A stretch of 64,000 bases of DNA from Thermoanaerobaculia bacterium (GCA_036399695.1 DASWMP010000345.1:1478-65477), one strand, 5' to 3'; numbered from the stretch's first letter, positions 1 to 64,000 are shown. A program made the numbers and translations. Notes: a model not told the origin generated them from the letters alone.

Positions 1-312
1 TCTGGTCCCGCTCTACGACCATCTGCTTCGCACGGCGATCCATGTGGTCAAGTTCTCCGACATCGCCACCTTCCCGGTCGTTCACCCGATCAGCCAGCGA
101 ACCAGCAGATCGGTGGCGACTTCTCGATCCGCATCTACGGTACCCGCGTACGCCATTACCTCGGACCCGCCTCGATCAAGATGTACGACAAGCACGGCTT
201 CATTCTTCGCGTCGAGACCACGACCAACGACCGCCGCTCTCGCTCACTAAACGCAGAAATCCTTGCTTTTCTGCAATCAATCCGACGGCGTACGGACTAC
301 CCTGCGCGCTAA
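1..312 (+). CDS. Partial ORF running in from the left edge; possible C-terminal fragment of a transposase, with a likely frame disruption near position 100
   Basis: Frame 1 is open from nt 1 to a TAA at 310-312. It translates to '...GDFSIRIYGTRVRHYLGPASIKMYDKHGFILRVETTTNDRRSRS...', which resembles a conserved C-terminal 'MYDKxGxxLRxETTxN' block I associate with DDE transposases (identification weak). Upstream, protein-like sequence continues in frame 2 instead. No start codon lies within the window. Confidence 0.3.
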   Translation, partial: SGPALRPSASHGDPCGQVLRHRHLPGRSPDQPANQQIGGDFSIRIYGTRVRHYLGPASIKMYDKHGFILRVETTTNDRRSRSLNAEILAFLQSIRRRTDYPAR

Positions 313-514
313 TTGCGGATTGCCGTGCGGTTCCAGCGCAGCAGCGGCCGGTCGCAGCGCAACGCGTGTGTGGTCCAGCACCGCTCGTGCGGCGCCGGCT
401 CGGCGACGGTGGTTCGAATGAGAGGTCCCTCACGACGAGATTCGTCCGTGAATGCGACGTTTCTGGTCATCTATTCACTACCGTACTGAAAGGGGGGCGA
501 AAGCGCCGACAGCG

Positions 515-600
515 GGAGTATGCCGGATTCACGGTCGATCGGGCGATGACGATTGCGGTGGGGCCGGAGCCGCCTGAGGCCGAAGCTCTCCGCTTCCGCG
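515..600 (+). pseudogene. Short remnant of a beta-helix protein paralog
   Basis: Translation 'EYAGFTVDRAMTIAVGPEPPEAEALRF' parallels 'GYAGFTVDRGMTITAAPGAVVTVGPEPG' of the intact gene at 4569-5477. The surrounding ORF has no credible start or N-terminus. Confidence 0.3.
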
Positions 601-603
601 ATG

Positions 604-642
604 GGAGTGCGGCAGATGATGAGGCGTCGCTGCCGCACTCCA
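604..642. repeat. REP-like hairpin of family A (GGAGTGCGGCAG / CTGCCGCACTCC)
   Basis: Inverted repeat ggagtgcggcag ... ctgccgcactcc with a 15-nt loop. The same motif recurs at 5575, 10585, 19756, 27287 and 59363. Confidence 0.6.
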
Positions 643-666
643 ACTTCGCGAACGGTGATTGCGCGA

Positions 667-1518
667 TCAGTCGTTGATGATGACGACGTTGGGGGCGTAC
701 GGGCCGACGAGCTGGCAGTCGCGGGCGGTGATCTTGGAGTTGTAGTCCGGGATGGCCAGCGACATGGTGCCCTGCACGAGGCAGTTGTACAGCGTGAGGA
801 ACGAGCCGCCGTTCGAGGCCGCGCCCCAGGTCGTGCCGGCGTTTTCGGCGATGATCTTCGTGTCGGTGACGTCGACGTAGCTGTTGGCGAAGCCGACCAG
901 GCCGATGGGCTGGGTGCCGCCGTTGGCGACGACGCTGCTGTAGGCGAGGTTGACCTGCGAGCCGCCGCCGGTGGAGCTGTAGTCGATCGAGACCGTGACG
1001 ATGTTCGTGCCGTCGTCACCGGTGGCCTGAAGGGCGCAGTTCTCGATGTCGAAGTTCTGTGCGGCGTCGCAGTTCACGGCCACGGCCGAGTCGCCAAAGG
1101 TCTGACCGGTGGAGATGATGGTCATGTTCTGCACCGCGGCGTTGCTGCAGCCGCGCACCGTACCCTTGTCCCACTGCTGCGGTCCGGCCGGCGCGGTGAC
1201 GGTGGTTTGATCCGTACCGGCTCCGGCGATGAAGACCCACGGTTTGCAGACGACGACCTCGTTGTAGGTGCCGGGGCCGACCTGGACGACGTACTGCTTG
1301 CTCTGTTTGGCGTCGGTGATGCTGGCCAGCGCCTCGCCGATGGTGGCGAACGTCTTGCCGCCCGGGGAGACCTGCACGCTGTTGGCGGCGAGCGACGCGG
1401 CCGCCGCCGCCGCGGCCACGGCACGCTGCACGTCGGCGACGAACTCAGGAATCTCTTTCGCCGCAAGCTCCGGCTGCGCCACAAGCGTCCCCGTGGCCTT
1501 GATGCTGGGATCAAACAT
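667..1518 (-). CDS. Right-handed beta-helix (pectin lyase-fold) protein, pectinesterase-like
   Basis: Start 'MFDPSIK' preceded by GAGAGGAG. PME-like N-terminal pattern 'GKTFATIGEALASI...YVVQVGPGTYNEVVV...IAGAGTDQTTV' (GxYxE). Repetitive G/N/T/V beta-helix rungs. Confidence 0.5.
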   Translation of the reverse strand: MFDPSIKATGTLVAQPELAAKEIPEFVADVQRAVAAAAAAASLAANSVQVSPGGKTFATIGEALASITDAKQSKQYVVQVGPGTYNEVVVCKPWVFIAGAGTDQTTVTAPAGPQQWDKGTVRGCSNAAVQNMTIISTGQTFGDSAVAVNCDAAQNFDIENCALQATGDDGTNIVTVSIDYSSTGGGSQVNLAYSSVVANGGTQPIGLVGFANSYVDVTDTKIIAENAGTTWGAASNGGSFLTLYNCLVQGTMSLAIPDYNSKITARDCQLVGPYAPNVVIIND

Positions 1519-1627
1519 TCGTTTCTCCTCTCGATGCTGGGAATCTGACGGGCGCAGGATAGCTGACGCGGCCATGCGCGAGAGCACGGATGCGTGAAGG
1601 CCGCGGACCGGCGACAGAGGTCGACCG

Positions 1628-2980
1628 TCAGTTCGCGCGCCGCGCTGTCCCCGCGCGTGGTGCAACGTCACCACGACTGCCGGCGACGGTCACGCGCGCG
1701 AGCAGCCACTCGAGCTGCATCCGCAGCGCCTGCGGCGAGTACCTGGCCCAGAGCCAGTAGAAGCTGTCGCCCTGCAGCGTGCGCACGCCATCGGGCAGCG
1801 AGAGGCCATGTCCTGCACCGGGGATGACCGCAATCTTGAAGTCCTTGTTCCCCGCCTCGGCCAGGTAGCGCTCCATCCTGGCCACGTTCTCCTCGGGCGG
1901 CGTGACGTAATCATCCCCGCCGTAGAGCGCTAGAAACGGCGTGCGGATCTTCTTCAGGTCGGGCGCCGGATCGTACTGATTGAGGCGCACCCAGAGGATG
2001 TCCTCGTACTGCTCGTTCTCCGGCAGGTCGACGAAGCTCGCCCATCTCGACGCCTTCGCACGCGCAACCGAGGCGCGCAACTCATCCCATCCGTGGCCGG
2101 TGTAGGCGAAGCGGGTGACGAGCGTCATGTGCGCGGCCGCCGCGGCGATCTCCTCGGCAGTGAACCGCAGCTCCGACCGCCGCATCCTCGTCGTGGCCAC
2201 GTGGATCTGCTGGTCCATCACGCTCTCGGCCGGACCGACGGTGGTGATGATGAACGCGAGCGGGACTTTCGTGCGAGTGGCGACGATGGCCGCCACCCAG
2301 CCGCCCGCGCTGTTGCCGCGGAGGCCGATCTGCGCGCGATCGATGTCTTTGCGCGCGGCGAGATGGTCGAGCATCGCCAGGACGTCCGCGGCGTGGTCGT
2401 GCAGACTCGCGGCATCGTGATCGCCGCCCGATTCACCGGCGCCACGCTTGTCGTAGATCAGGCTGGCCACGCCACGCTCGGCGAAGATGCGCGCGAGGCC
2501 GCGCAGCCCGGCACGCGTCGACTTGCCGCGCCCGTGGATCCAGACGACCACCGGATGCGGGCCCGGATTGGCCGGCGTGACGAGCGTCGCCGCGATCGTA
2601 CCGACGCGGACCTCCTCCCACTTCAGCGGAACCACGACCGGCGCGAGCGCCCGCTTGAGGTGCACGCGCGTCGGCGGCGTCCCTTTGCCGGAGGTACCGA
2701 CGAGCTCACCGGCGACGACGTCATGCATCAGCGACGTCGCGCCGTCGAAGTCGAAGGTGACGGTGGCGCCGTTCTGCGTCACCGCGACGACGCGCTCGTT
2801 GTTCAGCCAGTCGGCGTTCTGTACGCGCGCCTTCAGCGCGTCGCCGTCGCGAAAGAACTCGAATCGCACGAGCCGCACCGACGCATCGCGCACCAGGGCC
2901 CCTTCCCACCACCCCTCGACCGGCTCCTGCGCCGTGGCGGTCGTCGACAGGAACAGGAGGAGCAGCAGCAGGCGTCTCAC
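1628..2980 (-). CDS. Secreted alpha/beta-hydrolase (S9 peptidase / dienelactone-hydrolase-like)
   Basis: GTG start giving signal peptide '(M)RRLLLLLLFLSTTATAQEP'. Nucleophile elbow 'GNSAGG' and 'VVWIHGRG'. C-terminal 'GAGHGL'. Confidence 0.55.
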   Translation of the reverse strand: MRRLLLLLLFLSTTATAQEPVEGWWEGALVRDASVRLVRFEFFRDGDALKARVQNADWLNNERVVAVTQNGATVTFDFDGATSLMHDVVAGELVGTSGKGTPPTRVHLKRALAPVVVPLKWEEVRVGTIAATLVTPANPGPHPVVVWIHGRGKSTRAGLRGLARIFAERGVASLIYDKRGAGESGGDHDAASLHDHAADVLAMLDHLAARKDIDRAQIGLRGNSAGGWVAAIVATRTKVPLAFIITTVGPAESVMDQQIHVATTRMRRSELRFTAEEIAAAAAHMTLVTRFAYTGHGWDELRASVARAKASRWASFVDLPENEQYEDILWVRLNQYDPAPDLKKIRTPFLALYGGDDYVTPPEENVARMERYLAEAGNKDFKIAVIPGAGHGLSLPDGVRTLQGDSFYWLWARYSPQALRMQLEWLLARVTVAGSRGDVAPRAGTARRAN

Positions 2981-3181
2981 GAGGAGCCATGCTACCGCTT
3001 CGCGCGCAGGACGCCACCGCCGAGCGGCACCAGCTCGTCCGCGCCGGCGGTCGATTGAGGCCGTGATCGGGAATGAACCCGGGTATGGAAATCGGAATAT
3101 CACCCTCCCGCCAGATCGAAATGGGCGGCCCCCGAAATCCCTTTTCATTGGTGGCGTCCAATACAAATAACGAGGTCCGGC

Positions 3182-4408
3182 ATGACGAAGAACGAGGTCG
3201 TACGAAGAGGCGCAGCCCTGACGTTCGCCGCAGTGTTTCTGACCGCCGGTGCCCTCTTTACGGGCGGCGATGATCCTCGGGCGACCGAGCCGGATGCCGC
3301 GGTACCGTCAATGGTTGCGGCCGCCACGGCAACGACGGCTTCGGCGCCGAACGCGCCCGCCACGACAGTCGCGCCTGCCGACGAGGCGGCCGCCACCGTA
3401 GCGCTCGTGAAGATCGACAATGCCGAGCGCGCCAGGCTGGCCAATGAGATGGCCCGCTGGCAGACCCGTCATCCGCGGCAGCTCGTTGAAGTGATCGCCG
3501 ATCTCGCGGAGAAACAGCCGCTTCCGCTGCCGCCGACGTTCCTCCTCTCCATCGCCTGGTCGGAAACGCGCGGAAAAGTGCTCGCCATCTCGCCTGCCGG
3601 AGCGGCGGGACTGGCGCAGGCGACGCCGTCAGCCTATTTGTCGGAGGGGCTGGACGGGAAGGTCTTCGTGACCACCGACTATCTGACGGGCACGCGCGCT
3701 TTCATCATGAAGAAACCGCTCGGCGACGCACTGACGATTGCCGCGCCGCTCCTCAAGAAGAACACGCCGGCGAACCGTCAGCGCGCGGCGAAGCTCGTCG
3801 CGGAGGCCGTGAAGCTGCGCCGGGAAGGCATGGACGAGCTCGAAGCGCTGCGCCCGGTGGCGAACGAGACGTTCTTCCGCAAGATCGCTGAAGGCGACGC
3901 GCACAACCTGGCCACGCTCCAGGAGCTCGATCAACTGATCGAGCGCGGTGCGCCGCCCGCGGAAATGGCAGCGTTCCATAAGCGCGTCCAGCGTGATTAC
4001 ACCTACCTGCGCAACCTGCAGCGAAACGGCTGGGCCAAGTACGCAAAGGCCCTCGCCACGAAGCGCGACACGCTCCTCCGCGCCCACTTCGGCCAGAGCC
4101 CCGCCGTCGTGATCGCCAATCGCCCCTACGAAGCCGGCGAATACCTCGGCCGCACCCTCGACGCCCGCTTCTCCCCCATAGAAATGGCAGAGTTCCTGGC
4201 CGCCCACCTGACCACGAAACAGCAGCAGGCCCGCGACCTCGGCATCTCCGAGGAGCACCTCCCCGCCTGGACCGCCGCGCTGTACAACGGCGGCGCCGTG
4301 AACGTGAAACGGATGCAGGCGGGCCTGATCGGCTCGCTGCGGGAGACGGATAAGTACATGAAGGCGGTCCCGGCACGCACGGCGCGGTTGGAGCGGGTGC
4401 TGGGGTAA
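3182..4408 (+). CDS. Membrane-anchored lytic transglycosylase (SLT domain) protein
   Basis: N-terminal TM helix. SLT signature 'LLSIAWSETRG...AGAAGLAQATPSAY'. RBS ACGAGGT. Confidence 0.55.
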   Translation: MTKNEVVRRGAALTFAAVFLTAGALFTGGDDPRATEPDAAVPSMVAAATATTASAPNAPATTVAPADEAAATVALVKIDNAERARLANEMARWQTRHPRQLVEVIADLAEKQPLPLPPTFLLSIAWSETRGKVLAISPAGAAGLAQATPSAYLSEGLDGKVFVTTDYLTGTRAFIMKKPLGDALTIAAPLLKKNTPANRQRAAKLVAEAVKLRREGMDELEALRPVANETFFRKIAEGDAHNLATLQELDQLIERGAPPAEMAAFHKRVQRDYTYLRNLQRNGWAKYAKALATKRDTLLRAHFGQSPAVVIANRPYEAGEYLGRTLDARFSPIEMAEFLAAHLTTKQQQARDLGISEEHLPAWTAALYNGGAVNVKRMQAGLIGSLRETDKYMKAVPARTARLERVLG

Positions 4409-4568
4409 AGGGCATCGCGGAACGCCTGCTGGCCGAGCAGCGCCCTCCCGGTCACGAGCCGCAGCAGTGGCGTAATGAGAGGTACGTCACGGCGCGATTT
4501 CGTCGGCGGCTGCAACGTTTCTGTTCATCCACTCACTACATACGGAATCGATCGAGAGGAGAGAACAG

Positions 4569-5477
4569 ATGATGAAACGGGTTCTGGTATTCGTGTGTCT
4601 CGTGTCCATGGCTGCCGTCGCCGCGCAGGCGGGGTTGAACAGGACGGCCGTGTCGCTCGGGGGGAGCGACCTCAATCCCTGCAGTCTGCAGCAGCCGTGT
4701 GCCACGTTTGCCAAGGCCATCTCGGAGACGAATCCGCTCGGGGAGCTGATCGCGCTGGACAGCGGGGGGTATGCCGGGTTTACGGTCGATCGGGGGATGA
4801 CGATCACGGCCGCGCCGGGGGCGGTGGTAACGGTCGGGCCGGAGCCGGGGGTCACGAACTGGGCGATCAAGGTGAACGCGCCGGGCAAGCGGGTCTCGAT
4901 CCGGGGGCTGATGGTCGTGACGGCCGGGTCGTACATCGGGATCGTCGCTCACGACGCGGATACGACGTACATCGACGACGTGGTGATCGAAGGCAGCGGC
5001 TGCGACAACGGCTGCGCGGCCGGGATCTTCGGCCGCAAGGGAGAGGTCTTCGTGAACAACGCCCGCATCCGCAACACGTACACCGGTATCGATCACAACC
5101 CGATGACCGCGAGCACGATGACGATCACGAATTCGAACATCGACCGGGTGGTCTCGAATGGTGTCCTCATCCAGAACTACGGGAAAGGCATCGTTCGGAA
5201 CACGGTCGTCTCGCACGCCGATCGCGCCTTCTCCGTGGCTGCGCTGGCGAAAGACGGCCGCCCGGAACTGACGCTCGTCGACTGCATGGCCACCACGAGC
5301 AATATCGGCGTGAGCATCGGGAACGCCGGCAACTTCTACATGGAGCGCACGGCCGTCACGCGGAACACGATCGGCCTGAACAACGTCGGCGGGTTGGTCG
5401 TGACGCATACGAACAGCATGGTGTCGGGCAATGGGACGAACACCGTCGGGGCGATGACGGCGAATAGTCTGTTGTAA
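4569..5477 (+). CDS. Secreted parallel beta-helix repeat protein
   Basis: Strong RBS GAGAGGAGAGAAC. Signal peptide 'MMKRVLVFVCLVSMAAVAAQA'. Repetitive N/G/T/V-rich beta-helix rungs. Paralogous to the remnant at 515-600. Confidence 0.6.
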   Translation: MMKRVLVFVCLVSMAAVAAQAGLNRTAVSLGGSDLNPCSLQQPCATFAKAISETNPLGELIALDSGGYAGFTVDRGMTITAAPGAVVTVGPEPGVTNWAIKVNAPGKRVSIRGLMVVTAGSYIGIVAHDADTTYIDDVVIEGSGCDNGCAAGIFGRKGEVFVNNARIRNTYTGIDHNPMTASTMTITNSNIDRVVSNGVLIQNYGKGIVRNTVVSHADRAFSVAALAKDGRPELTLVDCMATTSNIGVSIGNAGNFYMERTAVTRNTIGLNNVGGLVVTHTNSMVSGNGTNTVGAMTANSLL

Positions 5478-5574
5478 GCGTGGCGCCCGGGTGGGGGCGA
5501 GTCGGTGACATTCGACCGGCCCCACCCGGTATTCAGTGCAGCTATGCATCTGGGATTGCCGTCCACGTGGAGCA

Positions 5575-5606
5575 GAGCGGTGGCTGGGCGCCACCCCACT
5601 CCGAGA
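5575..5606. repeat. Degenerate REP-like hairpin of family A
   Basis: gagcggtggc tgggc gccaccccactccgag; shares the GCGGTGGC/GCCACCGC/CACTCCGAG core. Confidence 0.4.
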
Positions 5607-5782
5607 CGCTCGATCAGGTTCCAGGAGCACGCGTTGTTGCGTTCACACGCGCTGGAACGGAAACTGTGGCGGCCACGACCGCTCCCGCTCCGCCTGACCG
5701 CGAACACCATTCAAGGATGGCGACCGGGCAGGCCGGGAAACTCCGGAGACGCGGATCTCCTGTGGCAAGGAGAGAGAGAGAC

Positions 5783-6172
5783 ATGGCTTGTAACCCACTG
5801 ATCATCTGGAGACCCATTCCCCCGGGCTCGCGCTTCACACCGTCGACGGACGGCGACGCGAGCGCCTACAACGTGACGGTGTTCATCACGCGCAACGGGC
5901 AGGCGGAACTGCCGTTGCGGCACGGCCAAGTCGCCAGCGAGCAGGCAGAGGTGACGATCGCGGCGGGGGAGGAGTACGTGTTCGACGTCGTGCTGACGTT
6001 GAACCAGGTGCCGGCACAGGGCATCACGCTCGACCTGCGCGTCGTCGGCAATGACAAGCAGCCGGTGAGCGTGGCCGACGGCGCCGGAGGGCAGCGGCCG
6101 GCGAGCTGCTCTTCGTCCTTCAACGATCCGGCGGACTCGCCGATCCTCATCAAAGTGATCGCCCTGGCGTGA
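5783..6172 (+). CDS. Hypothetical small protein (129 aa)
   Basis: RBS GGAGAGAGAGAGAC before the ATG. High GC3 codon usage. Lies immediately upstream of a secreted-protein gene. Confidence 0.45.
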   Translation: MACNPLIIWRPIPPGSRFTPSTDGDASAYNVTVFITRNGQAELPLRHGQVASEQAEVTIAAGEEYVFDVVLTLNQVPAQGITLDLRVVGNDKQPVSVADGAGGQRPASCSSSFNDPADSPILIKVIALA

Positions 6173-6180
6173 GGATGACG

Positions 6181-7572
6181 ATGAAGACCGCCAGTGCACT
6201 GCTCCTCACGCTTCTCACCGCAATGCTGTTCGCCGCTCCGCTGCAGGCGCAAACGACGCCCCTCTGCGACGAGTCCGACACGCCGCTGAGCTGCTGGCTG
6301 AAGTACAACCCCGCGCCCAGGGAGGCAGCCACGCAGGTAGCCGCCGTCACGCAGCAAAGGGTCGCGGCGGCGAACACCGGTGCGCCGGGTGTCCTCTCCC
6401 CCGCGAGCTCCGCGGTGAAGGACTTCCTCTCGCTCCTCAGCGCGTCGCTGGAGTCGTCGACGACTTCGTCGAACGGCCAGGTGCTCACCTTCGATTACAA
6501 CCCCGATGTCGAAATCCTCGGCACGCCCGACGCCCTGAAGCTGCAGGTCTCCTTCGCCAAACCGGAGCTCAACGCCAAGTACACGGCCGCCCTGGCGACC
6601 AACGCCGCGGCGCTGCAGAGCGCGAACGACGACCTGACGAACACGGACGACATCACCTTCGTCGGCAGCTTTCAGCCCACGAGCCGTCTGTTCGGCCGCA
6701 GCATCGAGCCGCACCGCCCGCTGTTCGAAGCGATGCTCATCTCGCAGGTGCCGACGACGGACCTCGCCGCGCGCAACGCCGCCCTGGTCGAGGCCGTCAA
6801 GGCCGGCGGCATCATGTCGGAGACGCAGACCTTCGGGTCCATCCCGGTGGCCACCCGCGCGCCGACGATCGTCGCCTTCGAGAACGCCGCCCGCCAGCAG
6901 GCCGCGATGCGGAAGCCGCTGAAGGCATTCAGCGACGTCTTCGCCAGGCTGCTGAACAACCAGCCGCAGCTCTACGCCTCCGGCATCTACGAGGCACGTA
7001 AGAACATCGCCGGCCCGAATACGTTCAGCGGCAAAGTGACGTACGAGATGGGAGCGAAGAACCTCAACGGCTTCCGCCGTAAGTTCGGCACGACGTGCAA
7101 CGAGACGACCATCGCCGACAGCGCCACCGCCGACAGATGCGCCACCCTGCTCGCCACCTATGCCGGCGCCGCCAGCTCCGTGGACGACCGCCTGGTCTTT
7201 TCGCTCCAGTACGACCGCTCCGACCAGCGCTGGATCTCCGACCCGGCGCTCGGCCTGGACTTCGGCTATCCCCGCACCACGAGCCTCGTCTACGAGGTGA
7301 AGTACGGCCGCACGATGAACGGCGCCATCACCGGCACGACGAACGGCCGCCTCGACGCCACGGTCAAGTACGAGGACGTGATGGACGACGGCGACCCGGC
7401 CAACGACATCTCCTCCCGCACCACCGGCTCGCTGACCTACACGCTCAAAATCAACGACACCGTCAACCTCCCTCTGTCCCTGGTCTACGCCAGCGACCCG
7501 GCCGACCTGACCGACACGAACCGCAAACTGAACGCCCACTTCGGCCTGGTCCTCAAGCTGCCGACGAAGTGA
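6181..7572 (+). CDS. Secreted hypothetical protein (about 464 aa)
   Basis: RBS GAGGA before the ATG. Signal peptide 'MKTASALLLTLLTAMLFAAPLQAQ'. Alternative in-frame starts at 6169 and 6175. Confidence 0.5.
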   Translation: MKTASALLLTLLTAMLFAAPLQAQTTPLCDESDTPLSCWLKYNPAPREAATQVAAVTQQRVAAANTGAPGVLSPASSAVKDFLSLLSASLESSTTSSNGQVLTFDYNPDVEILGTPDALKLQVSFAKPELNAKYTAALATNAAALQSANDDLTNTDDITFVGSFQPTSRLFGRSIEPHRPLFEAMLISQVPTTDLAARNAALVEAVKAGGIMSETQTFGSIPVATRAPTIVAFENAARQQAAMRKPLKAFSDVFARLLNNQPQLYASGIYEARKNIAGPNTFSGKVTYEMGAKNLNGFRRKFGTTCNETTIADSATADRCATLLATYAGAASSVDDRLVFSLQYDRSDQRWISDPALGLDFGYPRTTSLVYEVKYGRTMNGAITGTTNGRLDATVKYEDVMDDGDPANDISSRTTGSLTYTLKINDTVNLPLSLVYASDPADLTDTNRKLNAHFGLVLKLPTK

Positions 7573-7629
7573 CGGTCCTTCGAGTTGCCTTCTCCGCGAA
7601 GCGCGGGGAAGGCAACGGCGGCACGTGCG

Positions 7630-8061
7630 CTACTGCCCCGCTTCGCGCTCCTTCGCCAGCTCGTAATTGCGGCGCCACTGTTCCGCGCGATCCGGCGGCA
7701 GATTCGCGGCGCGGATCGTGATCGGCAGGCGCACACGCCCGCGCAGGATCGTGAGCCGCAGGACGTCACCCGGCTTACGTGTGGCGAAGAACTGCAGGGC
7801 CGCTTTGTCCGTGACGAAGGAGAGAGGGCGGTCGTTGAGGCCGACGACGACATCCTGCACCCGCAAGCCCGCTTTCGCTGCCGGTCCGCCGGTTTCGACA
7901 CGGTGAATGTAGAGCCACTGGCTGACCGCCGCTTTCGGCTCGACGTGCCGGTTGAATCCGAAGCCGTACCAGCCGGGCGGCTGAGGCGTCGCCGCGGCCA
8001 TCGAGCTGGCCGTGCTCAGAGCGAGAGCTGCGACACAGATCAATCGTCGGAGATCCGTCAT
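7630..8061 (-). CDS. Secreted PDZ-domain protein
   Basis: Signal peptide 'LICVAALALSTASSMAA'. PDZ-like 'VETGGPAAKAGLRVQDVVVGLNDRPL...GDVLRLTILRG'. Confidence 0.55.
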   Translation of the reverse strand: MTDLRRLICVAALALSTASSMAAATPQPPGWYGFGFNRHVEPKAAVSQWLYIHRVETGGPAAKAGLRVQDVVVGLNDRPLSFVTDKAALQFFATRKPGDVLRLTILRGRVRLPITIRAANLPPDRAEQWRRNYELAKEREAGQ

Positions 8062-8068
8062 GTCATCC

Positions 8069-10201
8069 TCATTTCGCCGAAGGCCAGAGAGAGCTGCCGT
8101 CGATACGTACGATGCCCCCCGGCGTCACGCGTGCCGTAATGCATCGGTTGCCGGGAGCCGGTCCGGCGCACACCTGGTACTCGCCGGGCTCCAGCGCTAA
8201 GCGGAAGGCCCCGTCGCGGAACTCGCGCGCGGGTCCGGGCTGCGATGCGGGCGAGAAGAGAAAGGGAAGGGGCAGCGCCATGTCACCTCGGCGAACAAAG
8301 GGCCACGGAGGTGCGCCCGCCAGGACGATGGCCAGCTCGCCGGCGCTGGGATCGATGCGGATCTCCGCCGGATCGTCGTGCAGCGAGATCCGCTCCAGCT
8401 TCAGCGGCAGCCCAGGCGCGACGATCGCGACGTCGAGCGTGCTGCTGCCGGCCGGTACTTCGGCCATGAACGAGCCGCTCGGTCCCGTGACGTACTCGCG
8501 CAGCCGCCCCTGAGCGAACGCGCGGATCATCGCACCGACGACAGGCAGGCCGTCAGTGCGCCGTACGAGCACGCGTACGGTCGACGGCGGCCGGACCGTC
8601 AGCGTCGTCTCCGTTGCTCCGGACTCCCTGACGGTTACGGCCACACGCTCGCTTTCAGCGCGAGCCGTTCGGGCGCGCACGCTCATCTCGCCCGGGCGGA
8701 GGCCGTACAGGGTGAACGAGCCGTCGTCCGCCGAAGCAGCATTCGCCTCGAATTCCGTACCGCGCAGCACGACCACGTCAGCCCCGGCAATGGCCGACCC
8801 GAATTCATCGACAACCTTTCCTTCGATCCGTCCGCCCGGAAGCACGACGTCAACCGTTGCGACCTCTTCGCCTTCCCGGCGGTGGACGTCGGCGTGCGTC
8901 CGTACCTGCTGCAAGCCGCTCTTGGGCGTCACGCGCACGCGCCACTGCCCCTCCTCCGGAACGGCACCGGCGAACTCTCCCTGCGCGTTCGAATGCAGGA
9001 CGATGCTGCGGCCGCGCGAGTCGAAGTTGAGCCGTCCCTCGACCGGCTGCGTTCCGACGAGCACGGTGCCTCGAACCGGCACCTCGCCGACCGCGATCGT
9101 AACGTGCTCGAGGTCCGTCCGGATGTCGACCTCACGCGCGGCGACGACGGAGCCCGACGCGACGACCGCCAGCCGATAACGGCCACGTTCGAGACCCTTG
9201 GCCGACCATTCGCCCGTCGCCGTTGCTGCACCTGACGTCACACGTTCCCGTCCGGTTCCTCGCGTCGTGAATCGGTCGAGCTCCACCCGCCACCTCTGCT
9301 CGGGGGCAGGCGTCGCCGGTGTCAGCCGCGTCTCCAGCACCGCCAGCGGCATGAGCAGCAACGGATCTTCGAGCACCGTCTCTTGTGCTTCGCGTACGCG
9401 CAGCTCCTCCAGCCGCGCGGGCGACGCATCCTTTGCGTGCGCGGCCAGAGTGAACACACCCGCCGGAACGCCGACGATCTGGAAGAACCCGCGTGCCGTC
9501 GCCCGCGCGCTCAGGACCCGCGTCTGCAGCCGCCGGCGTGTCGCCTCGTCGCCCCCATGGACGGATGGACTCAGCTCGACGGCGATCGGCTCCGCGGAAG
9601 GAGTGTTGCGCGAGACCCATCCGGCCACGGAGCCCCCCTGCTCGAACAGTATCGCGCCGAGGGAACGTGCCCCTTCCGGGGTGACGTCCCAGAGATACAC
9701 AGGAGCGAATCCGGAAGCGACCAGCCGCACATCGAGGGACGTTGCGGGCACGGCGCACGTCCATGTGTTGCCGTCGACCGTGCAGGAAGTCTCGGTTGTG
9801 TCGACAGCGGCGCTCCCCGGCGGCGACTGGATGACGGCGCGCAACGCCGCCGGCGGCCGAATGCCCGGCCGCGTCTTTAGCTCCCCCCGAAGCACTGCCT
9901 TCGGCCAGACGCGCAAAACGGCCGTCGTGTCATCGGCAACCGCATCGACGACGAGCGGCGCCGCCCAGCAGTCCGGAGAGTCGAGCGTAACGCGCCAGTC
10001 GGCGCCGGCGGCCAGCGCCAGCTTCGCGCCGCGCTCCAGTACCTGTGCAGTGCGCGCCGCTTCGCCGTCTGCTCCGATCGTTTCGGCTCGCAGCACGCCA
10101 GTACAGCGGCTGGCCGCGTCGTTCACCGGTGCCACGACGACGTGACCTTCAGCCGGCGCACCGGCCACCATCAGCACCGCGAGAATCGGTAGAAGGCTCA
10201 T
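8069..10201 (-). CDS. Large secreted protein with multiple carboxypeptidase-regulatory-like (prealbumin-fold) domains
   Basis: Start chosen at 'MSLLPILAVLMVAGAPAEG' (signal peptide); the longer N-terminal extension of the ORF is not signal-like. Repeated 'GRIEGKVVDEFGSAIAGADVVVL...DGSFTLYGLRPG' CarboxypepD_reg-type motifs. Confidence 0.6.
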   Translation of the reverse strand: MSLLPILAVLMVAGAPAEGHVVVAPVNDAASRCTGVLRAETIGADGEAARTAQVLERGAKLALAAGADWRVTLDSPDCWAAPLVVDAVADDTTAVLRVWPKAVLRGELKTRPGIRPPAALRAVIQSPPGSAAVDTTETSCTVDGNTWTCAVPATSLDVRLVASGFAPVYLWDVTPEGARSLGAILFEQGGSVAGWVSRNTPSAEPIAVELSPSVHGGDEATRRRLQTRVLSARATARGFFQIVGVPAGVFTLAAHAKDASPARLEELRVREAQETVLEDPLLLMPLAVLETRLTPATPAPEQRWRVELDRFTTRGTGRERVTSGAATATGEWSAKGLERGRYRLAVVASGSVVAAREVDIRTDLEHVTIAVGEVPVRGTVLVGTQPVEGRLNFDSRGRSIVLHSNAQGEFAGAVPEEGQWRVRVTPKSGLQQVRTHADVHRREGEEVATVDVVLPGGRIEGKVVDEFGSAIAGADVVVLRGTEFEANAASADDGSFTLYGLRPGEMSVRARTARAESERVAVTVRESGATETTLTVRPPSTVRVLVRRTDGLPVVGAMIRAFAQGRLREYVTGPSGSFMAEVPAGSSTLDVAIVAPGLPLKLERISLHDDPAEIRIDPSAGELAIVLAGAPPWPFVRRGDMALPLPFLFSPASQPGPAREFRDGAFRLALEPGEYQVCAGPAPGNRCITARVTPGGIVRIDGSSLWPSAK

Positions 10202-10217
10202 GTGGGGCGCGGGCGCC

Positions 10218-10478
10218 TCAGACCTGATAGCAGGGAGTGCCTTCACACCGCGGGAAATCGCAGAACCATCCACCGTTTGCATACCGGTAGCAGGTCTGCC
10301 GCTCGGTGCAATCGGCCATCGAGCCCGAGCCCGTCAGCATCTCGTAACAATGCGCATGGCAGCTCGTCTGTGTCTGATCGCATCCGGTCTCACACACGTA
10401 GGAGCAGGCCAGCGCGACAGGACTGAGGCTGAAGCACGTGACGATCGCAAGGACGATGATCACTGACGGCCGGCGCAT
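10218..10478 (-). CDS. Small Cys-rich secreted peptide (86 aa; 12 Cys in the roughly 62-aa mature part)
   Basis: Perfect RBS GGAACGGAGGTAGAC before the ATG. Signal peptide 'MRRPSVIIVLAIVTCFSLSPVALA'. Mature part 'CSYVCETGCDQTQTSCHAHCYEMLTGSGSMADCTERQTCYRYANGGWFCDFPRCEGTPCYQV'. Its stop lies 16 nt before the start of the next gene. Confidence 0.6.
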   Translation of the reverse strand: MRRPSVIIVLAIVTCFSLSPVALACSYVCETGCDQTQTSCHAHCYEMLTGSGSMADCTERQTCYRYANGGWFCDFPRCEGTPCYQV

Positions 10479-10584
10479 GTCTACCTCCGTTCCAGAGGGT
10501 GAATCGCGTTCACATTGAGATGGAAAGATATCCTACTACCACTCTTCCTGCGGCAGTACGCCTCGTAAGACAGCGACAAGCCGT

Positions 10585-10660
10585 CTCGGAGTGCGGTGGC
10601 GCATAGCCACCGCTCTGGCACACGTGGGAGAGGAGCGGTGGCTCACCGCCGCCGCACTCG
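10585..10660. repeat. Two adjacent REP-like hairpins of family A
   Basis: ctcggagtgcggtggcgcatagccaccgctc and gagcggtggctcaccgccgccgcactc. Confidence 0.55.
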
Positions 10661-10664
10661 TAGA

Positions 10665-11207
10665 TCACTCGGTGATGCTTTCCTGCCGGAAGGTCGTTCT
10701 CAGGCCCAGTAGCGCGCGGAAGGTGGCCAGGTCGTTGTGCGGGACGGCGCGGCGGGGGATGTAGATTGCGCCGCCGGTGTCGATCAGGAGAAGAAACAGA
10801 TCCGGGGTCTCGAGGGCGGAGGCGATGTTGGTCCAGGGCAGGCGGAGCATGCTGCCGTCGCCGCCGATCGATTCTATGTGCTCGTCGGTGACGGTGCAGG
10901 AGAGCGTACCGGCGAAGGCGGGGCTGGTTTTCGTCACGGCTTCGATCTGTTTGCGCAGGCGGCGCGGCAGCAGGACGAACGCAAACAGGACGAAGAACAG
11001 CGCGGTGCCTGGAAAGGCAACGCGTGAGATCTCGCGCAACGGGCCGGGCGCCGCGACGCGCTCGATGGCGATCCAGACGGCCAGCGCGGCTACCGGAATC
11101 GTCACGCCGAGGATCGTCAGCGCGCGGCGGTCGCGCAGGTTCAGCTTCGACGCGAGTAAGCCGGCACGGAAGGCTTCGTCGCGATCGGCTTCGTACGTGA
11201 AGGTCAT
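10665..11207 (-). CDS. YcxB-like membrane protein (DUF-type, two TM helices)
   Basis: Start 'MTFTYEADRDEAFRAGLLA', 11 nt after the upstream stop. Two hydrophobic helices followed by a soluble C-terminal domain. The longer ORF extension is Arg/Gly-rich junk. Confidence 0.45.
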   Translation of the reverse strand: MTFTYEADRDEAFRAGLLASKLNLRDRRALTILGVTIPVAALAVWIAIERVAAPGPLREISRVAFPGTALFFVLFAFVLLPRRLRKQIEAVTKTSPAFAGTLSCTVTDEHIESIGGDGSMLRLPWTNIASALETPDLFLLLIDTGGAIYIPRRAVPHNDLATFRALLGLRTTFRQESITE

Positions 11208-11218
11208 CGCGGCGCCGC

Positions 11219-11614
11219 TCAGTTGATGAACTGCATGCGCGCCGGCCCCACGACGCGCAGCACGGCATCCTGCCGGAAGCGGCGTTTCCACGCCTCGGCG
11301 ATCTGGAGGAGGTGATCGTCCACACGCGCGTCGTAGCGATGCACCACTTCGATCACCAGCACCGTCTCGGTCACAGGCGCACCAGTGCGGTCCCGCCAAT
11401 AGCCCTCGGCGCGCCACATCGTGAAGCCTTCCGGCAACCGCGGCGTCACTTCCTCACGCACGAACCCGCGCCACTCCTGCTCCGACACTTCCCCGCCTCC
11501 GGGAATCGACAACCCGCAGAAAAGCCGGTCCGAGACGCCGGGCTGCATCACCGGCTGCTGGATGGACGAGCAGGCCGTCAGAAACAAGATCAGCAGGAGC
11601 GTGGAGCGTCGCAT
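11219..11614 (-). CDS. Lipoprotein (DUF3574-like)
   Basis: Lipobox 'LILFLTACSS'. Conserved-looking 'WRAEGYWRDRTGAPVTETVLVIEVV' region. Confidence 0.5.
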   Translation of the reverse strand: MRRSTLLLILFLTACSSIQQPVMQPGVSDRLFCGLSIPGGGEVSEQEWRGFVREEVTPRLPEGFTMWRAEGYWRDRTGAPVTETVLVIEVVHRYDARVDDHLLQIAEAWKRRFRQDAVLRVVGPARMQFIN

Positions 11615-11842
11615 GGCCGGTAGTGTAGCGCGTCGGCCTACCCGTGCAGGCAGACGCGAAACGTCGGGCTCGGCCGGTCATTCATCACAACCGCTCTGCG
11701 TCCACAGGTAGGGAAAACGCGGGTTCTGGCCCTCCTTCTATGACACCGCAATGAATTGGCTGTGCGTCGTGCGCTGCGCTCATCGGGACGCAGGTTGCTC
11801 GAAACGTGTGCGCGTCGATGCCCGTCAGGAGGCTATGGCCCA

Positions 11843-13066
11843 ATGAAGATCGAGATCCAGGTCAACAACAGTGTCAGCCCGAGTGCGCGATTCGTGTCGT
11901 GGGCGCCGTCGCCCTGCCGCGTGCGCATTACCGATCCGTCGGGGGCCACGGGGGCGAACGTCAGCGTGCAGATCGCCAGCACGTCGGCGGCCAGTGCCGG
12001 GGCGGTGGTGTTCCGCAAAGGGACGACGGGCGCGTTCGCGGCTACGTTGACGTTGCCGGTGCCGGCCAACGGCACGTCCGTCGCCTTTTTCACGGTCGGC
12101 AAGTTCGGGCGTCCGAGCACGAGCCCGGGCGACGTGAGAATTCAGGCGCGCGTCGGCACAACGGTGATCGAGACGGTGCCGGTCATGGTGCGGGTACGCA
12201 AGGACGCGAACACGCTCACGCCGGGAGAACGGGACCGCGTCGTATCGGCCTTCGCGCAGCTCAACAACCAGGGGACCGGCCGGTTCACCGACTTCCGCGA
12301 CATGCATACGAACGCGAGCTCGCCGCAGGCGCACGGCGCGGCGGGGTTCCTGCCGTGGCATCGCGCGTACCTGCTCGACCTCGAGCGCGAGCTGCAGGCT
12401 GTCGACGCGAGCGTGTCGCTACCGTATTGGCGCTTCGACCGTCCCGCGCCGAACCTCTTCACACGCGAGTTCCTCGGCGTCTCCGACAACCTCGGCACGG
12501 TGCGTTTCAGCCCCACGAATCCGTTGCAGTTCTGGCGAACGGACGGAGTGCAGGGCATCAATCGGCGGCCGTTCTTCAGTACCACCGTGGCGCCTCCGGG
12601 CCTGCTGAACGAGAACGACACCATCGGCCTCGGCACGCGCTACGCCGTCTTCCGGAACATGGAAGGCAACCCTCACGGCATGGCGCACACGAGCTTCGGC
12701 GGCTCGATTTCCAGCATCAGCACGGCCGCGCGCGATCCGCTGTTCTTCCTGCTGCACTGCAACGTCGACCGCCTCTGGGCGAAGTGGCAGCGCAAGAACG
12801 GGCGCTTCGATCCCGCGGTCGCGGCGTCGTACGACACACAGGCGTCCAACCCGATCGGCCACCGGCTCGGTGACACGATGTGGCCGTGGAACGGGATCAC
12901 GGGCGGACAACGGCCGCCGACCGCGCCTGGCGGTGCGCTGGCGAATTCGCCCGTCGTCACCGCGCCGGGCCCGCAGCCGCTCGTCCAGAGCAGCCTCGAT
13001 TACCAGGGCGCCGTCAACGCTCTGTCCCGCATGGGCTTCGACTACGACGACGTGGCGTTTGCGTAA
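11843..13066 (+). CDS. Tyrosinase (type-3 copper polyphenol oxidase) with an N-terminal Ig-like extension
   Basis: RBS GGAGG 11 nt before the ATG. CuA 'HTNASSPQAHGAAGFLPWHRAYL'. CuB 'HGMAHTSFGG...LFFLLHCNVDRLWAKWQRK'. No signal or Tat motif. Confidence 0.8.
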   Translation: MKIEIQVNNSVSPSARFVSWAPSPCRVRITDPSGATGANVSVQIASTSAASAGAVVFRKGTTGAFAATLTLPVPANGTSVAFFTVGKFGRPSTSPGDVRIQARVGTTVIETVPVMVRVRKDANTLTPGERDRVVSAFAQLNNQGTGRFTDFRDMHTNASSPQAHGAAGFLPWHRAYLLDLERELQAVDASVSLPYWRFDRPAPNLFTREFLGVSDNLGTVRFSPTNPLQFWRTDGVQGINRRPFFSTTVAPPGLLNENDTIGLGTRYAVFRNMEGNPHGMAHTSFGGSISSISTAARDPLFFLLHCNVDRLWAKWQRKNGRFDPAVAASYDTQASNPIGHRLGDTMWPWNGITGGQRPPTAPGGALANSPVVTAPGPQPLVQSSLDYQGAVNALSRMGFDYDDVAFA

Positions 13067-13081
13067 GCCAGAGGAGAATCA

Positions 13082-13951
13082 ATGACGACGACACGCAAGC
13101 GCCCGACCCGTTCATCCAAATCAGGCAAACTGGCGAAAGCCGCCAAGTCCGCGGCGTCCGGCGTGAAGCAGACGGTCAAACAACGCGTGGCCGCCATCGC
13201 GCAGAGTCCGCTCGCGGTGTGTGACAGCGACAAGGAGCTGCAGAAGACGCTCGACCTCCTGCGCGACGAGAACGAGCAGGTGCCGGTGCGCCTGGCCGCG
13301 CTGCAGTCGTTGCAGGCGGCGAGCTTCAGCGTCGTGGCCTTCGAGTCGTGCCGCGCCGACTACATCGGTACGCTGCGCGAGGTCGCGGAAGACCCCGATC
13401 CCGAGCTGCGCCAGCGGGTGCTCGGCATCCTCGCGCGGGAGAAAGACGGCTTCGCGCAACTGAAGCTCATCGAAGGGCTCGAGGACCCGTCGAAGGCGCT
13501 GGTCCCGCCGGAGAAGGCGCTGCAGTTGCTCAGCTACGACGTGCACGCGGAAGCGTACGCCGTGGCGCGCGACATCATCGCCCAGCCGCCGAACGAAGAC
13601 GCACGGCGCGAAGCCCTGCGCCTGCTCGCCGCCGATGCCACGGCCGCGCCGGTGTTCGAGAAGCTGTTGCGCGACAAGGACGAACAGGCGGAGATCCGCC
13701 AGCTTTCGGCCTCCGCGCTCCAGGCGCTGAAGCCGGAGAAGCTGCAGAGCCATGCACGCGAGATCCTGCTCGACGCGACGGACTACGACGAGATCAAGGC
13801 CACGAGTCTGACGGCGATGACGCAGTTCGGCGATGCCGCGTCGGTGGCGAACGACGACGAATTACGAGACACGGTCGATCAGATGAGTGCCGAGGCTTCA
13901 CCGAAAGTGAAACAGACGGCGAAGCGGTTCAACATCAAGTACAGCCGGTAA
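13082..13951 (+). CDS. HEAT/PBS-lyase-type helical repeat protein
   Basis: RBS GAGGAGAATCA before the ATG. Repeated 'xxVRxxALQSLxxxxD' helical units. Begins 16 nt after the tyrosinase stop. Confidence 0.5.
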   Translation: MTTTRKRPTRSSKSGKLAKAAKSAASGVKQTVKQRVAAIAQSPLAVCDSDKELQKTLDLLRDENEQVPVRLAALQSLQAASFSVVAFESCRADYIGTLREVAEDPDPELRQRVLGILAREKDGFAQLKLIEGLEDPSKALVPPEKALQLLSYDVHAEAYAVARDIIAQPPNEDARREALRLLAADATAAPVFEKLLRDKDEQAEIRQLSASALQALKPEKLQSHAREILLDATDYDEIKATSLTAMTQFGDAASVANDDELRDTVDQMSAEASPKVKQTAKRFNIKYSR

Positions 13952-13956
13952 TCGCG

Positions 13957-15597
13957 ATGACCGTCGCCGGCGTGGAGTCAGAAGCAACGTTCGCGGGACT
14001 GGTGGAGCGCCTGGTCGCCGATGCGGACCGTCGCGAGCAGTTGACGGAGCTGTTGCGGGAGGAGCATCCGCTCTACGAGCAGCGTGGCACCGCTACGACC
14101 GTCCGGATGCGCGGCTGGATTCTGCTCGCGCTGGCGCGCACGGGCGTGCCGGACGAGGCGCTGCTCTTCGTGCTCGAGGAGCTGGAGAGCGGCGTCGATC
14201 CGTATCTCGTGGCCGCGGCGGCGCGCGCACTTCGCAGCTATCCGCGGCCGAAAGCGGCGTTCGCGCCGCTCCTGCTGCGCGCGCTCGGGAACATCCGCTT
14301 TCGCGATGAACGGGTGTCGCTGGACCGGTATGGCGCATATGCCGTCGGGCCGGTCGGCACGACGCCTGTGCGTGAATTGCTGGCGACGCTGGCGTGGCTC
14401 GGCCCGCACGCGCGGGCGGTGCGTGCCGATCTGGAGTTGCTGCGGCAGGATCGCGGTCTCGCACGCAAGTACGGCGATGACCTGGACGCCGCGCTGGCGG
14501 CCATCCGCGGCGGTGACGATGCGGCAGAGCATGGCGCCGATTCCTGTTGCGAGCTGCCCGGCGGCATTCAGGGATCGCGCTGGTGGCCGTTCGCCAATCG
14601 TGCCGGCGCCGAGGACGTGGAGGGCGTCGGCTTCGAGGATCACGACGGGACGGCCAGCACATTCAAGGAGCTGTTCCGCGGTCGCGTCTCGATCGTGGTG
14701 TTCTTCTACACGCGCTGCGACAACCCGCTCAAGTGCTCGCTGACGGTCTCGAAGCTCGCGCGGGTGCAGCAACTGCTGGAGGAGCGCGGGCTGGCCGGCC
14801 GGATCGCGACGGCCGCGATCACGTACGATCCGGCCTTCGACGTGCCGGAGCGGCTGCGCGTGTACGGGAAGGACCGGCGGGTGCGCATGGATGGCGACCA
14901 CCGGATGCTCCGGGCGGTCGACGGCCTCGACACGCTGCGCCGCTACTTCGGCCTCGGCGTGAACTTCATCGAGTCGCTCGTGAACCGGCATCGCATCGAG
15001 GCGTACGTTCTCGACGCCGAGGGGCGCATCGCCGCGTCGTTCGAACGGCTGCAGTGGGATGAAGAAGCGTTGGTGGATCGCAGCGTCGCCGTCATGGAGG
15101 AGCAGCGCGAGACGGAACCGGAGGCGCCGGCGAAGGCTGGCTCCACGAAACGGAAAGTCGCGTTCCCGATGCTCGCAACAATGGCCAGCATCGCCCTGGC
15201 GTTCTTCCCGAAGTGTCCGGTGTGCTGGGCCGCGTATCTGAGCCTGTTCGGCGTCGCGGGGTTGAACCAGATTCCGTATTCGCCCTGGCTCCAACCCGCC
15301 ATCGCGGCGCTGGTGCTCGTGAACGTCGCCACGGTGTGGCTGCGCGGACGCGCGACGCGGCGGCTGACGGGGTTCTATCTCGTGACTGCCGGCGCGCTGG
15401 TGACGCTTTCGAGCGTGACGCTCGGGTGGAAGAGCGTCTCGGCGATCGGGATCATCCTGACGATGGCGGGTTCGCTCGTGAGCGCGCGACGGCTACAAAG
15501 CGGATCGGCGCCGTCGCGTGTCTCTCGCGCGCGTGGGTCAGGCGGCCTGAGTGAGGAGCTGCTGCCAAGGATCGCTGATCCCAAGATCCCGGGCTAG
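13957..15597 (+). CDS. Fusion protein: HEAT-like N-terminus, SCO1/SenC-like thioredoxin-fold domain, and a C-terminal multi-TM domain with a CPVC motif
   Basis: ATG 5 nt after the previous stop. SCO-like 'FEDHDGTASTFKELFRGRVSIVVFFYTRCDNPLKCSLT...ITYDPAFDVPERLRVYGK'. TM region 'ALAFFPKCPVCWAAYLSLFGVAG'. The longer track ORF from 13348 runs in an alternate frame across the previous gene. Confidence 0.5.
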   Translation: MTVAGVESEATFAGLVERLVADADRREQLTELLREEHPLYEQRGTATTVRMRGWILLALARTGVPDEALLFVLEELESGVDPYLVAAAARALRSYPRPKAAFAPLLLRALGNIRFRDERVSLDRYGAYAVGPVGTTPVRELLATLAWLGPHARAVRADLELLRQDRGLARKYGDDLDAALAAIRGGDDAAEHGADSCCELPGGIQGSRWWPFANRAGAEDVEGVGFEDHDGTASTFKELFRGRVSIVVFFYTRCDNPLKCSLTVSKLARVQQLLEERGLAGRIATAAITYDPAFDVPERLRVYGKDRRVRMDGDHRMLRAVDGLDTLRRYFGLGVNFIESLVNRHRIEAYVLDAEGRIAASFERLQWDEEALVDRSVAVMEEQRETEPEAPAKAGSTKRKVAFPMLATMASIALAFFPKCPVCWAAYLSLFGVAGLNQIPYSPWLQPAIAALVLVNVATVWLRGRATRRLTGFYLVTAGALVTLSSVTLGWKSVSAIGIILTMAGSLVSARRLQSGSAPSRVSRARGSGGLSEELLPRIADPKIPG

Positions 15598-16077
15598 CGA
15601 CGGTATGTCGATCGACGGCGGCCTGTGGCGCCCGAGGAGCGCCTTCAGGCGTAACGACGGAACAACGATCACGTCGGGGACGACCGTAGGATTCGCCGCT
15701 GCATCGCTCGTGAACAAGACGAAGACCAGGTAATGGTGCTTCCGTGCGCTGAATGGCTGAAGAAGCCACTTCGTCGTCCCGACCAGTGTCTGCACGTCCA
15801 GAGTCAGCGCCTTTCCCGGCGACTGCAGGACGGTGATGTCCACGCTGCCGGGATGCGCGTTCGTCAAACTCGCTTCGCCGCCCAATCGATGCAGCACGGA
15901 CAGTACGTGAAAACGAGCCGCAAGCTCGAGATGCCTGCCGCGGACGACCCATGCCGGCCGTGGCATCGTCAACGGCGGGACGTAGAGAGGCTCACCCCAG
16001 GCGGAGGAGTCAGCGAGATCGGCCAGCACCTCAGCTTCAATCTCGTCATCGCTGAGCTTACGTTTGCGTGAACTCAT
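15538..16077 (-). CDS. Hypothetical protein (179 aa), translationally coupled to the upstream BrnT-like gene
   Basis: Start 'MSSRKRKLSDDEIEAE' overlaps the upstream stop in an ATGA arrangement. No recognisable RHH or HTH. Its 3' end overlaps the convergent 13957-15597 gene by about 60 nt. Confidence 0.4.
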   Translation of the reverse strand: MSSRKRKLSDDEIEAEVLADLADSSAWGEPLYVPPLTMPRPAWVVRGRHLELAARFHVLSVLHRLGGEASLTNAHPGSVDITVLQSPGKALTLDVQTLVGTTKWLLQPFSARKHHYLVFVLFTSDAAANPTVVPDVIVVPSLRLKALLGRHRPPSIDIPSLARDLGISDPWQQLLTQAA

Positions 16078-16325
16078 AGATCCCAGCCGGTGATGAAACG
16101 TAAGTCGCGGCTACCTTCCACCACCACGATCAACTCGAGCGGCCTGCCGGCATCGGTACGCCCTCTCACGCGGTAGCGGTCGTCTGAACGTTTGTTCCGG
16201 ATGACGATGATGCCGTTCGCCATGACTTCCATGACATCGTACCTGCTGATCCCGTGCGCAGCCAGCTTCGCATCGTTGAAGGTGATGTCATAGTCGTCTG
16301 GATCGAAGCGTTCCCATCGGACCAC
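16074..16325 (-). CDS. BrnT-like (DUF497) ribonuclease toxin family protein
   Basis: 'FDPDDYDITFNDAKLAAHGISRYDVMEVM...RYRVRGRTDAGRPLELIVVVEGSRDLRFITGWD' matches the DUF497 pattern (F-WD, AK-HG-S-E, RfiaiG, G-llvvv, RIISAR). Confidence 0.5.
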   Translation of the reverse strand: MVRWERFDPDDYDITFNDAKLAAHGISRYDVMEVMANGIIVIRNKRSDDRYRVRGRTDAGRPLELIVVVEGSRDLRFITGWDL

Positions 16326-16401
16326 CTGCCGAGTATAACCTGCTCCAGGAGAGCAACTTGAAAGCGCCGCTCTTGCGAGCGGCGCTTTCCTTGCTGACCC
16401 A

Positions 16402-18138
16402 TTACACGGTCGGGCGGGTGATCGGGACGCGCGGTGGGGGTGGTTCGATCACGCCTTCGAGCAGCTTCGCGTTGATCGTGGCGCCTTCGCCGTCCTGGCG
16501 CAGGGCGCCCTGGTTCGTGACCGGGGCCAGGCGTTTCGTGGCGCGCTGTTCGGCGAGGATCGCCTCCAGGCGGGGGCGGACGGCGATCGATTCGGCGGTC
16601 TCCTGGCCGGGCCAGGCCAGATTCACCACCTCCAACTGATCCTCGCTGAGCTTGTACTGCTCGTACTGGTCGCGGACGCCGGCGTACTTCGTCTGGATCT
16701 GGTTGATGTTGGGGTTCGTGATGTTCGGGTAGGCGACGACTTCCTGGTCGTAGTGCACGTACTTCCACATGACGCCGTCGATCTCGACGACGATCGCTTC
16801 CACCTGGTTGGGGGCATCGACGTTCCGCCACTGGCGCTGGCCGGTGACCTGGCTGAGGCCCTGGGCCACGTCGTCGATGGTCATGAAGTAGACGGCCTGG
16901 CCCGGCTCGAGGTGCGCTTCGCCGCGGACGACGGGGGCGAGATCGCGGCCGACGAGGCGGCGCGTCTCGCCGTGAGTTTTCACCAGCTCGCGGGCCGTTT
17001 CTTCGGCATCGATGCCGGCCAGCCCGAGGAGCGTGGGGAGGAGGTCGGCGTGGGAGGTGAGGCCGTCGACCGTGCGCGCCGAATCCGTGACCGGCTTGCC
17101 GGTGATGATCAGCGGCACGTGGATCGTCTCCTCGTACGCCTGGTACCACTTCTGATGCATGCCGCCGTGGGCGCCGAGCATCTCGCCGTGATCGGAGGTG
17201 AAGACGACGATCGTGTCATCGGCGAAGCGGGAACGCATCAGCCGGTCGTAAACCATCGAGACGTGGTTCTCCGCCTCGACCTGCAGGTAGTAATAGAACT
17301 GCCGGTAGAGGTCGACCGTCGGCTGCGGGAAGAACATCTGCCCGTAGGTGTCGACATAGCTCTGCTGCGCGGTGGGCTTCGTCGAGAGGTTCTCGTGCTG
17401 CGTGGGCGGCGGCGGGATCGGCGGGACGTCCGCGTCCGTCGGATAGGGCAGGCCCCACGACTTCCAGATCAGGCCGAAGAAGACGATGTCGTGCGGGTTG
17501 ACGTACGAGTTGACGAGCAGCCACGGCTCCTCCGTCTCTTCGCTGTCGAGCCGGTCGAGCAGGGCCAGCGCTTCGCGGGCGTAGAGGGGGTCGCGCGTCC
17601 AGCCGCAGTTCGCCTGGTTGCTGCCGTGCGGCTCGGGGCCGATCCAGCCGTCGAAGCCGAACTTGTCGAGCCGGTTGGCCTGCTTGTAGAGGTTCGTGTT
17701 CTCGACGATGGGCGTGCCGTCCGCGGTGTTGGAGATCAGCGAGTTGTGCGTCCCGGGGATCTCGATGTCCTCGTGCGAGATGTGCCACTTGCCGCGGTAG
17801 TGCGTGCGGTAGCCGGCCGCGCGGAAGTAATCGCCGAGGGTCGGCACCATGTCGGGATCGAGCCAGTACATCCCGGGGTCGTACGTCGTCTTCCCGATCC
17901 CGTCCGTCTGGCTGACGCCATGCAGCGACGGATACTGGCCGGTGAAGATGGACGTGCGGCTCGGCGCACACGCCGCCGACTGCACGTAGTGCCGCGGAAA
18001 ATCGACGCCGTTCTTGCGTAAGGTGGTCTGGGCGCGGAGGTTCCGCTCCATCCAGCCCCGCAGCTCGGGCCCGTCGTAAACGGTGGGATAGCGCAGCTCG
18101 TCGACGAGGAAGAGAAGGATGTTCGGACGTTTTGCCAT
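16402..18138 (-). CDS. Arylsulfatase (formylglycine-dependent sulfatase)
   Basis: Start 'MAKRPNILLFLVDELRYP'. Signature 'SAACAPSRTSIFTGQYPSLHGV' (C-x-P-x-R). The long N-terminal ORF extension consists of translated repeats. Confidence 0.8.
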   Translation of the reverse strand: MAKRPNILLFLVDELRYPTVYDGPELRGWMERNLRAQTTLRKNGVDFPRHYVQSAACAPSRTSIFTGQYPSLHGVSQTDGIGKTTYDPGMYWLDPDMVPTLGDYFRAAGYRTHYRGKWHISHEDIEIPGTHNSLISNTADGTPIVENTNLYKQANRLDKFGFDGWIGPEPHGSNQANCGWTRDPLYAREALALLDRLDSEETEEPWLLVNSYVNPHDIVFFGLIWKSWGLPYPTDADVPPIPPPPTQHENLSTKPTAQQSYVDTYGQMFFPQPTVDLYRQFYYYLQVEAENHVSMVYDRLMRSRFADDTIVVFTSDHGEMLGAHGGMHQKWYQAYEETIHVPLIITGKPVTDSARTVDGLTSHADLLPTLLGLAGIDAEETARELVKTHGETRRLVGRDLAPVVRGEAHLEPGQAVYFMTIDDVAQGLSQVTGQRQWRNVDAPNQVEAIVVEIDGVMWKYVHYDQEVVAYPNITNPNINQIQTKYAGVRDQYEQYKLSEDQLEVVNLAWPGQETAESIAVRPRLEAILAEQRATKRLAPVTNQGALRQDGEGATINAKLLEGVIEPPPPRVPITRPTV

Positions 18139-18189
18139 ATGCCTCGGAGAGGCGCGAAACGGACATTTCCCTACCCGTCTTCGGTCGCG

Positions 18190-18620
18190 GTGCACGAGGA
18201 GGGCTCCGGGACCGATACGAGATCCGTTTCGAGTGATTCGAATGACTCGTTGAGTGATGGGAAGTCGGTTTCGAGTGACCGGAAAGCGGTGCCGAGTGAT
18301 GCGGGATCGACTCACAGTGATGCGCATTCGATTCGGCGTGATCCGGAATCGGCTCTGAGCGATCGGAAATCGGTTTCGAGTGTTCGGAAATCGATTTGGA
18401 GTGTTCGAGTCTCGTCCTGGAGACACTCGAAATCGGTTTTGAGTGTTCGAGTCTGGTCGGGAGGACACCGAAATTCGGTTTTGAGTGATCGATTCTCGGT
18501 TTGAGGACACTCGCAACACTAAAAACCGATTTCGGATCACTCAAAACGATCCAGTCTCGTCGGGAGGACACTGGAGATCGGTTTTTGCGTGTTTGTGTCT
18601 CGTCTGGAGGCACCGCGCAC
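18190..18620. repeat. AT-rich degenerate tandem array of roughly 21-bp units (GAAATCGGTTTCGAGTGATCG-like), becoming about 42-bp units distally
   Basis: At least 12 consecutive units such as gaagtcggtttcgagtgaccg / gaaatcggtttcgagtgttcg / gaaatcgatttggagtgttcg. GC content is markedly lower than in the flanks. Sits immediately upstream of the sulfatase start. Confidence 0.6.
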
Positions 18621-18757
18621 GTCCTCAGTCGAGGACAAGAGACTCGCGAAGTCTCGCGCGAAGCCTCGCGGGCCGTCTTCAAACGCGATAAAGCGCCGGC
18701 AAGCTGCCGGCGCTCCAACGCTCCGCGTGCACGTCCGACGCTGAGACAGCGGTGCGG

Positions 18758-19591
18758 TTACGTGAGCTCGTCCCGCTTCCGCTCGGTCGCCACGGGAACG
18801 ACAGGTGATCCGCTGGTATCGGCAGCGTCATCGGCATCGTCCTTCCCTTTGCGGATTCGCAGCATCTTGCCGGCGGCCTTCGAAACCTTCTTCCGGGCAC
18901 CGTCGGCCTTGTCGCCTTCGATGACCTCGCGCTTGATGACTTCCTTTGAGAGCGCTTCGCGAAGCTCCGGCAGCTCGATCTTGGCGTCCGAGACGCGCCG
19001 TAGCTCTCGCCGCACGGTTTCGAGCACGGCGTCGCTGAGGACGACGGCGGCGAGATAGAACTTGTTCGTCGCCTGCAGGTGATCGTGATAGGCGTACAGC
19101 CCCGACTTCAGCATGCTCTCGCGCGTGAGCAGGAAGAGGCTTTCGAGGTCGGCGGCGTTCTTCGGGTTCAGCGCCAGCAGATCGATATCCAGCACCAGTT
19201 CCGCGTCGATCGGCTTGGCAAAGATGACGCGGAAGACTCTCCACAGGTTCCCGTTCGTCAGCGCGACCCATTCGACGCCCTGATTGGCGGCATAGTCGAC
19301 GGCCTGCTTCGCATGACCATCCTTCAGTTCGAGGCCGATCGCTTTCACCTCGATCAACATCTGGAACTTGCCGTCGATACGCGTGGCGAGGTCGCAATAG
19401 GTGCCGCGAATTGCCAGCTCGCGCGTGACTTCACTGTACTTGTCGTAGCCGTAGATCTCGGCCAGCATGTCCGTCACGATCATCGACGTGTCGGATTCAT
19501 TGACATCGCGCGACTTGGCCGCCGCAAGGATCGGGGCGAACCGCTTCAAACCAGACGACAGCCGTTCAGCAACTTTCGCAGGGATGGCCAT
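18758..19591 (-). CDS. PD-(D/E)xK nuclease-fold protein (HsdR N-terminal-domain-like) with a K/E-rich tail
   Basis: RBS AGGAGAGAAGGT before the ATG. 'TYCDLATRIDGKFQMLIEVKA' matches D...(D/E)xK. About 60% GC against about 68% in the flanks. Confidence 0.45.
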   Translation of the reverse strand: MAIPAKVAERLSSGLKRFAPILAAAKSRDVNESDTSMIVTDMLAEIYGYDKYSEVTRELAIRGTYCDLATRIDGKFQMLIEVKAIGLELKDGHAKQAVDYAANQGVEWVALTNGNLWRVFRVIFAKPIDAELVLDIDLLALNPKNAADLESLFLLTRESMLKSGLYAYHDHLQATNKFYLAAVVLSDAVLETVRRELRRVSDAKIELPELREALSKEVIKREVIEGDKADGARKKVSKAAGKMLRIRKGKDDADDAADTSGSPVVPVATERKRDELT

Positions 19592-19741
19592 ACCTTCTCT
19601 CCTATTGGGGTAGTCTACGCCGCCGGCAGTTGCGTGTCATTACGCTGGAATATCGGCGCCCCGCTGTGCGCCTGTAGAGCGGTCGAACAAGATCAGACAC
19701 CAGCGCTGCGATATTGTGGCGTCGCGGGTGAATACGTCTAA

Positions 19742-19912
19742 ATGGCGACGTGTAGTTTGGAGTGCGGCAGCGACGCTTCATCAGCTGCCGCTTTCCTATA
19801 GCCGCAGCGGAGCTGTGGCGCAACGTGGTGCACTGTAAGGAGCGGAAGCTCGACGCTTCCGCTATGTAAAAGCGGCAGCTGATGAAGCGCCGCTGCCGCA
19901 CTCCAAACTACG
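19742..19912. repeat. Nested REP-like composite palindrome of family A (about 155 bp)
   Basis: Outer arms tttggagtgcggcagcgacgcttcatcagctgccgcttt / aaagcggcagctgatgaagcgccgctgccgcactccaaa. Inner hairpin agcggaagctcgacgcttccgct. Confidence 0.65.
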
Positions 19913-19926
19913 CGCCGGTTTGTGCT

Positions 19927-20526
19927 TCAGCCGCGATGCAGTTCGTCGAGGGTTTCGGCGAAGAGCTCGAAGAGGAGTTTCAGGCGGTCGACGTCTTTGA
20001 TGACGCCGACGACGCGGAAGAGCAGTTCGTCGGTGCCTTGCGGGTGGGTCGTGCTGAACCATCCTTCGTCGTGATGGACGGAGAAGTCGATCTCGGGCTG
20101 GCGCTGGATCAGCTCCCGGATCTCCGCGTCGGCGAAGAGGCGTCGCAGGCGCGCTTCGTCGTTGCCTTTGATGATGAACTCGGTGTCGAACGGCTCGTGG
20201 CCTACCGCGACGTCCTGCATCCCGAACCATTTGGCGATGTCGGAGAAGATGTTCTTGCGATAGACGCGAAAACGGAAGCCGTCCCGGTTCTCGAACGGCG
20301 CGCGCATGCGGGTAAAGACGATGGTCGTCTTGCCCGTCGACACCGCGTAATTGTCGAGCGTGACGAGCCACCCCTCGTGCCGCGCCTCGACGCGGCCGCC
20401 TCTGAGGAATCCACCCTCGACATACTGCGCGCCGATCTCGGCGCTCAGTTGGCGCCAGATCTCTTCCTTGCTCGGACCGAAGAGTTTGCGGAAGACGCTC
20501 ATGGACCAAAACCTATCACGCTCCAT
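19927..20526 (-). CDS. Hypothetical protein (about 190-199 aa)
   Basis: ORF with coding-like composition. Alternative start 'MSVFRKLF'. No recognised domain. Sits beside the nuclease-like gene, separated from it by the REP composite. Confidence 0.4.
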   Translation of the reverse strand: MERDRFWSMSVFRKLFGPSKEEIWRQLSAEIGAQYVEGGFLRGGRVEARHEGWLVTLDNYAVSTGKTTIVFTRMRAPFENRDGFRFRVYRKNIFSDIAKWFGMQDVAVGHEPFDTEFIIKGNDEARLRRLFADAEIRELIQRQPEIDFSVHHDEGWFSTTHPQGTDELLFRVVGVIKDVDRLKLLFELFAETLDELHRG

Positions 20527-20604
20527 CGGCGGGTCCGCGGCTGAAGTTCAGCGTGCATCGATACGAGGACTGGGGAAAATCGGTTCCGTGACCCTCCCTA
20601 ATGC

Positions 20605-21609
20605 ATGGCGACGACGAAAGTACCGATTTCTGTTCTCGAAGGTAGCCGGAACCGGCGTTCCGGGATGATCGCGGCGTGGATCGGGGCGGGGGCGGTGGTG
20701 CTGGCGGGCGGGTTTCCGCTCGTGCAGTGGCTGGCGGAGCCGAAGCCTCCGGCTGAGGCGGTGGCGGGAGCGAAGGTGCGCATCTCGGGGCGGGTGGCGA
20801 ATGCGCGCACGGATGTGCCGATCCGGAAGGCGCAGATCCGGCTGGAAGCGCAAGGGGTGCCGTCGAGCACGGAGTCGGATTCGGAGGGGACCTTCGTGGC
20901 CGACCTGCCGGCGGAGTACTCGACCGTACGCCTGCGGATCACAGCGCGCGGCTTCACGCCCTACGACCGCCTGCTGCCGCGCGATGTTGCGGACCAGATG
21001 CTGCTGGTGAATCTCGAGCCTGAAGCGGCTGGCCGCGACAGCTCGTCGGTCCGGCCGCGGAACGATGAACAGGACAGCAGACCTTTCGGCGGGCCGTCCG
21101 TTTCAGAACCGCGGCCGGCGGCGAAGGCGTCGCTGGCCGGGATGCTCAACGGGTCGTTGCCGCAGGTCGGCAGCAACAGCGATACGTGGGCCGTGATCGT
21201 CTTTGGCGAACAGGAGCGGCGGGACGACGTCGACTCGTCCCTGCGCGCGGTCCTGGCGGACAGCGGCCACGAGACCGTCCGGCTGTTCCGGAAAGTCTCG
21301 GACGAGCAGCGCCTCGCCGCCGACATTCACCGCGGCGCGAGCGACGTGCTGCAGCAACTGCAGAGCGGCCGCTATTGCACGCGCATCCTGGCGGCCCGCT
21401 TGTCCGTCGCGCACGTCGGCGTCACGGAAGGGATCACGATCGCCCGTGCGAAGCTGAACGTCCATGTGCTCTCGCCGTCCGGCGAGTCGCTGAACAGGTT
21501 CGAGCTGTCGGAGAAAGGCGGCGGTGAGGACGACAGCTCGTCGAAGCGTCATGCCGTCGACGAGCTGCTCGAATCGCTGCCGCGCGAGCTGCCGGGCAAA
21601 ATCAATTAG
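20605..21609 (+). CDS. Membrane-anchored protein with a CarboxypepD_reg-like domain
   Basis: TM helix 'MIAAWIGAGAVVLAGGF'. 'KVRISGRVANARTDVPIRKAQIRLEAQGV...SEGTFVADLP'. Confidence 0.45.
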   Translation: MATTKVPISVLEGSRNRRSGMIAAWIGAGAVVLAGGFPLVQWLAEPKPPAEAVAGAKVRISGRVANARTDVPIRKAQIRLEAQGVPSSTESDSEGTFVADLPAEYSTVRLRITARGFTPYDRLLPRDVADQMLLVNLEPEAAGRDSSSVRPRNDEQDSRPFGGPSVSEPRPAAKASLAGMLNGSLPQVGSNSDTWAVIVFGEQERRDDVDSSLRAVLADSGHETVRLFRKVSDEQRLAADIHRGASDVLQQLQSGRYCTRILAARLSVAHVGVTEGITIARAKLNVHVLSPSGESLNRFELSEKGGGEDDSSSKRHAVDELLESLPRELPGKIN

Positions 21610-21611
21610 CC

Positions 21612-22823
21612 TCAGAGCTCGGCGAGGATCTCCCGCCGCTTCTTCTCGTATTCGACGTCGCTGATGAGCTTCTTCTTGTGGAGCTCTTCGAGCCGGCGCA
21701 GCCGCTCTTCCGGCGTGAGCTTCGCGGTCGGCCCTCCGTCTTCTCTCGGTGTGCCGCCGCTCTTCGGCGTGGTGCCGGCCGTGACCTGCGCCGGCTTCTT
21801 CTCCGCTTTGCCGGTGGTTGCCGAACGGACGCGATTGCACTCGGCCATGGCATCGGTGAAGACGCTGCTCTTGTCGAGGCGTGCAGCCTGGCTGAGATTC
21901 ATCAGCGCCGCGTCGTAGTCGCCGGCGAGGAACGAGGTCATGCCGCGGTTGTAGTGGGCGCGCGCCAGCGTTACGGGAGGCACGGACGGGGTGCTCTTGC
22001 AGGTATCGAGGCTGACCTGCGCCTCGCGTGCCGCGCCATCGAGATCGCCGTTCTGCATCAGGCGGTACGCAACGTTGAGTGCACAGGCGTTGTCGTCGAA
22101 GAAGTGGAACTGCTTCGTCTCGGTCCAGGGAAAGACGAGGCGATGCACCTGTTCCACGGCGTCGAGAAACAACGCGGTATGCACCTCCTCGGGTGCGGGG
22201 TACTGGTCGTACTGCGTGGCGCCGTTGAGGACCGACATGGCCGCGTCCTTGACGCGCCCGAGCCGCGACTGCCCGACTTCGTCGGCGCTGATCGACGCTT
22301 TGGCGTTGATCACGCGCGCCGCGGAGGTCACGCCGGTCGTGAGGTTCACGATCTGGATCGACGCCTTGAGCGCACCGCGCGTGGTCGGCACCTGGCTGCG
22401 CTGGACCCCGATGCCGTTGACGGCGGCGCGGAACTCGCGCGTATGGTAGGTGCTGCAGTCGTGGACCTTCACGAAGACGAGCGAGCCGGTGCCGATGAGC
22501 TTCCCGATCTTCGCGGCCGTCTTTTCGTTGATGGCGCCGCCGAGGTTCAGCTTGTGCTCGGCCATGATCCGTTTGAAGTTGATCCGATCGATGACGACGG
22601 CGCCGCTGGACGCAAAGTCGGCGACGAGCGAGTCGGTCAGCAGGTCGGAGCATTCGCCGGTCGGCTCGGCGAACGCCACCTGCTGCAGGGGCGTTTTGAC
22701 CTGCGCCTCGTGCTTGATCGTGACGGTGACCTGGGAGCCGCCGCCCTTCAGTCGCGACCAGGGAGCGCCGGAAGCAGTGGTCAGTGTCGTCATAAAGAAC
22801 GTGAAAATCAGGAAAATGCGCAT
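21612..22823 (-). CDS. Secreted CsgG/LpoB-like protein with a C-terminal SHOCT motif
   Basis: RBS GAGGGAGGT 3 nt before the ATG. Signal peptide 'MRIFLIFTFFMTTLTTASGA'. 'VVIDRINFKRIMAEHKLNLGGAINEKTAAKIGKLIGTGSLVFVKV' is CsgG-like. C-terminus 'LISDVEYEKKRREILAEL' is SHOCT-like. Confidence 0.45.
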   Translation of the reverse strand: MRIFLIFTFFMTTLTTASGAPWSRLKGGGSQVTVTIKHEAQVKTPLQQVAFAEPTGECSDLLTDSLVADFASSGAVVIDRINFKRIMAEHKLNLGGAINEKTAAKIGKLIGTGSLVFVKVHDCSTYHTREFRAAVNGIGVQRSQVPTTRGALKASIQIVNLTTGVTSAARVINAKASISADEVGQSRLGRVKDAAMSVLNGATQYDQYPAPEEVHTALFLDAVEQVHRLVFPWTETKQFHFFDDNACALNVAYRLMQNGDLDGAAREAQVSLDTCKSTPSVPPVTLARAHYNRGMTSFLAGDYDAALMNLSQAARLDKSSVFTDAMAECNRVRSATTGKAEKKPAQVTAGTTPKSGGTPREDGGPTAKLTPEERLRRLEELHKKKLISDVEYEKKRREILAEL

Positions 22824-22910
22824 GCGACCTCCCTCGTCAGTCAAGCTGGCAGCGCAGGACCCGCCGCGCTGCCGCTGTCTGTTGGAGTGCCGCGGAGACG
22901 GATTTCCCTC

Positions 22911-23573
22911 TTACGCCGAGCCCGCTGGCACGCGTTTACCGCCGCCAAACCGCCGGCTCACCAGCCAGAGCACGCCCGTGACGCCGAGCACGCCCGCGAA
23001 GATCAGCACCTGGTCACCGGTGCTGGCGGCGTGCGCTCCGGCCCAGGCGTAGGCGAGCGCGGGCACGATCGACCCGGCCGTGGCGGCGATGGTGGTGCGG
23101 CGCCAGCCGAGGGTGGAGCTGCCGGCGAGGATGGCCACGGTTTCGGCGAGGATGGGGATCGGACGGGTCACGGCCACGGCCACGAGGCCCCAGCGGGCCA
23201 GGAGTGCCGAGGCGCGCTCGTGCTCGATGGGGGTGACGAGGCGGCGGATGGCGGGCGTGCCGGCGCGGCCGAGGGCGAAGCCGGTGAGTGTCGCGGCGAC
23301 GGAACCGGCCAGGGAGAGGGCGGCGCCGCCGGCGATGCCGAAGAGGGCGCCATTGACGATCATCACCAGGCTGGCGGGGATGGGGAGGAAGACATCGCCG
23401 ACGAGCAGCAGAAAGCCGGCGACGGCAGCGACGACGCCTCCGTCTTGCTGCAACGGCGCGGGGTTCTCGAGGATGGCGAACCCAGCGGCCGACGCGGCGA
23501 AGAACATGAGCAACAGCGCCAGCGCGATGGCCGCGGCGAGCGTCCACCAGCGCAGCATCCCGGATCCCTGCAT
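22911..23573 (-). CDS. DedA/SNARE-associated (TVP38) family membrane protein
   Basis: 'LLVGDVFLPIPASLVMIVNGALFG' DedA signature. Multiple TM helices. Alternative start at 23558. Confidence 0.65.
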   Translation of the reverse strand: MQGSGMLRWWTLAAAIALALLLMFFAASAAGFAILENPAPLQQDGGVVAAVAGFLLLVGDVFLPIPASLVMIVNGALFGIAGGAALSLAGSVAATLTGFALGRAGTPAIRRLVTPIEHERASALLARWGLVAVAVTRPIPILAETVAILAGSSTLGWRRTTIAATAGSIVPALAYAWAGAHAASTGDQVLIFAGVLGVTGVLWLVSRRFGGGKRVPAGSA

Positions 23574-23621
23574 GGCGAGATGATACCGGCATCGAGGGAA
23601 TTCCCTCCGGTCCCCCCGCGT

Positions 23622-23933
23622 ATGCGCTTGCTCATGGAACAGCCGCAGCAGCAGACGATCCGCATCACTCTCGACGATACGACCGCGCAGGGCGAATACG
23701 TCAACTTCGCGAACATCATTCACTCCCCGAGCGAGTTCGTGCTCGACCTCGGCCGCGTGGTGCCGGGCCGCCCGGACGTGAAGATCTACAGCCGCGTGAT
23801 CATGACGCCGCTGCACGCGAAGCAGCTCCTCGACGCGCTCGGCCAGAACATCGCCATCTTCGAGCAGAAGCACGGCGAGATCCGCGTCGGCGACGCGGTG
23901 CCGTTCTCGAGCGGCAACGAACCGTCGAACTGA
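23622..23933 (+). CDS. DUF3467-like small protein
   Basis: 'GEYVNFANIIHSPSEFVLDLGRVVPG...RVIMTPLHAKQLLDALGQNIAIFEQKHGEI'. Its stop overlaps the trmFO start (ATGA). The long upstream part of the same track ORF is antisense junk. Confidence 0.55.
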   Translation: MRLLMEQPQQQTIRITLDDTTAQGEYVNFANIIHSPSEFVLDLGRVVPGRPDVKIYSRVIMTPLHAKQLLDALGQNIAIFEQKHGEIRVGDAVPFSSGNEPSN

Positions 23934-25240
23934 TGGCGAAGATCAAGATCGTGGGTGCCGGCCTGGCAGGCTCGGAATGCGCCTTCGCGCTCGCACGGCG
24001 CGGCCATAGCGTGACGCTCTGCGAGATGCGCCCGGTGCGGCAGACGCAGGCGCATCAGACGTCGAACCTCGCGGAGCTGGTCTGCTCGAATTCGTTCCGC
24101 TCCTCCGCGCCGACGAACGCCGTCGGCCTGCTGAAGCAGGAGATGCGGCTGCTGGAGTCGCTGGTGATCCGCTGCGGCGAGGAAGCACGCGTCCCCGCGG
24201 GCGACGCCTTCGCCGTGGACCGGGAACGTTTTTCGGCGGCGATCACGAGCACGATCGCGTCGACGCCGAACATCACGCTGGTCCGCGAGGAAGTGACGTC
24301 GCTGGACCGCGGCGATCATGACTTCCTCGTCGTGGCCACGGGCCCGCTCACGAGCGATCCGCTCTTCGACGCGATCAACGATTTCCTCGGCCGCGACGGC
24401 CTCTATTTCTACGATGCGATCGCACCGATCGTGGCCGCCGATTCGCTCGACATGTCGAAGCTGTACTGGAAGTCGCGCTACGGCAAAGGCTCAGCCACGG
24501 ATTACCTGAATGCACCGATGACGCAGGCGGAGTACGAGGCCTTCGTGGCGGCACTGCTCTCCGCGGAGCTGTTCGCGGCGCACGATTTCGAGCAGGCGGT
24601 GCACTTCGAAGGCTGTCTCCCGGTGGAAGAGATCGCCAGCCGCGGGATCGAGACGCTCCGCTTCGGCCCGATGAAACCGGTGGGCCTGGAGCACCCGGTC
24701 ACGGGCGAGCGCCCACACGCGGTGATCCAGCTCCGCAAGGAAGATCTCTCGGACGAGTTCTTCAATCTGGTGGGCTTCCAGACGAAGATGAAGGTCGGCG
24801 AGCAGAAGCGGGTGATCGCGATGATCCCAGGCCTGGAGAACGCGCAGTTCGCCCGCTTCGGCTCGATGCACCGCAATACGTTCATCAATGGCCCGAAGCA
24901 CCTCCGCCCGACGTTCCAGGCGAAGCAGGACGATCGTCTGTTCTTCGCCGGCCAGATCACAGGCGTGGAAGGTTACGTGGAGTCGTCCGCGGTGGGCCTC
25001 CTGGTGGCCCGCTATATCGACGAGCTCTCCCGCAACGCGCCCCCCACCCCGCTCCCCTATCACACAGCCCTCGGCGCCCTCGGCCGCCACGTGAGCGAGT
25101 CCTCCCCCGACCGCTATCAGCCCTCGAACGTGACCTGGGCCCTGATCCAGGACGTAGTCGGCCGCGCCAAAAAGATCGAGAAACGCGAACGCCAGGCCGC
25201 CCTCGCCCTGCGCGCGATCTCTGAGCTGGCCGCGGCGTAG
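23933..25240 (+). CDS. trmFO: Methylenetetrahydrofolate--tRNA-(uracil54-C5)-methyltransferase TrmFO
   Basis: 'MAKIKIVGAGLAGSECAFALARRGHSVTLCEMRPVRQTQAHQTSNLAELVCSNSFRS' is the canonical TrmFO/Gid N-terminus. Length 435 aa. Confidence 0.85.
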   Translation: MAKIKIVGAGLAGSECAFALARRGHSVTLCEMRPVRQTQAHQTSNLAELVCSNSFRSSAPTNAVGLLKQEMRLLESLVIRCGEEARVPAGDAFAVDRERFSAAITSTIASTPNITLVREEVTSLDRGDHDFLVVATGPLTSDPLFDAINDFLGRDGLYFYDAIAPIVAADSLDMSKLYWKSRYGKGSATDYLNAPMTQAEYEAFVAALLSAELFAAHDFEQAVHFEGCLPVEEIASRGIETLRFGPMKPVGLEHPVTGERPHAVIQLRKEDLSDEFFNLVGFQTKMKVGEQKRVIAMIPGLENAQFARFGSMHRNTFINGPKHLRPTFQAKQDDRLFFAGQITGVEGYVESSAVGLLVARYIDELSRNAPPTPLPYHTALGALGRHVSESSPDRYQPSNVTWALIQDVVGRAKKIEKRERQAALALRAISELAAA

Positions 25241-25267
25241 GAGCTCCCGAAGGGGACGACGACCGGG

Positions 25268-25410
25268 GCGCCTCCGGCGGGCGGCCACGGGCCGCAGCGC
25301 TGGTTGCCATAGGCTGCGCGATAGTTGTCGCGATTAACGCGTTAGTAAGTAGGGGCGACTGCGGCTTGGCCAACCAGCGCTGCGGCCCGTGGCCGCCCGC
25401 CGGAGGCGCC
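25268..25410. repeat. Large hairpin: roughly 40-bp near-perfect inverted repeat flanking a roughly 60-bp lower-GC loop
   Basis: gcgcctccggcgggcggccacgggccgcagcgctggttg ... caaccagcgctgcggcccgtggccgcccgccggaggcgcc. Confidence 0.6.
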
Positions 25411-25463
25411 CCCCGTCCGTCATCCCTTCGGGAAATCCAACGACCGCGTCCCTCTCACGGGGC

Positions 25464-27281
25464 ATGATCATTTCTGTCATCAACCATACGAATGGGGAAG
25501 TGCCGGATGAGGAGTTGCAGCGGGTTCTTCGGTCCATCAACCGGCAGATTCAGGAAGACTTTGCGCCCTACTGGAGCTTGAGCGCCACCTTGCGGCTCGA
25601 AGGGCGGACCTCGTCGCGGCCCGGGGCGGCTGAGGAAGTCGACGCCGACATGCGTGGCGACGCCATCATCTACATCTGGGACAAAGCCGATGCAGAAGAA
25701 GCGCTCGGGTACCACGAGCGGAACCACCATGGCATCCCGTACGGGTTCGTGTTCACGGAGGTCTGTACGAGGTTGTGTGAACCCTGGTCCGTCGCCCTGT
25801 CGCACGAGGCGCTGGAGATGATCGGCGACCCCGAGACCAACCTGCTGGTCATGGGGCCGCATCCCGGCGACCAGGATCGCGTCGTCTTTCACTGGCTGGA
25901 GCTGTGCGATGCCGTGCAGACCGAGTGGTACGAGATCGACAAGGTCGCGGTATCGAACTTCGTCCTGCCGTTGTACTTCACCGGCACGCGGAAGGTGGAC
26001 GAGCCGGGCGCGCGGAATGATTTTCTCGGGCGCTCGCCGTTGCGGTCCTTCGGTGTGAAGCCGGGCGGGTACGTCGGGTATTACGATCCGCTCGAAGGGG
26101 AGCACTTCAAACACTTCTGCGATTGCGACGGCGAGGCGCAGCGGCGGGACGTCGTGAAGAACGCGGTGCAGATGACCCGTCGCGGGGAGCGCTACCAGAT
26201 GTTCGCGCAGCGGCTGGAGAGCGTGCTCACGAAGCAGCGGACGCTCGAGATCCCGTTCCCGGTCATGCCCGATCCGGGGATCGAAGTACATCCGCGCGAC
26301 CTCGAGCCGGGGGACATCCTGCTGTCGCGGCGCGCGGGGCGGGTGAGCCACGCGATCTCGCTCTTCGACGGCACGCCGGTGACGACCGCCTCGCTGTACC
26401 TCGGCAACTTCGCCGTCGCGGAAGTGGGGCGGGACTCGATCGTGCGCCGCGATCTCGATGGTGCGACGAGCGGCACCGAGTGGGTGAAAGTGCGGCGTCT
26501 GGCGTCGGAGGTCGAGGGCATGGAGCCGGTGCTCGTCCGGGCGCGGCGTTACCTCGAGCGCGCGTCGGACTACGGCTACGATCCGATGGTCCTGCTGACG
26601 TTCCTCGCTCTCGGCCGCAAGCCGAAACACACGCCGAGCCTCAGCGCGCTGCTGCAGCGCATCCTGCAGACGGCGACCGACGTGCTGGTGCGCCGCAATC
26701 CGAGCGAGCCGCGTGCGCCGCTGTTCGGCTCGGAGCTGATCTACCGCTGCTTCGACGAGGCCATCTCACGCGGCGACAGCGGCTACGCCATTATCGTGGA
26801 CGGCGACGGGCCCTCGCGGCGGGCGCTCGACTCGAACCGCGGACGAGGCATCGAGCGGGGCAGCCTGCTCGAAGCGATCAGCACGCGGCGGTTCCGGACC
26901 GGCGCCTTCGCGCGTACGTACAGCCGCGAGGTGCCGCTGGAGACGATCATCGTGCAGTACACGACCGAGCAGAACGGACCGGAAGCGTCCGATTGCGACG
27001 TAGTGGCGACGCCGGAGCTGCAACGGGGCGCGCTGCAGTTCGCGTTCGCGTTGTACGCGGTGCAGCATGGCGGGCAGTACGTCTCCGATCCGCGGATCGC
27101 GATCGACAACCTGCTGAAGACGGTGCGGGACTACGTCTCGCCGGGCGATCTTTATTCGACGAGCACCCTGCGGACCGTGGGCAACCTCGCGGCACTGCCG
27201 CCGGAGACGGCGAATCACTTCGCCACGGTGTGGGAGGAACAGGTGCGGCAGATCGCCGGTGCGGCGCGGCTGACCATTTAG
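25464..27281 (+). CDS. Large hypothetical cytoplasmic protein (605 aa) with a central permuted-papain (YiiX/C92-like) region
   Basis: Start 'MIISVINHTNGEV'. Central region 'PGDILLSRRAGRVSHAISLFDGTPVTTASLYLGNFAVAEVGRDSI'. No signal peptide and no other recognised domain. Confidence 0.45.
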   Translation: MIISVINHTNGEVPDEELQRVLRSINRQIQEDFAPYWSLSATLRLEGRTSSRPGAAEEVDADMRGDAIIYIWDKADAEEALGYHERNHHGIPYGFVFTEVCTRLCEPWSVALSHEALEMIGDPETNLLVMGPHPGDQDRVVFHWLELCDAVQTEWYEIDKVAVSNFVLPLYFTGTRKVDEPGARNDFLGRSPLRSFGVKPGGYVGYYDPLEGEHFKHFCDCDGEAQRRDVVKNAVQMTRRGERYQMFAQRLESVLTKQRTLEIPFPVMPDPGIEVHPRDLEPGDILLSRRAGRVSHAISLFDGTPVTTASLYLGNFAVAEVGRDSIVRRDLDGATSGTEWVKVRRLASEVEGMEPVLVRARRYLERASDYGYDPMVLLTFLALGRKPKHTPSLSALLQRILQTATDVLVRRNPSEPRAPLFGSELIYRCFDEAISRGDSGYAIIVDGDGPSRRALDSNRGRGIERGSLLEAISTRRFRTGAFARTYSREVPLETIIVQYTTEQNGPEASDCDVVATPELQRGALQFAFALYAVQHGGQYVSDPRIAIDNLLKTVRDYVSPGDLYSTSTLRTVGNLAALPPETANHFATVWEEQVRQIAGAARLTI

Positions 27282-27286
27282 GTCTG

Positions 27287-27325
27287 GGAGTGCGGTGGCG
27301 TTTAGCGTTCGCCACCGCACTCCGG
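27287..27325. repeat. REP-like hairpin of family A
   Basis: gggagtgcggtggcgtttagcgttcgccaccgcactccc; lies between convergent genes, so it may act as a terminator. Confidence 0.6.
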
Positions 27326-27338
27326 GATCAACGCAAAA

Positions 27339-29168
27339 CTATCGCAGCGTGTACCGCACGCCGACGATGGCGCGGCGCCCGCCGGACTCGTAGCCGAAGA
27401 CCTCTTCGTACTGCTCGTCCGTGGCGTTCTCCACTTTCACATAGGGGGCAAAAGCGCCCACGTTCCAGCGGAACATGATGTCCGCGGTGGTGTAGGCGTC
27501 GTTGCTGACGCGGCCGTAGGGGAAGAGATCGGTCACGTCGTCGCGGGAGCCGTTGTGGAGGAGCGCCAGGTGGACGGCGAAGGGGTTGAAGTCGTAGCCG
27601 AAGGCGATCGAGCCGGAGTGCTCGGGGCGGCGCAGCAGCGGCTCGCCCGTCGCTTCATCCTCCGTATCGATCCAGGTGTAGCTGCCCGTCACCGTGGCAT
27701 TGCCGAAGCGCCGCGTGGCGCCGAGCTCGAGGCCCTGGCTGTCGGCGGCGGCGATGTTCTCGTACCGCGTGGCGCCGAACACGATCAGCCCTTCGTACTC
27801 GCTGCGGAAGAGCGTCGCGCTGATGCTGCCGTGCGGCATGAAGCGCTCGTAGCCGATCTCCGCGTTGCGGCTGCGCTCGGGGTCGAGCCCCTCGTTGCCG
27901 AAGAAGGGGCTGTAGAGCTCACCGACGGCGGGGGCGCGGAACGCTTCGCCGTAGGCGACGCGGAACTTGTGGCCGGCCCGGACGAAGGCCACACCGAGTC
28001 GCGGCGACAGCTCGCTGCCGATCGATTCGTAGTCGTCGTGACGAAGGCCGGCGGCCACTTCGAGCGAGCCGGTGCCGATGGGAAGCGACAGACGGTCTTC
28101 GATGAAGAACGAGCGGCTCGTCCGCTTCTCCTGATGGATGGTGCTGAACGAATTCTCGTTGTCGACGATGGCTCGTTCCCATTCACCGCCGATGGTGATG
28201 GCGCCGAACGACGCCGTCTTGTAGCGCGCGGTGGCGTGGGCCTGACGGACGCGTGAATCGGTGGTGGACTGTTCGGGACCGAACGGGCCGTTCGGATCGG
28301 AGAAGTCTTCGCCGCGGCGGCTTTCGGAGAGGCGCAGCTCGTAGCCGGCGGCGCCGCGGCCGTAGCGCACCGGCACGGCGAACTGCGACTCCGTGCCTTC
28401 CTCGCGGCGGTCGAGGCTCGGGACGAACGCGGTCCCGGAGCCGTTCGGCACGAAGGGGATGCCGAGGCCGTAGCGGTTGTGACGGGCCATCAGGCCGACG
28501 GAGAGACCGTCGAAGAGGGCGTACTGGGCGCCGCCGAGGATGGAGGTGCCGTCGAAGTCGTCGTTGGGATCGAAGCCGTCGTCGCGGCGCTGCTCGACGG
28601 CCACGTGCGCGGTCCACGGGCCATTGACGTATGCGCCGGAGACGGCGCCGTTGTAGAGGCCCTGCTGGCCGGCTTCGACATCCGCGCGGAGGTTCGACGT
28701 GGACGGCGTCGTGAGGACGTTCACCACGCCGCTCACCGCTTCGGAACCGTACAGCGCGGAGAACGGGCCGCGCACGACTTCCACCCGCTCGACGGCGGCG
28801 GTGGAGAGCTGGCCGAAGTTGTAGCCGGAGAAGTAGGGGTTGTTCATCTCGATGCCGTTCCAGAGGACGAGCGCCTGCTTGGAACTGCCGCCGCGGACGA
28901 ACAGCGTCGCGACTTTGCCGGGGGAGCCGGTGCGGGCGATCGTGACGCCCGGGACTTCGCGCAGCACGTCGGCCACGTCGCGCGCTTCGCGCTGCTCGAT
29001 CTCTTCGCGCGTGATGACCGTCACGGCCGCGGGGGTGGAGGCGATCGTCTCCGGGAGCGCCGAAGCGGTGACGACGATTTCTTCGTTGACGGCCGGGGCG
29101 GTCTGGGCGTGGACGGTGGTGGAAAAAATGAGGACAGCAGTAGCCAGGAACAGGGACAGAGACTTCAT
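27339..29168 (-). CDS. TonB-dependent outer-membrane receptor
   Basis: RBS AAAGGAGTC before the ATG. Signal peptide 'MKSLSLFLATAVLIFSTTVHAQ'. TonB box 'EEIVVTAS'. Plug domain 'VTVITREEIEQREARDVADVLREVPGVTIARTGSPGKVATLFVRGGSS'. Confidence 0.8.
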   Translation of the reverse strand: MKSLSLFLATAVLIFSTTVHAQTAPAVNEEIVVTASALPETIASTPAAVTVITREEIEQREARDVADVLREVPGVTIARTGSPGKVATLFVRGGSSKQALVLWNGIEMNNPYFSGYNFGQLSTAAVERVEVVRGPFSALYGSEAVSGVVNVLTTPSTSNLRADVEAGQQGLYNGAVSGAYVNGPWTAHVAVEQRRDDGFDPNDDFDGTSILGGAQYALFDGLSVGLMARHNRYGLGIPFVPNGSGTAFVPSLDRREEGTESQFAVPVRYGRGAAGYELRLSESRRGEDFSDPNGPFGPEQSTTDSRVRQAHATARYKTASFGAITIGGEWERAIVDNENSFSTIHQEKRTSRSFFIEDRLSLPIGTGSLEVAAGLRHDDYESIGSELSPRLGVAFVRAGHKFRVAYGEAFRAPAVGELYSPFFGNEGLDPERSRNAEIGYERFMPHGSISATLFRSEYEGLIVFGATRYENIAAADSQGLELGATRRFGNATVTGSYTWIDTEDEATGEPLLRRPEHSGSIAFGYDFNPFAVHLALLHNGSRDDVTDLFPYGRVSNDAYTTADIMFRWNVGAFAPYVKVENATDEQYEEVFGYESGGRRAIVGVRYTLR

Positions 29169-29416
29169 GAGACTCCTTTCGCTTCCCTCCGAAGCGTGAA
29201 TACGAGCGAGTCTGAGCGGTCGGTCTCCTGGCTCTCGGGTCATCCTTCCCACACCACCCTTCCCGCTTTCGCAGTGGGGACCCATCGAGGGTCGGGTGTG
29301 AGTCGTCGCCGAACACAGTGGCGGGGGCCGCGCCGGCTTGAACCGGCTTCCCGTGCACCGCATCAGATGCATGTTGGGAAAGAACTGGGGGCAGATGATA
29401 GCACTGGCCGCGGCCT

Positions 29417-29636
29417 GGGCTCGGGGCCCGGGGCTCGGGGCTCGGTGGGGGTCAGACGCGAGGTCAAGGGGACGGCACAGCAGACAGCGCCCTTCACCTC
29501 GAGCCTGGTACCTGGCCCAGGGCTCGGGCCCCGGGGCCAGGGGCGTCAGACGTAAGGTTAAGAGGACTGCACCGAAGGCGGCCCCTCAACCTTGGGTCTG
29601 ACCCCCACCGGGCCCTGAGCCCCGAGCCCCGAGCCC
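29417..29636. mobile_element. MITE-like element of family B (GC-rich GGGCTCGGGGC termini, internal direct repeat)
   Basis: Terminal inverted repeats gggctcggggcccggggctcggggctcggtgggggtcagac / gggtctgacccccaccgggccctgagccccgagccccgagccc. Internal duplicated block gtcagacgYRaggtYaagRgga. Confidence 0.55.
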
Positions 29637-29637
29637 T

Positions 29638-30933
29638 CTACTGCGGCCGCTTTCTGAACTTCTCGTACAGGATCGTCTGGTGCGTCTCCATCGGGATGTC
29701 TTCACCGGCGATGAACACGCGGCGGACGTTGGTGCGGATCTCGAGGGGGTCGCCATCCGTGATGATTACGTTGGCCATCTTGCCGGCTTCCAGTGAGCCG
29801 ATACGGTTGGCGACGCCGAAGATCTGGGCGGGGTAGATGGTGATGGCTTTCAGAGCCTCTTCCTTCGGGAGGCCGAAGGCGGCGCAGGCGGCGGCGTGGT
29901 ACGGGAGGTTGCGGGCGTTGTGGGCGTCCTGCGTCTGGATCGCGAAGGGGATGCCGTTATCGTGCAGCGTCTTCGCGTTGGTGAAGAGCAGGTCGTAGGC
30001 GTCGTCTTCGCGCGGCGGGAGGGCGAGGATGGGGCCGAGGAGCACCGGGATGTTGCGCCGCTTGAGGTCCGGCAGGACCTTGCCGACGTCGGTGCCGCCG
30101 GAGAGGATCACCTTCAGCTTGAACTCGTCGGCGAAGGCCAGCGCCGCCTTGATATCGCGGGCGAAGTTGGCGTGCATGACGACCGGCACGCGTCCTTCGA
30201 CGACCGGCACGAGCGCTTCGAGGATGAGATCGCGGTCGACGCGGCGCGTCCTGGCGTTGATCGCCCTGGCGTACGCCTGCGCGTCGCGGAAGGTGTCGCG
30301 CAGCTTGTCGAGCTGCGTGGTGTAGCTCTTCTGCCGTTCCTTCTCCGCTTCTTCTTCCTGCGGCTCACCGGCGAGCGGTGAGCTGCGTAGGCGGGGGAAG
30401 CGGACGTGCATCGCCAGCGGCGACTGCAGCACCATCTCCGGCGGTGTCCAGCCGGCGAGCTGCATCAGCGCGCTCTGGCCGCTGACGAGCCCTCCCTCCG
30501 GCACCACCGCGACCGTCGTGACGCCGTTGACGCGCGTCACCGGGATGACGTTGCTGTGCGGGTTCACCGCCACGGCGGCGCGGGCGTTCGGATTGAGATC
30601 GCCGACCTCCGCAGTATCGACGGTGCCGCCGACGGCGTCGACCTCGACGAGGCCGACGTTCGTGCCGGAGTCGATCAGGCCGGGGTAAACCGAGAGGCCG
30701 CTGCCGTCGATGACGGTGGCATCGGCCGGCACCGCCACGTTCGCGCCGATGGCGGTGATGACGCCGTTCGCGAAGACGATCGTGCCGTTTGGAATCGGCG
30801 CCGAGGTGACGGGATAGATCGTCGCGTTACGGATGGCGACGGTCGGCTTCGTGCCGGGGTTGTTGAAGATGAGCGACTGCGCCGAGAGGTTCGAGGCGGC
30901 GAGGAGGAGCGCCGCGAGCAGCATGCGCTTCAT
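29638..30933 (-). CDS. Secreted amidohydrolase-family metallohydrolase
   Basis: Signal peptide '[20 protein letters not shown]'. '[22 protein letters not shown]' amidohydrolase N-terminus. Final gene of a three-gene tandem. Confidence 0.7.
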
Positions 30934-32369
30934 TGGATCTCCTTTGCGGGGGAAGCGGCGATTTCGGATGGCCGGTTACCGGTTTCCGGAGAGGCGGGAG
31001 GCGCCGGGTTCGCGGCCGGTTTCGACGGGTCCGCGGCAGGCGTTTTCTTCGCGTCGGCGGCCGCCTTCTTCTTCTCGTCCGCTTCCTTCTTCAGGCGCTC
31101 GTCCTTCTCGCGGCGCATCGCTTCGCGCTGCTGGAGGTCGCGCTGGCGGTCGAAGACCACCTCCCCTTCGATCATCGTCGTCTCGACGCGCGCGTACGTC
31201 GACAGCGGGTGCGCGGTCCAGATGACGATGTCGGCGTCCTTGCCGGCTTCGAGCGATCCGATGCGGTGATCGAGCCGGAGCTGCTTCGCCGGGTTGATGG
31301 TGCACAAACGCATGGCTTCATCTTCGGTGAGCCCGCCGTACTTCATCGCTTTCGCGGCGTCCTGGTTGAGGTGCCGCGCCAGCTCGTCGGAGTCGGAGTT
31401 GACGGAGGTGAGGACGCCCGCGCGATGCATCAGCGTGACGTTGTACGGGATCGCGTCGTACGCCTCCATCTTGTAGCCCCACCAGTCGATGAAGGTGCCG
31501 CCGCCGGCGCCGTGCGCGGCGATCTCGCGGCCGACCTTGTAGCCCTCGAGCACGTGCTGGAGCACGCGCACCTTGAAGCCCAGCTCGTCGGCCAGACGGA
31601 GGAGCATGACGATCTCGTCCGAACGGTACGAGTGCGCGTGGACGTCGATGTTGCCGCGCAGGATGTCGGCCATCGTCTCCATCAGCAGGTCGCGGCGCGG
31701 CGCGATGGCGGTCTCGTTGCGCTTCCGCCTGGCCTCGTACTCGTCCCAGCGCGCCATGTAGTCGCGCGCGTCGAGGAACGATTTGCGGATCACTTCCTCG
31801 ACGCCCATGCGGGTGCCGGGGTACTGGCGCGGCGTGCCGGCAGGCGGCTGGAAGTTGGAGCTCTTCGGGTTTTCGCCGAGGGCGAACTTGATCGTGCGGG
31901 GAGCGTCGGAGACGAGCCAGTCGGAGACCGGATGTCCCCATTTCCACTTCACGATCTGGCTCTGGCCGCCGATGGCGTTCGCGGAGCCGTGCAGGACCAG
32001 CGCCGTGGTCGTACCGCCGGCAAGCTGGCGGTACGCGGAGATGTCGTCGTTCGTCATCGCATCGGCAATGCGCACCATGCCGGTGTTCGGCAGGGAGACC
32101 TCGTTGACGCTGCCCTCGACGGCGGTGTGGCTGTGGCTGTCGATGATGCCGGGGGAGATGAACTTGCCGGTGCCGTCGATGACGCGCGCGCCGGCGGGGG
32201 TGGCGACGTCGCGGCCGATGGCGGCGATCTTCCCGCCGCGAATGACGATCGTGCCGTTCTCGATCGTCCCGTTCGTGACGGTGAGAATCGTGCCGCCGCG
32301 GATGACGGTAGCGTCCTGCGCGACCGCCGGCAGGGCCAGCAGCGCGATGAGTGCGAGCGTGGTTCTCAT
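30930..32369 (-). CDS. Secreted amidohydrolase-family metallohydrolase
   Basis: Signal peptide. '[24 protein letters not shown]' with the metal-binding HxH motif. 4-nt overlap with the neighbouring gene. Confidence 0.75.
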
Positions 32370-33970
32370 TCTCCCTTCCTCCCGCTGAACGGCCAGGTGC
32401 CGATGGTGGTCGTCACGTTGCCCTCGAGCGTGTCGCCCGTGACGGTGCCGCGGAACAGCCAGTCGCTCGTTTCGGACTCGTTCTGCGTCTCGGCCGAGAT
32501 CGTGAACTCGAGCGCGGTGCCGTCGAACGTGCCGTTGCGGATCTCGCCGGAGCCCTGGTCGCCGGTGTAGGAGCCGGTGATCTTGCCCTCTTCGGCACGG
32601 AGCGTGACGTTGATGGCGACGTTGCCCTGCGGCGCACGCACCGTCAGGTTCCAGGTGCCGTCGACCGGCGACGCGGCGCTGGCCGCCGGCTTCTTGTCGT
32701 CAGCCGGAAGGCGGAGCTCGCGGCCGTCGACGAGGACGCGCCGGACCTTCGCGTCCTTCGCGAAGATCGGCTTGTCGGTGACGACGATGTTGGCGATCTT
32801 GCCCCGCTCGAGCGTGCCGAGCTGGCGGTCGACGCCGAGGATGCGCGCCGGCCAGAGGGTGGTGGCGCGGAGGGCGTCGGCCTCGGAGAGTCCGTTGTCG
32901 ATCGCCTTACGGATGCCCGGGAGGTAGTCGCCCGCCTTGCCGGAGCCGGAGACGAGCGCGAACTGCACGCCTCCCTTCACCAGCGCGGCGGGTGTGGTCG
33001 GGGCGAGCTGGCGCTCGCGGACGACGCGAAGCGGCTGGTCCTCGCGATCCTGCTCGTCGGTCGGTGTGGCCGGCCACTTGACGCTGACGAGCAGCGGCAC
33101 GTGCAGGAGATCGGCGGCCATCGAGTGCGCCTGCCGCGCGCCGGCGACGACGATGCGGAGGTTGTACTCGCGTGCGATCGTCTGGACGCGGCGGATCATC
33201 TCCTCCGAGTCGGCCACGAAGATGACGGGCATCTCGCGCTTGAGCGCGGGGCCGAGCGCGTCGAGGGCCGGATCGTCCGACGGACGCTGCAGGCCGGAGG
33301 GGTTGCGCTCGTAGATCTGCCGCGCGCTCGTATGCTGCTGCGCGTCCATGAACGACTGGCGGATGTAGGCGACCACGCCCATGAGCGAGTCCGGATAGGT
33401 CCAGGTCGGCCGCGTATTGAAGGAGATCTGCATCGCCGCGGGCGACTTGATGACGCTGGAGGTGATGGGGCCACCGCCGAGGTTCACGACGGCCGTCTGA
33501 CCGTTGAAGATCCCGCTGGAAGGGGCGATCTGCACCGTCGTGACACCGACCGCACGCCGCGCCGAAGCGTCGTCGTCGGAGATGCGCGCGTTGCGGAGGG
33601 CGAGTGAATCGGCGGTCGGTTCGGCCGGGCGTTCCGCCGCTGCCGCCGCGCCGCCACCTCCGCCACCACCGCCGAAGCCGCGCCGCGGAGGAGCGGCCGC
33701 GAAGCCGAGCGAGGTATGGGCGTCGATCAGCCCGGGGTAGACGTGCATGCCGGTGGCGTCGAGGGTCGTCGCATCGGCCGGAATCGCCACGTTGGCACCG
33801 ACAGCCTCGACGAGGCCCTCGCGGACGATGACGGTGCCGTTCGGGATGTCAGCACCGGAGACAGGATGCACGGTCCCGCCGGTGATCGCATAGACGCCCG
33901 GCGCATCGGCCCGCGTCATCAATGGAAGAGCAAGGAGCAGAAACAGCGCCGCGAAGCGCCCAGATCGCAT
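32366..33970 (-). CDS. Secreted amidohydrolase-family protein with a Gly-rich linker and a C-terminal extra domain
   Basis: Signal peptide '[23 protein letters not shown]'. '[20 protein letters not shown]'. Internal 'GGGGGGGAAAAA' linker. 4-nt overlap with the neighbouring gene. Confidence 0.7.
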
Positions 33971-34003
33971 GGTCCACCCTCCGGCCGCGAATGGTAGCGC
34001 ATG

Positions 34004-34190
34004 GGAGGGCCCGGGGCTCGGGGCTCGGGGCCCGGTGGCATTGACTTAGAGGTTTGCCTCATGTGGGACAGACACTCCTGTCTGTCCGGCCCACCCCCGA
34101 GGTCCATTCCTCCAGACAAGCGGCCGTTCGGGTGCACGGGACAGACAAGAGTGTCTGTCCCACATCTAAAGTCAACGCCATCGGGGCGCT
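34004..34190. mobile_element. MITE-like element of family B, copy 2 (GC-rich end plus GGGACAGACACTC palindromes)
   Basis: Near-identical to the reverse complement of 43112-43306. Imperfect TIRs ttgacttagaggtttgcctcatgtgggacagacactc / gagtgtctgtcccacatctaaagtcaa. Internal gggacagacactcctgtctgtcc palindrome. Confidence 0.7.
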
Positions 34191-34223
34191 CGCACGCCTT
34201 CGTTCTCAGGCGCGGCACACGCA

Positions 34224-35051
34224 ATGCTACGCTCTCCCCGGACCCTGAATGCACGACGACGCGGAGCCGGAACCGGGGGGACAGCAGCTTTGAGAGCGAT
34301 CGTCCTTTCCGTGCTGCTTCTGTTGGCGACGGCGGCGCGCGCGCAGGATGCGCTCGTGGCCGGCGCCGACGCCGACCGTCTCGAATCCGGCCATGGCGGC
34401 GGGGCCTCGCTGCTCTGGCTCCATTCCCGCGCCAGCGGCACGTTCTCGGCCGGCGCGGCGTTTCGCACGTTGCCCGGTACGCGCTGGGCTTACGGCACGC
34501 TCGGCCTCACACACCGCCTCACGCCGCTGACCACGCTCAACGGCGAAGCCAGCCTCGGCGGAGGGAGCGACGACGGCGGACGCTTCCGCTACCTCCTGCT
34601 GCGCGGCGGCGTCACTCGCGAGCTGCTGGCGAAGCGGCTTTACGGCGAGGCCGAGTGGCTGCAGGTGGACGTCGCGCGCCAGCAGGAAGGCCTCGTCCGG
34701 CTCGGCGCCATGTACCTGCCGCGCCCGCGGCTGGCGTTGCGCGCCTCGGTCTACGAAGCGCTCTTCGGCGACAGCGACACGACGCTCGGCACGCTGCGCG
34801 CCGACTACGACTTCGGCCGGATCACCGCCATCGGCGGCTTCTCCGGCGGCACCGCGCTGCCGGTGCTGCTGCAGCAGACCGGGAACGATGCCGTGCGGGT
34901 GCGGGAGGCGTTCGGCGGCGTGGCCTTCGACGCGGCTTCGCGCCGCTGGACCGTCATGCTCTCGAATCTTTCCTCCGGCGGCGAAGATCGACGGCGGCTG
35001 TCGGTCTCGTGCCGCATCCCGCTGGCTTCGCCCACGGCAGGCGGGCGATGA
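34224..35051 (+). CDS. Secreted hypothetical protein (275 aa)
   Basis: Signal-like 'ALRAIVLSVLLLLATAARAQDA'. Its stop overlaps the start of the next gene (ATGA). An alternative TTG start lies a few codons downstream. Confidence 0.4.
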   Translation: MLRSPRTLNARRRGAGTGGTAALRAIVLSVLLLLATAARAQDALVAGADADRLESGHGGGASLLWLHSRASGTFSAGAAFRTLPGTRWAYGTLGLTHRLTPLTTLNGEASLGGGSDDGGRFRYLLLRGGVTRELLAKRLYGEAEWLQVDVARQQEGLVRLGAMYLPRPRLALRASVYEALFGDSDTTLGTLRADYDFGRITAIGGFSGGTALPVLLQQTGNDAVRVREAFGGVAFDAASRRWTVMLSNLSSGGEDRRRLSVSCRIPLASPTAGGR

Positions 35052-37207
35052 GCAGCGTCGACGGCAAGGCGGTCGGCACTCCGCGGCGCGTTCCGGTGAT
35101 CGCGCTGATCGTGCTGGTGCTGGCGGTCGGCGTGGGAAGCGCGTTCGTGCGGCTGGCGGACCGCCGCAGCGTGGAGAACCGGCGGCGCGTGGCCTCGGAG
35201 GCGGCGGCGGCGGCGACGGTGCGCATCGAGAGACAGATCGACGCCGCCTTTGCCGCCGCGTCGATCGTGGCCGCGCTGCTGCGTGCGCGCGGCGATGCGG
35301 ACGTGAACACCATCGCCGCAGAGGCCGTGCAGCGGGGAGGCGTCGCCGGCATCGAAGTCGTCGCCGCCACGGCCGTCCCGGCGCCGCCCGGGGCGAGCAC
35401 GGTCCTGATGATGTCGGAGTCGCGGCAGTTGCGAGCCTGCGTGCGCGTGGCGCCGGCGGACCCCCGCTTCGCCGTGGCCATCCTCGACCTGCCGGAGCTG
35501 CTGGCGCGGAGCGGCGTCGACGAGCTGCCGTCGGACGGATACGACTACCAGCTCGTGGCCTCCGGCGCCGCCGCCTCGGGGCGCGCTTTCGTGGTGGCGC
35601 GGTCCTCACCGCTCGAGCTCGCGGAGCCGGTGCGCTCCTCCTTCGCGGTCCCGCAGGGGCGCTGGACGCTCGACGTGGCGCGGCGCGCCGGCTGGCGGAT
35701 GGCGGGAGAGCGGACGCGGGAAATCGCCATCGTCCTGATCGGCAGCCTCCTCTTCGCCCTGTTCGTCTACGACCTGCTGCGGCGGCCGTACGTGCTGGAG
35801 CGGGAAGTCGAGCTGCGCACGCGCAAGATCGTGGAGACGAATCGCCGCCTCACGGCGGAGATCGAGCAGCGGCAGCGTGCCGAGGAGCAGGTCGTCCACG
35901 AGGCCACGCACGACCGGCTGACCGCGCTGCCGAACCGCGTTTACCTGCGCGACCGGATCACGCGCGCCCTCGACCGGGCCCGGTCGGCCAACGCCGTCGG
36001 CTTCGGCGTGCTCGTGATCGACATCGACCGCTTCACCGACGTGAACGACGGGCTCGGACACGACATCGGGGACGAGCTGCTGACCCTCGCGGCGCGGCGC
36101 CTCCAGAGCTGCATCCGCTTCGGCGACGTCCTGGCGCGCGTCGGCGGTGACGAGTTCGCGATCCTCTCGCTGGCCATCGATCCGGCGGAGATCACCGGCG
36201 TGGCCCGCCGGGCGCACGAGGCGCTGGAAGTGCCGTTCGAGGTGGGCGGGCACCGCGTGCAGATGTCGGGCAGCATCGGCATCGCTCTGAGCGCGAGCGG
36301 CTACACCGTCGCCGACGAGCTGCTGCGCGACGCCTATCTGGCCGTGCATCGGGCGCGGCAGCAGGGGGGCGCGTCGCACGTCCTGTTCGACCCGAAGATG
36401 CACGAGCAGGCCGCGGCGGCCCAGCAGATCGAGACGGAGCTGCGCGCCGCGCTCGCGGGCAACGAGCTGCGGCCGTACTTTCAGCCGATCGTCTCCCTCA
36501 CGACCGGGCGCATCACCGGCTTCGAGGCCCTCGTGCGCTGGATCAGCCCGAAGCGGGGCTTCGTCTCCCCCGCCGCGTTCATTCCGGTGGCGGTGTCGAG
36601 CGGCCTGATCATCCCGCTGGACCAGTGGATGATGCGCGAAGCAGCGCGGCAGGTGCACGAGTGGAACAGCCGCCTGCAGCTCGAGCCGCCCCTGACGATC
36701 AGCGTGAACGTCTCCGGCCGCCGGCTCGGGCAGCGCGAGCTGATCGAGGACGTGGCCCGCACGCTCCGCGAGACCGGCATCGACACCCGCTCCCTGCGCC
36801 TGGAGATCACGGAGGGGGAGATGATGGAGCGGCCGGACGAGGTGCTGGCGATCCTGACGGAGCTGAAGCGGATGAACATCACGCTCCTGGTCGACGACTT
36901 CGGCACCGGCTATTCGTCGCTGAGCTACCTGCACAGCTTCCCGATCGACGTCGTCAAGATCGACCAGTCGTTCGTCCGCCGGATGCTGGAGAGCGGCAAG
37001 GACGAGGAGATCGTCCGCGCCGTCATCAACCTGAGCGCCACGCTCGGCCTGCGGGTGATCGCCGAAGGCATCGAGACCGCCGGCCACCTCGCGCGCCTGC
37101 GCGAGCTCGGCTGCGACTACGGCCAGGGCTACCTCTTCTCGAAGCCGGTCGACGCCGCCGCGATCGAAGCCCTGCTGGCGACCAATCCGTCGTGGATTGA
37201 GGATTGA
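35049..37207 (+). CDS. Membrane sensor diguanylate cyclase/phosphodiesterase (GGDEF-EAL)
   Basis: Two TM helices bracketing a periplasmic domain. GGDEF 'RVGGDEFAIL'. EAL 'FEALVRW', 'DDFGTGYSSLSYL'. The final codons (SWIED*) are encoded by the heptamer hairpin. Confidence 0.85.
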
Positions 37208-37324
37208 GGATTGAGGATTGAGGATTGAGAATTGAGGATTGAGGATTGAGGATGGCTGCGCTCCAGGCACCCGGGTCGCCCGAGCGCAGCCAATCCTCAG
37301 TTCTCAATCCTCAATCCTCAATCC
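37194..37324. repeat. Hairpin of family C with heptamer-repeat arms: (GGATTGA)x8 ... (TCAATCC)x4
   Basis: ggattgaggattgaggattgaggattgagaattgaggattgaggattgagg ... cctcagttctcaatcctcaatcctcaatcc; it overlaps the stop codon of the GGDEF-EAL gene. Confidence 0.7.
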
Positions 37325-37359
37325 CGTCCGGTCCGGCGGTTGCACGACAAGGTCACTGA

Positions 37360-39234
37360 ATGGCGCGCCGTACGAGTGACTACGCTGCCACCGGGAAGCC
37401 GCAGCACTCGTTGCGGGAGCGGTTTGGCGCGTTGCGGAACCTGCCGCCGTTTCTGCGGCTGATCTGGCAGACCAGCCGCTCGCTCACGGTCACGAATGCA
37501 GTGCTGCGGCTGCTGCGGGCGTTTCTGCCGGTGGCGCTGCTCTTCGTCGGGAAGCTGATCATCGACGAGGTGATCCGCCTGGCGTCAGCGGGCGGCGCTC
37601 CAGCCACCCCGCTGGAGTGGTGGGCCTCCGGGCGTGTCGACCGGCTGGCGATGCTGATCGGGCTGGAGCTGGGCATCGCCATACTCTCGGACGTGATCGG
37701 GCGCATCGTCTCGCTGGTGGACTCGCTGCTCTCGGAGCGCTTCACGAACGAGACGAGCATCCGCCTGATGGAGCATGCGGCCACGCTCGACCTCGAGGAC
37801 TTCGAGGACAGCGAGCTGCAGGACCAGCTCGAGCGGGCACGCCGCCAGACGATGGGGCGCAGCTCGCTGCTCACACAACTGCTGGCGCAGGCGCAGGACG
37901 CCGTCACGATCATCGCCTTCGCGGCCGGCCTCATCGCCTACGCTCCCTGGCTGATCCTTCTCCTCGGCATTGCTCTCATCCCCGCCTTCCTCGGCGAGGC
38001 GCACTTCAACGCCGCCAGCTACACGCTCAACTACACGCGCACCCCGGAGCGGCGCGAGCTCGATTACGTCCGCCAGACCGGCGCCGGCGTCGAGACGGCG
38101 AAGGAAGTGAAGATCTTCGGCCTCAACGCCTTCCTCCTCGAGCGCTACCGCATGCTCGCCGATGCTTTCTATCGGGCGAACAAGTCGCTCTCCGTGCGGC
38201 GCGCCTTCTGGGGGAGCGTGCTGACGGCAATCGGCACGCTCGGCTACTACGTGGCGTACGGCTACCTGGCCTGGGGCACGCTGAGCGGCGACTTCACGAT
38301 CGGCGACCTGACGTTCCTGGCCGGCTCGTTCCGCAGGCTGCGCACGCTGCTCGAAGGGCTGCTCACCGGCTTCTCGCAGATGGCCGGGCAGGCGCTGTAT
38401 CTCGACGACCTGTTCTCGTTCTTCCTCATCGAGCCGGAGATCACCTCCCGGCCGGACGCGCTCCCCTTCCCTCGGCCGATGCAGGAGGGGCTGCGCTTCG
38501 AGAACGTCGGCTTCCGCTATCCCGGCGCGGAGCGGTGGGCGGTGCGGAACCTCACGTTTACGCTGCGGGCCGGCGAGGTCGTCGCGCTCGTGGGGGAGAA
38601 CGGCGCGGGGAAGACGACGCTCGTGAAGCTGCTGGCGCGGCTCTACGATCCGGACGAAGGACGGGTGCTGGTCGACGGCCGCGATCTGCGCGAGTACGAC
38701 CTGGAGTCGCTGCGCTCGAACATCGGCGTCATCTTCCAGGACTTCGTGCGCTATCACCTGACGGCGGCGGAGAACATCGCCGTGGGGCGGATCGAAGCGG
38801 CCGGGGACCGGGCGCGGATCGAGACGGCGGCGCGGCGCAGCCTGGCGGACGAGGTGATCCTCCGTCTGCCGAAGCAGTACGACCAGCCGCTCGGGAAGCG
38901 CTTCCGCAAGGGGGTTGAGCTGTCGGGCGGCGAGTGGCAGAAGATCGCCATCGCCCGGGCCTACATGCGGGACGCGCAGCTCCTGATTCTGGACGAGCCG
39001 ACGGCGGCGCTGGATGCGCGGGCGGAGTTCGAGGTGTTCCAGCGCTTCCGTGAGCTGAGCTCCGGCAGGACGACGGTGCTGATCTCGCACCGGTTCTCGA
39101 GCGTGCGCATGGCCGATCGCATTCTCGTGCTGGCGGACGGGCAACTCGAGGCTGCCGGGACGCACGAGGAGCTGCTGGCGGCAGGGGGGCGGTATGCGGA
39201 GTTGTTTGAACTGCAGGCGGAGGGGTATCGGTGA
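37360..39234 (+). CDS. ABC transporter, fused permease/ATPase (MsbA-like exporter family)
   Basis: Six-TM N-terminal domain. Walker A 'GENGAGKTT'. ABC signature 'LSGGEWQKIAIARA'. Walker B 'LLILDEPTAALD'. Confidence 0.85.
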   Translation: MARRTSDYAATGKPQHSLRERFGALRNLPPFLRLIWQTSRSLTVTNAVLRLLRAFLPVALLFVGKLIIDEVIRLASAGGAPATPLEWWASGRVDRLAMLIGLELGIAILSDVIGRIVSLVDSLLSERFTNETSIRLMEHAATLDLEDFEDSELQDQLERARRQTMGRSSLLTQLLAQAQDAVTIIAFAAGLIAYAPWLILLLGIALIPAFLGEAHFNAASYTLNYTRTPERRELDYVRQTGAGVETAKEVKIFGLNAFLLERYRMLADAFYRANKSLSVRRAFWGSVLTAIGTLGYYVAYGYLAWGTLSGDFTIGDLTFLAGSFRRLRTLLEGLLTGFSQMAGQALYLDDLFSFFLIEPEITSRPDALPFPRPMQEGLRFENVGFRYPGAERWAVRNLTFTLRAGEVVALVGENGAGKTTLVKLLARLYDPDEGRVLVDGRDLREYDLESLRSNIGVIFQDFVRYHLTAAENIAVGRIEAAGDRARIETAARRSLADEVILRLPKQYDQPLGKRFRKGVELSGGEWQKIAIARAYMRDAQLLILDEPTAALDARAEFEVFQRFRELSSGRTTVLISHRFSSVRMADRILVLADGQLEAAGTHEELLAAGGRYAELFELQAEGYR

Positions 39235-39244
39235 CGTGGGGGAG

Positions 39245-39351
39245 TGCTGAATCGATGTTCAATGCTGAATGCTGAATGTTGAATGCTGAACAAGGCGACG
39301 GCCACTCACGAGCACTTCAACATTCAACATTCAGCATTGAACATTGACGCT
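39245..39351. repeat. Hairpin of family C with (TGCTGAATG)-type repeat arms
   Basis: gctgaatcgatgttcaatgctgaatgctgaatgttgaatgctgaa ... ttcaacattcaacattcagcattgaacattga. Confidence 0.65.
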
Positions 39352-39735
39352 GATCTCACCCCATTCGGTCGATCGCTCGCGGAGTCTTTGCTTTGCCTCC
39401 CCGAGTCTTCGATTGAAGTGACCCCAATCATTCAGTCGTTCGCGGAGTCTTCGCTTTGACTCCCGGAGTCTTCGATTGATATCGCCCATGTCATTCGCTC
39501 GTTCGCGGAGTCTTTGCTTTGCCTCCCCGAGTCTTCGATTGATATCGGCCCATATCAATCGTTCGTTCGCGGAGTCATTGCTTTGACTCGCGGAGTCTTC
39601 AATTGATATCGCCCCATATCAATCGTTCGCTCGCGGAGTCTTCGCTTTGACTCCCGGAGTCTTCGATTGATATCGGCCCATATCATTCGGTCGTTCGCGG
39701 AGTCTTTGCTTTGACTCCCGGAGTCTTCGAGTGAG
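39352..39735. repeat. Tandem repeat, about 6 copies of a roughly 63-bp unit
   Basis: Units such as cccatatcaatcgttcgttcgcggagtcattgctttgactcgcggagtcttcaattgatatcgg repeat head-to-tail. Each unit carries an internal cggagtcttcg duplication. The whole unit is conserved, with no unique spacers. Confidence 0.7.
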
Positions 39736-39814
39736 CTCGGCCCTGTCAATCGCATGCTCGCCGAGGCCAGTGATGGACTCGCCGGGGCCGCGGTTGACGT
39801 CGGTGGGGCCTGGC

Positions 39815-40474
39815 TCAGCGTCGGGTGGACAGCACGCTCAGCTCGGCCACGAGGCGAATGAGGCGGCGGCCTTCTTCGTCGGCCTGTTCGTAGGCGCGGC
39901 AGAGGGTTTCGAGCTCGTCTTCGTCCTCGTAGGCGGCGACGGTAAAGCCGTCGTCGGGCTGGGAGGCGGTGGACGTCACGCTGCGGGTCCAGAGGCCGTC
40001 GTTGAGGTGATAGCTGGTGAAGCCGCGGGTGCGGGCGCGGCGGGCGCCGCCGAGGTCCGCGAGCATCGCTGCGCCGGCCACGTCGGCGGCGTTGCCGCTG
40101 GCGTTCGAACGCTGGGCCGCCAGGATCTTGCCGACGAACGTGGCCATCATCTCCTGCAGGCGGAGGTGAGAATCGCCGACGGCATGGAGGAAATGCACGC
40201 CGGTATGAGAGACGAGGCTCTTTCCGTCGCCGCCAGGATCGCGGACGACCGTGGAGCGGACGACCTCACAGGCAAACTCGACGTCCTCTCCCTGCCAGCG
40301 GTAGACGAGAAGAAAAGCGTCTCCCAGCTCCACGCGGCCATAATGTTCCAGGAACGCGCCCGCCACCCCGATGTCGAGGATGAGCGCGTTCTGGCCGTTC
40401 ATGGTGGCCAGGATCGGTTTCGCCAGTTTGAGCCGCTGAAACTCTCGGCGGTCGTCATAGCCCATCGGACGCAT
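39815..40474 (-). CDS. PilZ-domain protein with a conserved C-terminal domain of unknown function (paralog 1)
   Basis: PilZ motifs 'RREFQRL' and 'DIGVAGA'. C-terminal 'GFTVAAYEDEDELETLCRAYEQADEEGRRLIRLVAELSV' is shared with the gene at 42461-43090. Confidence 0.55.
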   Translation of the reverse strand: MRPMGYDDRREFQRLKLAKPILATMNGQNALILDIGVAGAFLEHYGRVELGDAFLLVYRWQGEDVEFACEVVRSTVVRDPGGDGKSLVSHTGVHFLHAVGDSHLRLQEMMATFVGKILAAQRSNASGNAADVAGAAMLADLGGARRARTRGFTSYHLNDGLWTRSVTSTASQPDDGFTVAAYEDEDELETLCRAYEQADEEGRRLIRLVAELSVLSTRR

Positions 40475-40506
40475 ATGGTAAGCGCTTTGCTCGGGATACG
40501 GCAGAG

Positions 40507-42495
40507 GTGCCGTTGAGCCGAAAACCCGAACGCGATCGACGCAGCATGTGGCGCGTCGGTCCGGAGAGTACGTGGACGACGATTCTGCCCGTCGCGTTCA
40601 TCATCGTCTCCCTCCTCTCCCTGCTGATCCTGCCGATCGCGGTGGCGACGCATACGTCCAAGATGAGACGTGAGATCACGAGCGTGGCCGAGCCGGCCCG
40701 CCGTGCCGCCAACCAGATCCAGGTATCGCTGGCGCAGGAGCTCGACAAGATCATCGCCTTCCAGGTGACGGGGCAGGCGCAGTACCGCCGCGAGTACGAG
40801 GCGCTGGGGCAGCAGCAGGAAGTGAATCGCGCCGTGCTGGCGCAACAGATCCCGCTCCTCCACGAGAAGCTCGCCGGCGACCTGGCGGAGCTCTTCGTCG
40901 AAGCGCGCAAGTGGCACGGCGGCGTGGTCCGCAACGAGCTCTTCACGCGCCAGCTCCCGCCCGAAGTGTTCCAGACGCGGCTCTTCGAGCAGCATCCCGC
41001 GTACGAGCGCTCGCTGGAGAAGGCGTCGGAGCTGGAGGTCGACATCCAGCTCGCCATCGACCAGCGGTTGCAGCGCATCCAGTCGGCCGAGCAGCTCAAT
41101 GTCTCGCTGACGATCGTCCTCTCGCTGCTGGCCCTCACGTCGGCCCTCCTCGTCGCCGGCCTCGGGCGGCAGATGCGGCTCCTGGCAAAGGAAGCGACGC
41201 GCCGCCGCCTCGAGGCGGAGCGGGAGGCGAACGAGGCCAAGACCGCGCGCACGGCCGCGGAGCGGGAGGAACGGCGTGCGGCCTTCCTGGCGGCCGCGGG
41301 GCAGCAGATGACCTCCTCGCTCGACTATGAGGAAACGGTGGCCATGCTGGCGCATCTCGTGGTGCCGAACCTGGCGGAGCTCTGCGTCGTCGACATGCTC
41401 GAGCCGGACGGCTCGCTGCGCCGCACCGCCGCCGCGCACCGCAACCCGGAGGACGACATCGTGCTGACGTCCGCCATCGGACAGGTGCGCCGCGAGGTGC
41501 CGGAAGCGCTCGTGCGCATCCTGCAGGACCGCGAACCGCGCCGCGTCGGCGCGTCGTCCGGCCTGCTCCCCTTCATCGCCGGCCCGCAGCAGGGAGCGTC
41601 GACGCGCGTGATGATCTTCGCGCCGCTGGTGAGCCGCGGTGAGACGCTCGGTCTCGTCTCGGCCGTGTCGACGGAGACCCGTCCCTTCACCGACGACGAC
41701 GTGACGATGTTCGCCGAGCTGACGCGCCATGCGTCGCTGGCCATCGACAACGCGCGCCTCTACCACGAGTCGCAGCAGGTGGTGCGGGCGCGCGAGGAAG
41801 TGCTGGCCATCGTCTCGCACGACCTCCGCAACCCGCTGAGCGGCGTCACGCTCGGCGCTTCGCTGATGCAGATGTCGGACACGCTGTCGGAAGAGGACCG
41901 GGAACAGGTCGACACGATCGTGCTCTCGGCGAAACGGATGTCGCGCCTGATCGAAGACCTGCTCGACGTGACGCGCCTCGACGGCGGCAAGCGGCTGCCG
42001 ATCGATCCCGGCCGCGTCGAGGTCGCGTCGCTGCTGAACGAGTTGAACGACATCTTCAAGGCGCAGTTCGCGGCCAACGAGGTCTCGCTGCAGCTCCACA
42101 TCGAGAACGGCGCCAGCGTCGTCTGGGCGGACCGCCACCGCGTCCTGCAGGTGCTGTCGAATCTCCTCGGGAACGCGCTGAAGTTCACGCCGCAGGACGG
42201 CTTCGTGTCCATCCGCGTGACGCCGCAGGACGGTTACGTGCTCTTCTCCGTCATCGATTCGGGCCCCGGCATTCCGCCGGAGAATCTCAACGACGTCTTC
42301 AACCCTTACTGGCAGGCCAAGCGCACGGAACGCATGGGCGCGGGGCTCGGGCTGCCGATCGCCAAGGGCATCGTCGAAGCACACGGCGGCCGCATCTGGG
42401 TCGAGAGCGAGCAGGGTGTGGGGACGAAGTTCTTCTTCACGCTGCCGGCGTCGGTCGAGGTCACGCGCGCGGCGGAATCTGCAACGCGTCACTGA
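40507..42495 (+). CDS. Sensor histidine kinase (CHASE3-like periplasmic domain, TM, GAF, HisKA, HATPase_c)
   Basis: 'IVSHDLRNPLSGV' H-box. 'LLGNALKFT' N-box. 'IDSGPGIP' and 'GAGLGLPIAKGIVEAHGGRIWVES' G-boxes. GAF 'FAPLVSRGETLGLVSAV'. Confidence 0.85.
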   Translation: MPLSRKPERDRRSMWRVGPESTWTTILPVAFIIVSLLSLLILPIAVATHTSKMRREITSVAEPARRAANQIQVSLAQELDKIIAFQVTGQAQYRREYEALGQQQEVNRAVLAQQIPLLHEKLAGDLAELFVEARKWHGGVVRNELFTRQLPPEVFQTRLFEQHPAYERSLEKASELEVDIQLAIDQRLQRIQSAEQLNVSLTIVLSLLALTSALLVAGLGRQMRLLAKEATRRRLEAEREANEAKTARTAAEREERRAAFLAAAGQQMTSSLDYEETVAMLAHLVVPNLAELCVVDMLEPDGSLRRTAAAHRNPEDDIVLTSAIGQVRREVPEALVRILQDREPRRVGASSGLLPFIAGPQQGASTRVMIFAPLVSRGETLGLVSAVSTETRPFTDDDVTMFAELTRHASLAIDNARLYHESQQVVRAREEVLAIVSHDLRNPLSGVTLGASLMQMSDTLSEEDREQVDTIVLSAKRMSRLIEDLLDVTRLDGGKRLPIDPGRVEVASLLNELNDIFKAQFAANEVSLQLHIENGASVVWADRHRVLQVLSNLLGNALKFTPQDGFVSIRVTPQDGYVLFSVIDSGPGIPPENLNDVFNPYWQAKRTERMGAGLGLPIAKGIVEAHGGRIWVESEQGVGTKFFFTLPASVEVTRAAESATRH

Positions 42496-43090
42496 CGCTC
42501 AGCTCCGCGAAGAGGCGAATCAGGCGTCGCCCTTCGTCGTCGGAAGCCTGGTAGACGTGACAGAGGCGCTGCATCTCTTCGCTGTCTTCCGTACGCGCGA
42601 CGGTGAAGCCGGCCACCGGTTGTTCGGGGAGGAAGATGCGCCGGCGCACCCAGACGCCCTGCTCGAGCCGGTACGACAGGAACTGCGCGTCGACACCGCG
42701 TACGGTCTTGTCGCCGTCGACGGCTGCCTCGGGTGCGATGGTGTTCGGCGGGAGGCGGCGCCGCGTCTCGAACTCCGCCACGACGAGCTGCGCGAGCATG
42801 GCCCGCAGCCGGTCGCCCGATTCACCGATCGCGGCGAGGAAGCGCAGCCCCGAGTGCAGCGCGCCGCCGCTCTCGGTGGTGCGCACGACTTCGCACTTGA
42901 GGGCGATGTCTTGACGGTCGTAGGTGAAGCGAAGGTCGTCGTAGGTCTTCGGGAGGGGAGCGGAGTGCGTGATCCCGGCGCCGAGCACCCCGATCTCGAC
43001 GATCGTCACCGCGACCGCGCCGGCCATCGCCGCGATGGGAGGAACGAGATGGAGGCGCTGGAACTCGCGGCGCTCTTCGCCCTGCAGCAT
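42461..43090 (-). CDS. PilZ-domain protein with a conserved C-terminal domain of unknown function (paralog 2)
   Basis: Start 'MLQGEERREFQRLHLV'. 'EIGVLGAG'. C-terminal 'GFTVARTEDSEEMQRLCHVYQASDDEGRRLIRLFAELSV'. The track ORF's N-terminal extension runs into the MITE and is rejected. Confidence 0.55.
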   Translation of the reverse strand: MLQGEERREFQRLHLVPPIAAMAGAVAVTIVEIGVLGAGITHSAPLPKTYDDLRFTYDRQDIALKCEVVRTTESGGALHSGLRFLAAIGESGDRLRAMLAQLVVAEFETRRRLPPNTIAPEAAVDGDKTVRGVDAQFLSYRLEQGVWVRRRIFLPEQPVAGFTVARTEDSEEMQRLCHVYQASDDEGRRLIRLFAELSVSDALQIPPRA

Positions 43091-43111
43091 TCCACGATTG
43101 TAAGGTATGGA

Positions 43112-43306
43112 CGGGGGCCCGGGGGTCGGGGCCCGGGGCTCGGGGCTCAATGGCGTTGACTTTAGATGTGGGACAGACACTCTTATCTGTCCCGTGCACC
43201 CGAACGGCCGCTTTGTCTGGAGGACCTCCGGGGTGGGCCGGACAGACAGGAGTGTCTGTCCCACATGAGGCAAACCTCTAAGTCAACGCCATTGGGGCCC
43301 AGGGCC
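43112..43306. mobile_element. MITE-like element of family B, copy 3 (inverted relative to copy 2)
   Basis: Its reverse complement matches 34004-34190 almost base-for-base, including ttgacttagaggtttgcctcatgtgggacagacactcctgtctgtcc. Confidence 0.7.
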
Positions 43307-44119
43307 CTAGTGCACGTCGGTGCGCATGCGCATGCTGGCCATGTAGTTGCGGCGGACGCGCTCGCGGTAGTGGTGGGTGCGGGCGGTGACGCGCTGCAGG
43401 TAGTTCTGCGTCTCGGGGAACGGCGGGATGCCGCCGTGGCGGCTCACGTTGCCTTCACCGGCGTTGTAGGCGGCCAGGGCCAGGTTCGGATCGTCGAAGC
43501 GCTGGAGCAGGTACGCCAGGTACTTCGTGCCGGCGGCGATGTTCTCCTGCGGGTCGAACGGATCGGAGACGCCGAGGAGCGTCGCGGTGCTGGGGATGAT
43601 CTGCATCAGGCCCTGCGCGCTCTTGTTCGACACGAGGCGCGGGCGGAAGTCGGACTCCGTCGAGACGACGGCGGCGATCAGCTCGGGGTCGAGCCCCTGG
43701 CGCTGCGCTTCGCGGTAGATGATGTCGCCGTACGGCACCTGCGTGCGGAAGAACTCTTCCTTCGCCACTTCGAGGGAGAGCGTGCGGCCCGCGGGCTCGG
43801 CCTGCGGCGCGAGCAGCGCTTCGCGGCTTTTGCGCGTCGTGAAAATCGGGAAGGTGTTGTTTTGCGTGACCGAAGCACTCCGGGTGACGGCGGCGCGCTG
43901 CAGGAAGTCGAAGTTGAGGCTCGTGGCATCGGAGGGGATGCCGAGCGCGCCGAAGGCGAGAGGAACACCGAGGAGCACGGCGACACCGCGGGATGCGGCT
44001 TTGAAGGCCAGGCGCCAGCGGCTGGCGTGGCGGCGTGCTTCGACCTGGCAGTTGCAGATGACGCGAAAGTCGTCTGCATGTTTGCGGCTGGTGCGGCGTC
44101 TACTGTCGTCGGACTTCAT
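43307..44119 (-). CDS. Membrane-anchored lytic transglycosylase (SLT domain)
   Basis: 'VVSTESDFRPRLVSNKSAQGLMQIIPSTA' and 'AAYNAGEGNV' SLT motifs. N-terminal TM helix 'AVLLGVPLAFGALGI'. Confidence 0.7.
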   Translation of the reverse strand: MKSDDSRRRTSRKHADDFRVICNCQVEARRHASRWRLAFKAASRGVAVLLGVPLAFGALGIPSDATSLNFDFLQRAAVTRSASVTQNNTFPIFTTRKSREALLAPQAEPAGRTLSLEVAKEEFFRTQVPYGDIIYREAQRQGLDPELIAAVVSTESDFRPRLVSNKSAQGLMQIIPSTATLLGVSDPFDPQENIAAGTKYLAYLLQRFDDPNLALAAYNAGEGNVSRHGGIPPFPETQNYLQRVTARTHHYRERVRRNYMASMRMRTDVH

Positions 44120-44320
44120 ACGGCAGGTCGCAATGGGCAAAAGGCGGACCATCTCGCCCGGCCCAAAACCCAAAGTGCTGATGGTGAATGAAATCGAGTT
44201 GTGCGAGCCGTAGGAATGCCACTGACCCCTTCGGAGGACGCTCGCCGATTGCACCCGGCGCAAACGTGCGCTCCATCACATTCGGCGACTGCGGCACACC
44301 GCTTGCCAATTGCACCGAAC

Positions 44321-45133
44321 GTGAGACACCCGATCCTGTTTTTCGTTTCGTTCATTTTACTGTCGGCCGCACCGCGGGTGCTGGCGCAGAAGACCACTTC
44401 CACTACTTCTACCACGTCCAGCACCGCATCGAAGACGGCCAGCGCACCCTGCCCTGTGAAATGGGAGACGAAGCGTGCCGGCATCGAGCATCGCGAGATC
44501 CGCTGCATCGACGACACGAGCGATCTGGACGTTCATGTCGTGCGCATCGATCCGCGCAAGGTGACGCTCGATACCGTCGTCGTTTCGGGCTCGAATGCGC
44601 GAACGATTGCGCGCGAGCACGGTGCGACCTTCGCCATCAACGCCAGTTTCTTCGACAAGGCACGAACTCCCCTCGGGCTGATCGTCAAAGACGGTGAGCT
44701 CGTGAACAAGATCAACAACTCGAGCTGGCAATCTGTCTTTCTCGTCACCGGTCGCGGCAGCTCCTACATCATTCTGCCTCCGAGCTGGAGCGAATTCCGT
44801 AACCGCGCTCACATGGCCGTGCAGGCCGGTCCGCGGCTCGTCACTCGCGGCCACACCGTGAAGGTGAACCGCGGCTACAAAGCCGCGCGCGCGGGCGTCT
44901 GCATCCAGTGGGATCGGGATCTCCTTTTCTTCGCCACACCGCAGGACCGTAAGTTCACGACCACCGAGATCGCCCGCGTGGCGCGCATCGCCGAGGACAA
45001 GGGCGGCCTCGCCTGCCGCGACGCAATGCTCTTCGACGGCGGTCATTCGACGACGCTGTTCATCGACGGTGAAGGCAGCGATGACGTCGTTGTGCACGGC
45101 GGCCCCGTGCCGGTGTTCATCGTGGGGAAGTGA
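44321..45133 (+). CDS. Secreted phosphodiester glycosidase (NAGPA-like, PF09992) family protein
   Basis: GTG start with signal peptide 'ILFFVSFILLSAAPRVLAQ'. 'GATFAINASFFD...LGLIVKDGELV'. 'FDGGHSTTLFIDGEG'. Confidence 0.55.
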   Translation: MRHPILFFVSFILLSAAPRVLAQKTTSTTSTTSSTASKTASAPCPVKWETKRAGIEHREIRCIDDTSDLDVHVVRIDPRKVTLDTVVVSGSNARTIAREHGATFAINASFFDKARTPLGLIVKDGELVNKINNSSWQSVFLVTGRGSSYIILPPSWSEFRNRAHMAVQAGPRLVTRGHTVKVNRGYKAARAGVCIQWDRDLLFFATPQDRKFTTTEIARVARIAEDKGGLACRDAMLFDGGHSTTLFIDGEGSDDVVVHGGPVPVFIVGK

Positions 45134-45251
45134 TCGATTCCGATCCCGTGGCGATGGTCAGTGGTCGGTGGTCAGTTGCTGGCGCTCCGTAGCCCAGGAA
45201 GTGGCCACCGAACGCGTTGCTAACCGACCACCGGCCACTGACCACCGCCGG

Positions 45252-45632
45252 CTACTGCCTCGTGAAGAGAGGCTTCGTCTGGTCGTTGAACAGGATGACC
45301 AGCGCGTAGATGCCCAGCAGTGTACCGGGCCCGAGATGGGGCAGGTGCAGGATCGCCAGGATGATGGCGAGGACGCGAGCCCACTCGCGGAACTTCAGCA
45401 GCCCCCAGCCGGCGATGATGTTCGGGAGTGCGAGCACCGCCAGCATCACGCCGATCATGCTGACGCAGCCGCCGCCCAGCATCAGCGCGCCACGCTCTTC
45501 CTGCGTCTCCCCGGCCACCCCGCCGACGCCCATCATCGTGGCCCCGCCGAGAAAGAAGAACGCCGCTCCGATGCCGTACAGCAGGCCGAAGACGATGAAG
45601 AGGATGCCGATGATCTTCACGTGCTGCTGCAT
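45252..45632 (-). CDS. Small multi-TM membrane protein (126 aa)
   Basis: RBS AAAGGAG 5 nt before the ATG 'MQQHVKIIGILFIVFGLLYG'. Four predicted TM helices. Confidence 0.5.
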   Translation of the reverse strand: MQQHVKIIGILFIVFGLLYGIGAAFFFLGGATMMGVGGVAGETQEERGALMLGGGCVSMIGVMLAVLALPNIIAGWGLLKFREWARVLAIILAILHLPHLGPGTLLGIYALVILFNDQTKPLFTRQ

Positions 45633-45649
45633 GGGGCTCCTTTTTTTGA

Positions 45650-45733
45650 GTTGGCAGTTGGCAGTTGGCGGTTGGCAGTGTCGGAGCCAGAGTCTTTCTA
45701 CTGCCAACCGCCTACTGCCAACCGCCAACTAGC
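45650..45733. repeat. Hairpin of family C with (GTTGGCR)-repeat arms
   Basis: gttggcagttggcagttggcggttggcag ... ctgccaaccgcctactgccaaccgccaact; it contains the TAG stop of mtgA. Confidence 0.7.
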
Positions 45734-46643
45734 CCGCCGGCGGCGCGGTCTCGGTAGCTTGATTCGTATCTGTTGGCTCTGAGGTTTCAACCGTGCCGGT
45801 CGGAGGGGCCGTTTCGGTGGTGTCGGTCGTCTCGGTTGATGGGGGGGCGAGATCGGTGTCGGTGGCGGCGGGCTCGGTGGTCTCGGTCGTTGCCGTCGTC
45901 TCCGTCGGCGTCGCGGGCTTCTCCGCCGGCTTCTTCTCGGTGAGCACTTCCTTCTCGAGGGTGTAGCCCCAGCGGCGCATGCGGGAGAGGATCATGCGCT
46001 GGCGGGCGCGGAGGCGTTTGTTCGGCTTGCCGGGATTCATGATGCGCGGGTTCGGCAGGCAGCCGCCGAGCAGCGCCGCCTGCGACGGCGTGAGCGAAGC
46101 GGCCGGTTTGTCGAAGTAGAAGCGCGACGCCGCTTCGGCCCCGTAGACGCGCTCCCCCATCTCCACCACGTTCAGGTAAAGCTCGAGGATGCGTTTCTTC
46201 GAGAGGTTCTTCTCGAGCGAGCGGGCGATGAAGTACTCGCGCACTTTCCGCAGCGGGTTGCGCGAGGGAGAGAGGTACAGGTTCTTCGCGAGCTGCTGCG
46301 TGATCGTGGAGCCGCCGTGCGAGATCTTCCCGCGCTTCCAGTTCCGCTCGAACGCTTCCTTCACCGCTTCGGTATCGACCCCTTCGTGCTCGTAGAACGA
46401 ATTGTCCTCGGCCACGAGCACGGCCCGGCGGAGGTTCGGGGAGATGCGTCCGTAGGGGACCCAGCGGTACTGGATCGTGTCGTCCTTGCCGGCGTCGCGC
46501 AGCTCTTCGCGGCGCTGCTCCATGAAGGCGGTGGTCTTCGGCGGCTCCTTCGCCAGCTTCTCAACATCCGGAAAAGTCACGACTTCCCAGCCGAGCCAGA
46601 GCAGGAGGACGGCCACGATGATGAGGAGTGTGCGCTTCAGCAC
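45729..46643 (-). CDS. mtgA: Monofunctional biosynthetic peptidoglycan transglycosylase (GT51) with a Thr/Glu/Pro-rich C-terminal tail
   Basis: GTG start with TM helix 'VLKRTLLIIVAVLLLWLG'. GT51 motifs 'EDNSFYEHEGVD', 'GGSTITQQLAKN', 'RKVREYFIARSLE'. Tail 'TETTATTETTEPAATDTD'. Confidence 0.75.
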   Translation of the reverse strand: MLKRTLLIIVAVLLLWLGWEVVTFPDVEKLAKEPPKTTAFMEQRREELRDAGKDDTIQYRWVPYGRISPNLRRAVLVAEDNSFYEHEGVDTEAVKEAFERNWKRGKISHGGSTITQQLAKNLYLSPSRNPLRKVREYFIARSLEKNLSKKRILELYLNVVEMGERVYGAEAASRFYFDKPAASLTPSQAALLGGCLPNPRIMNPGKPNKRLRARQRMILSRMRRWGYTLEKEVLTEKKPAEKPATPTETTATTETTEPAATDTDLAPPSTETTDTTETAPPTGTVETSEPTDTNQATETAPPAG

Positions 46644-46679
46644 GTGCCTCGATTGTAAAGGAGACCTAAAATAAGAGCC

Positions 46680-47252
46680 ATGCGACGACTCCTGATCGCC
46701 ATTTCCCTGCTTCTCATCCCGGCGGCGGCGTTCGCGTTCGATACGACGCGCGGCCGCGCCAATCGCATCGGGATCCTCCTCCCGGCCGAATTCGACGGTG
46801 ACCGTTACGTGCACGACTCGGTACGCAAGTACCTCCACTCCGAGCTGCGCAAGGAAGGCTTCGTCCCCTTCAGCATGCACGACACCATCGACGAGCTGCG
46901 CGAGCGCGACGACTCCGACGCCCAGTTCTACATCGAGATCGCCGCGGGCGACGCGGGCTCGGAGACGTACGGCGGCATCGGTGTCGGCGGCGTGCACGGT
47001 GGCGTCGACCTCGGCGTGGTGTCTTCGCGCATGTCGGTCGTGCTGCACGTCTACGACGGCCGGACGCTCGAACGGATCGATACCTTCGACCTCTCGGAGC
47101 GCAGCACGATGGTCGCGCCGACCGCGGTCAGCCTCGGCGGCCGCCACGCCTGGGCGTGGGTGGCGATGCCGTTTGCCGAATGGGCACAGAGCCGCCGCGC
47201 CGCACGCGCCGTGGCCCGCGACGTCGCGCAGCGCCTCGCGAGCTTCGAGTGA
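46680..47252 (+). CDS. Secreted hypothetical protein
   Basis: Signal peptide 'MRRLLIAISLLLIPAAAFAFD'. Coding-like composition. Divergent from mtgA. Confidence 0.45.
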   Translation: MRRLLIAISLLLIPAAAFAFDTTRGRANRIGILLPAEFDGDRYVHDSVRKYLHSELRKEGFVPFSMHDTIDELRERDDSDAQFYIEIAAGDAGSETYGGIGVGGVHGGVDLGVVSSRMSVVLHVYDGRTLERIDTFDLSERSTMVAPTAVSLGGRHAWAWVAMPFAEWAQSRRAARAVARDVAQRLASFE

Positions 47253-47572
47253 CGCCGGTCATCGTCCTGACGACCGTCGGCGGCGACTTTGACGCACGCG
47301 CGCTGGCGCGCAGTCTGGTGGAGTTGCGCGTGGCCGCGTGCGTGAACATCGTGGAGCGCGTGGTGTCGGTGTATCGCTGGGAAGGCGAGATTACCGAAGA
47401 CGCGGAGCAGTTGCTCGCGATCAAGACGATGGACGCGCAGGTGGACGCCCTGCGGGATGCACTGTTCGCGCGGCATCCCTATGAAGTGCCGGAGTTCGTG
47501 GTGGTGCCGGTGGCCGGGATCTCCGAAGCATATGAGGCGTGGCTGCGTGGGGCCGTGCTGGCGGAGAAGTAG
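47249..47572 (+). CDS. cutA: Divalent-cation tolerance protein CutA
   Basis: GTG start overlapping the upstream stop (GTGA). 'VIVLTTVGGDFDARALARSLVELRVAACVNIVERVVSVYRWEGEI...VPEFVVVPVAG' is typical CutA1. Confidence 0.7.
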   Translation: MTPVIVLTTVGGDFDARALARSLVELRVAACVNIVERVVSVYRWEGEITEDAEQLLAIKTMDAQVDALRDALFARHPYEVPEFVVVPVAGISEAYEAWLRGAVLAEK

Positions 47573-47573
47573 A

Positions 47574-47682
47574 GGGAACAGGGAACGATGGGACCTATGG
47601 GACAACCTATAGGACCTATAGGACCTATGAGCAGGCTGCCTGACTCCCATAGGTCCCATCTCCCATCTGTCCCATTTGTCCA
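47574..47682. repeat. Hairpin of family C with (ATGGGACCT)-type repeat arms
   Basis: gatgggacctatgggacaacctataggacctataggacctatgag ... ctcccataggtcccatctcccatctgtcccatttgtcc. A related copy lies inside lhr at 63318-63390. Confidence 0.65.
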
Positions 47683-47840
47683 AAGCGTCTCCACAGGATG
47701 GAGAGTGCCCCTGCGGTACCCCCACGCCGGCCGTCGATCGCGGAACCTTGGCGGGCGCGACCGGCTGAGGCGGGCACTCTCTACGATTCGTAGAGTTGGA
47801 ACACCCTCGGGCGCCGCGGAGTTAGATTGTGTCCTCAGCC

Positions 47841-50669
<2,829 letters not shown>

Positions 50670-50725
50670 GGCAGCCGCAAGCTGCCGGGAAGAATGTTCC
50701 TTTCGGGACAGGTTCGCACCTGCCG

Positions 50726-51349
50726 ATGCCGCCGAAGATCTTCCTTCTCTCGCCCGCGAGCCTGAACGGTTTGCGGGCGAAGCAGCTCTCCTCGCCGAGG
50801 GCAAAGTTCGCGCTGGCGCTGCAGTACCAGACGCCCGAGGGCGTGGAGATCGGCGATGCCTTCGCGTTCATGAGCGCGTTGTACTTTCGCGGCAAGATCG
50901 CCTACGCGCGGCGGTTCGCGGTGCCGTCACCGGCGCTCGGCGGCAACGGCATTCTGGTCATCACCTCGGGTTACGGGCTCGTGCCTCCGGATTGGCGGCT
51001 CACGGCGGAGCGGCTCGAGCGGATGCAGAAGATCGACGTGGACATGGCGTCGCGCAACTACACGAAACCGCTGCGCGAGCACGCCGACGTCCTGCACCGG
51101 ACGCTGGAGTCGGACGCGCAGGTGGTGCTGCTCGGCAGCGTCGCCACCGGCAAGTACGTCGACGTGCTGCGGCCGATCCTCGGCGACCGGCTGCGCTTCC
51201 CGACCCACTTTGCCGGGTTGGGCGACATGGCCCGCGGCGGGCTGATGCTGCGCGCCGCACGGGCCGGCATCGAGCTGGAGTACCAGAGCCTGGACGCGAA
51301 CCGGCACCGCGCGCCCGGTGCCACCGGGAAGATGCCCAAGCTGGAGTGA
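50726..51349 (+). CDS. Hypothetical protein (207 aa)
   Basis: Coding-like ORF downstream of uvrA; no recognised motif. Confidence 0.4.
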   Translation: MPPKIFLLSPASLNGLRAKQLSSPRAKFALALQYQTPEGVEIGDAFAFMSALYFRGKIAYARRFAVPSPALGGNGILVITSGYGLVPPDWRLTAERLERMQKIDVDMASRNYTKPLREHADVLHRTLESDAQVVLLGSVATGKYVDVLRPILGDRLRFPTHFAGLGDMARGGLMLRAARAGIELEYQSLDANRHRAPGATGKMPKLE

Positions 51350-51383
51350 AACACCGCGTGTGGCGCCTTAGAATGAGTGAACG

Positions 51384-51632
51384 ATGAACGGGAGTGACAT
51401 CAGGGCCTGGGCGGCGAACCACCGCGCCGGATCGGCGCGCGAACGAATGGAGGCTCGCCGCCATCGGCTCAATCCTGCTGATGCCTTCGCCTCCGCGCTG
51501 GCGCTGCTCGTTTTCGACGAGCTTCAGAACGGCTCGCCGTTCGAGCGGATCGATCCCGTTTCCGACCGTGAGGACGAGCAGATGAGAGCAGCGTGGACGA
51601 AACTTCGCGAGCGGGGAGTCTGTGGCCGCTGA
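51384..51632 (+). CDS. Small ORF (82 aa) overlapping the start of the nucleotidyltransferase gene; possible antitoxin-like partner
   Basis: Weak RBS. 11-nt overlap with the downstream gene. No recognisable fold. Confidence 0.25.
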   Translation: MNGSDIRAWAANHRAGSARERMEARRHRLNPADAFASALALLVFDELQNGSPFERIDPVSDREDEQMRAAWTKLRERGVCGR

Positions 51633-52206
51633 CGACCGGCTCGTTGGCGCACTCCGGGCGCTCGCGGATGCGCTGAACGATCTGTCCGCGCCGTCGATGA
51701 TCATCGGCGGTATCGCCGTGATCGCGGCGGGCGTACCTCGACAGACGATCGACATCGACGCGACGATCCTGGGCCGCGCCACCAGTCCAGAAGATGTCCT
51801 CGCCACGCTCGAACGTCACGAGATCGTTCCCAGAATTTCCGACGCACTCGAGTTTGCCCGCGAGCGTCAGGTCCTTCTGCTCCAGCACTTCCCCAGCCGC
51901 GTCACGATCGAGGTGACATTCGCATGGCTGCCGTTCGAAGAAGACGCGCTGTCTCACGCGTTCGAAGTCGAGCTCCACGGTGTGCGCGTGCGCGTCGCGC
52001 GCCCCGAGGACCTCGTCATCTACAAGGCAGCGGCCTGGCGGGACCGGGATCGCTCAGATATCGAACGCCTGTTGGTCCTGCATCTGGATGACATCGACCT
52101 TTCGAGAATTCGTTCGCTCCTCAATGAGATCGCCGTGGCGCTGGATGATCCCCACCGGCTGGCCGCCTTCGACGCCATCGTGGATCGCGTTCGCCACGGC
52201 GCGTAA
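51622..52206 (+). CDS. Nucleotidyltransferase-fold (Pol-beta-like) protein
   Basis: GTG start after GGGGAG. 'MIIGGIAVIAAGVPRQTIDIDATI' matches the minimal NTase motif hG[GS]-x(n)-DhDh. Confidence 0.5.
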   Translation: MAADDRLVGALRALADALNDLSAPSMIIGGIAVIAAGVPRQTIDIDATILGRATSPEDVLATLERHEIVPRISDALEFARERQVLLLQHFPSRVTIEVTFAWLPFEEDALSHAFEVELHGVRVRVARPEDLVIYKAAAWRDRDRSDIERLLVLHLDDIDLSRIRSLLNEIAVALDDPHRLAAFDAIVDRVRHGA

Positions 52207-52287
52207 ACCCGTCTCGCCCTGCCGCCCGGATCGATCCATCACCGAGCGCTCTTGGTCTTGCTCGTTTCCCCGCTGCACAATACGGCC

Positions 52288-53259
52288 ATGCCGCGCGCCG
52301 CGAAGGTCGAGATCCCCACCACGTCCAACGACGCCATCCTGAAGCTCGGCGCTCGTGAAGTCCGGCTCACGAACTTGCGCAAGCCGTTCTGGAACAAACT
52401 CGGGATCACGAAACGCGATCTCCTCCAGTACTACGCGGACGTCTCCCCCTACCTGCTCCCGCACCTGAAAGACCGGGCCATGGTCATGAAGCGCTACCCG
52501 AACGGCGCGGAAGGGGACTTTTTCTATATGAAGCGGGCGCCGGAGCCGCGGCCTGACTGGATCGAGACCTGCGGCATCATGCACACCGAGGGGCTGGTCA
52601 ACTACCCGATCGTGCAGGACGTCGCCTCGCTCCTCTGGCTGATCAACCTCGGGTGCATCGATCTGAACCCCTGGTACGCCCGCTGCGACGACACGGACCG
52701 CCCCGACTTTCTGCACTTCGACCTCGATCCCGGCCCCGGCGCCGACTTCGACAAAGTCCGCGAAGTCGCCCTGCGCGTGCGCGACATCCTCGGCGCACTG
52801 AAGATGCCGACGTACGCCAAGACGACCGGCTCGAAGGGCATTCACGTCTACATCCCGATCGTCCGCGGGCCACAACAGAAGGAGGTCTGGACGTTCGCCA
52901 AGGCCATCGCCATCGAGCTGGAGCACCGCCATTCGAAGATCATCACGGCCGAGTACCGCAAGGTGAAGCGGCCGCATGGGCGGGTCCTCGTCGACTACAA
53001 CCAGAACGCCTGGGGACGGACGCTGGCGTCGATCTACTCCCTCCGTCCCACCCCCTTCGCCGGCGCCTCCGCGCCCGTGACCTGGGAGGAGATCGAGGAA
53101 GGGATCCGCATCGACGACTTCCGCTACGACAACATCCGCGCGCGGCTGGCCGAGGTCGGCGATCTCTGGAAACCGGTCCTGGGGAAGAAGCGGTTCGACC
53201 TCATGGGCGTCTTCGAGCCGAAGAAGCCGCGGAAGAAGAGCACGGCCGCCGGCGCGTGA
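52288..53259 (+). CDS. Standalone DNA ligase D polymerase domain (NHEJ primase-polymerase, PolDom)
   Basis: 'VRLTNLRKPFW...TKRDLLQYYADVSPYLLPHLKDRAMVMKRYPNG...FFYMK', 'FLHFDLDPGPG', 'KTTGSKGIHVYIPI', 'VLVDYNQNAWGRTLASIYSLRP' align to the LigD-Pol consensus. Confidence 0.85.
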   Translation: MPRAAKVEIPTTSNDAILKLGAREVRLTNLRKPFWNKLGITKRDLLQYYADVSPYLLPHLKDRAMVMKRYPNGAEGDFFYMKRAPEPRPDWIETCGIMHTEGLVNYPIVQDVASLLWLINLGCIDLNPWYARCDDTDRPDFLHFDLDPGPGADFDKVREVALRVRDILGALKMPTYAKTTGSKGIHVYIPIVRGPQQKEVWTFAKAIAIELEHRHSKIITAEYRKVKRPHGRVLVDYNQNAWGRTLASIYSLRPTPFAGASAPVTWEEIEEGIRIDDFRYDNIRARLAEVGDLWKPVLGKKRFDLMGVFEPKKPRKKSTAAGA

Positions 53260-53302
53260 GGCGCCCGGAAGGCGGAAGGGCGCCCCGCGTGTTGATCCGG
53301 AC

Positions 53303-54700
53303 GTGAAGCGATCTCTCGGCTCTCTGCTCTTCGCCCTCTTCGCGCTCCTCGTGACGTCGGCCGCGCACGCGCAGACGGTGCGCATCACCGAGAAGCCGGC
53401 CCGTCTCTCGTTCGGCAACCTCAACGTCCCGGTCGTCGCCACGGCGCCGGTGACGCGGCTGGAACTGCAGATCAACGGCGTGAAGTGGCGCACGGCCGAA
53501 GGGCAGGTGGCCACGTTTCAGGTGCCGCTCGGCCACTTCATCCGCCGCATGCGCATGCAGGTCATCGGCTACGACGCCGAGGGGAAGATCGTGGGCGAAG
53601 ACGAGATGGTGGTGAACGATCCCCGTCCGCCGTTCCGCGTCCGCCTCCAGGCGCCGGCGCAGCTTCCGGAGTCGGGCGTGCTCGAAATGCACGCGAACGT
53701 CACCCGTCCGTCCGAGATCGTGGTTGGCGCGGTGGACTTTTACGTCGGCGAGGAGAAAGTGGCCACGACGGCCCGCGCGCCCTACAGCGTTTCGGTCGAC
53801 CCGGCGAAGTTTCCGGGCGCGGTTTACGCGCGCGTCGTGGCCCACGCCACGAACGGCGAGGAAGCGAACGACGTCTTCTTCTTCGGCGACCGCGCCCGGG
53901 ACCAGATCGACGTAACGCTGCAGCAGATCCCCCTGTCCGTCGCCAAAGGCAGCACCCCGCTGCGCATCGAAGACCTGACCCTGATCGACGACGGGAAGCC
54001 GAAGAAGATCGAGTCGCTGGTCGCGGCCGGCGATCAGCCGTTGAGCGTTATCCTGCTCATCGACTACAGCGAAAGCATGCTGGAGGAGCTGCCGGTCGTG
54101 AAAGCGGCCGCCAAGCAGTTCGCTCAGGCTCTGCTCCGCCCGCAGGACCGCATCGCGGTCGTCGGCTTCAATCAGCAGACGTTCTGGCTCACCGGCTGGA
54201 CGAACGACTGGAACGCCGCCGCCCAGGCGGTGGACCGGGTGAAGCCGATCGGCGAGACGCATCTCTACGACAGCGCGGTGGAGATGCTGTACGAGATCCA
54301 GAAGCAGCCGGGCCGCCACGCCCTGGTGATCCTCACGGACGGCGTGGACCAGGGGAGCGTCTTCAAGCTCGATCACCTGGCCCACTACGCCCGCTACGCC
54401 GGCGTCCCGGTCTATCCGGTGGTGAAAAACAAGATGCTGACGCGCTTCATGCGCTTCGGGATCGGCCAGTTGCAGGCACGCAAGCTGACGAATCTCGCCA
54501 ACGAGACTGGTGCAACATACTTCATCATCAAGAGCGAGCAGGAGCTCCCCGGGGTCTATAACCGCATCGCCCAGGAGCTCCGCCAGCAGTACCGCATCGT
54601 CTTCTATTCGGACGCCACGGGCGCCGAGTACTGGCACCCCCTGGCCCTCCAGACAAAGGCCGGCCAATCCCTGCGCATCCCGAAAGGCTACTTCCCGTAA
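53303..54700 (+). CDS. Secreted protein with a C-terminal von Willebrand factor A (VWA) domain
   Basis: Signal peptide 'MKRSLGSLLFALFALLVTSAAHAQ'. MIDAS 'LLIDYSESM', 'LYDSAVEM', 'VILTDGVDQGS'. Confidence 0.7.
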   Translation: MKRSLGSLLFALFALLVTSAAHAQTVRITEKPARLSFGNLNVPVVATAPVTRLELQINGVKWRTAEGQVATFQVPLGHFIRRMRMQVIGYDAEGKIVGEDEMVVNDPRPPFRVRLQAPAQLPESGVLEMHANVTRPSEIVVGAVDFYVGEEKVATTARAPYSVSVDPAKFPGAVYARVVAHATNGEEANDVFFFGDRARDQIDVTLQQIPLSVAKGSTPLRIEDLTLIDDGKPKKIESLVAAGDQPLSVILLIDYSESMLEELPVVKAAAKQFAQALLRPQDRIAVVGFNQQTFWLTGWTNDWNAAAQAVDRVKPIGETHLYDSAVEMLYEIQKQPGRHALVILTDGVDQGSVFKLDHLAHYARYAGVPVYPVVKNKMLTRFMRFGIGQLQARKLTNLANETGATYFIIKSEQELPGVYNRIAQELRQQYRIVFYSDATGAEYWHPLALQTKAGQSLRIPKGYFP

Positions 54701-54847
54701 CAGTTGGCGGTTGGCGGTACGCGCGCTTCGCGCGCTCGCGGTTGGCGGTGGCTGAAACCGGGGCCAGCGGCGCTCTCCCGTCGTTGGGGGTTTCGGCTAC
54801 CGCCAACCGCCATCGCGCAAAGCGCGCGTACCGCCAACCGCCAACTG
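54701..54847. repeat. Long palindrome (about 147 bp) of family C with (GTTGGCG) arms
   Basis: cagttggcggttggcggtacgcgcgcttcgcgcgctcgcggttggcggtggctgaaacc ... ggtttcggctaccgccaaccgccatcgcgcaaagcgcgcgtaccgccaaccgccaactg. Confidence 0.7.
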
Positions 54848-54863
54848 ATTCACGGCACGGTCC

Positions 54864-56051
54864 GTGAACACGGACGCGTCTGTGGCTGAGGACGAACAGG
54901 GAGCGGCGCTCTTTCCGGATGGGAAGAAGCGTCATCGTGTTTATCGCGGGCTCAACGAACGGCAGGAGCACATCTTCACCTGGATCGCCGTCGTCATCGT
55001 GCTGCTCTTCGCCACCGCCTGGCTCGGCGGCATCATCGAGACCTTCCGGCTGCGGCGGGCCGCGGTTGCCGAAGCCAAAGCCACCGGCCACCCTGTCGTG
55101 CTGCCTCCCGCGCCGACCCGGCAGATCACCGCTGCCCTGACGCAGCCCGGGACCCCTTCCACCGCGTACATCAACGACGCCCTGCTCGGATTTTTGAATC
55201 CGTTGCGGGGGGAGAGCGGCGCGGTCCAGTTCGCGCCGGTGCTGCCGGGCGAGACCGTGGCGCCGGGAGCGCCGGGCGAAGCGGACGCCGTGCTGACGCA
55301 GGGTGGGGCACGCCAGGTCTCACCTGACTTTGCGGCTCCGTCGAGCCCTGGCGTCTACAAACTGGCCGTGCAGGTCCAGCAGGCCACCCGCATCGTGGAG
55401 AACATCAACGTCATCACCCTCGTGCCCATGTCGCAGAAGCGTGGCGGCAAGATCGGGCTCTACTACCTCGGGAGCTGGCCTTTCGAGGGGGGCGGCAAGC
55501 CGCGCGGCGAGCGTTACCAGCCGCCCCGCGGCTTCATCGAGGTGACCAGGGAGAACCAGAACACCCGCGTCTCCGAGCACTTCCGCCTGCGCGACTTCCT
55601 GACCAAGGACCAGCGCAACGTCTGGCCGAAATACCTCCTGCTCGACGCGCAGCTCATCGACAAGCTCGAGCTGACGATCCAGGAACTGGAGGCGCAGGGC
55701 GTCCGCGTCGACAACGTGCACGTCATGAGCGGCTTCCGGACACCCCGCTACAACCACAGCGGCGGCAACACGGCCGGCCGGGCGAACCTCAGCCGGCACA
55801 TGTACGGCGATGCAGCCGACGTTTACGTCGACAACAACCAGGACGGCCAGCCGGACGACATCACCAAAGACGGCCGCGTCGACACCCGCGACGCGCAGTT
55901 CTTCGCCGACGCGGCCGAACGGGTGGAGCGGAAGTACAGCCGCCTGGTGGGCGGCATTGGCGTTTATTCAGCATGCTGCGGGCACGGACCCTTCACGCAC
56001 ATCGACGTGCGGGGCTTCCGCGCGCGCTGGCGCGGCACCGGCAATGGCTAG
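54864..56051 (+). CDS. Membrane-anchored peptidase M15A (DUF882/YcbK-like) family protein
   Basis: GTG start. TM helix 'IFTWIAVVIVLLFATAWLGG'. 'HVMSGFRTPRYNHSGGNTAGRANLSRHMYGDAADVYV' matches the DUF882 Zn-peptidase core. Confidence 0.6.
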   Translation: MNTDASVAEDEQGAALFPDGKKRHRVYRGLNERQEHIFTWIAVVIVLLFATAWLGGIIETFRLRRAAVAEAKATGHPVVLPPAPTRQITAALTQPGTPSTAYINDALLGFLNPLRGESGAVQFAPVLPGETVAPGAPGEADAVLTQGGARQVSPDFAAPSSPGVYKLAVQVQQATRIVENINVITLVPMSQKRGGKIGLYYLGSWPFEGGGKPRGERYQPPRGFIEVTRENQNTRVSEHFRLRDFLTKDQRNVWPKYLLLDAQLIDKLELTIQELEAQGVRVDNVHVMSGFRTPRYNHSGGNTAGRANLSRHMYGDAADVYVDNNQDGQPDDITKDGRVDTRDAQFFADAAERVERKYSRLVGGIGVYSACCGHGPFTHIDVRGFRARWRGTGNG

Positions 56052-56062
56052 TTAACGAGTCG

Positions 56063-56131
56063 GCAGTACGCGGTTGGCGGGAGGCAGGAGAACGGTTTCA
56101 CTGCCAACCGCCAACTGCCAACCGCCAACTT
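56063..56131. repeat. Imperfect hairpin of family C with (CCAACYG) arms
   Basis: cagtacgcggttggcgg ... ccgccaactgccaaccgccaact. Confidence 0.55.
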
Positions 56132-56142
56132 CAGGAGGAAGT

Positions 56143-56652
56143 GTGGCAACAGAAGTCCCGTGTCCCGAATGTGCAACGCCCCGCACCGATCTTTCGGTGG
56201 TCTGTCCCACGTGCGGCGCGCCGCCGGTCCGTCCGGGAGAACAGCGCGCCCTGACGGGCGAGGAAGTACGTGCGGCCGATCTCGAGCCCTACGTCACGCT
56301 GCGCTACATCGCGCGGCTGTTCAAGGTCTTCGCGATCCTCGTCATCGTGATGCTCATCGGCGAAGTCGTGACCGGTGTGGCGTCCGAAGGGCAGGGCGCT
56401 CTCTATACGCTCATCGGCGAAGCAACGCAGTTGCTCGTCCTGGCAGGCCTCATGTGGGCCGGCGGCGACGTGACGCTGCTGATCATCGACGCCGGCCATG
56501 ACCTCCGCGTCGCCCGCATCCTCCTCGGCCGCATCAACGCCGAGCTCCACCGCCGCGCCGGCGACACCGCCGACACCACCGCCGCCGACCGCCTGGCACC
56601 GCCGACCCTCGCGGAGAAGGCGGAGCGGAGGAGCGATCCGAACAGGCGTTGA
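56143..56652 (+). CDS. Zinc-ribbon (CPxC...CPxC) membrane protein
   Basis: AGGAGG 4 nt before the GTG. 'VPCPECATPRTDLSVVCPTCGAP', followed by a hydrophobic segment. Confidence 0.45.
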   Translation: MATEVPCPECATPRTDLSVVCPTCGAPPVRPGEQRALTGEEVRAADLEPYVTLRYIARLFKVFAILVIVMLIGEVVTGVASEGQGALYTLIGEATQLLVLAGLMWAGGDVTLLIIDAGHDLRVARILLGRINAELHRRAGDTADTTAADRLAPPTLAEKAERRSDPNRR

Positions 56653-56676
56653 GGCGCGCTCCGCGCGCGCAACGCG

Positions 56677-57516
56677 CTAGACGATCGCCCTCCCCATCAC
56701 TTCGCGCAGCTCCTTGAACACGTTCTCCGGCGGGATGCCGAGCTCGCGGTAGCCGGCGGCGCGGCGGAGGACGTTTTCGGCGGTCTTTTCGTCGAAGATG
56801 CGGCCGTCGACGGTGCGGTGGTTCAGCTCGCAGAAAGCCAGGAGGGCGGCCAGGGCGACGCGGCGGTTGCCGCCGCGGAAGGGGCGGGCCTGGAGGATGG
56901 CGAAGACGAAGGCCGCGACTTTGTCGGGGAACGTCGGGTACGCCTCCCGTCCGAGGGTGGTCAGTTGCGGGCGCTGGACGGCGTTCGCGAGGCCGAACTG
57001 CGACTCGACGAGACCGGGATGGGCGTGATTGCCCCCGAACTCCACGCTGACGGCGCGGTGGAGGTCCACCAGATCCTGCGCGTTGAGATAACGGACGCCG
57101 CCGTCAGTCTGCGAGGCGCCGGAAGGCGTTGGGGTACTTTTTGATGGCGCGCTCGTAGGCGCTGGCGATGACGGGATTGGAGATGGAGAAGTCTTCGTCG
57201 ACGGGAGCGGGACGGCTTTTGCCACGCGCTCCTTTGCCGTTGGCGGGGGCTGCGGGGGAGGAGGCGCTGCTTTGACCGGCGGCCGCGATTGGGCCGGCGC
57301 TGCTGCCTTTGCGGGCGGCTTTGCTGCCGCTTTCTGCGCCGCGGCCGGCTTCTTTGCCGCTGGCACCGGCGCTTTGACTGCTTTTGCTGGCTTTGCTGCT
57401 TTTGCCGGAGGCTTCGCCGCCGGTCGTGCCGGCGCTTTTGACGCCTTCGCCGGCTTTGCTGCTGCTTTTTTTCCCTGAGGTTTGGCTGGCTGATTTCGCT
57501 TTTGCTTGGTCGCCAT
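56677..57516 (-). CDS. Doc/Fic-family (death-on-curing) toxin-domain protein with a long Lys/Ala/Pro-rich N-terminal extension (N-terminus uncertain)
   Basis: Doc core 'VRYLNAQDLVDLHRAVSVEFGGNHAHPGLVESQFGLANAVQRPQ' and Fic-like 'ARPFRGGNRRVALAALLAFCELNH'. No in-frame start codon between 57100 and 57516 other than the ATG at 57516. Confidence 0.55.
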   Translation of the reverse strand: MATKQKRNQPAKPQGKKAAAKPAKASKAPARPAAKPPAKAAKPAKAVKAPVPAAKKPAAAQKAAAKPPAKAAAPAQSRPPVKAAPPPPQPPPTAKERVAKAVPLPSTKTSPSPIPSSPAPTSAPSKSTPTPSGASQTDGGVRYLNAQDLVDLHRAVSVEFGGNHAHPGLVESQFGLANAVQRPQLTTLGREAYPTFPDKVAAFVFAILQARPFRGGNRRVALAALLAFCELNHRTVDGRIFDEKTAENVLRRAAGYRELGIPPENVFKELREVMGRAIV

Positions 57517-57523
57517 GCTTCAT
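57104..57523 (-). CDS. Alternate-frame ORF: Ser/Lys/Gly-rich disordered protein with a structured C-terminus 'PVDEDFSISNPVIASAYERAIKKYPNAFRRLAD' (possible antitoxin)
   Basis: RBS GAGGGAC 4 nt before the ATG. Ends exactly where the Doc core begins. Overlaps the extension of the 56677-57516 ORF in a different frame, so only one of the two readings can be fully real. Confidence 0.35.
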   Translation of the reverse strand: MKHGDQAKAKSASQTSGKKSSSKAGEGVKSAGTTGGEASGKSSKASKSSQSAGASGKEAGRGAESGSKAARKGSSAGPIAAAGQSSASSPAAPANGKGARGKSRPAPVDEDFSISNPVIASAYERAIKKYPNAFRRLAD

Positions 57524-57688
57524 TTGGTCCCTCAGACGACGAGTGTAGACCCGTTAACTCGTTGAGTCAATGCAGCTTACGCATGACTCAATTTCTGACC
57601 CGTCATTACGGGAAGGCGGACGATCCACTTAAGTCGCTGAAAGGAGACCACTTGCCGACCGGCAGCGAAGTGCACTACTTCGTGTGCA

Positions 57689-57982
57689 TCACTCCGGCAA
57701 TTCGGCGTCCGCTCCCCCGGCTGACCCATCCTCGTTGAGCGGCACCGGATCGATCGCCAGCAGCGCCTTCGCCTTCTCCGTCAGCGTGAACGTCTCCCGC
57801 GCGGCATCGGCCTCGAGGTACCCCTTCTCGACCAGCGCCAGCGCCGGCGCATCCCCACCCCCGGCCGGATGCCGGATCGCCTTGATGGCCGTAACCGGCA
57901 ACGACTCGACCGTCATGCGCCGAAACTCCTGCAGCACGCGGAGCTCCTGTGTGGTGAGGCCGTAGGGGAGGATGATTGGCAT
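57689..57982 (-). CDS. Small hypothetical ORF (97 aa)
   Basis: Moderately coding-like; no RBS; no recognised domain. Confidence 0.25.
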   Translation of the reverse strand: MPIILPYGLTTQELRVLQEFRRMTVESLPVTAIKAIRHPAGGGDAPALALVEKGYLEADAARETFTLTEKAKALLAIDPVPLNEDGSAGGADAELPE

Positions 57983-58051
57983 TTGGGGATTGTAGCGTGG
58001 TCGGGTTTGCGGCGTGTGGGGCTGCGTGGGGCGAGCACGGAAGAGGGGGGC

Positions 58052-58148
58052 TGTTTTTGGTTTTGGTTTTTGGTTGTTGGTGCTTCGCTATGCGAGGGCT
58101 CGGCGCGCGGCGCAGCACCAAAAACCCAAAACCAAAAACCAACAACTA
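58052..58148. repeat. Hairpin of family C with (TTTTGGT) arms
   Basis: gctgtttttggttttggtttttggttgttggtgcttcgc ... gcgcagcaccaaaaacccaaaaccaaaaaccaacaac. Confidence 0.65.
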
Positions 58149-58157
58149 CGTCGCGTG

Positions 58158-58964
58158 TCAGCGGAGCTGACACGCGGGACACCAAAACGTCACCCTCACA
58201 TCCCTTCCCTGCTTCGTCATCTCGATCTTCGTGCCGCATTTGCGGCAGGGGAGGGCGCGGCGGGCGTAGACGTAGAGGCGTTGGCCGCGGTCGAGGCTTC
58301 CGGTGGTTTCGCGGCCGCCGTTGCGTTTGTTCACGTTCATCTGCATCACGCGGCGGGCTACGCGCAGGAGCTCGTGGAGCTCTTCGTCCGTGACGCTTTC
58401 GACCTTCCGGAAAGGGCTGATGCCCCGCAGGAAGAGGAGCTCGGATTTGTACTCGTTGCCGATGCCGGAGACGACGCGCTGATTGAGGATCACGTCGGCG
58501 ATCTCTTCGTTGTTGCGGGCGCGGATGCGGCGGACGGCTTCGTCCGCGTCGAACGTTTCGCCGAGGAGATCGGGGCCGATCAGACGGAGATCGTCCTGCC
58601 GGGCCAGCGAGCGCGCGTCGTGGAACTCGGCCACCGGCACGTTGAAGGCGACGGCGACGAAGTCCTCCGTCGCCAGGACGATGCGCATGTCGCTGCGCGG
58701 CTTCCGCCACCGCTCCCCCGGACGGTAGATGTGCCACGAGCCGTTCATGCGCATGTGGGTGTGCAGATGCAGATCGCCCGAGAGCTCGATCAGCAGATTC
58801 TTGCCCGCCGCGCCGACGCGCTCGATCGTCCGCCCCGCGAGCGGCGCGTCTTCGTCGATCCGCGCGAGCTGCGGAAACACGGTCTCGAACCGCGTCACCT
58901 GCTTCCCCGCCAGCGCCTTGTGCAGCACCCGCGCGGCGCGGTGGATCGTGTCACCCTCGGGCAT
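58158..58964 (-). CDS. Fpg/Nei-family DNA glycosylase (formamidopyrimidine/endonuclease VIII-like)
   Basis: Start 'MPEGDTIHRAARVL' (catalytic Pro2/Glu3). H2TH region. C-terminal zinc finger 'CRKCGTKI...FWCPACQ'. Confidence 0.8.
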   Translation of the reverse strand: MPEGDTIHRAARVLHKALAGKQVTRFETVFPQLARIDEDAPLAGRTIERVGAAGKNLLIELSGDLHLHTHMRMNGSWHIYRPGERWRKPRSDMRIVLATEDFVAVAFNVPVAEFHDARSLARQDDLRLIGPDLLGETFDADEAVRRIRARNNEEIADVILNQRVVSGIGNEYKSELLFLRGISPFRKVESVTDEELHELLRVARRVMQMNVNKRNGGRETTGSLDRGQRLYVYARRALPCRKCGTKIEMTKQGRDVRVTFWCPACQLR

Positions 58965-59343
58965 GGAACGTCGGGTGGAGCGACAGGAACCGCCAGCCGC
59001 CCTCCTCCTGCACCAGCACGGCATTGATGCGATGCGCCAGCGCGTAGCGTTTGCCGTTCGGCGCCAGAGCGCCGTCGATCACCGCGTCCGCTTCGACGAC
59101 GACGGTGGCGTCGGACAACTCCCGCATTTGTATCGAGTCGACGCGGTACGTGCTCTCCCGCATCGTCTCCTCATGCTCCCGCCCCAGCAGCGCCGCCACC
59201 CCCTCCCGCCCGCTGGCGAACCGCCCCCACGGGTCCACCGCGCTCCCCTGCGCGGACCAGCACGCCGCCATCCGCGCAAGATCATGCGCGTTCCAGGCAG
59301 CAGAGAATTCGTCGAAAGCGGCGCGGATCTCGGGTTCGGTCAT
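58951..59343 (-). CDS. SnoaL/NTF2-like domain protein
   Basis: RBS AAAGGAG before the ATG 'MTEPEIRAAFDEFSAAWNAHDLARMAACW'. 14-nt overlap with the fpg start. Confidence 0.6.
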   Translation of the reverse strand: MTEPEIRAAFDEFSAAWNAHDLARMAACWSAQGSAVDPWGRFASGREGVAALLGREHEETMRESTYRVDSIQMRELSDATVVVEADAVIDGALAPNGKRYALAHRINAVLVQEEGGWRFLSLHPTFHARG

Positions 59344-59362
59344 GCGGCTCCTTTGATGATCT

Positions 59363-59437
59363 CGGAGTGCGGTGGCGGACGGACGCCACCGCTCGTTTAC
59401 ACGTGTAGCAGTGCGGTGGCGTTCGCCACCGCACTCC
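59363..59437. repeat. Two adjacent REP-like hairpins of family A
   Basis: ctcggagtgcggtggcggacggacgccaccgctc and cagtgcggtggcgttcgccaccgcactcc. Confidence 0.6.
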
Positions 59438-59452
59438 AAGAAGCGTCGTTTT

Positions 59453-62400
59453 CTACCCCGCCCTCAATTGATACCCCATTGCCGTGGGCACGAAACCCTC
59501 TTCCGCCAGAAATGGGGCCAGCGGGCTTCTGGCCACCGGTTCATCGTTCACGTCCACGATCAGCAGCGCCCGGCGGTGCCGCTCTCGCACGAGCGACGCC
59601 AGCGCCTTCGCCACCTCTTTCGCCACGCAGGAGCGCAGCGGCTCGTCTTCCGGCAGGAACAGCGACACCTGCTTCTCACCGCGGCTTACGTACGCGGACA
59701 TCATCCCGTTGACCAGCACCACGTGCGTGCCGACCGTGCGCGAGAGCCTCTCGGCCGTCTCCGGCCACTTGACGATCGTGCCGTAGGGATTCGCCGGGTC
59801 CGTCGAGGCCAGCATCACCGTCTCCGGCGTATCCGGCTCGTCGCGGAAACCGCGCAGCAGGTCGATGGCGCCGGCGGAGGTGAACTGCGTCGCGCCGAGG
59901 CCGGCGACGAAGTAGCCGCGGCGGATGCGTCCCGCTTCCTCCAGCGCCTTGAGGATCGGATAGACGGCGCTGAAGCCGCCGGCGATCCCTTCCGCGCCCG
60001 GCGCTTCGCGCGTCACGAGCCCGTAGCGATTGAGGAGCTGCTGCGCGACAGCGGTGGCGTGCTGCGTCTCGTTCGCCGCCGCCGTGCCGACCAGCGACCA
60101 GCGTCCCTGCGTCGACGCCGGGGCTACGCGGCGCGAGCGGAAGCCGGTCGCGCGCGGCTGCTTCGGCCGCGTGAAAGCGCGCAGCGCGTGGAACGTGTCG
60201 TTCGTGACCACGCCCTTCCAGACCAGGCTCCAGAGCGCGTCGACCAGCTCCGCCGGGAACCCGCCGACGGCGAGCTGCATCTGCGCGAAGAACGTGGCGC
60301 CCGAGGTGCGCAGATGCTCGACGATCTTCGTCTCCAGCTCCGTGAGGCCGGTTGGGCGGTTGGCGGTTGGGCGGTTGGGCGGAGGAGTGCCGACGGCGCC
60401 GCTGTTTGCCTCTGCCCAACCGCCCAACTGCCCAACCGCCCAACTGCTCCGATGCAGCATCGGCAGGTGATCCGTCAGGTACACGGCGATCCGGCCATCG
60501 CGCTCGCCCAGCGGCTCGACGCCGACCCAGACGATCTCGCCGGCAGTGCTGAGGGTGTCGAGGTCCGACGGCTTGTAGTCCTCGAGGCGCGCGTCGAGGA
60601 TCTCCGTCTCGAAGATCGAGGCCGCCATCGGATAGCCCTGCAGCGTCTCGATCGTCTCGAGCAGCGCGTCGAGGCCGCGACGCTTGCGGATGGCGTGCTG
60701 CCAGTGCGTGAACAGCCGCGCCAGCGCCGGCTGGTCGACCGGCTCCGCTTCCTTGCGCAGCTTGGCCAGCGCGCGGCGGCGGATGATGCGCAGCACGTCG
60801 GACTCGACCCACTCCCGCTGCGTGCCGCCCGGGCGGAAGTCCCCTTCGATGAGGCGTCCGCGCTCGACGAACTTCGCCAGCGTCGTGTTCACCACCGCCA
60901 CGCCGAGGCCGTAGCGGCCCGCCAGCTCGGCCGGCGTGAAGGGGCCGTGGCTGCGCGCGTAGCGGAGCACGAGATCCCCCGTGGCGTCGGCCACCGGCTG
61001 GAGGTAGCGCTCGGCGATGCCCTGCGGAAGCGGGACGCCGAGCGCATCGCGATAGCGGGACGCGTCCTCGATGGCGATGAAGCGTTTGTCGCGGGCGATC
61101 GTCACCTCGATGACGCGCCGCGCCTTCGTCAGCTCCGCGATCGACGGCGGCGCGTCGATGAGCGACCGCGCCGCGATCTCATCGACGCTGAGATCGCCGA
61201 GACGCAACAGCAGGTCGTGAATGCCGTCCGTGCTCTTCGCCTTGCGGTTCTCCACGAGATGCTGCAGCTCGAGCTCCGTCTGCTCGATCGAATCGGGATC
61301 GAGCAGCTCGCGCAGCTCCGGCTCGCCGAGGAGCTCGCGCAACTGGTTCTGGTCGATCGCCAGCGCCTGCGCGCGGCGTTCGGCCAGCGGCGCGTCGCCG
61401 TCGTAGAGGAAGTTCGCGACGTAGCGGAACAGCACCGCCGAGGCGAACGGCGACGGCTTGAGCGTGTCGGCCGTGACGACGCGGATCTGCCGCTCCCGGA
61501 TGCGCCGCATCATGTCCACCAGCGCCGGCACGTCGAACACGTCGCGCAGCACCTCGCGGTACGTCTCGAGAATCATCGGAAACGACCCGAAGCGCGACGC
61601 CACCTGCAGCAGGTCGTACGCCCGTTTGCGCTGCTGCCAGAGCGGCGTGCGGCCCTGCGGGCGGCGGCGCGGCAGCAGCAGCGCGCGGGCCGCCGCTTCG
61701 CGGAACTTCGCCGCGAACATCGACGTCGCGCCGAGCTGGCGCACCACGAGCTGCTCCACCTCGTCCGCATCCGGGATCATCAGCTCCGCGGGGGGCGGCT
61801 TCTCGGTCTCGGGGAAACGGATGATGAAGCCGTCGTCCGCCCACATCGTCTCCACGTCGATGGCCAGCTCGTTCCGCACCTTCGCCGCGACGGCCATGGC
61901 CCACGGCGCGTGAATGCGCCCGCCGAACGGCGAGAGCACGCAGACGCGCCAGTCCCCCAGCTCGTCCGTGACCCGCTCGACCACGACCGTGCGGTCATCC
62001 GGAATCGCGCCGGTGGCCTCGTGCTGATCGTCGAGGTACTGCAGCAGGTTCTGCGCGGCCAGGCGGTCGAGGTCGTGCTTCGCCGTCAGCGTGCGGATCG
62101 CATCCGCCGGCTTTGCGGCGCGCAGCTCGCGCACGAGCCGCCCGATCTCGAAGCCGAACGGCACAGTGCGCTCCGCGGAGTCGGCCTTCCAGAACGGCAT
62201 CTTGCCCGGTTGCCCCGGCGCCGGCGTGACGACGACGCGGTCGTGCGTGATCTCTTCGATGCGCCAGGTGGAGGCGCCGAGGACGAACGTCTCGCCGACC
62301 GAGGCCTCGAAGACCATTTCTTCGTCGAGCTCACCGACGCGCGCGCTGGACGTCTTCTCCGCCCCGGCCAGGAAGACGCCGTACAGCCCGCGGTCCGGGA

Positions 62401-64000
62401 TCGTGCCGCCGTTCGTGATGGCCACCCGCTTCGCCCCCTGCCGCGCCGTGACGGTGTTGGCCACGCGGTCCCACGTCAGGCGCGGGCGAAGCTCCGCGAA
62501 TTCGTCGGAAGGATAGAGCCCGGAGAGCATGTCCAGCACGCCGTCGAACGCGCCGCGGCTCAGCTCCGCGTACGACGCGGCGCGGCGGATGGCGCCGTAC
62601 AGATCGTCGACCGGCCAGTCGTCCATCGCCACCATGGCCACGAGGTGCTGGGCCAGGACGTCGAGCGGGTTGCGCGGATAGCGGGTCGGCTCGATGCTGC
62701 CCTCGTGCATGGCCCGCGTCACCGCCGCGCAGGCGACGAGATCGCCCCGGAACTTGGGAAAGATGATGCCGGCGCTGACGGCGCCGACGTGGTGGCTGGC
62801 CCGCCCGATGCGCTGCATCCCGGAAGCAATCGACGGCGGCGACTCGATCTGCACGACGAGGTCGATGGCCCCCATGTCGATCCCCAGCTCGAGCGACGAG
62901 GTGGCCACGAGCGCCGGCAGCCGTCCGGACTTCAGCGCGTCTTCGATCTCCACCCGCTGGGCCCGGGCGATCGACCCGTGATGCGCCTGGACGAGCGTCT
63001 CGCCGGCCAGCTCGTTGAGCGCCGCCGCCAGCCGCTCCGCAAGCCGCCGCGAGTTGACGAAGATCAGGGTCGAGGTGTGCTCGCGAATCAGCTCCAGCAG
63101 CCGCGGATGAATGGCCGGCCAGATCGACGGCCCCTTGAGCCCCTGCGCCGCCGGCCCGCTCGGGATCTCCGTGGCCTCCCCCACTTTGGCCATGTCCTCG
63201 ACCGGCACTTCCACCCGCAGCGAGAGCTTCTTCTTCTCCTCGGTGTTGATGATGGTGACGGGGCGGAAGCGGGCGCGCGTGGTGTCGGTGAATTCCTCCG
63301 CAATTTCCTCGGGGGATTCATGGGACCGATGGGACTCATGGGCTTCGCTCGGCCCAGCCATCTCTCCCATAGGTCCCATGGGTCCCATCGTGGCTTCACA
63401 CCCGCCGAGAAATCTCGCCACCTCCTCCAGCGGATGCTGCGTCGCCGAGAGGCCGATGCGCTGCGGTGGGACCTCACAGCGCATGGCCAGGCGCTCCAGC
63501 GAGAGGGCCATGTGCGCGCCGCGCTTGTTCGGGACCAGGGCGTGGATCTCGTCGATGATGAGCGTCTCCACGCCGAGCAGCGTCTCCCGGGCGTTCGAGG
63601 TCATCATCAGGTAGAGGGATTCGGGGGTGGTGATGAGGATGTCGGCCGGGTCGCGCAGGAAGCGGGCGCGCTCGCTCTGCGGGGTATCGCCGGTCCTGAT
63701 GGCCAGCTCCGGCACGACGAATTCATCCCCTCGGCTGCCCGCGACGTTGGAGATCCCGGCCAAAGGGGCGCGCAAATTGCGCTCGACGTCCACAGCCAGC
63801 GCTTTCAGGGGTGAGACATAGACGACACGACAACGCTTTTCCTTCGCCGGACGGGGCCGGAACATCAGCCGGTCGAGCGCCCAGAGGAACGCCGTGAGCG
63901 TCTTGCCGCTGCCCGTGGGGGCCGTAATGAGCGTCCATTGGCCGGCCGCGATGGCAGGCCAGCCCAGCGACTGCGCGCGCGTCGGGCCGCTGAACGAGGA
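59453..64000 (-). CDS. lhr: Lhr-like large ATP-dependent helicase (5' end beyond the window)
   Basis: Upstream of the track ORF's 'MFRP', translation continues '...WTLITAPTGSGKTLTAFLWALDRL' (Walker A) to the window edge. 'VYVSPLKALAVD', 'LIIDEIHAL' (DExH), helicase C domain and Lhr C-terminal region follow. It contains two in-frame palindrome insertions. Confidence 0.9.
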   Translation of the reverse strand, partial: SSFSGPTRAQSLGWPAIAAGQWTLITAPTGSGKTLTAFLWALDRLMFRPRPAKEKRCRVVYVSPLKALAVDVERNLRAPLAGISNVAGSRGDEFVVPELAIRTGDTPQSERARFLRDPADILITTPESLYLMMTSNARETLLGVETLIIDEIHALVPNKRGAHMALSLERLAMRCEVPPQRIGLSATQHPLEEVARFLGGCEATMGPMGPMGEMAGPSEAHESHRSHESPEEIAEEFTDTTRARFRPVTIINTEEKKKLSLRVEVPVEDMAKVGEATEIPSGPAAQGLKGPSIWPAIHPRLLELIREHTSTLIFVNSRRLAERLAAALNELAGETLVQAHHGSIARAQRVEIEDALKSGRLPALVATSSLELGIDMGAIDLVVQIESPPSIASGMQRIGRASHHVGAVSAGIIFPKFRGDLVACAAVTRAMHEGSIEPTRYPRNPLDVLAQHLVAMVAMDDWPVDDLYGAIRRAASYAELSRGAFDGVLDMLSGLYPSDEFAELRPRLTWDRVANTVTARQGAKRVAITNGGTIPDRGLYGVFLAGAEKTSSARVGELDEEMVFEASVGETFVLGASTWRIEEITHDRVVVTPAPGQPGKMPFWKADSAERTVPFGFEIGRLVRELRAAKPADAIRTLTAKHDLDRLAAQNLLQYLDDQHEATGAIPDDRTVVVERVTDELGDWRVCVLSPFGGRIHAPWAMAVAAKVRNELAIDVETMWADDGFIIRFPETEKPPPAELMIPDADEVEQLVVRQLGATSMFAAKFREAAARALLLPRRRPQGRTPLWQQRKRAYDLLQVASRFGSFPMILETYREVLRDVFDVPALVDMMRRIRERQIRVVTADTLKPSPFASAVLFRYVANFLYDGDAPLAERRAQALAIDQNQLRELLGEPELRELLDPDSIEQTELELQHLVENRKAKSTDGIHDLLLRLGDLSVDEIAARSLIDAPPSIAELTKARRVIEVTIARDKRFIAIEDASRYRDALGVPLPQGIAERYLQPVADATGDLVLRYARSHGPFTPAELAGRYGLGVAVVNTTLAKFVERGRLIEGDFRPGGTQREWVESDVLRIIRRRALAKLRKEAEPVDQPALARLFTHWQHAIRKRRGLDALLETIETLQGYPMAASIFETEILDARLEDYKPSDLDTLSTAGEIVWVGVEPLGERDGRIAVYLTDHLPMLHRSSWAVGQLGGWAEANSGAVGTPPPNRPTANRPTGLTELETKIVEHLRTSGATFFAQMQLAVGGFPAELVDALWSLVWKGVVTNDTFHALRAFTRPKQPRATGFRSRRVAPASTQGRWSLVGTAAANETQHATAVAQQLLNRYGLVTREAPGAEGIAGGFSAVYPILKALEEAGRIRRGYFVAGLGATQFTSAGAIDLLRGFRDEPDTPETVMLASTDPANPYGTIVKWPETAERLSRTVGTHVVLVNGMMSAYVSRGEKQVSLFLPEDEPLRSCVAKEVAKALASLVRERHRRALLIVDVNDEPVARSPLAPFLAEEGFVPTAMGYQLRAG
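60350..60447. repeat. Hairpin of family C with (GTTGGGC) arms, lying in-frame inside lhr
   Basis: ggttgggcggttggcggttgggcggttgggcgg ... cccaaccgcccaactgcccaaccgcccaactg. Encodes '...GTPPPNRPTANRPTG...' within the helicase ORF without breaking the frame. Confidence 0.7.
63318..63390. repeat. Hairpin of family C with (ATGGGAC) arms, lying in-frame inside lhr
   Basis: tcatgggaccgatgggactcatggg ... cccataggtcccatgggtcccatcg. Encodes 'MGPMGPMGEMAGPSEAHESHRSHESP' in frame. Confidence 0.7.

Follow-up and report, generated by a model that had tools for sequence, protein, structure and literature searches.

Two hairpins within one helicase gene

How do hairpin-forming repeats come to be translated, in frame, within a conserved repair helicase? 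The question is raised by the lhr gene at one end of a 64-kb stretch of DNA (the window) from the metagenome-assembled genome (MAG) of a soil bacterium of the Thermoanaerobaculia (Acidobacteriota). On the minus strand, positions 59453 to 64000 read as one frame without interruption (1515 codons and the terminal stop), and the complete protein (P0001) has 1534 amino acids. The gene and its two hairpins are laid out as follows:

59453 to 64000, minus strand: lhr coding sequence; stop codon at 59453 to 59455, first 19 codons beyond the end of the window
63313 to 63388, minus strand: site-1 hairpin, inverted arrays of the 9-nt unit ATGGGACNN, in the linker between RecA1 and RecA2
60347 to 60449, minus strand: site-2 hairpin, inverted arrays of the 8-nt unit CGGTTGGG, just past the Pfam WH3_Lhr module

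Translated in frame, the site-1 element (nt 63314 to 63388) reads MGPMGPMGEMAGPSEAHESHRSHES and the site-2 element (nt 60347 to 60448) reads SSWAVGQLGGWAEANSGAVGTPPPNRPTANRPTG; FLGGCEATMGPMGPMGEMAGPSEAHESHR is an example of a peptide that crosses an insert junction. An earlier reading made from the sequence only had described an lhr frame unbroken across both hairpins and had quoted the encoded peptides, and translation of the minus-strand frame bears out both statements.

The protein has the organization of Lhr, an SF2 helicase core followed by a WH domain, DEAD_assoc (domain 4), and C-terminal WH modules. Pfam recognizes DEAD, Helicase_C, WH_Lhr, DEAD_assoc, and WH2/3/4_Lhr, and a PDB search returned the Mycobacterium smegmatis Lhr structures 7LHL (E = 0) and 5V9X (E = 2e-258). 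Outside the two elements, comparison with a relative whose lhr is 87% identical (L001, GCA_036380735.1) gave a dN of 0.044, a dS of 0.496, and a dN/dS of 0.089 over 1459 codons; strong purifying selection acts on Lhr. The site-1 peptide has a dN/dS of 0.65 in the same comparison, against 0.089 for the rest of the gene, and the selection on Lhr does not extend to this inserted peptide. The sequence-only reading had also called Lhr essential, which is wrong, as M. smegmatis survives deletion of lhr (PMC9841417).

The hairpins fold better than shuffled sequence and are present in more than one assembly

A repeat search placed the arms of the site-2 hairpin at 60347 to 60385 and 60409 to 60447 (39 nt, 77% complementary, rising to 95% over the inner 21 nt) and those of the site-1 hairpin at 63313 to 63341 and 63358 to 63386 (29 nt, 79% complementary). 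By TRF, the arms are themselves tandem arrays, comprising 4.4 copies of CGGTTGGG and 3.9 copies of GCCCAACC at site 2, and 3.3 copies of the 9-nt unit ATGGGACNN and 2.7 copies of its complement at site 1. Each element was folded as single-stranded DNA and compared with 200 dinucleotide-preserving shuffles. The site-2 fold reached a z score of -8.3 on the plus strand and -7.8 on the minus strand and was equaled by 0/200 shuffles, and the site-1 fold reached -3.9 and -3.7, with 1/200 and 0/200 shuffles as good, respectively. No Rfam family was found for any hairpin, the sole match being a cobalamin riboswitch.

All six reading frames of the site-2 element are free of stop codons, and the three frames of a site-2 arm yield the same cyclic peptide because three 8-nt units make 24 nt. 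The site-1 element has four of six frames without a stop, and the intergenic copies built of tandem units have zero to five.

The palindromes might be misassembled, or the frame might be that of a pseudogene left open by chance. The sequence comes from a metagenome assembled from short reads, and assemblers can be misled by palindromes. A JGI contig from a different assembly (Ga0334956_000158, 30 kb versus 75 kb), which may share its sample with the source assembly, shows 100% identity across 20,245 nt, both elements included, and a diverged site-1 element also occurs in the separate MAG GCA_036380735.1. We therefore regard the hairpins as real; assembly artifact, which the sequence-only reading had named as a possible refutation, does not account for them. 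The intact 1515-codon frame with all Lhr domains, its GC3 of 0.91, and the low dN/dS argue against a dead gene, and either form of this explanation is highly improbable.

Both lhr hairpins belong to families dispersed across the window

At least 11 hairpins with arms made of inverted 7- to 9-nt unit arrays occur in the window, at 29406, 37194, 39255, 45150, 45649, 47587, 54701, 56048, and 58053 and at the two lhr sites. There are also several long, plain palindromes, and palindromes bearing a GTAG tag, distinct from the tandem-unit hairpins, lie at 19749 to 19911 and 59360 to 59441. Among paired arrays detected by TRF, 16/24 have 7-nt units and the others have units of 8, 9, or 10 nt. The unit sequences vary widely among loci and taxa, with ATGGGACNN, CGGTTGGG, AGTTGGC, and GGATTGA among them. 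All hairpins of the window other than those in lhr are intergenic or outside probable coding starts and stops. Further coding copies were sought in the window among long stop-to-stop open reading frames (ORFs) overlapped by hairpins, belonging to a sulfatase, a TonB-dependent receptor, a GGDEF-EAL protein, and a 158-amino-acid protein; in each case the hairpin lies upstream of the likely start. The copies most relevant to lhr and to the comparisons below are these:

47587 to 47681, no strand assigned: ATRGGACNN 9-mer hairpin, intergenic, upstream of uvrA
45649 to 45732, no strand assigned: GTTGGC heptamer hairpin, intergenic, in the 5' leader of a gene for a small membrane protein
54701 to 54848, no strand assigned: GTTGGCG nested hairpin, between two plus-strand genes
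56048 to 56143, no strand assigned: GTTGGC hairpin, from a stop codon to the ribosome-binding site of the next gene; empty site in the relative
58053 to 58146, no strand assigned: GGTTTTT-type hairpin, downstream of fpg/nei; not present at the corresponding place in the relative

The site-1 hairpin belongs with the ATRGGACNN arrays, of which there are two in the window (at 47588 and in lhr), six in 17.8 kb of the relative (at five intergenic places besides lhr), one in L003, and none in the remaining 78 Acidobacteriota Lhr loci. The site-2 hairpin belongs with the GTTGG(G)C arrays, four of which are in the window (45649, 54702, 56103, and lhr site 2) and none in the relative, consistent with a lineage-specific origin of site 2. 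The GTTGG(G)C unit is mostly 8 nt long in the lhr copy and 7 nt in the three other copies of the window. The view that both lhr hairpins are members of dispersed families is thus upheld.

One hairpin is new relative to a close relative and the other is shared

The relative is syntenic with the window (MBL-fold gene, lhr, SnoaL, fpg/nei ... uvrA), and its genes are 77 to 90% identical in DNA. At site 2, the window has 103 nt where the relative has 16 nt, which lengthens the gene by a net 87 nt (29 codons). At this place the relative encodes HRAAPAELTELE, a pattern common to more distant orthologs and, to judge from the sequences, an ancestral-looking state. The site-1 element is common to both genomes and differs between them by indels of 15, 9, and 3 nt that amount to whole repeat units, one extra per arm in the relative, where the hairpin is stronger (z of about -7, versus about -3.8 here). 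Site 2 is therefore a lineage-specific insertion.

Intergenic hairpins differ between the two genomes almost throughout, and orthologous gaps carry different elements. Where the window has the GTTGGC hairpin at 56048, the relative has an empty site, and ATAGGAC hairpins occur in the relative at places where the window has none. The GGTTTT-type hairpin at 58053 is absent at that place in the relative, which has a homologous copy two genes away; the copies at these non-orthologous loci align end to end, with an inner-loop similarity equaled by 41/2000 shuffles.

Neither a target-site duplication nor a conserved terminal motif was found at the filled and empty sites (lhr site 2 and window 56048), and the CGGAGC repeat that flanks site 2 is already present twice in the relative. 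No transposase is among the genes annotated on L002, part of one 75-kb contig. The "selfish" transposition that had been read into these elements thus goes beyond what the filled and empty sites and the contig examined display.

Alternatively, the hairpins could have grown in place, with replication slippage expanding a short unit and template switching copying the array in inverted orientation, and no insertion at all. At site 1, each arm differs between the two genomes by complete repeat units, as such growth would leave them. Many Lhr linkers contain heptamer arrays with no inverted partner, the unit sequences are very diverse with 7-nt units dominant, and slippage of heptamers has been proposed for the arrays of Xanthomonas (PMC4692102). 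In a Gemmatimonadales dipeptidase, one arm corresponds to a clean indel of 27 nt, and the loop holds a pre-existing hydrophobic core. Against in-place growth, unit families recur at unlinked loci of one genome in a lineage-specific manner, whole elements are homologous at non-orthologous loci, and the unit has no obvious seed in the site-2 sequence of the relative. Nor is the site-2 loop significantly like the 16 nt that it replaces, since the likeness is matched by 28% of shuffles (18% for the loop alone). A variant in which arms were added around old sequence at site 2 was set aside, as the loop GCGGCGCCGTCGG agrees with GCGGCACCTGCGG of the relative at 10/13 positions, a chance-level match. 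Growth in place is a serious alternative or complement to the arrival of ready-made elements, and it may also act after insertion, so that the two overlap; as the whole account, we consider it rather unlikely.

The insertions occupy two linkers of variable length

Site 1 maps between residues 225 and 242 of M. smegmatis Lhr. RecA-like domain 1 of that protein comprises residues 8 to 230 and domain 2 residues 231 to 435 (PMC5758891), so that site 1 falls at the RecA1/RecA2 boundary. Site 2 maps between residues 1178 and 1188, within the C-terminal domain, which is built of winged helices (PMC8053096). In the alignment from the structure database, both sites are domain junctions at which M. smegmatis Lhr has almost nothing.

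Linker lengths were measured in 120 close orthologs (identity of ≥72%). The site-1 linker spans 0 to 102 amino acids, with a median of 34 and 44 here, and is 6 residues or shorter in 13/120; the site-2 linker spans 7 to 82 amino acids, with a median of 11 and 43 here. The columns that flank both linkers are approximately 90% conserved. Conserved orthologous sequence at the two positions would have spoken against insertion; among these orthologs, both positions vary in length and are not conserved in sequence. From the length ranges, site 2 is a true addition, and the site-1 element sits in an already variable linker. It had been estimated that each hairpin adds 25 to 30 residues, a figure that fits site 2 with its net 29 codons but not site 1. 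An AlphaFold2 model of residues 150 to 1349 has a mean pLDDT of 52 and shows both inserts as coil with a pLDDT below 50, as it does large neighboring stretches. Because the model is poor, the description of the inserts as exposed disordered loops draws mainly on the alignment gaps.

A survey of 80 Lhr loci from GTDB genomes indicated that the same two linkers are occupied repeatedly. Unrelated strong hairpins are present at these sites in L001, L008, L016, L065, L066, L074, and L013. The site-1 hairpin is made of the octamer CCGGTTGC in L008, is a plain palindrome in L016, and is made of AGGGACY units in the three Terracidiphilus loci (L065, L066, and L074); in L013, the strong hairpin is at site 2. 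Across the 80 loci, short-unit tandem arrays inside lhr concentrate at sites 1 and 2, with one heptamer at both sites in L034, different units at each in L059, and three arrays in L079. An enrichment of arrays in lhr as a whole was also considered and rejected (8.4 per 100 kb, versus 8.9 in the flanks). The recurrence in lhr reflects tolerance of the sites rather than a special attraction to the gene.

Recurrence of this kind might also arise if the elements were kept for a function, either as DNA or RNA structure (an RNase III site, G-quadruplex, cruciform, or transcription pause) or as adaptive linker peptides. The occupation of the two linkers in many Acidobacteriota, with both filled in L034 and L059 and three arrays in L079, would fit this explanation, as would the GGG tracts spaced 5 to 6 nt apart in both unit types, which, as read from the sequence, match a quadruplex motif. 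However, the elements are conserved neither in sequence nor in presence; the relative lacks the site-2 element, and the site-1 linker has 6 residues or fewer in the 13 orthologs noted above. The high dN/dS of the site-1 peptide and the weaker folding of its hairpin here than in the relative also count against function. Wobble pairs favor the antisense strand over the mRNA in both lhr elements, and the better-folding strand of the intergenic copies has no consistent relation to transcription; we rejected a selected mRNA structure on the same pattern, antisense in both lhr elements and inconsistent elsewhere. Retention for a function is therefore improbable, although less so than artifact.

A probable explanation: dispersed repeats tolerated in unconstrained linkers

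The explanation that we favor, and consider probable, is that dispersed and probably mobile hairpin repeats are tolerated as translated loops in unconstrained linkers of Lhr. Under this model, the genome would hold families of dispersed hairpins with arms of inverted 7- to 9-nt unit arrays and a variable loop. Copies would be gained, lost, and resized rapidly, usually just outside coding sequences, and two of them would have landed in, or been copied into, lhr. They would be found only where the protein lacks sequence constraint, in the connector between RecA1 and RecA2 and in a connector of the C-terminal domain, and the ribosome would read them as low-complexity loops. Such copies may persist because they alter the length by whole codons overall and no unit brings a stop into the frame that is read.

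We observed directly that the elements exist and belong to families, that this genome and the relative differ in their presence, that they lie in linkers, and that the rest of Lhr is under purifying selection. From these observations we infer that the copies came as ready-made elements, that the loops are probably harmless and exposed, and that the insert peptides presumably have no function of their own. Several findings count against the model. The filled and empty sites have no target-site duplication or conserved terminal motif, and no transposase was identified on the part of the contig examined. The diverse units fit a generic in-place process equally well, and the lhr site-2 copy has 8-nt units, versus 7-nt units in the three other copies of the window.

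Hairpin-encoded N termini in Gemmatimonadales and wider implications

A metagenome scan for GTTGGGCRGTTGGGCRG returned at least 120 matches, and approximately 27 among the 120 matches listed are inverted octamer hairpins. In Gemmatimonadales, octamer hairpins of CGGTTNGG, the unit found at lhr site 2, encode the putative Sec-type signal peptides of six or more protein families; a membrane dipeptidase, LolA, a SPOR-domain protein, and barrel-like proteins are among them. These N termini read M..AVGRLGGWAVR, a hydrophobic loop, and LTAQPPNRLTA|QD, such that the positive start comes from the left arm, the hydrophobic core from the loop, and the segment ending in QPPNRLTA|QD from the right arm. 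Peptidase_M19, LolA, and SPOR domains follow directly (Pfam). Their composition, together with the export of the proteins that carry them, suggests that these segments may act as signal peptides.

The dipeptidase orthologs are named Gemmatimonadales, and their N termini are of four types: plain, right arm only, two-armed octamer, and a hairpin of GGAAYGATG units. Two of the dipeptidase loci (L091 and L206) differ in DNA by a clean indel of 27 nt, which coincides exactly with the left arm. A profile search of a protein database with the hairpin signal peptide returned 13 short ORFs only, a number that is no measure of prevalence. The Gemmatimonadales hairpins have the same unit and architecture as lhr site 2 in a different phylum, and a homology between them is only conjectural.

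Inverted tandem-unit hairpins could constitute a distinct, undescribed, and fast-evolving class of elements, common to at least Acidobacteriota and Gemmatimonadota, that is routinely translated and sometimes co-opted, a proposal that we advance tentatively. If it is true, the Lhr insertions would be a neutral by-product of a process that also gives rise to functional parts of proteins. Should the signal-peptide observation hold, the repeats would help to make protein segments, which bears on the origin of new peptide modules in bacteria. The two interdomain linkers of Lhr are recurrent landing or growth sites across the phylum and natural markers of insertion tolerance, and sites that are filled in one genome and empty in a close relative offer material for working out how the hairpins spread. 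There is also a consequence for annotation, in that such elements lengthen proteins, yield spurious small ORFs, and can move predicted start codons.

Comparison with known repeat systems

Small palindromes within coding sequences are best known from Rickettsia (Ogata et al. 2000 and 2002, summarized in PMC10969869). Like the repeats described here, the Rickettsia palindromic elements (RPEs) are dispersed palindromes of approximately 100 bp, some of which lie in frame within functional genes and are translated without disturbing the fold, and lhr likewise contains two palindromic copies in frame under purifying selection. The RPEs share a conserved full-length sequence and peptide, whereas the copies here share only a short unit of 7 to 9 nt in arrays, with variable loops and unit numbers. 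RPE-1 insertions are very often in ORFs, while one of approximately 50 window genes is hit here, and the host belongs to the Acidobacteriota rather than to Rickettsia; a relationship in sequence is not to be expected. [quoted passage not shown] For Acidobacteriota, we found no earlier description in the literature of hairpin repeats translated in frame. The lhr copies extend the coding-palindrome phenomenon to free-living soil phyla, with a different build, tandem-unit arrays in place of one conserved consensus.

The REP and REPIN elements mobilized by RAYT transposases (PMC3116915, PMC3733652) are also short, extragenic, many-copy hairpins in lineage-specific families, with a larger hairpin made by a pair of inverted halves. 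Unlike the tandem-unit arrays here, a REP is one imperfect palindrome of 20 to 40 nt that carries GTAG or CGTC as a tag at one end; neither tag is present at the ends of 60347 to 60449 or 63313 to 63388, and no RAYT gene was found in the available sequence (one 75-kb contig). MITEs (PMC10969869) resemble the present repeats in being small, noncoding, and dispersed, with inverted-repeat ends, variable presence, and occasional in-frame fusion to ORFs. The hairpins here differ in that no terminal inverted repeat separate from the arrays and, on the one contig, no parent insertion sequence were found, and the filled and empty pairs at lhr site 2 and window 56048 have no target-site duplication. 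At the level of sequence, then, the lhr hairpins do not qualify as RPEs, REPs/REPINs, or classical MITEs.

The arrays of the heptamer GGGAATC in Xanthomonas are 89 to 93% intergenic, lie near gene ends, and form 70 to 75 convergent pairs (PMC4692102, which also cites the cyanobacterial STRR heptamers). In both those arrays and ours, tandem units of approximately 7 nt are frequently paired in inverted orientation and able to form stem-loops, some 90% are intergenic and near gene ends, and length and sequence vary between close relatives. The window hairpins are likewise head-to-tail arrays of approximately 7-nt units (8 and 9 nt in the lhr copies) in convergent pairs, mostly intergenic, near gene ends, and variable between relatives. 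The differences are in the units, which are neither GGGAATC nor STRR sequences, in the phyla, in the number of unit families, several in each genome and some with units of 8 or 9 nt, and in the nested hairpins and in-frame copies in a conserved enzyme. By analogy, the lhr hairpins resemble the Rickettsia palindromic elements in their effect and the Xanthomonas heptamer arrays in their architecture.

Short-unit arrays in Lhr linkers and exported proteins

Heptamer or octamer arrays fill both Lhr linkers (the RecA1/RecA2 boundary and the C-terminal domain connector) in other Acidobacteriota, and three CAGGGAY arrays are present in one Terracidiphilus lhr. Arrays were located as follows in the Acidobacteriota loci L034, L059, and L079.

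L034, 6659-6698 and 9644-9673: Lhr-linker arrays, AGGGAAG unit common to both sites
L059, 6653-6688 and 9639-9671: Lhr-linker arrays
L079, 6194-6252, 6712-6742, and 7505-7531: the three CAGGGAY arrays in lhr

In Gemmatimonadales, hairpins formed by inverted arrays of the octamer CGGTTNGG encode what are predicted, from composition and the exported nature of the proteins, to be N-terminal signal peptides in at least six exported protein families, including Peptidase_M19, LolA, a SPOR protein, and barrel-like proteins. The loci behind this observation are metagenome contigs L084, L086, L089, L091, L095, L100, L102, L110, L122, L137, L171, L177, and L194, together with L204-L206. The N-terminus of Gemmatimonadales dipeptidase orthologues is plain, one-armed, two-armed, or built from a different unit; between L091 and L206, one hairpin arm is a clean 27-nt indel.

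Other repeats and segments of the window

18252-18513: tandem-repeat block (21- and 42-nt units) of high folding potential; a sulfatase gene has its likely start (MAKRPNILLF...) downstream of the block
19749-19911, 25245-25433, 34061-34165, and 59360-59441: long near-perfect palindromes without tandem units
29201-29378, minus strand: cobalamin riboswitch (Rfam RF00174, 74.5 bits)
39369-39752: intergenic array, six tandem copies of a 64-nt unit with 86% matches
51349-52267 (approximate; L002 21791-22709 in the contig holding lhr): ∼0.9-kb segment with DUF6036/DUF2204 and a small ORF
58158-59356, minus strand: SnoaL-like gene, then Fpg/Nei-family glycosylase gene, downstream of lhr

The riboswitch is preceded directly upstream by a 232-nt tandem-unit hairpin (29406-29637) and followed by a TonB-dependent receptor gene. 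The intergenic array separates an ABC transporter gene from the gene that follows, and small internal hairpins (GGAGTC...GACTCC) occur in each of its 64-nt units. The DUF6036/DUF2204 segment is missing from the syntenic relative (L001), where its flanking genes are ∼20 nt apart.

The motif GTGTAG...GGAGTGCGG(Y)(R)GCG is common to palindromes 19749-19911 and 59360-59441, which look like GTAG-tagged REP/REPIN-type elements.

The lhr downstream neighborhood

The second of these palindromes lies just 3′ of the lhr stop codon; in its place, the relative carries a nested, ATAGGAC-armed hairpin of 381 nt (L001 7784-8149). The order of the lhr, SnoaL-like, and Fpg/Nei genes is kept in the relative. 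This arrangement in the window echoes the lhr-nei2 operon known in mycobacteria (PMC9841417, PMC11323726).
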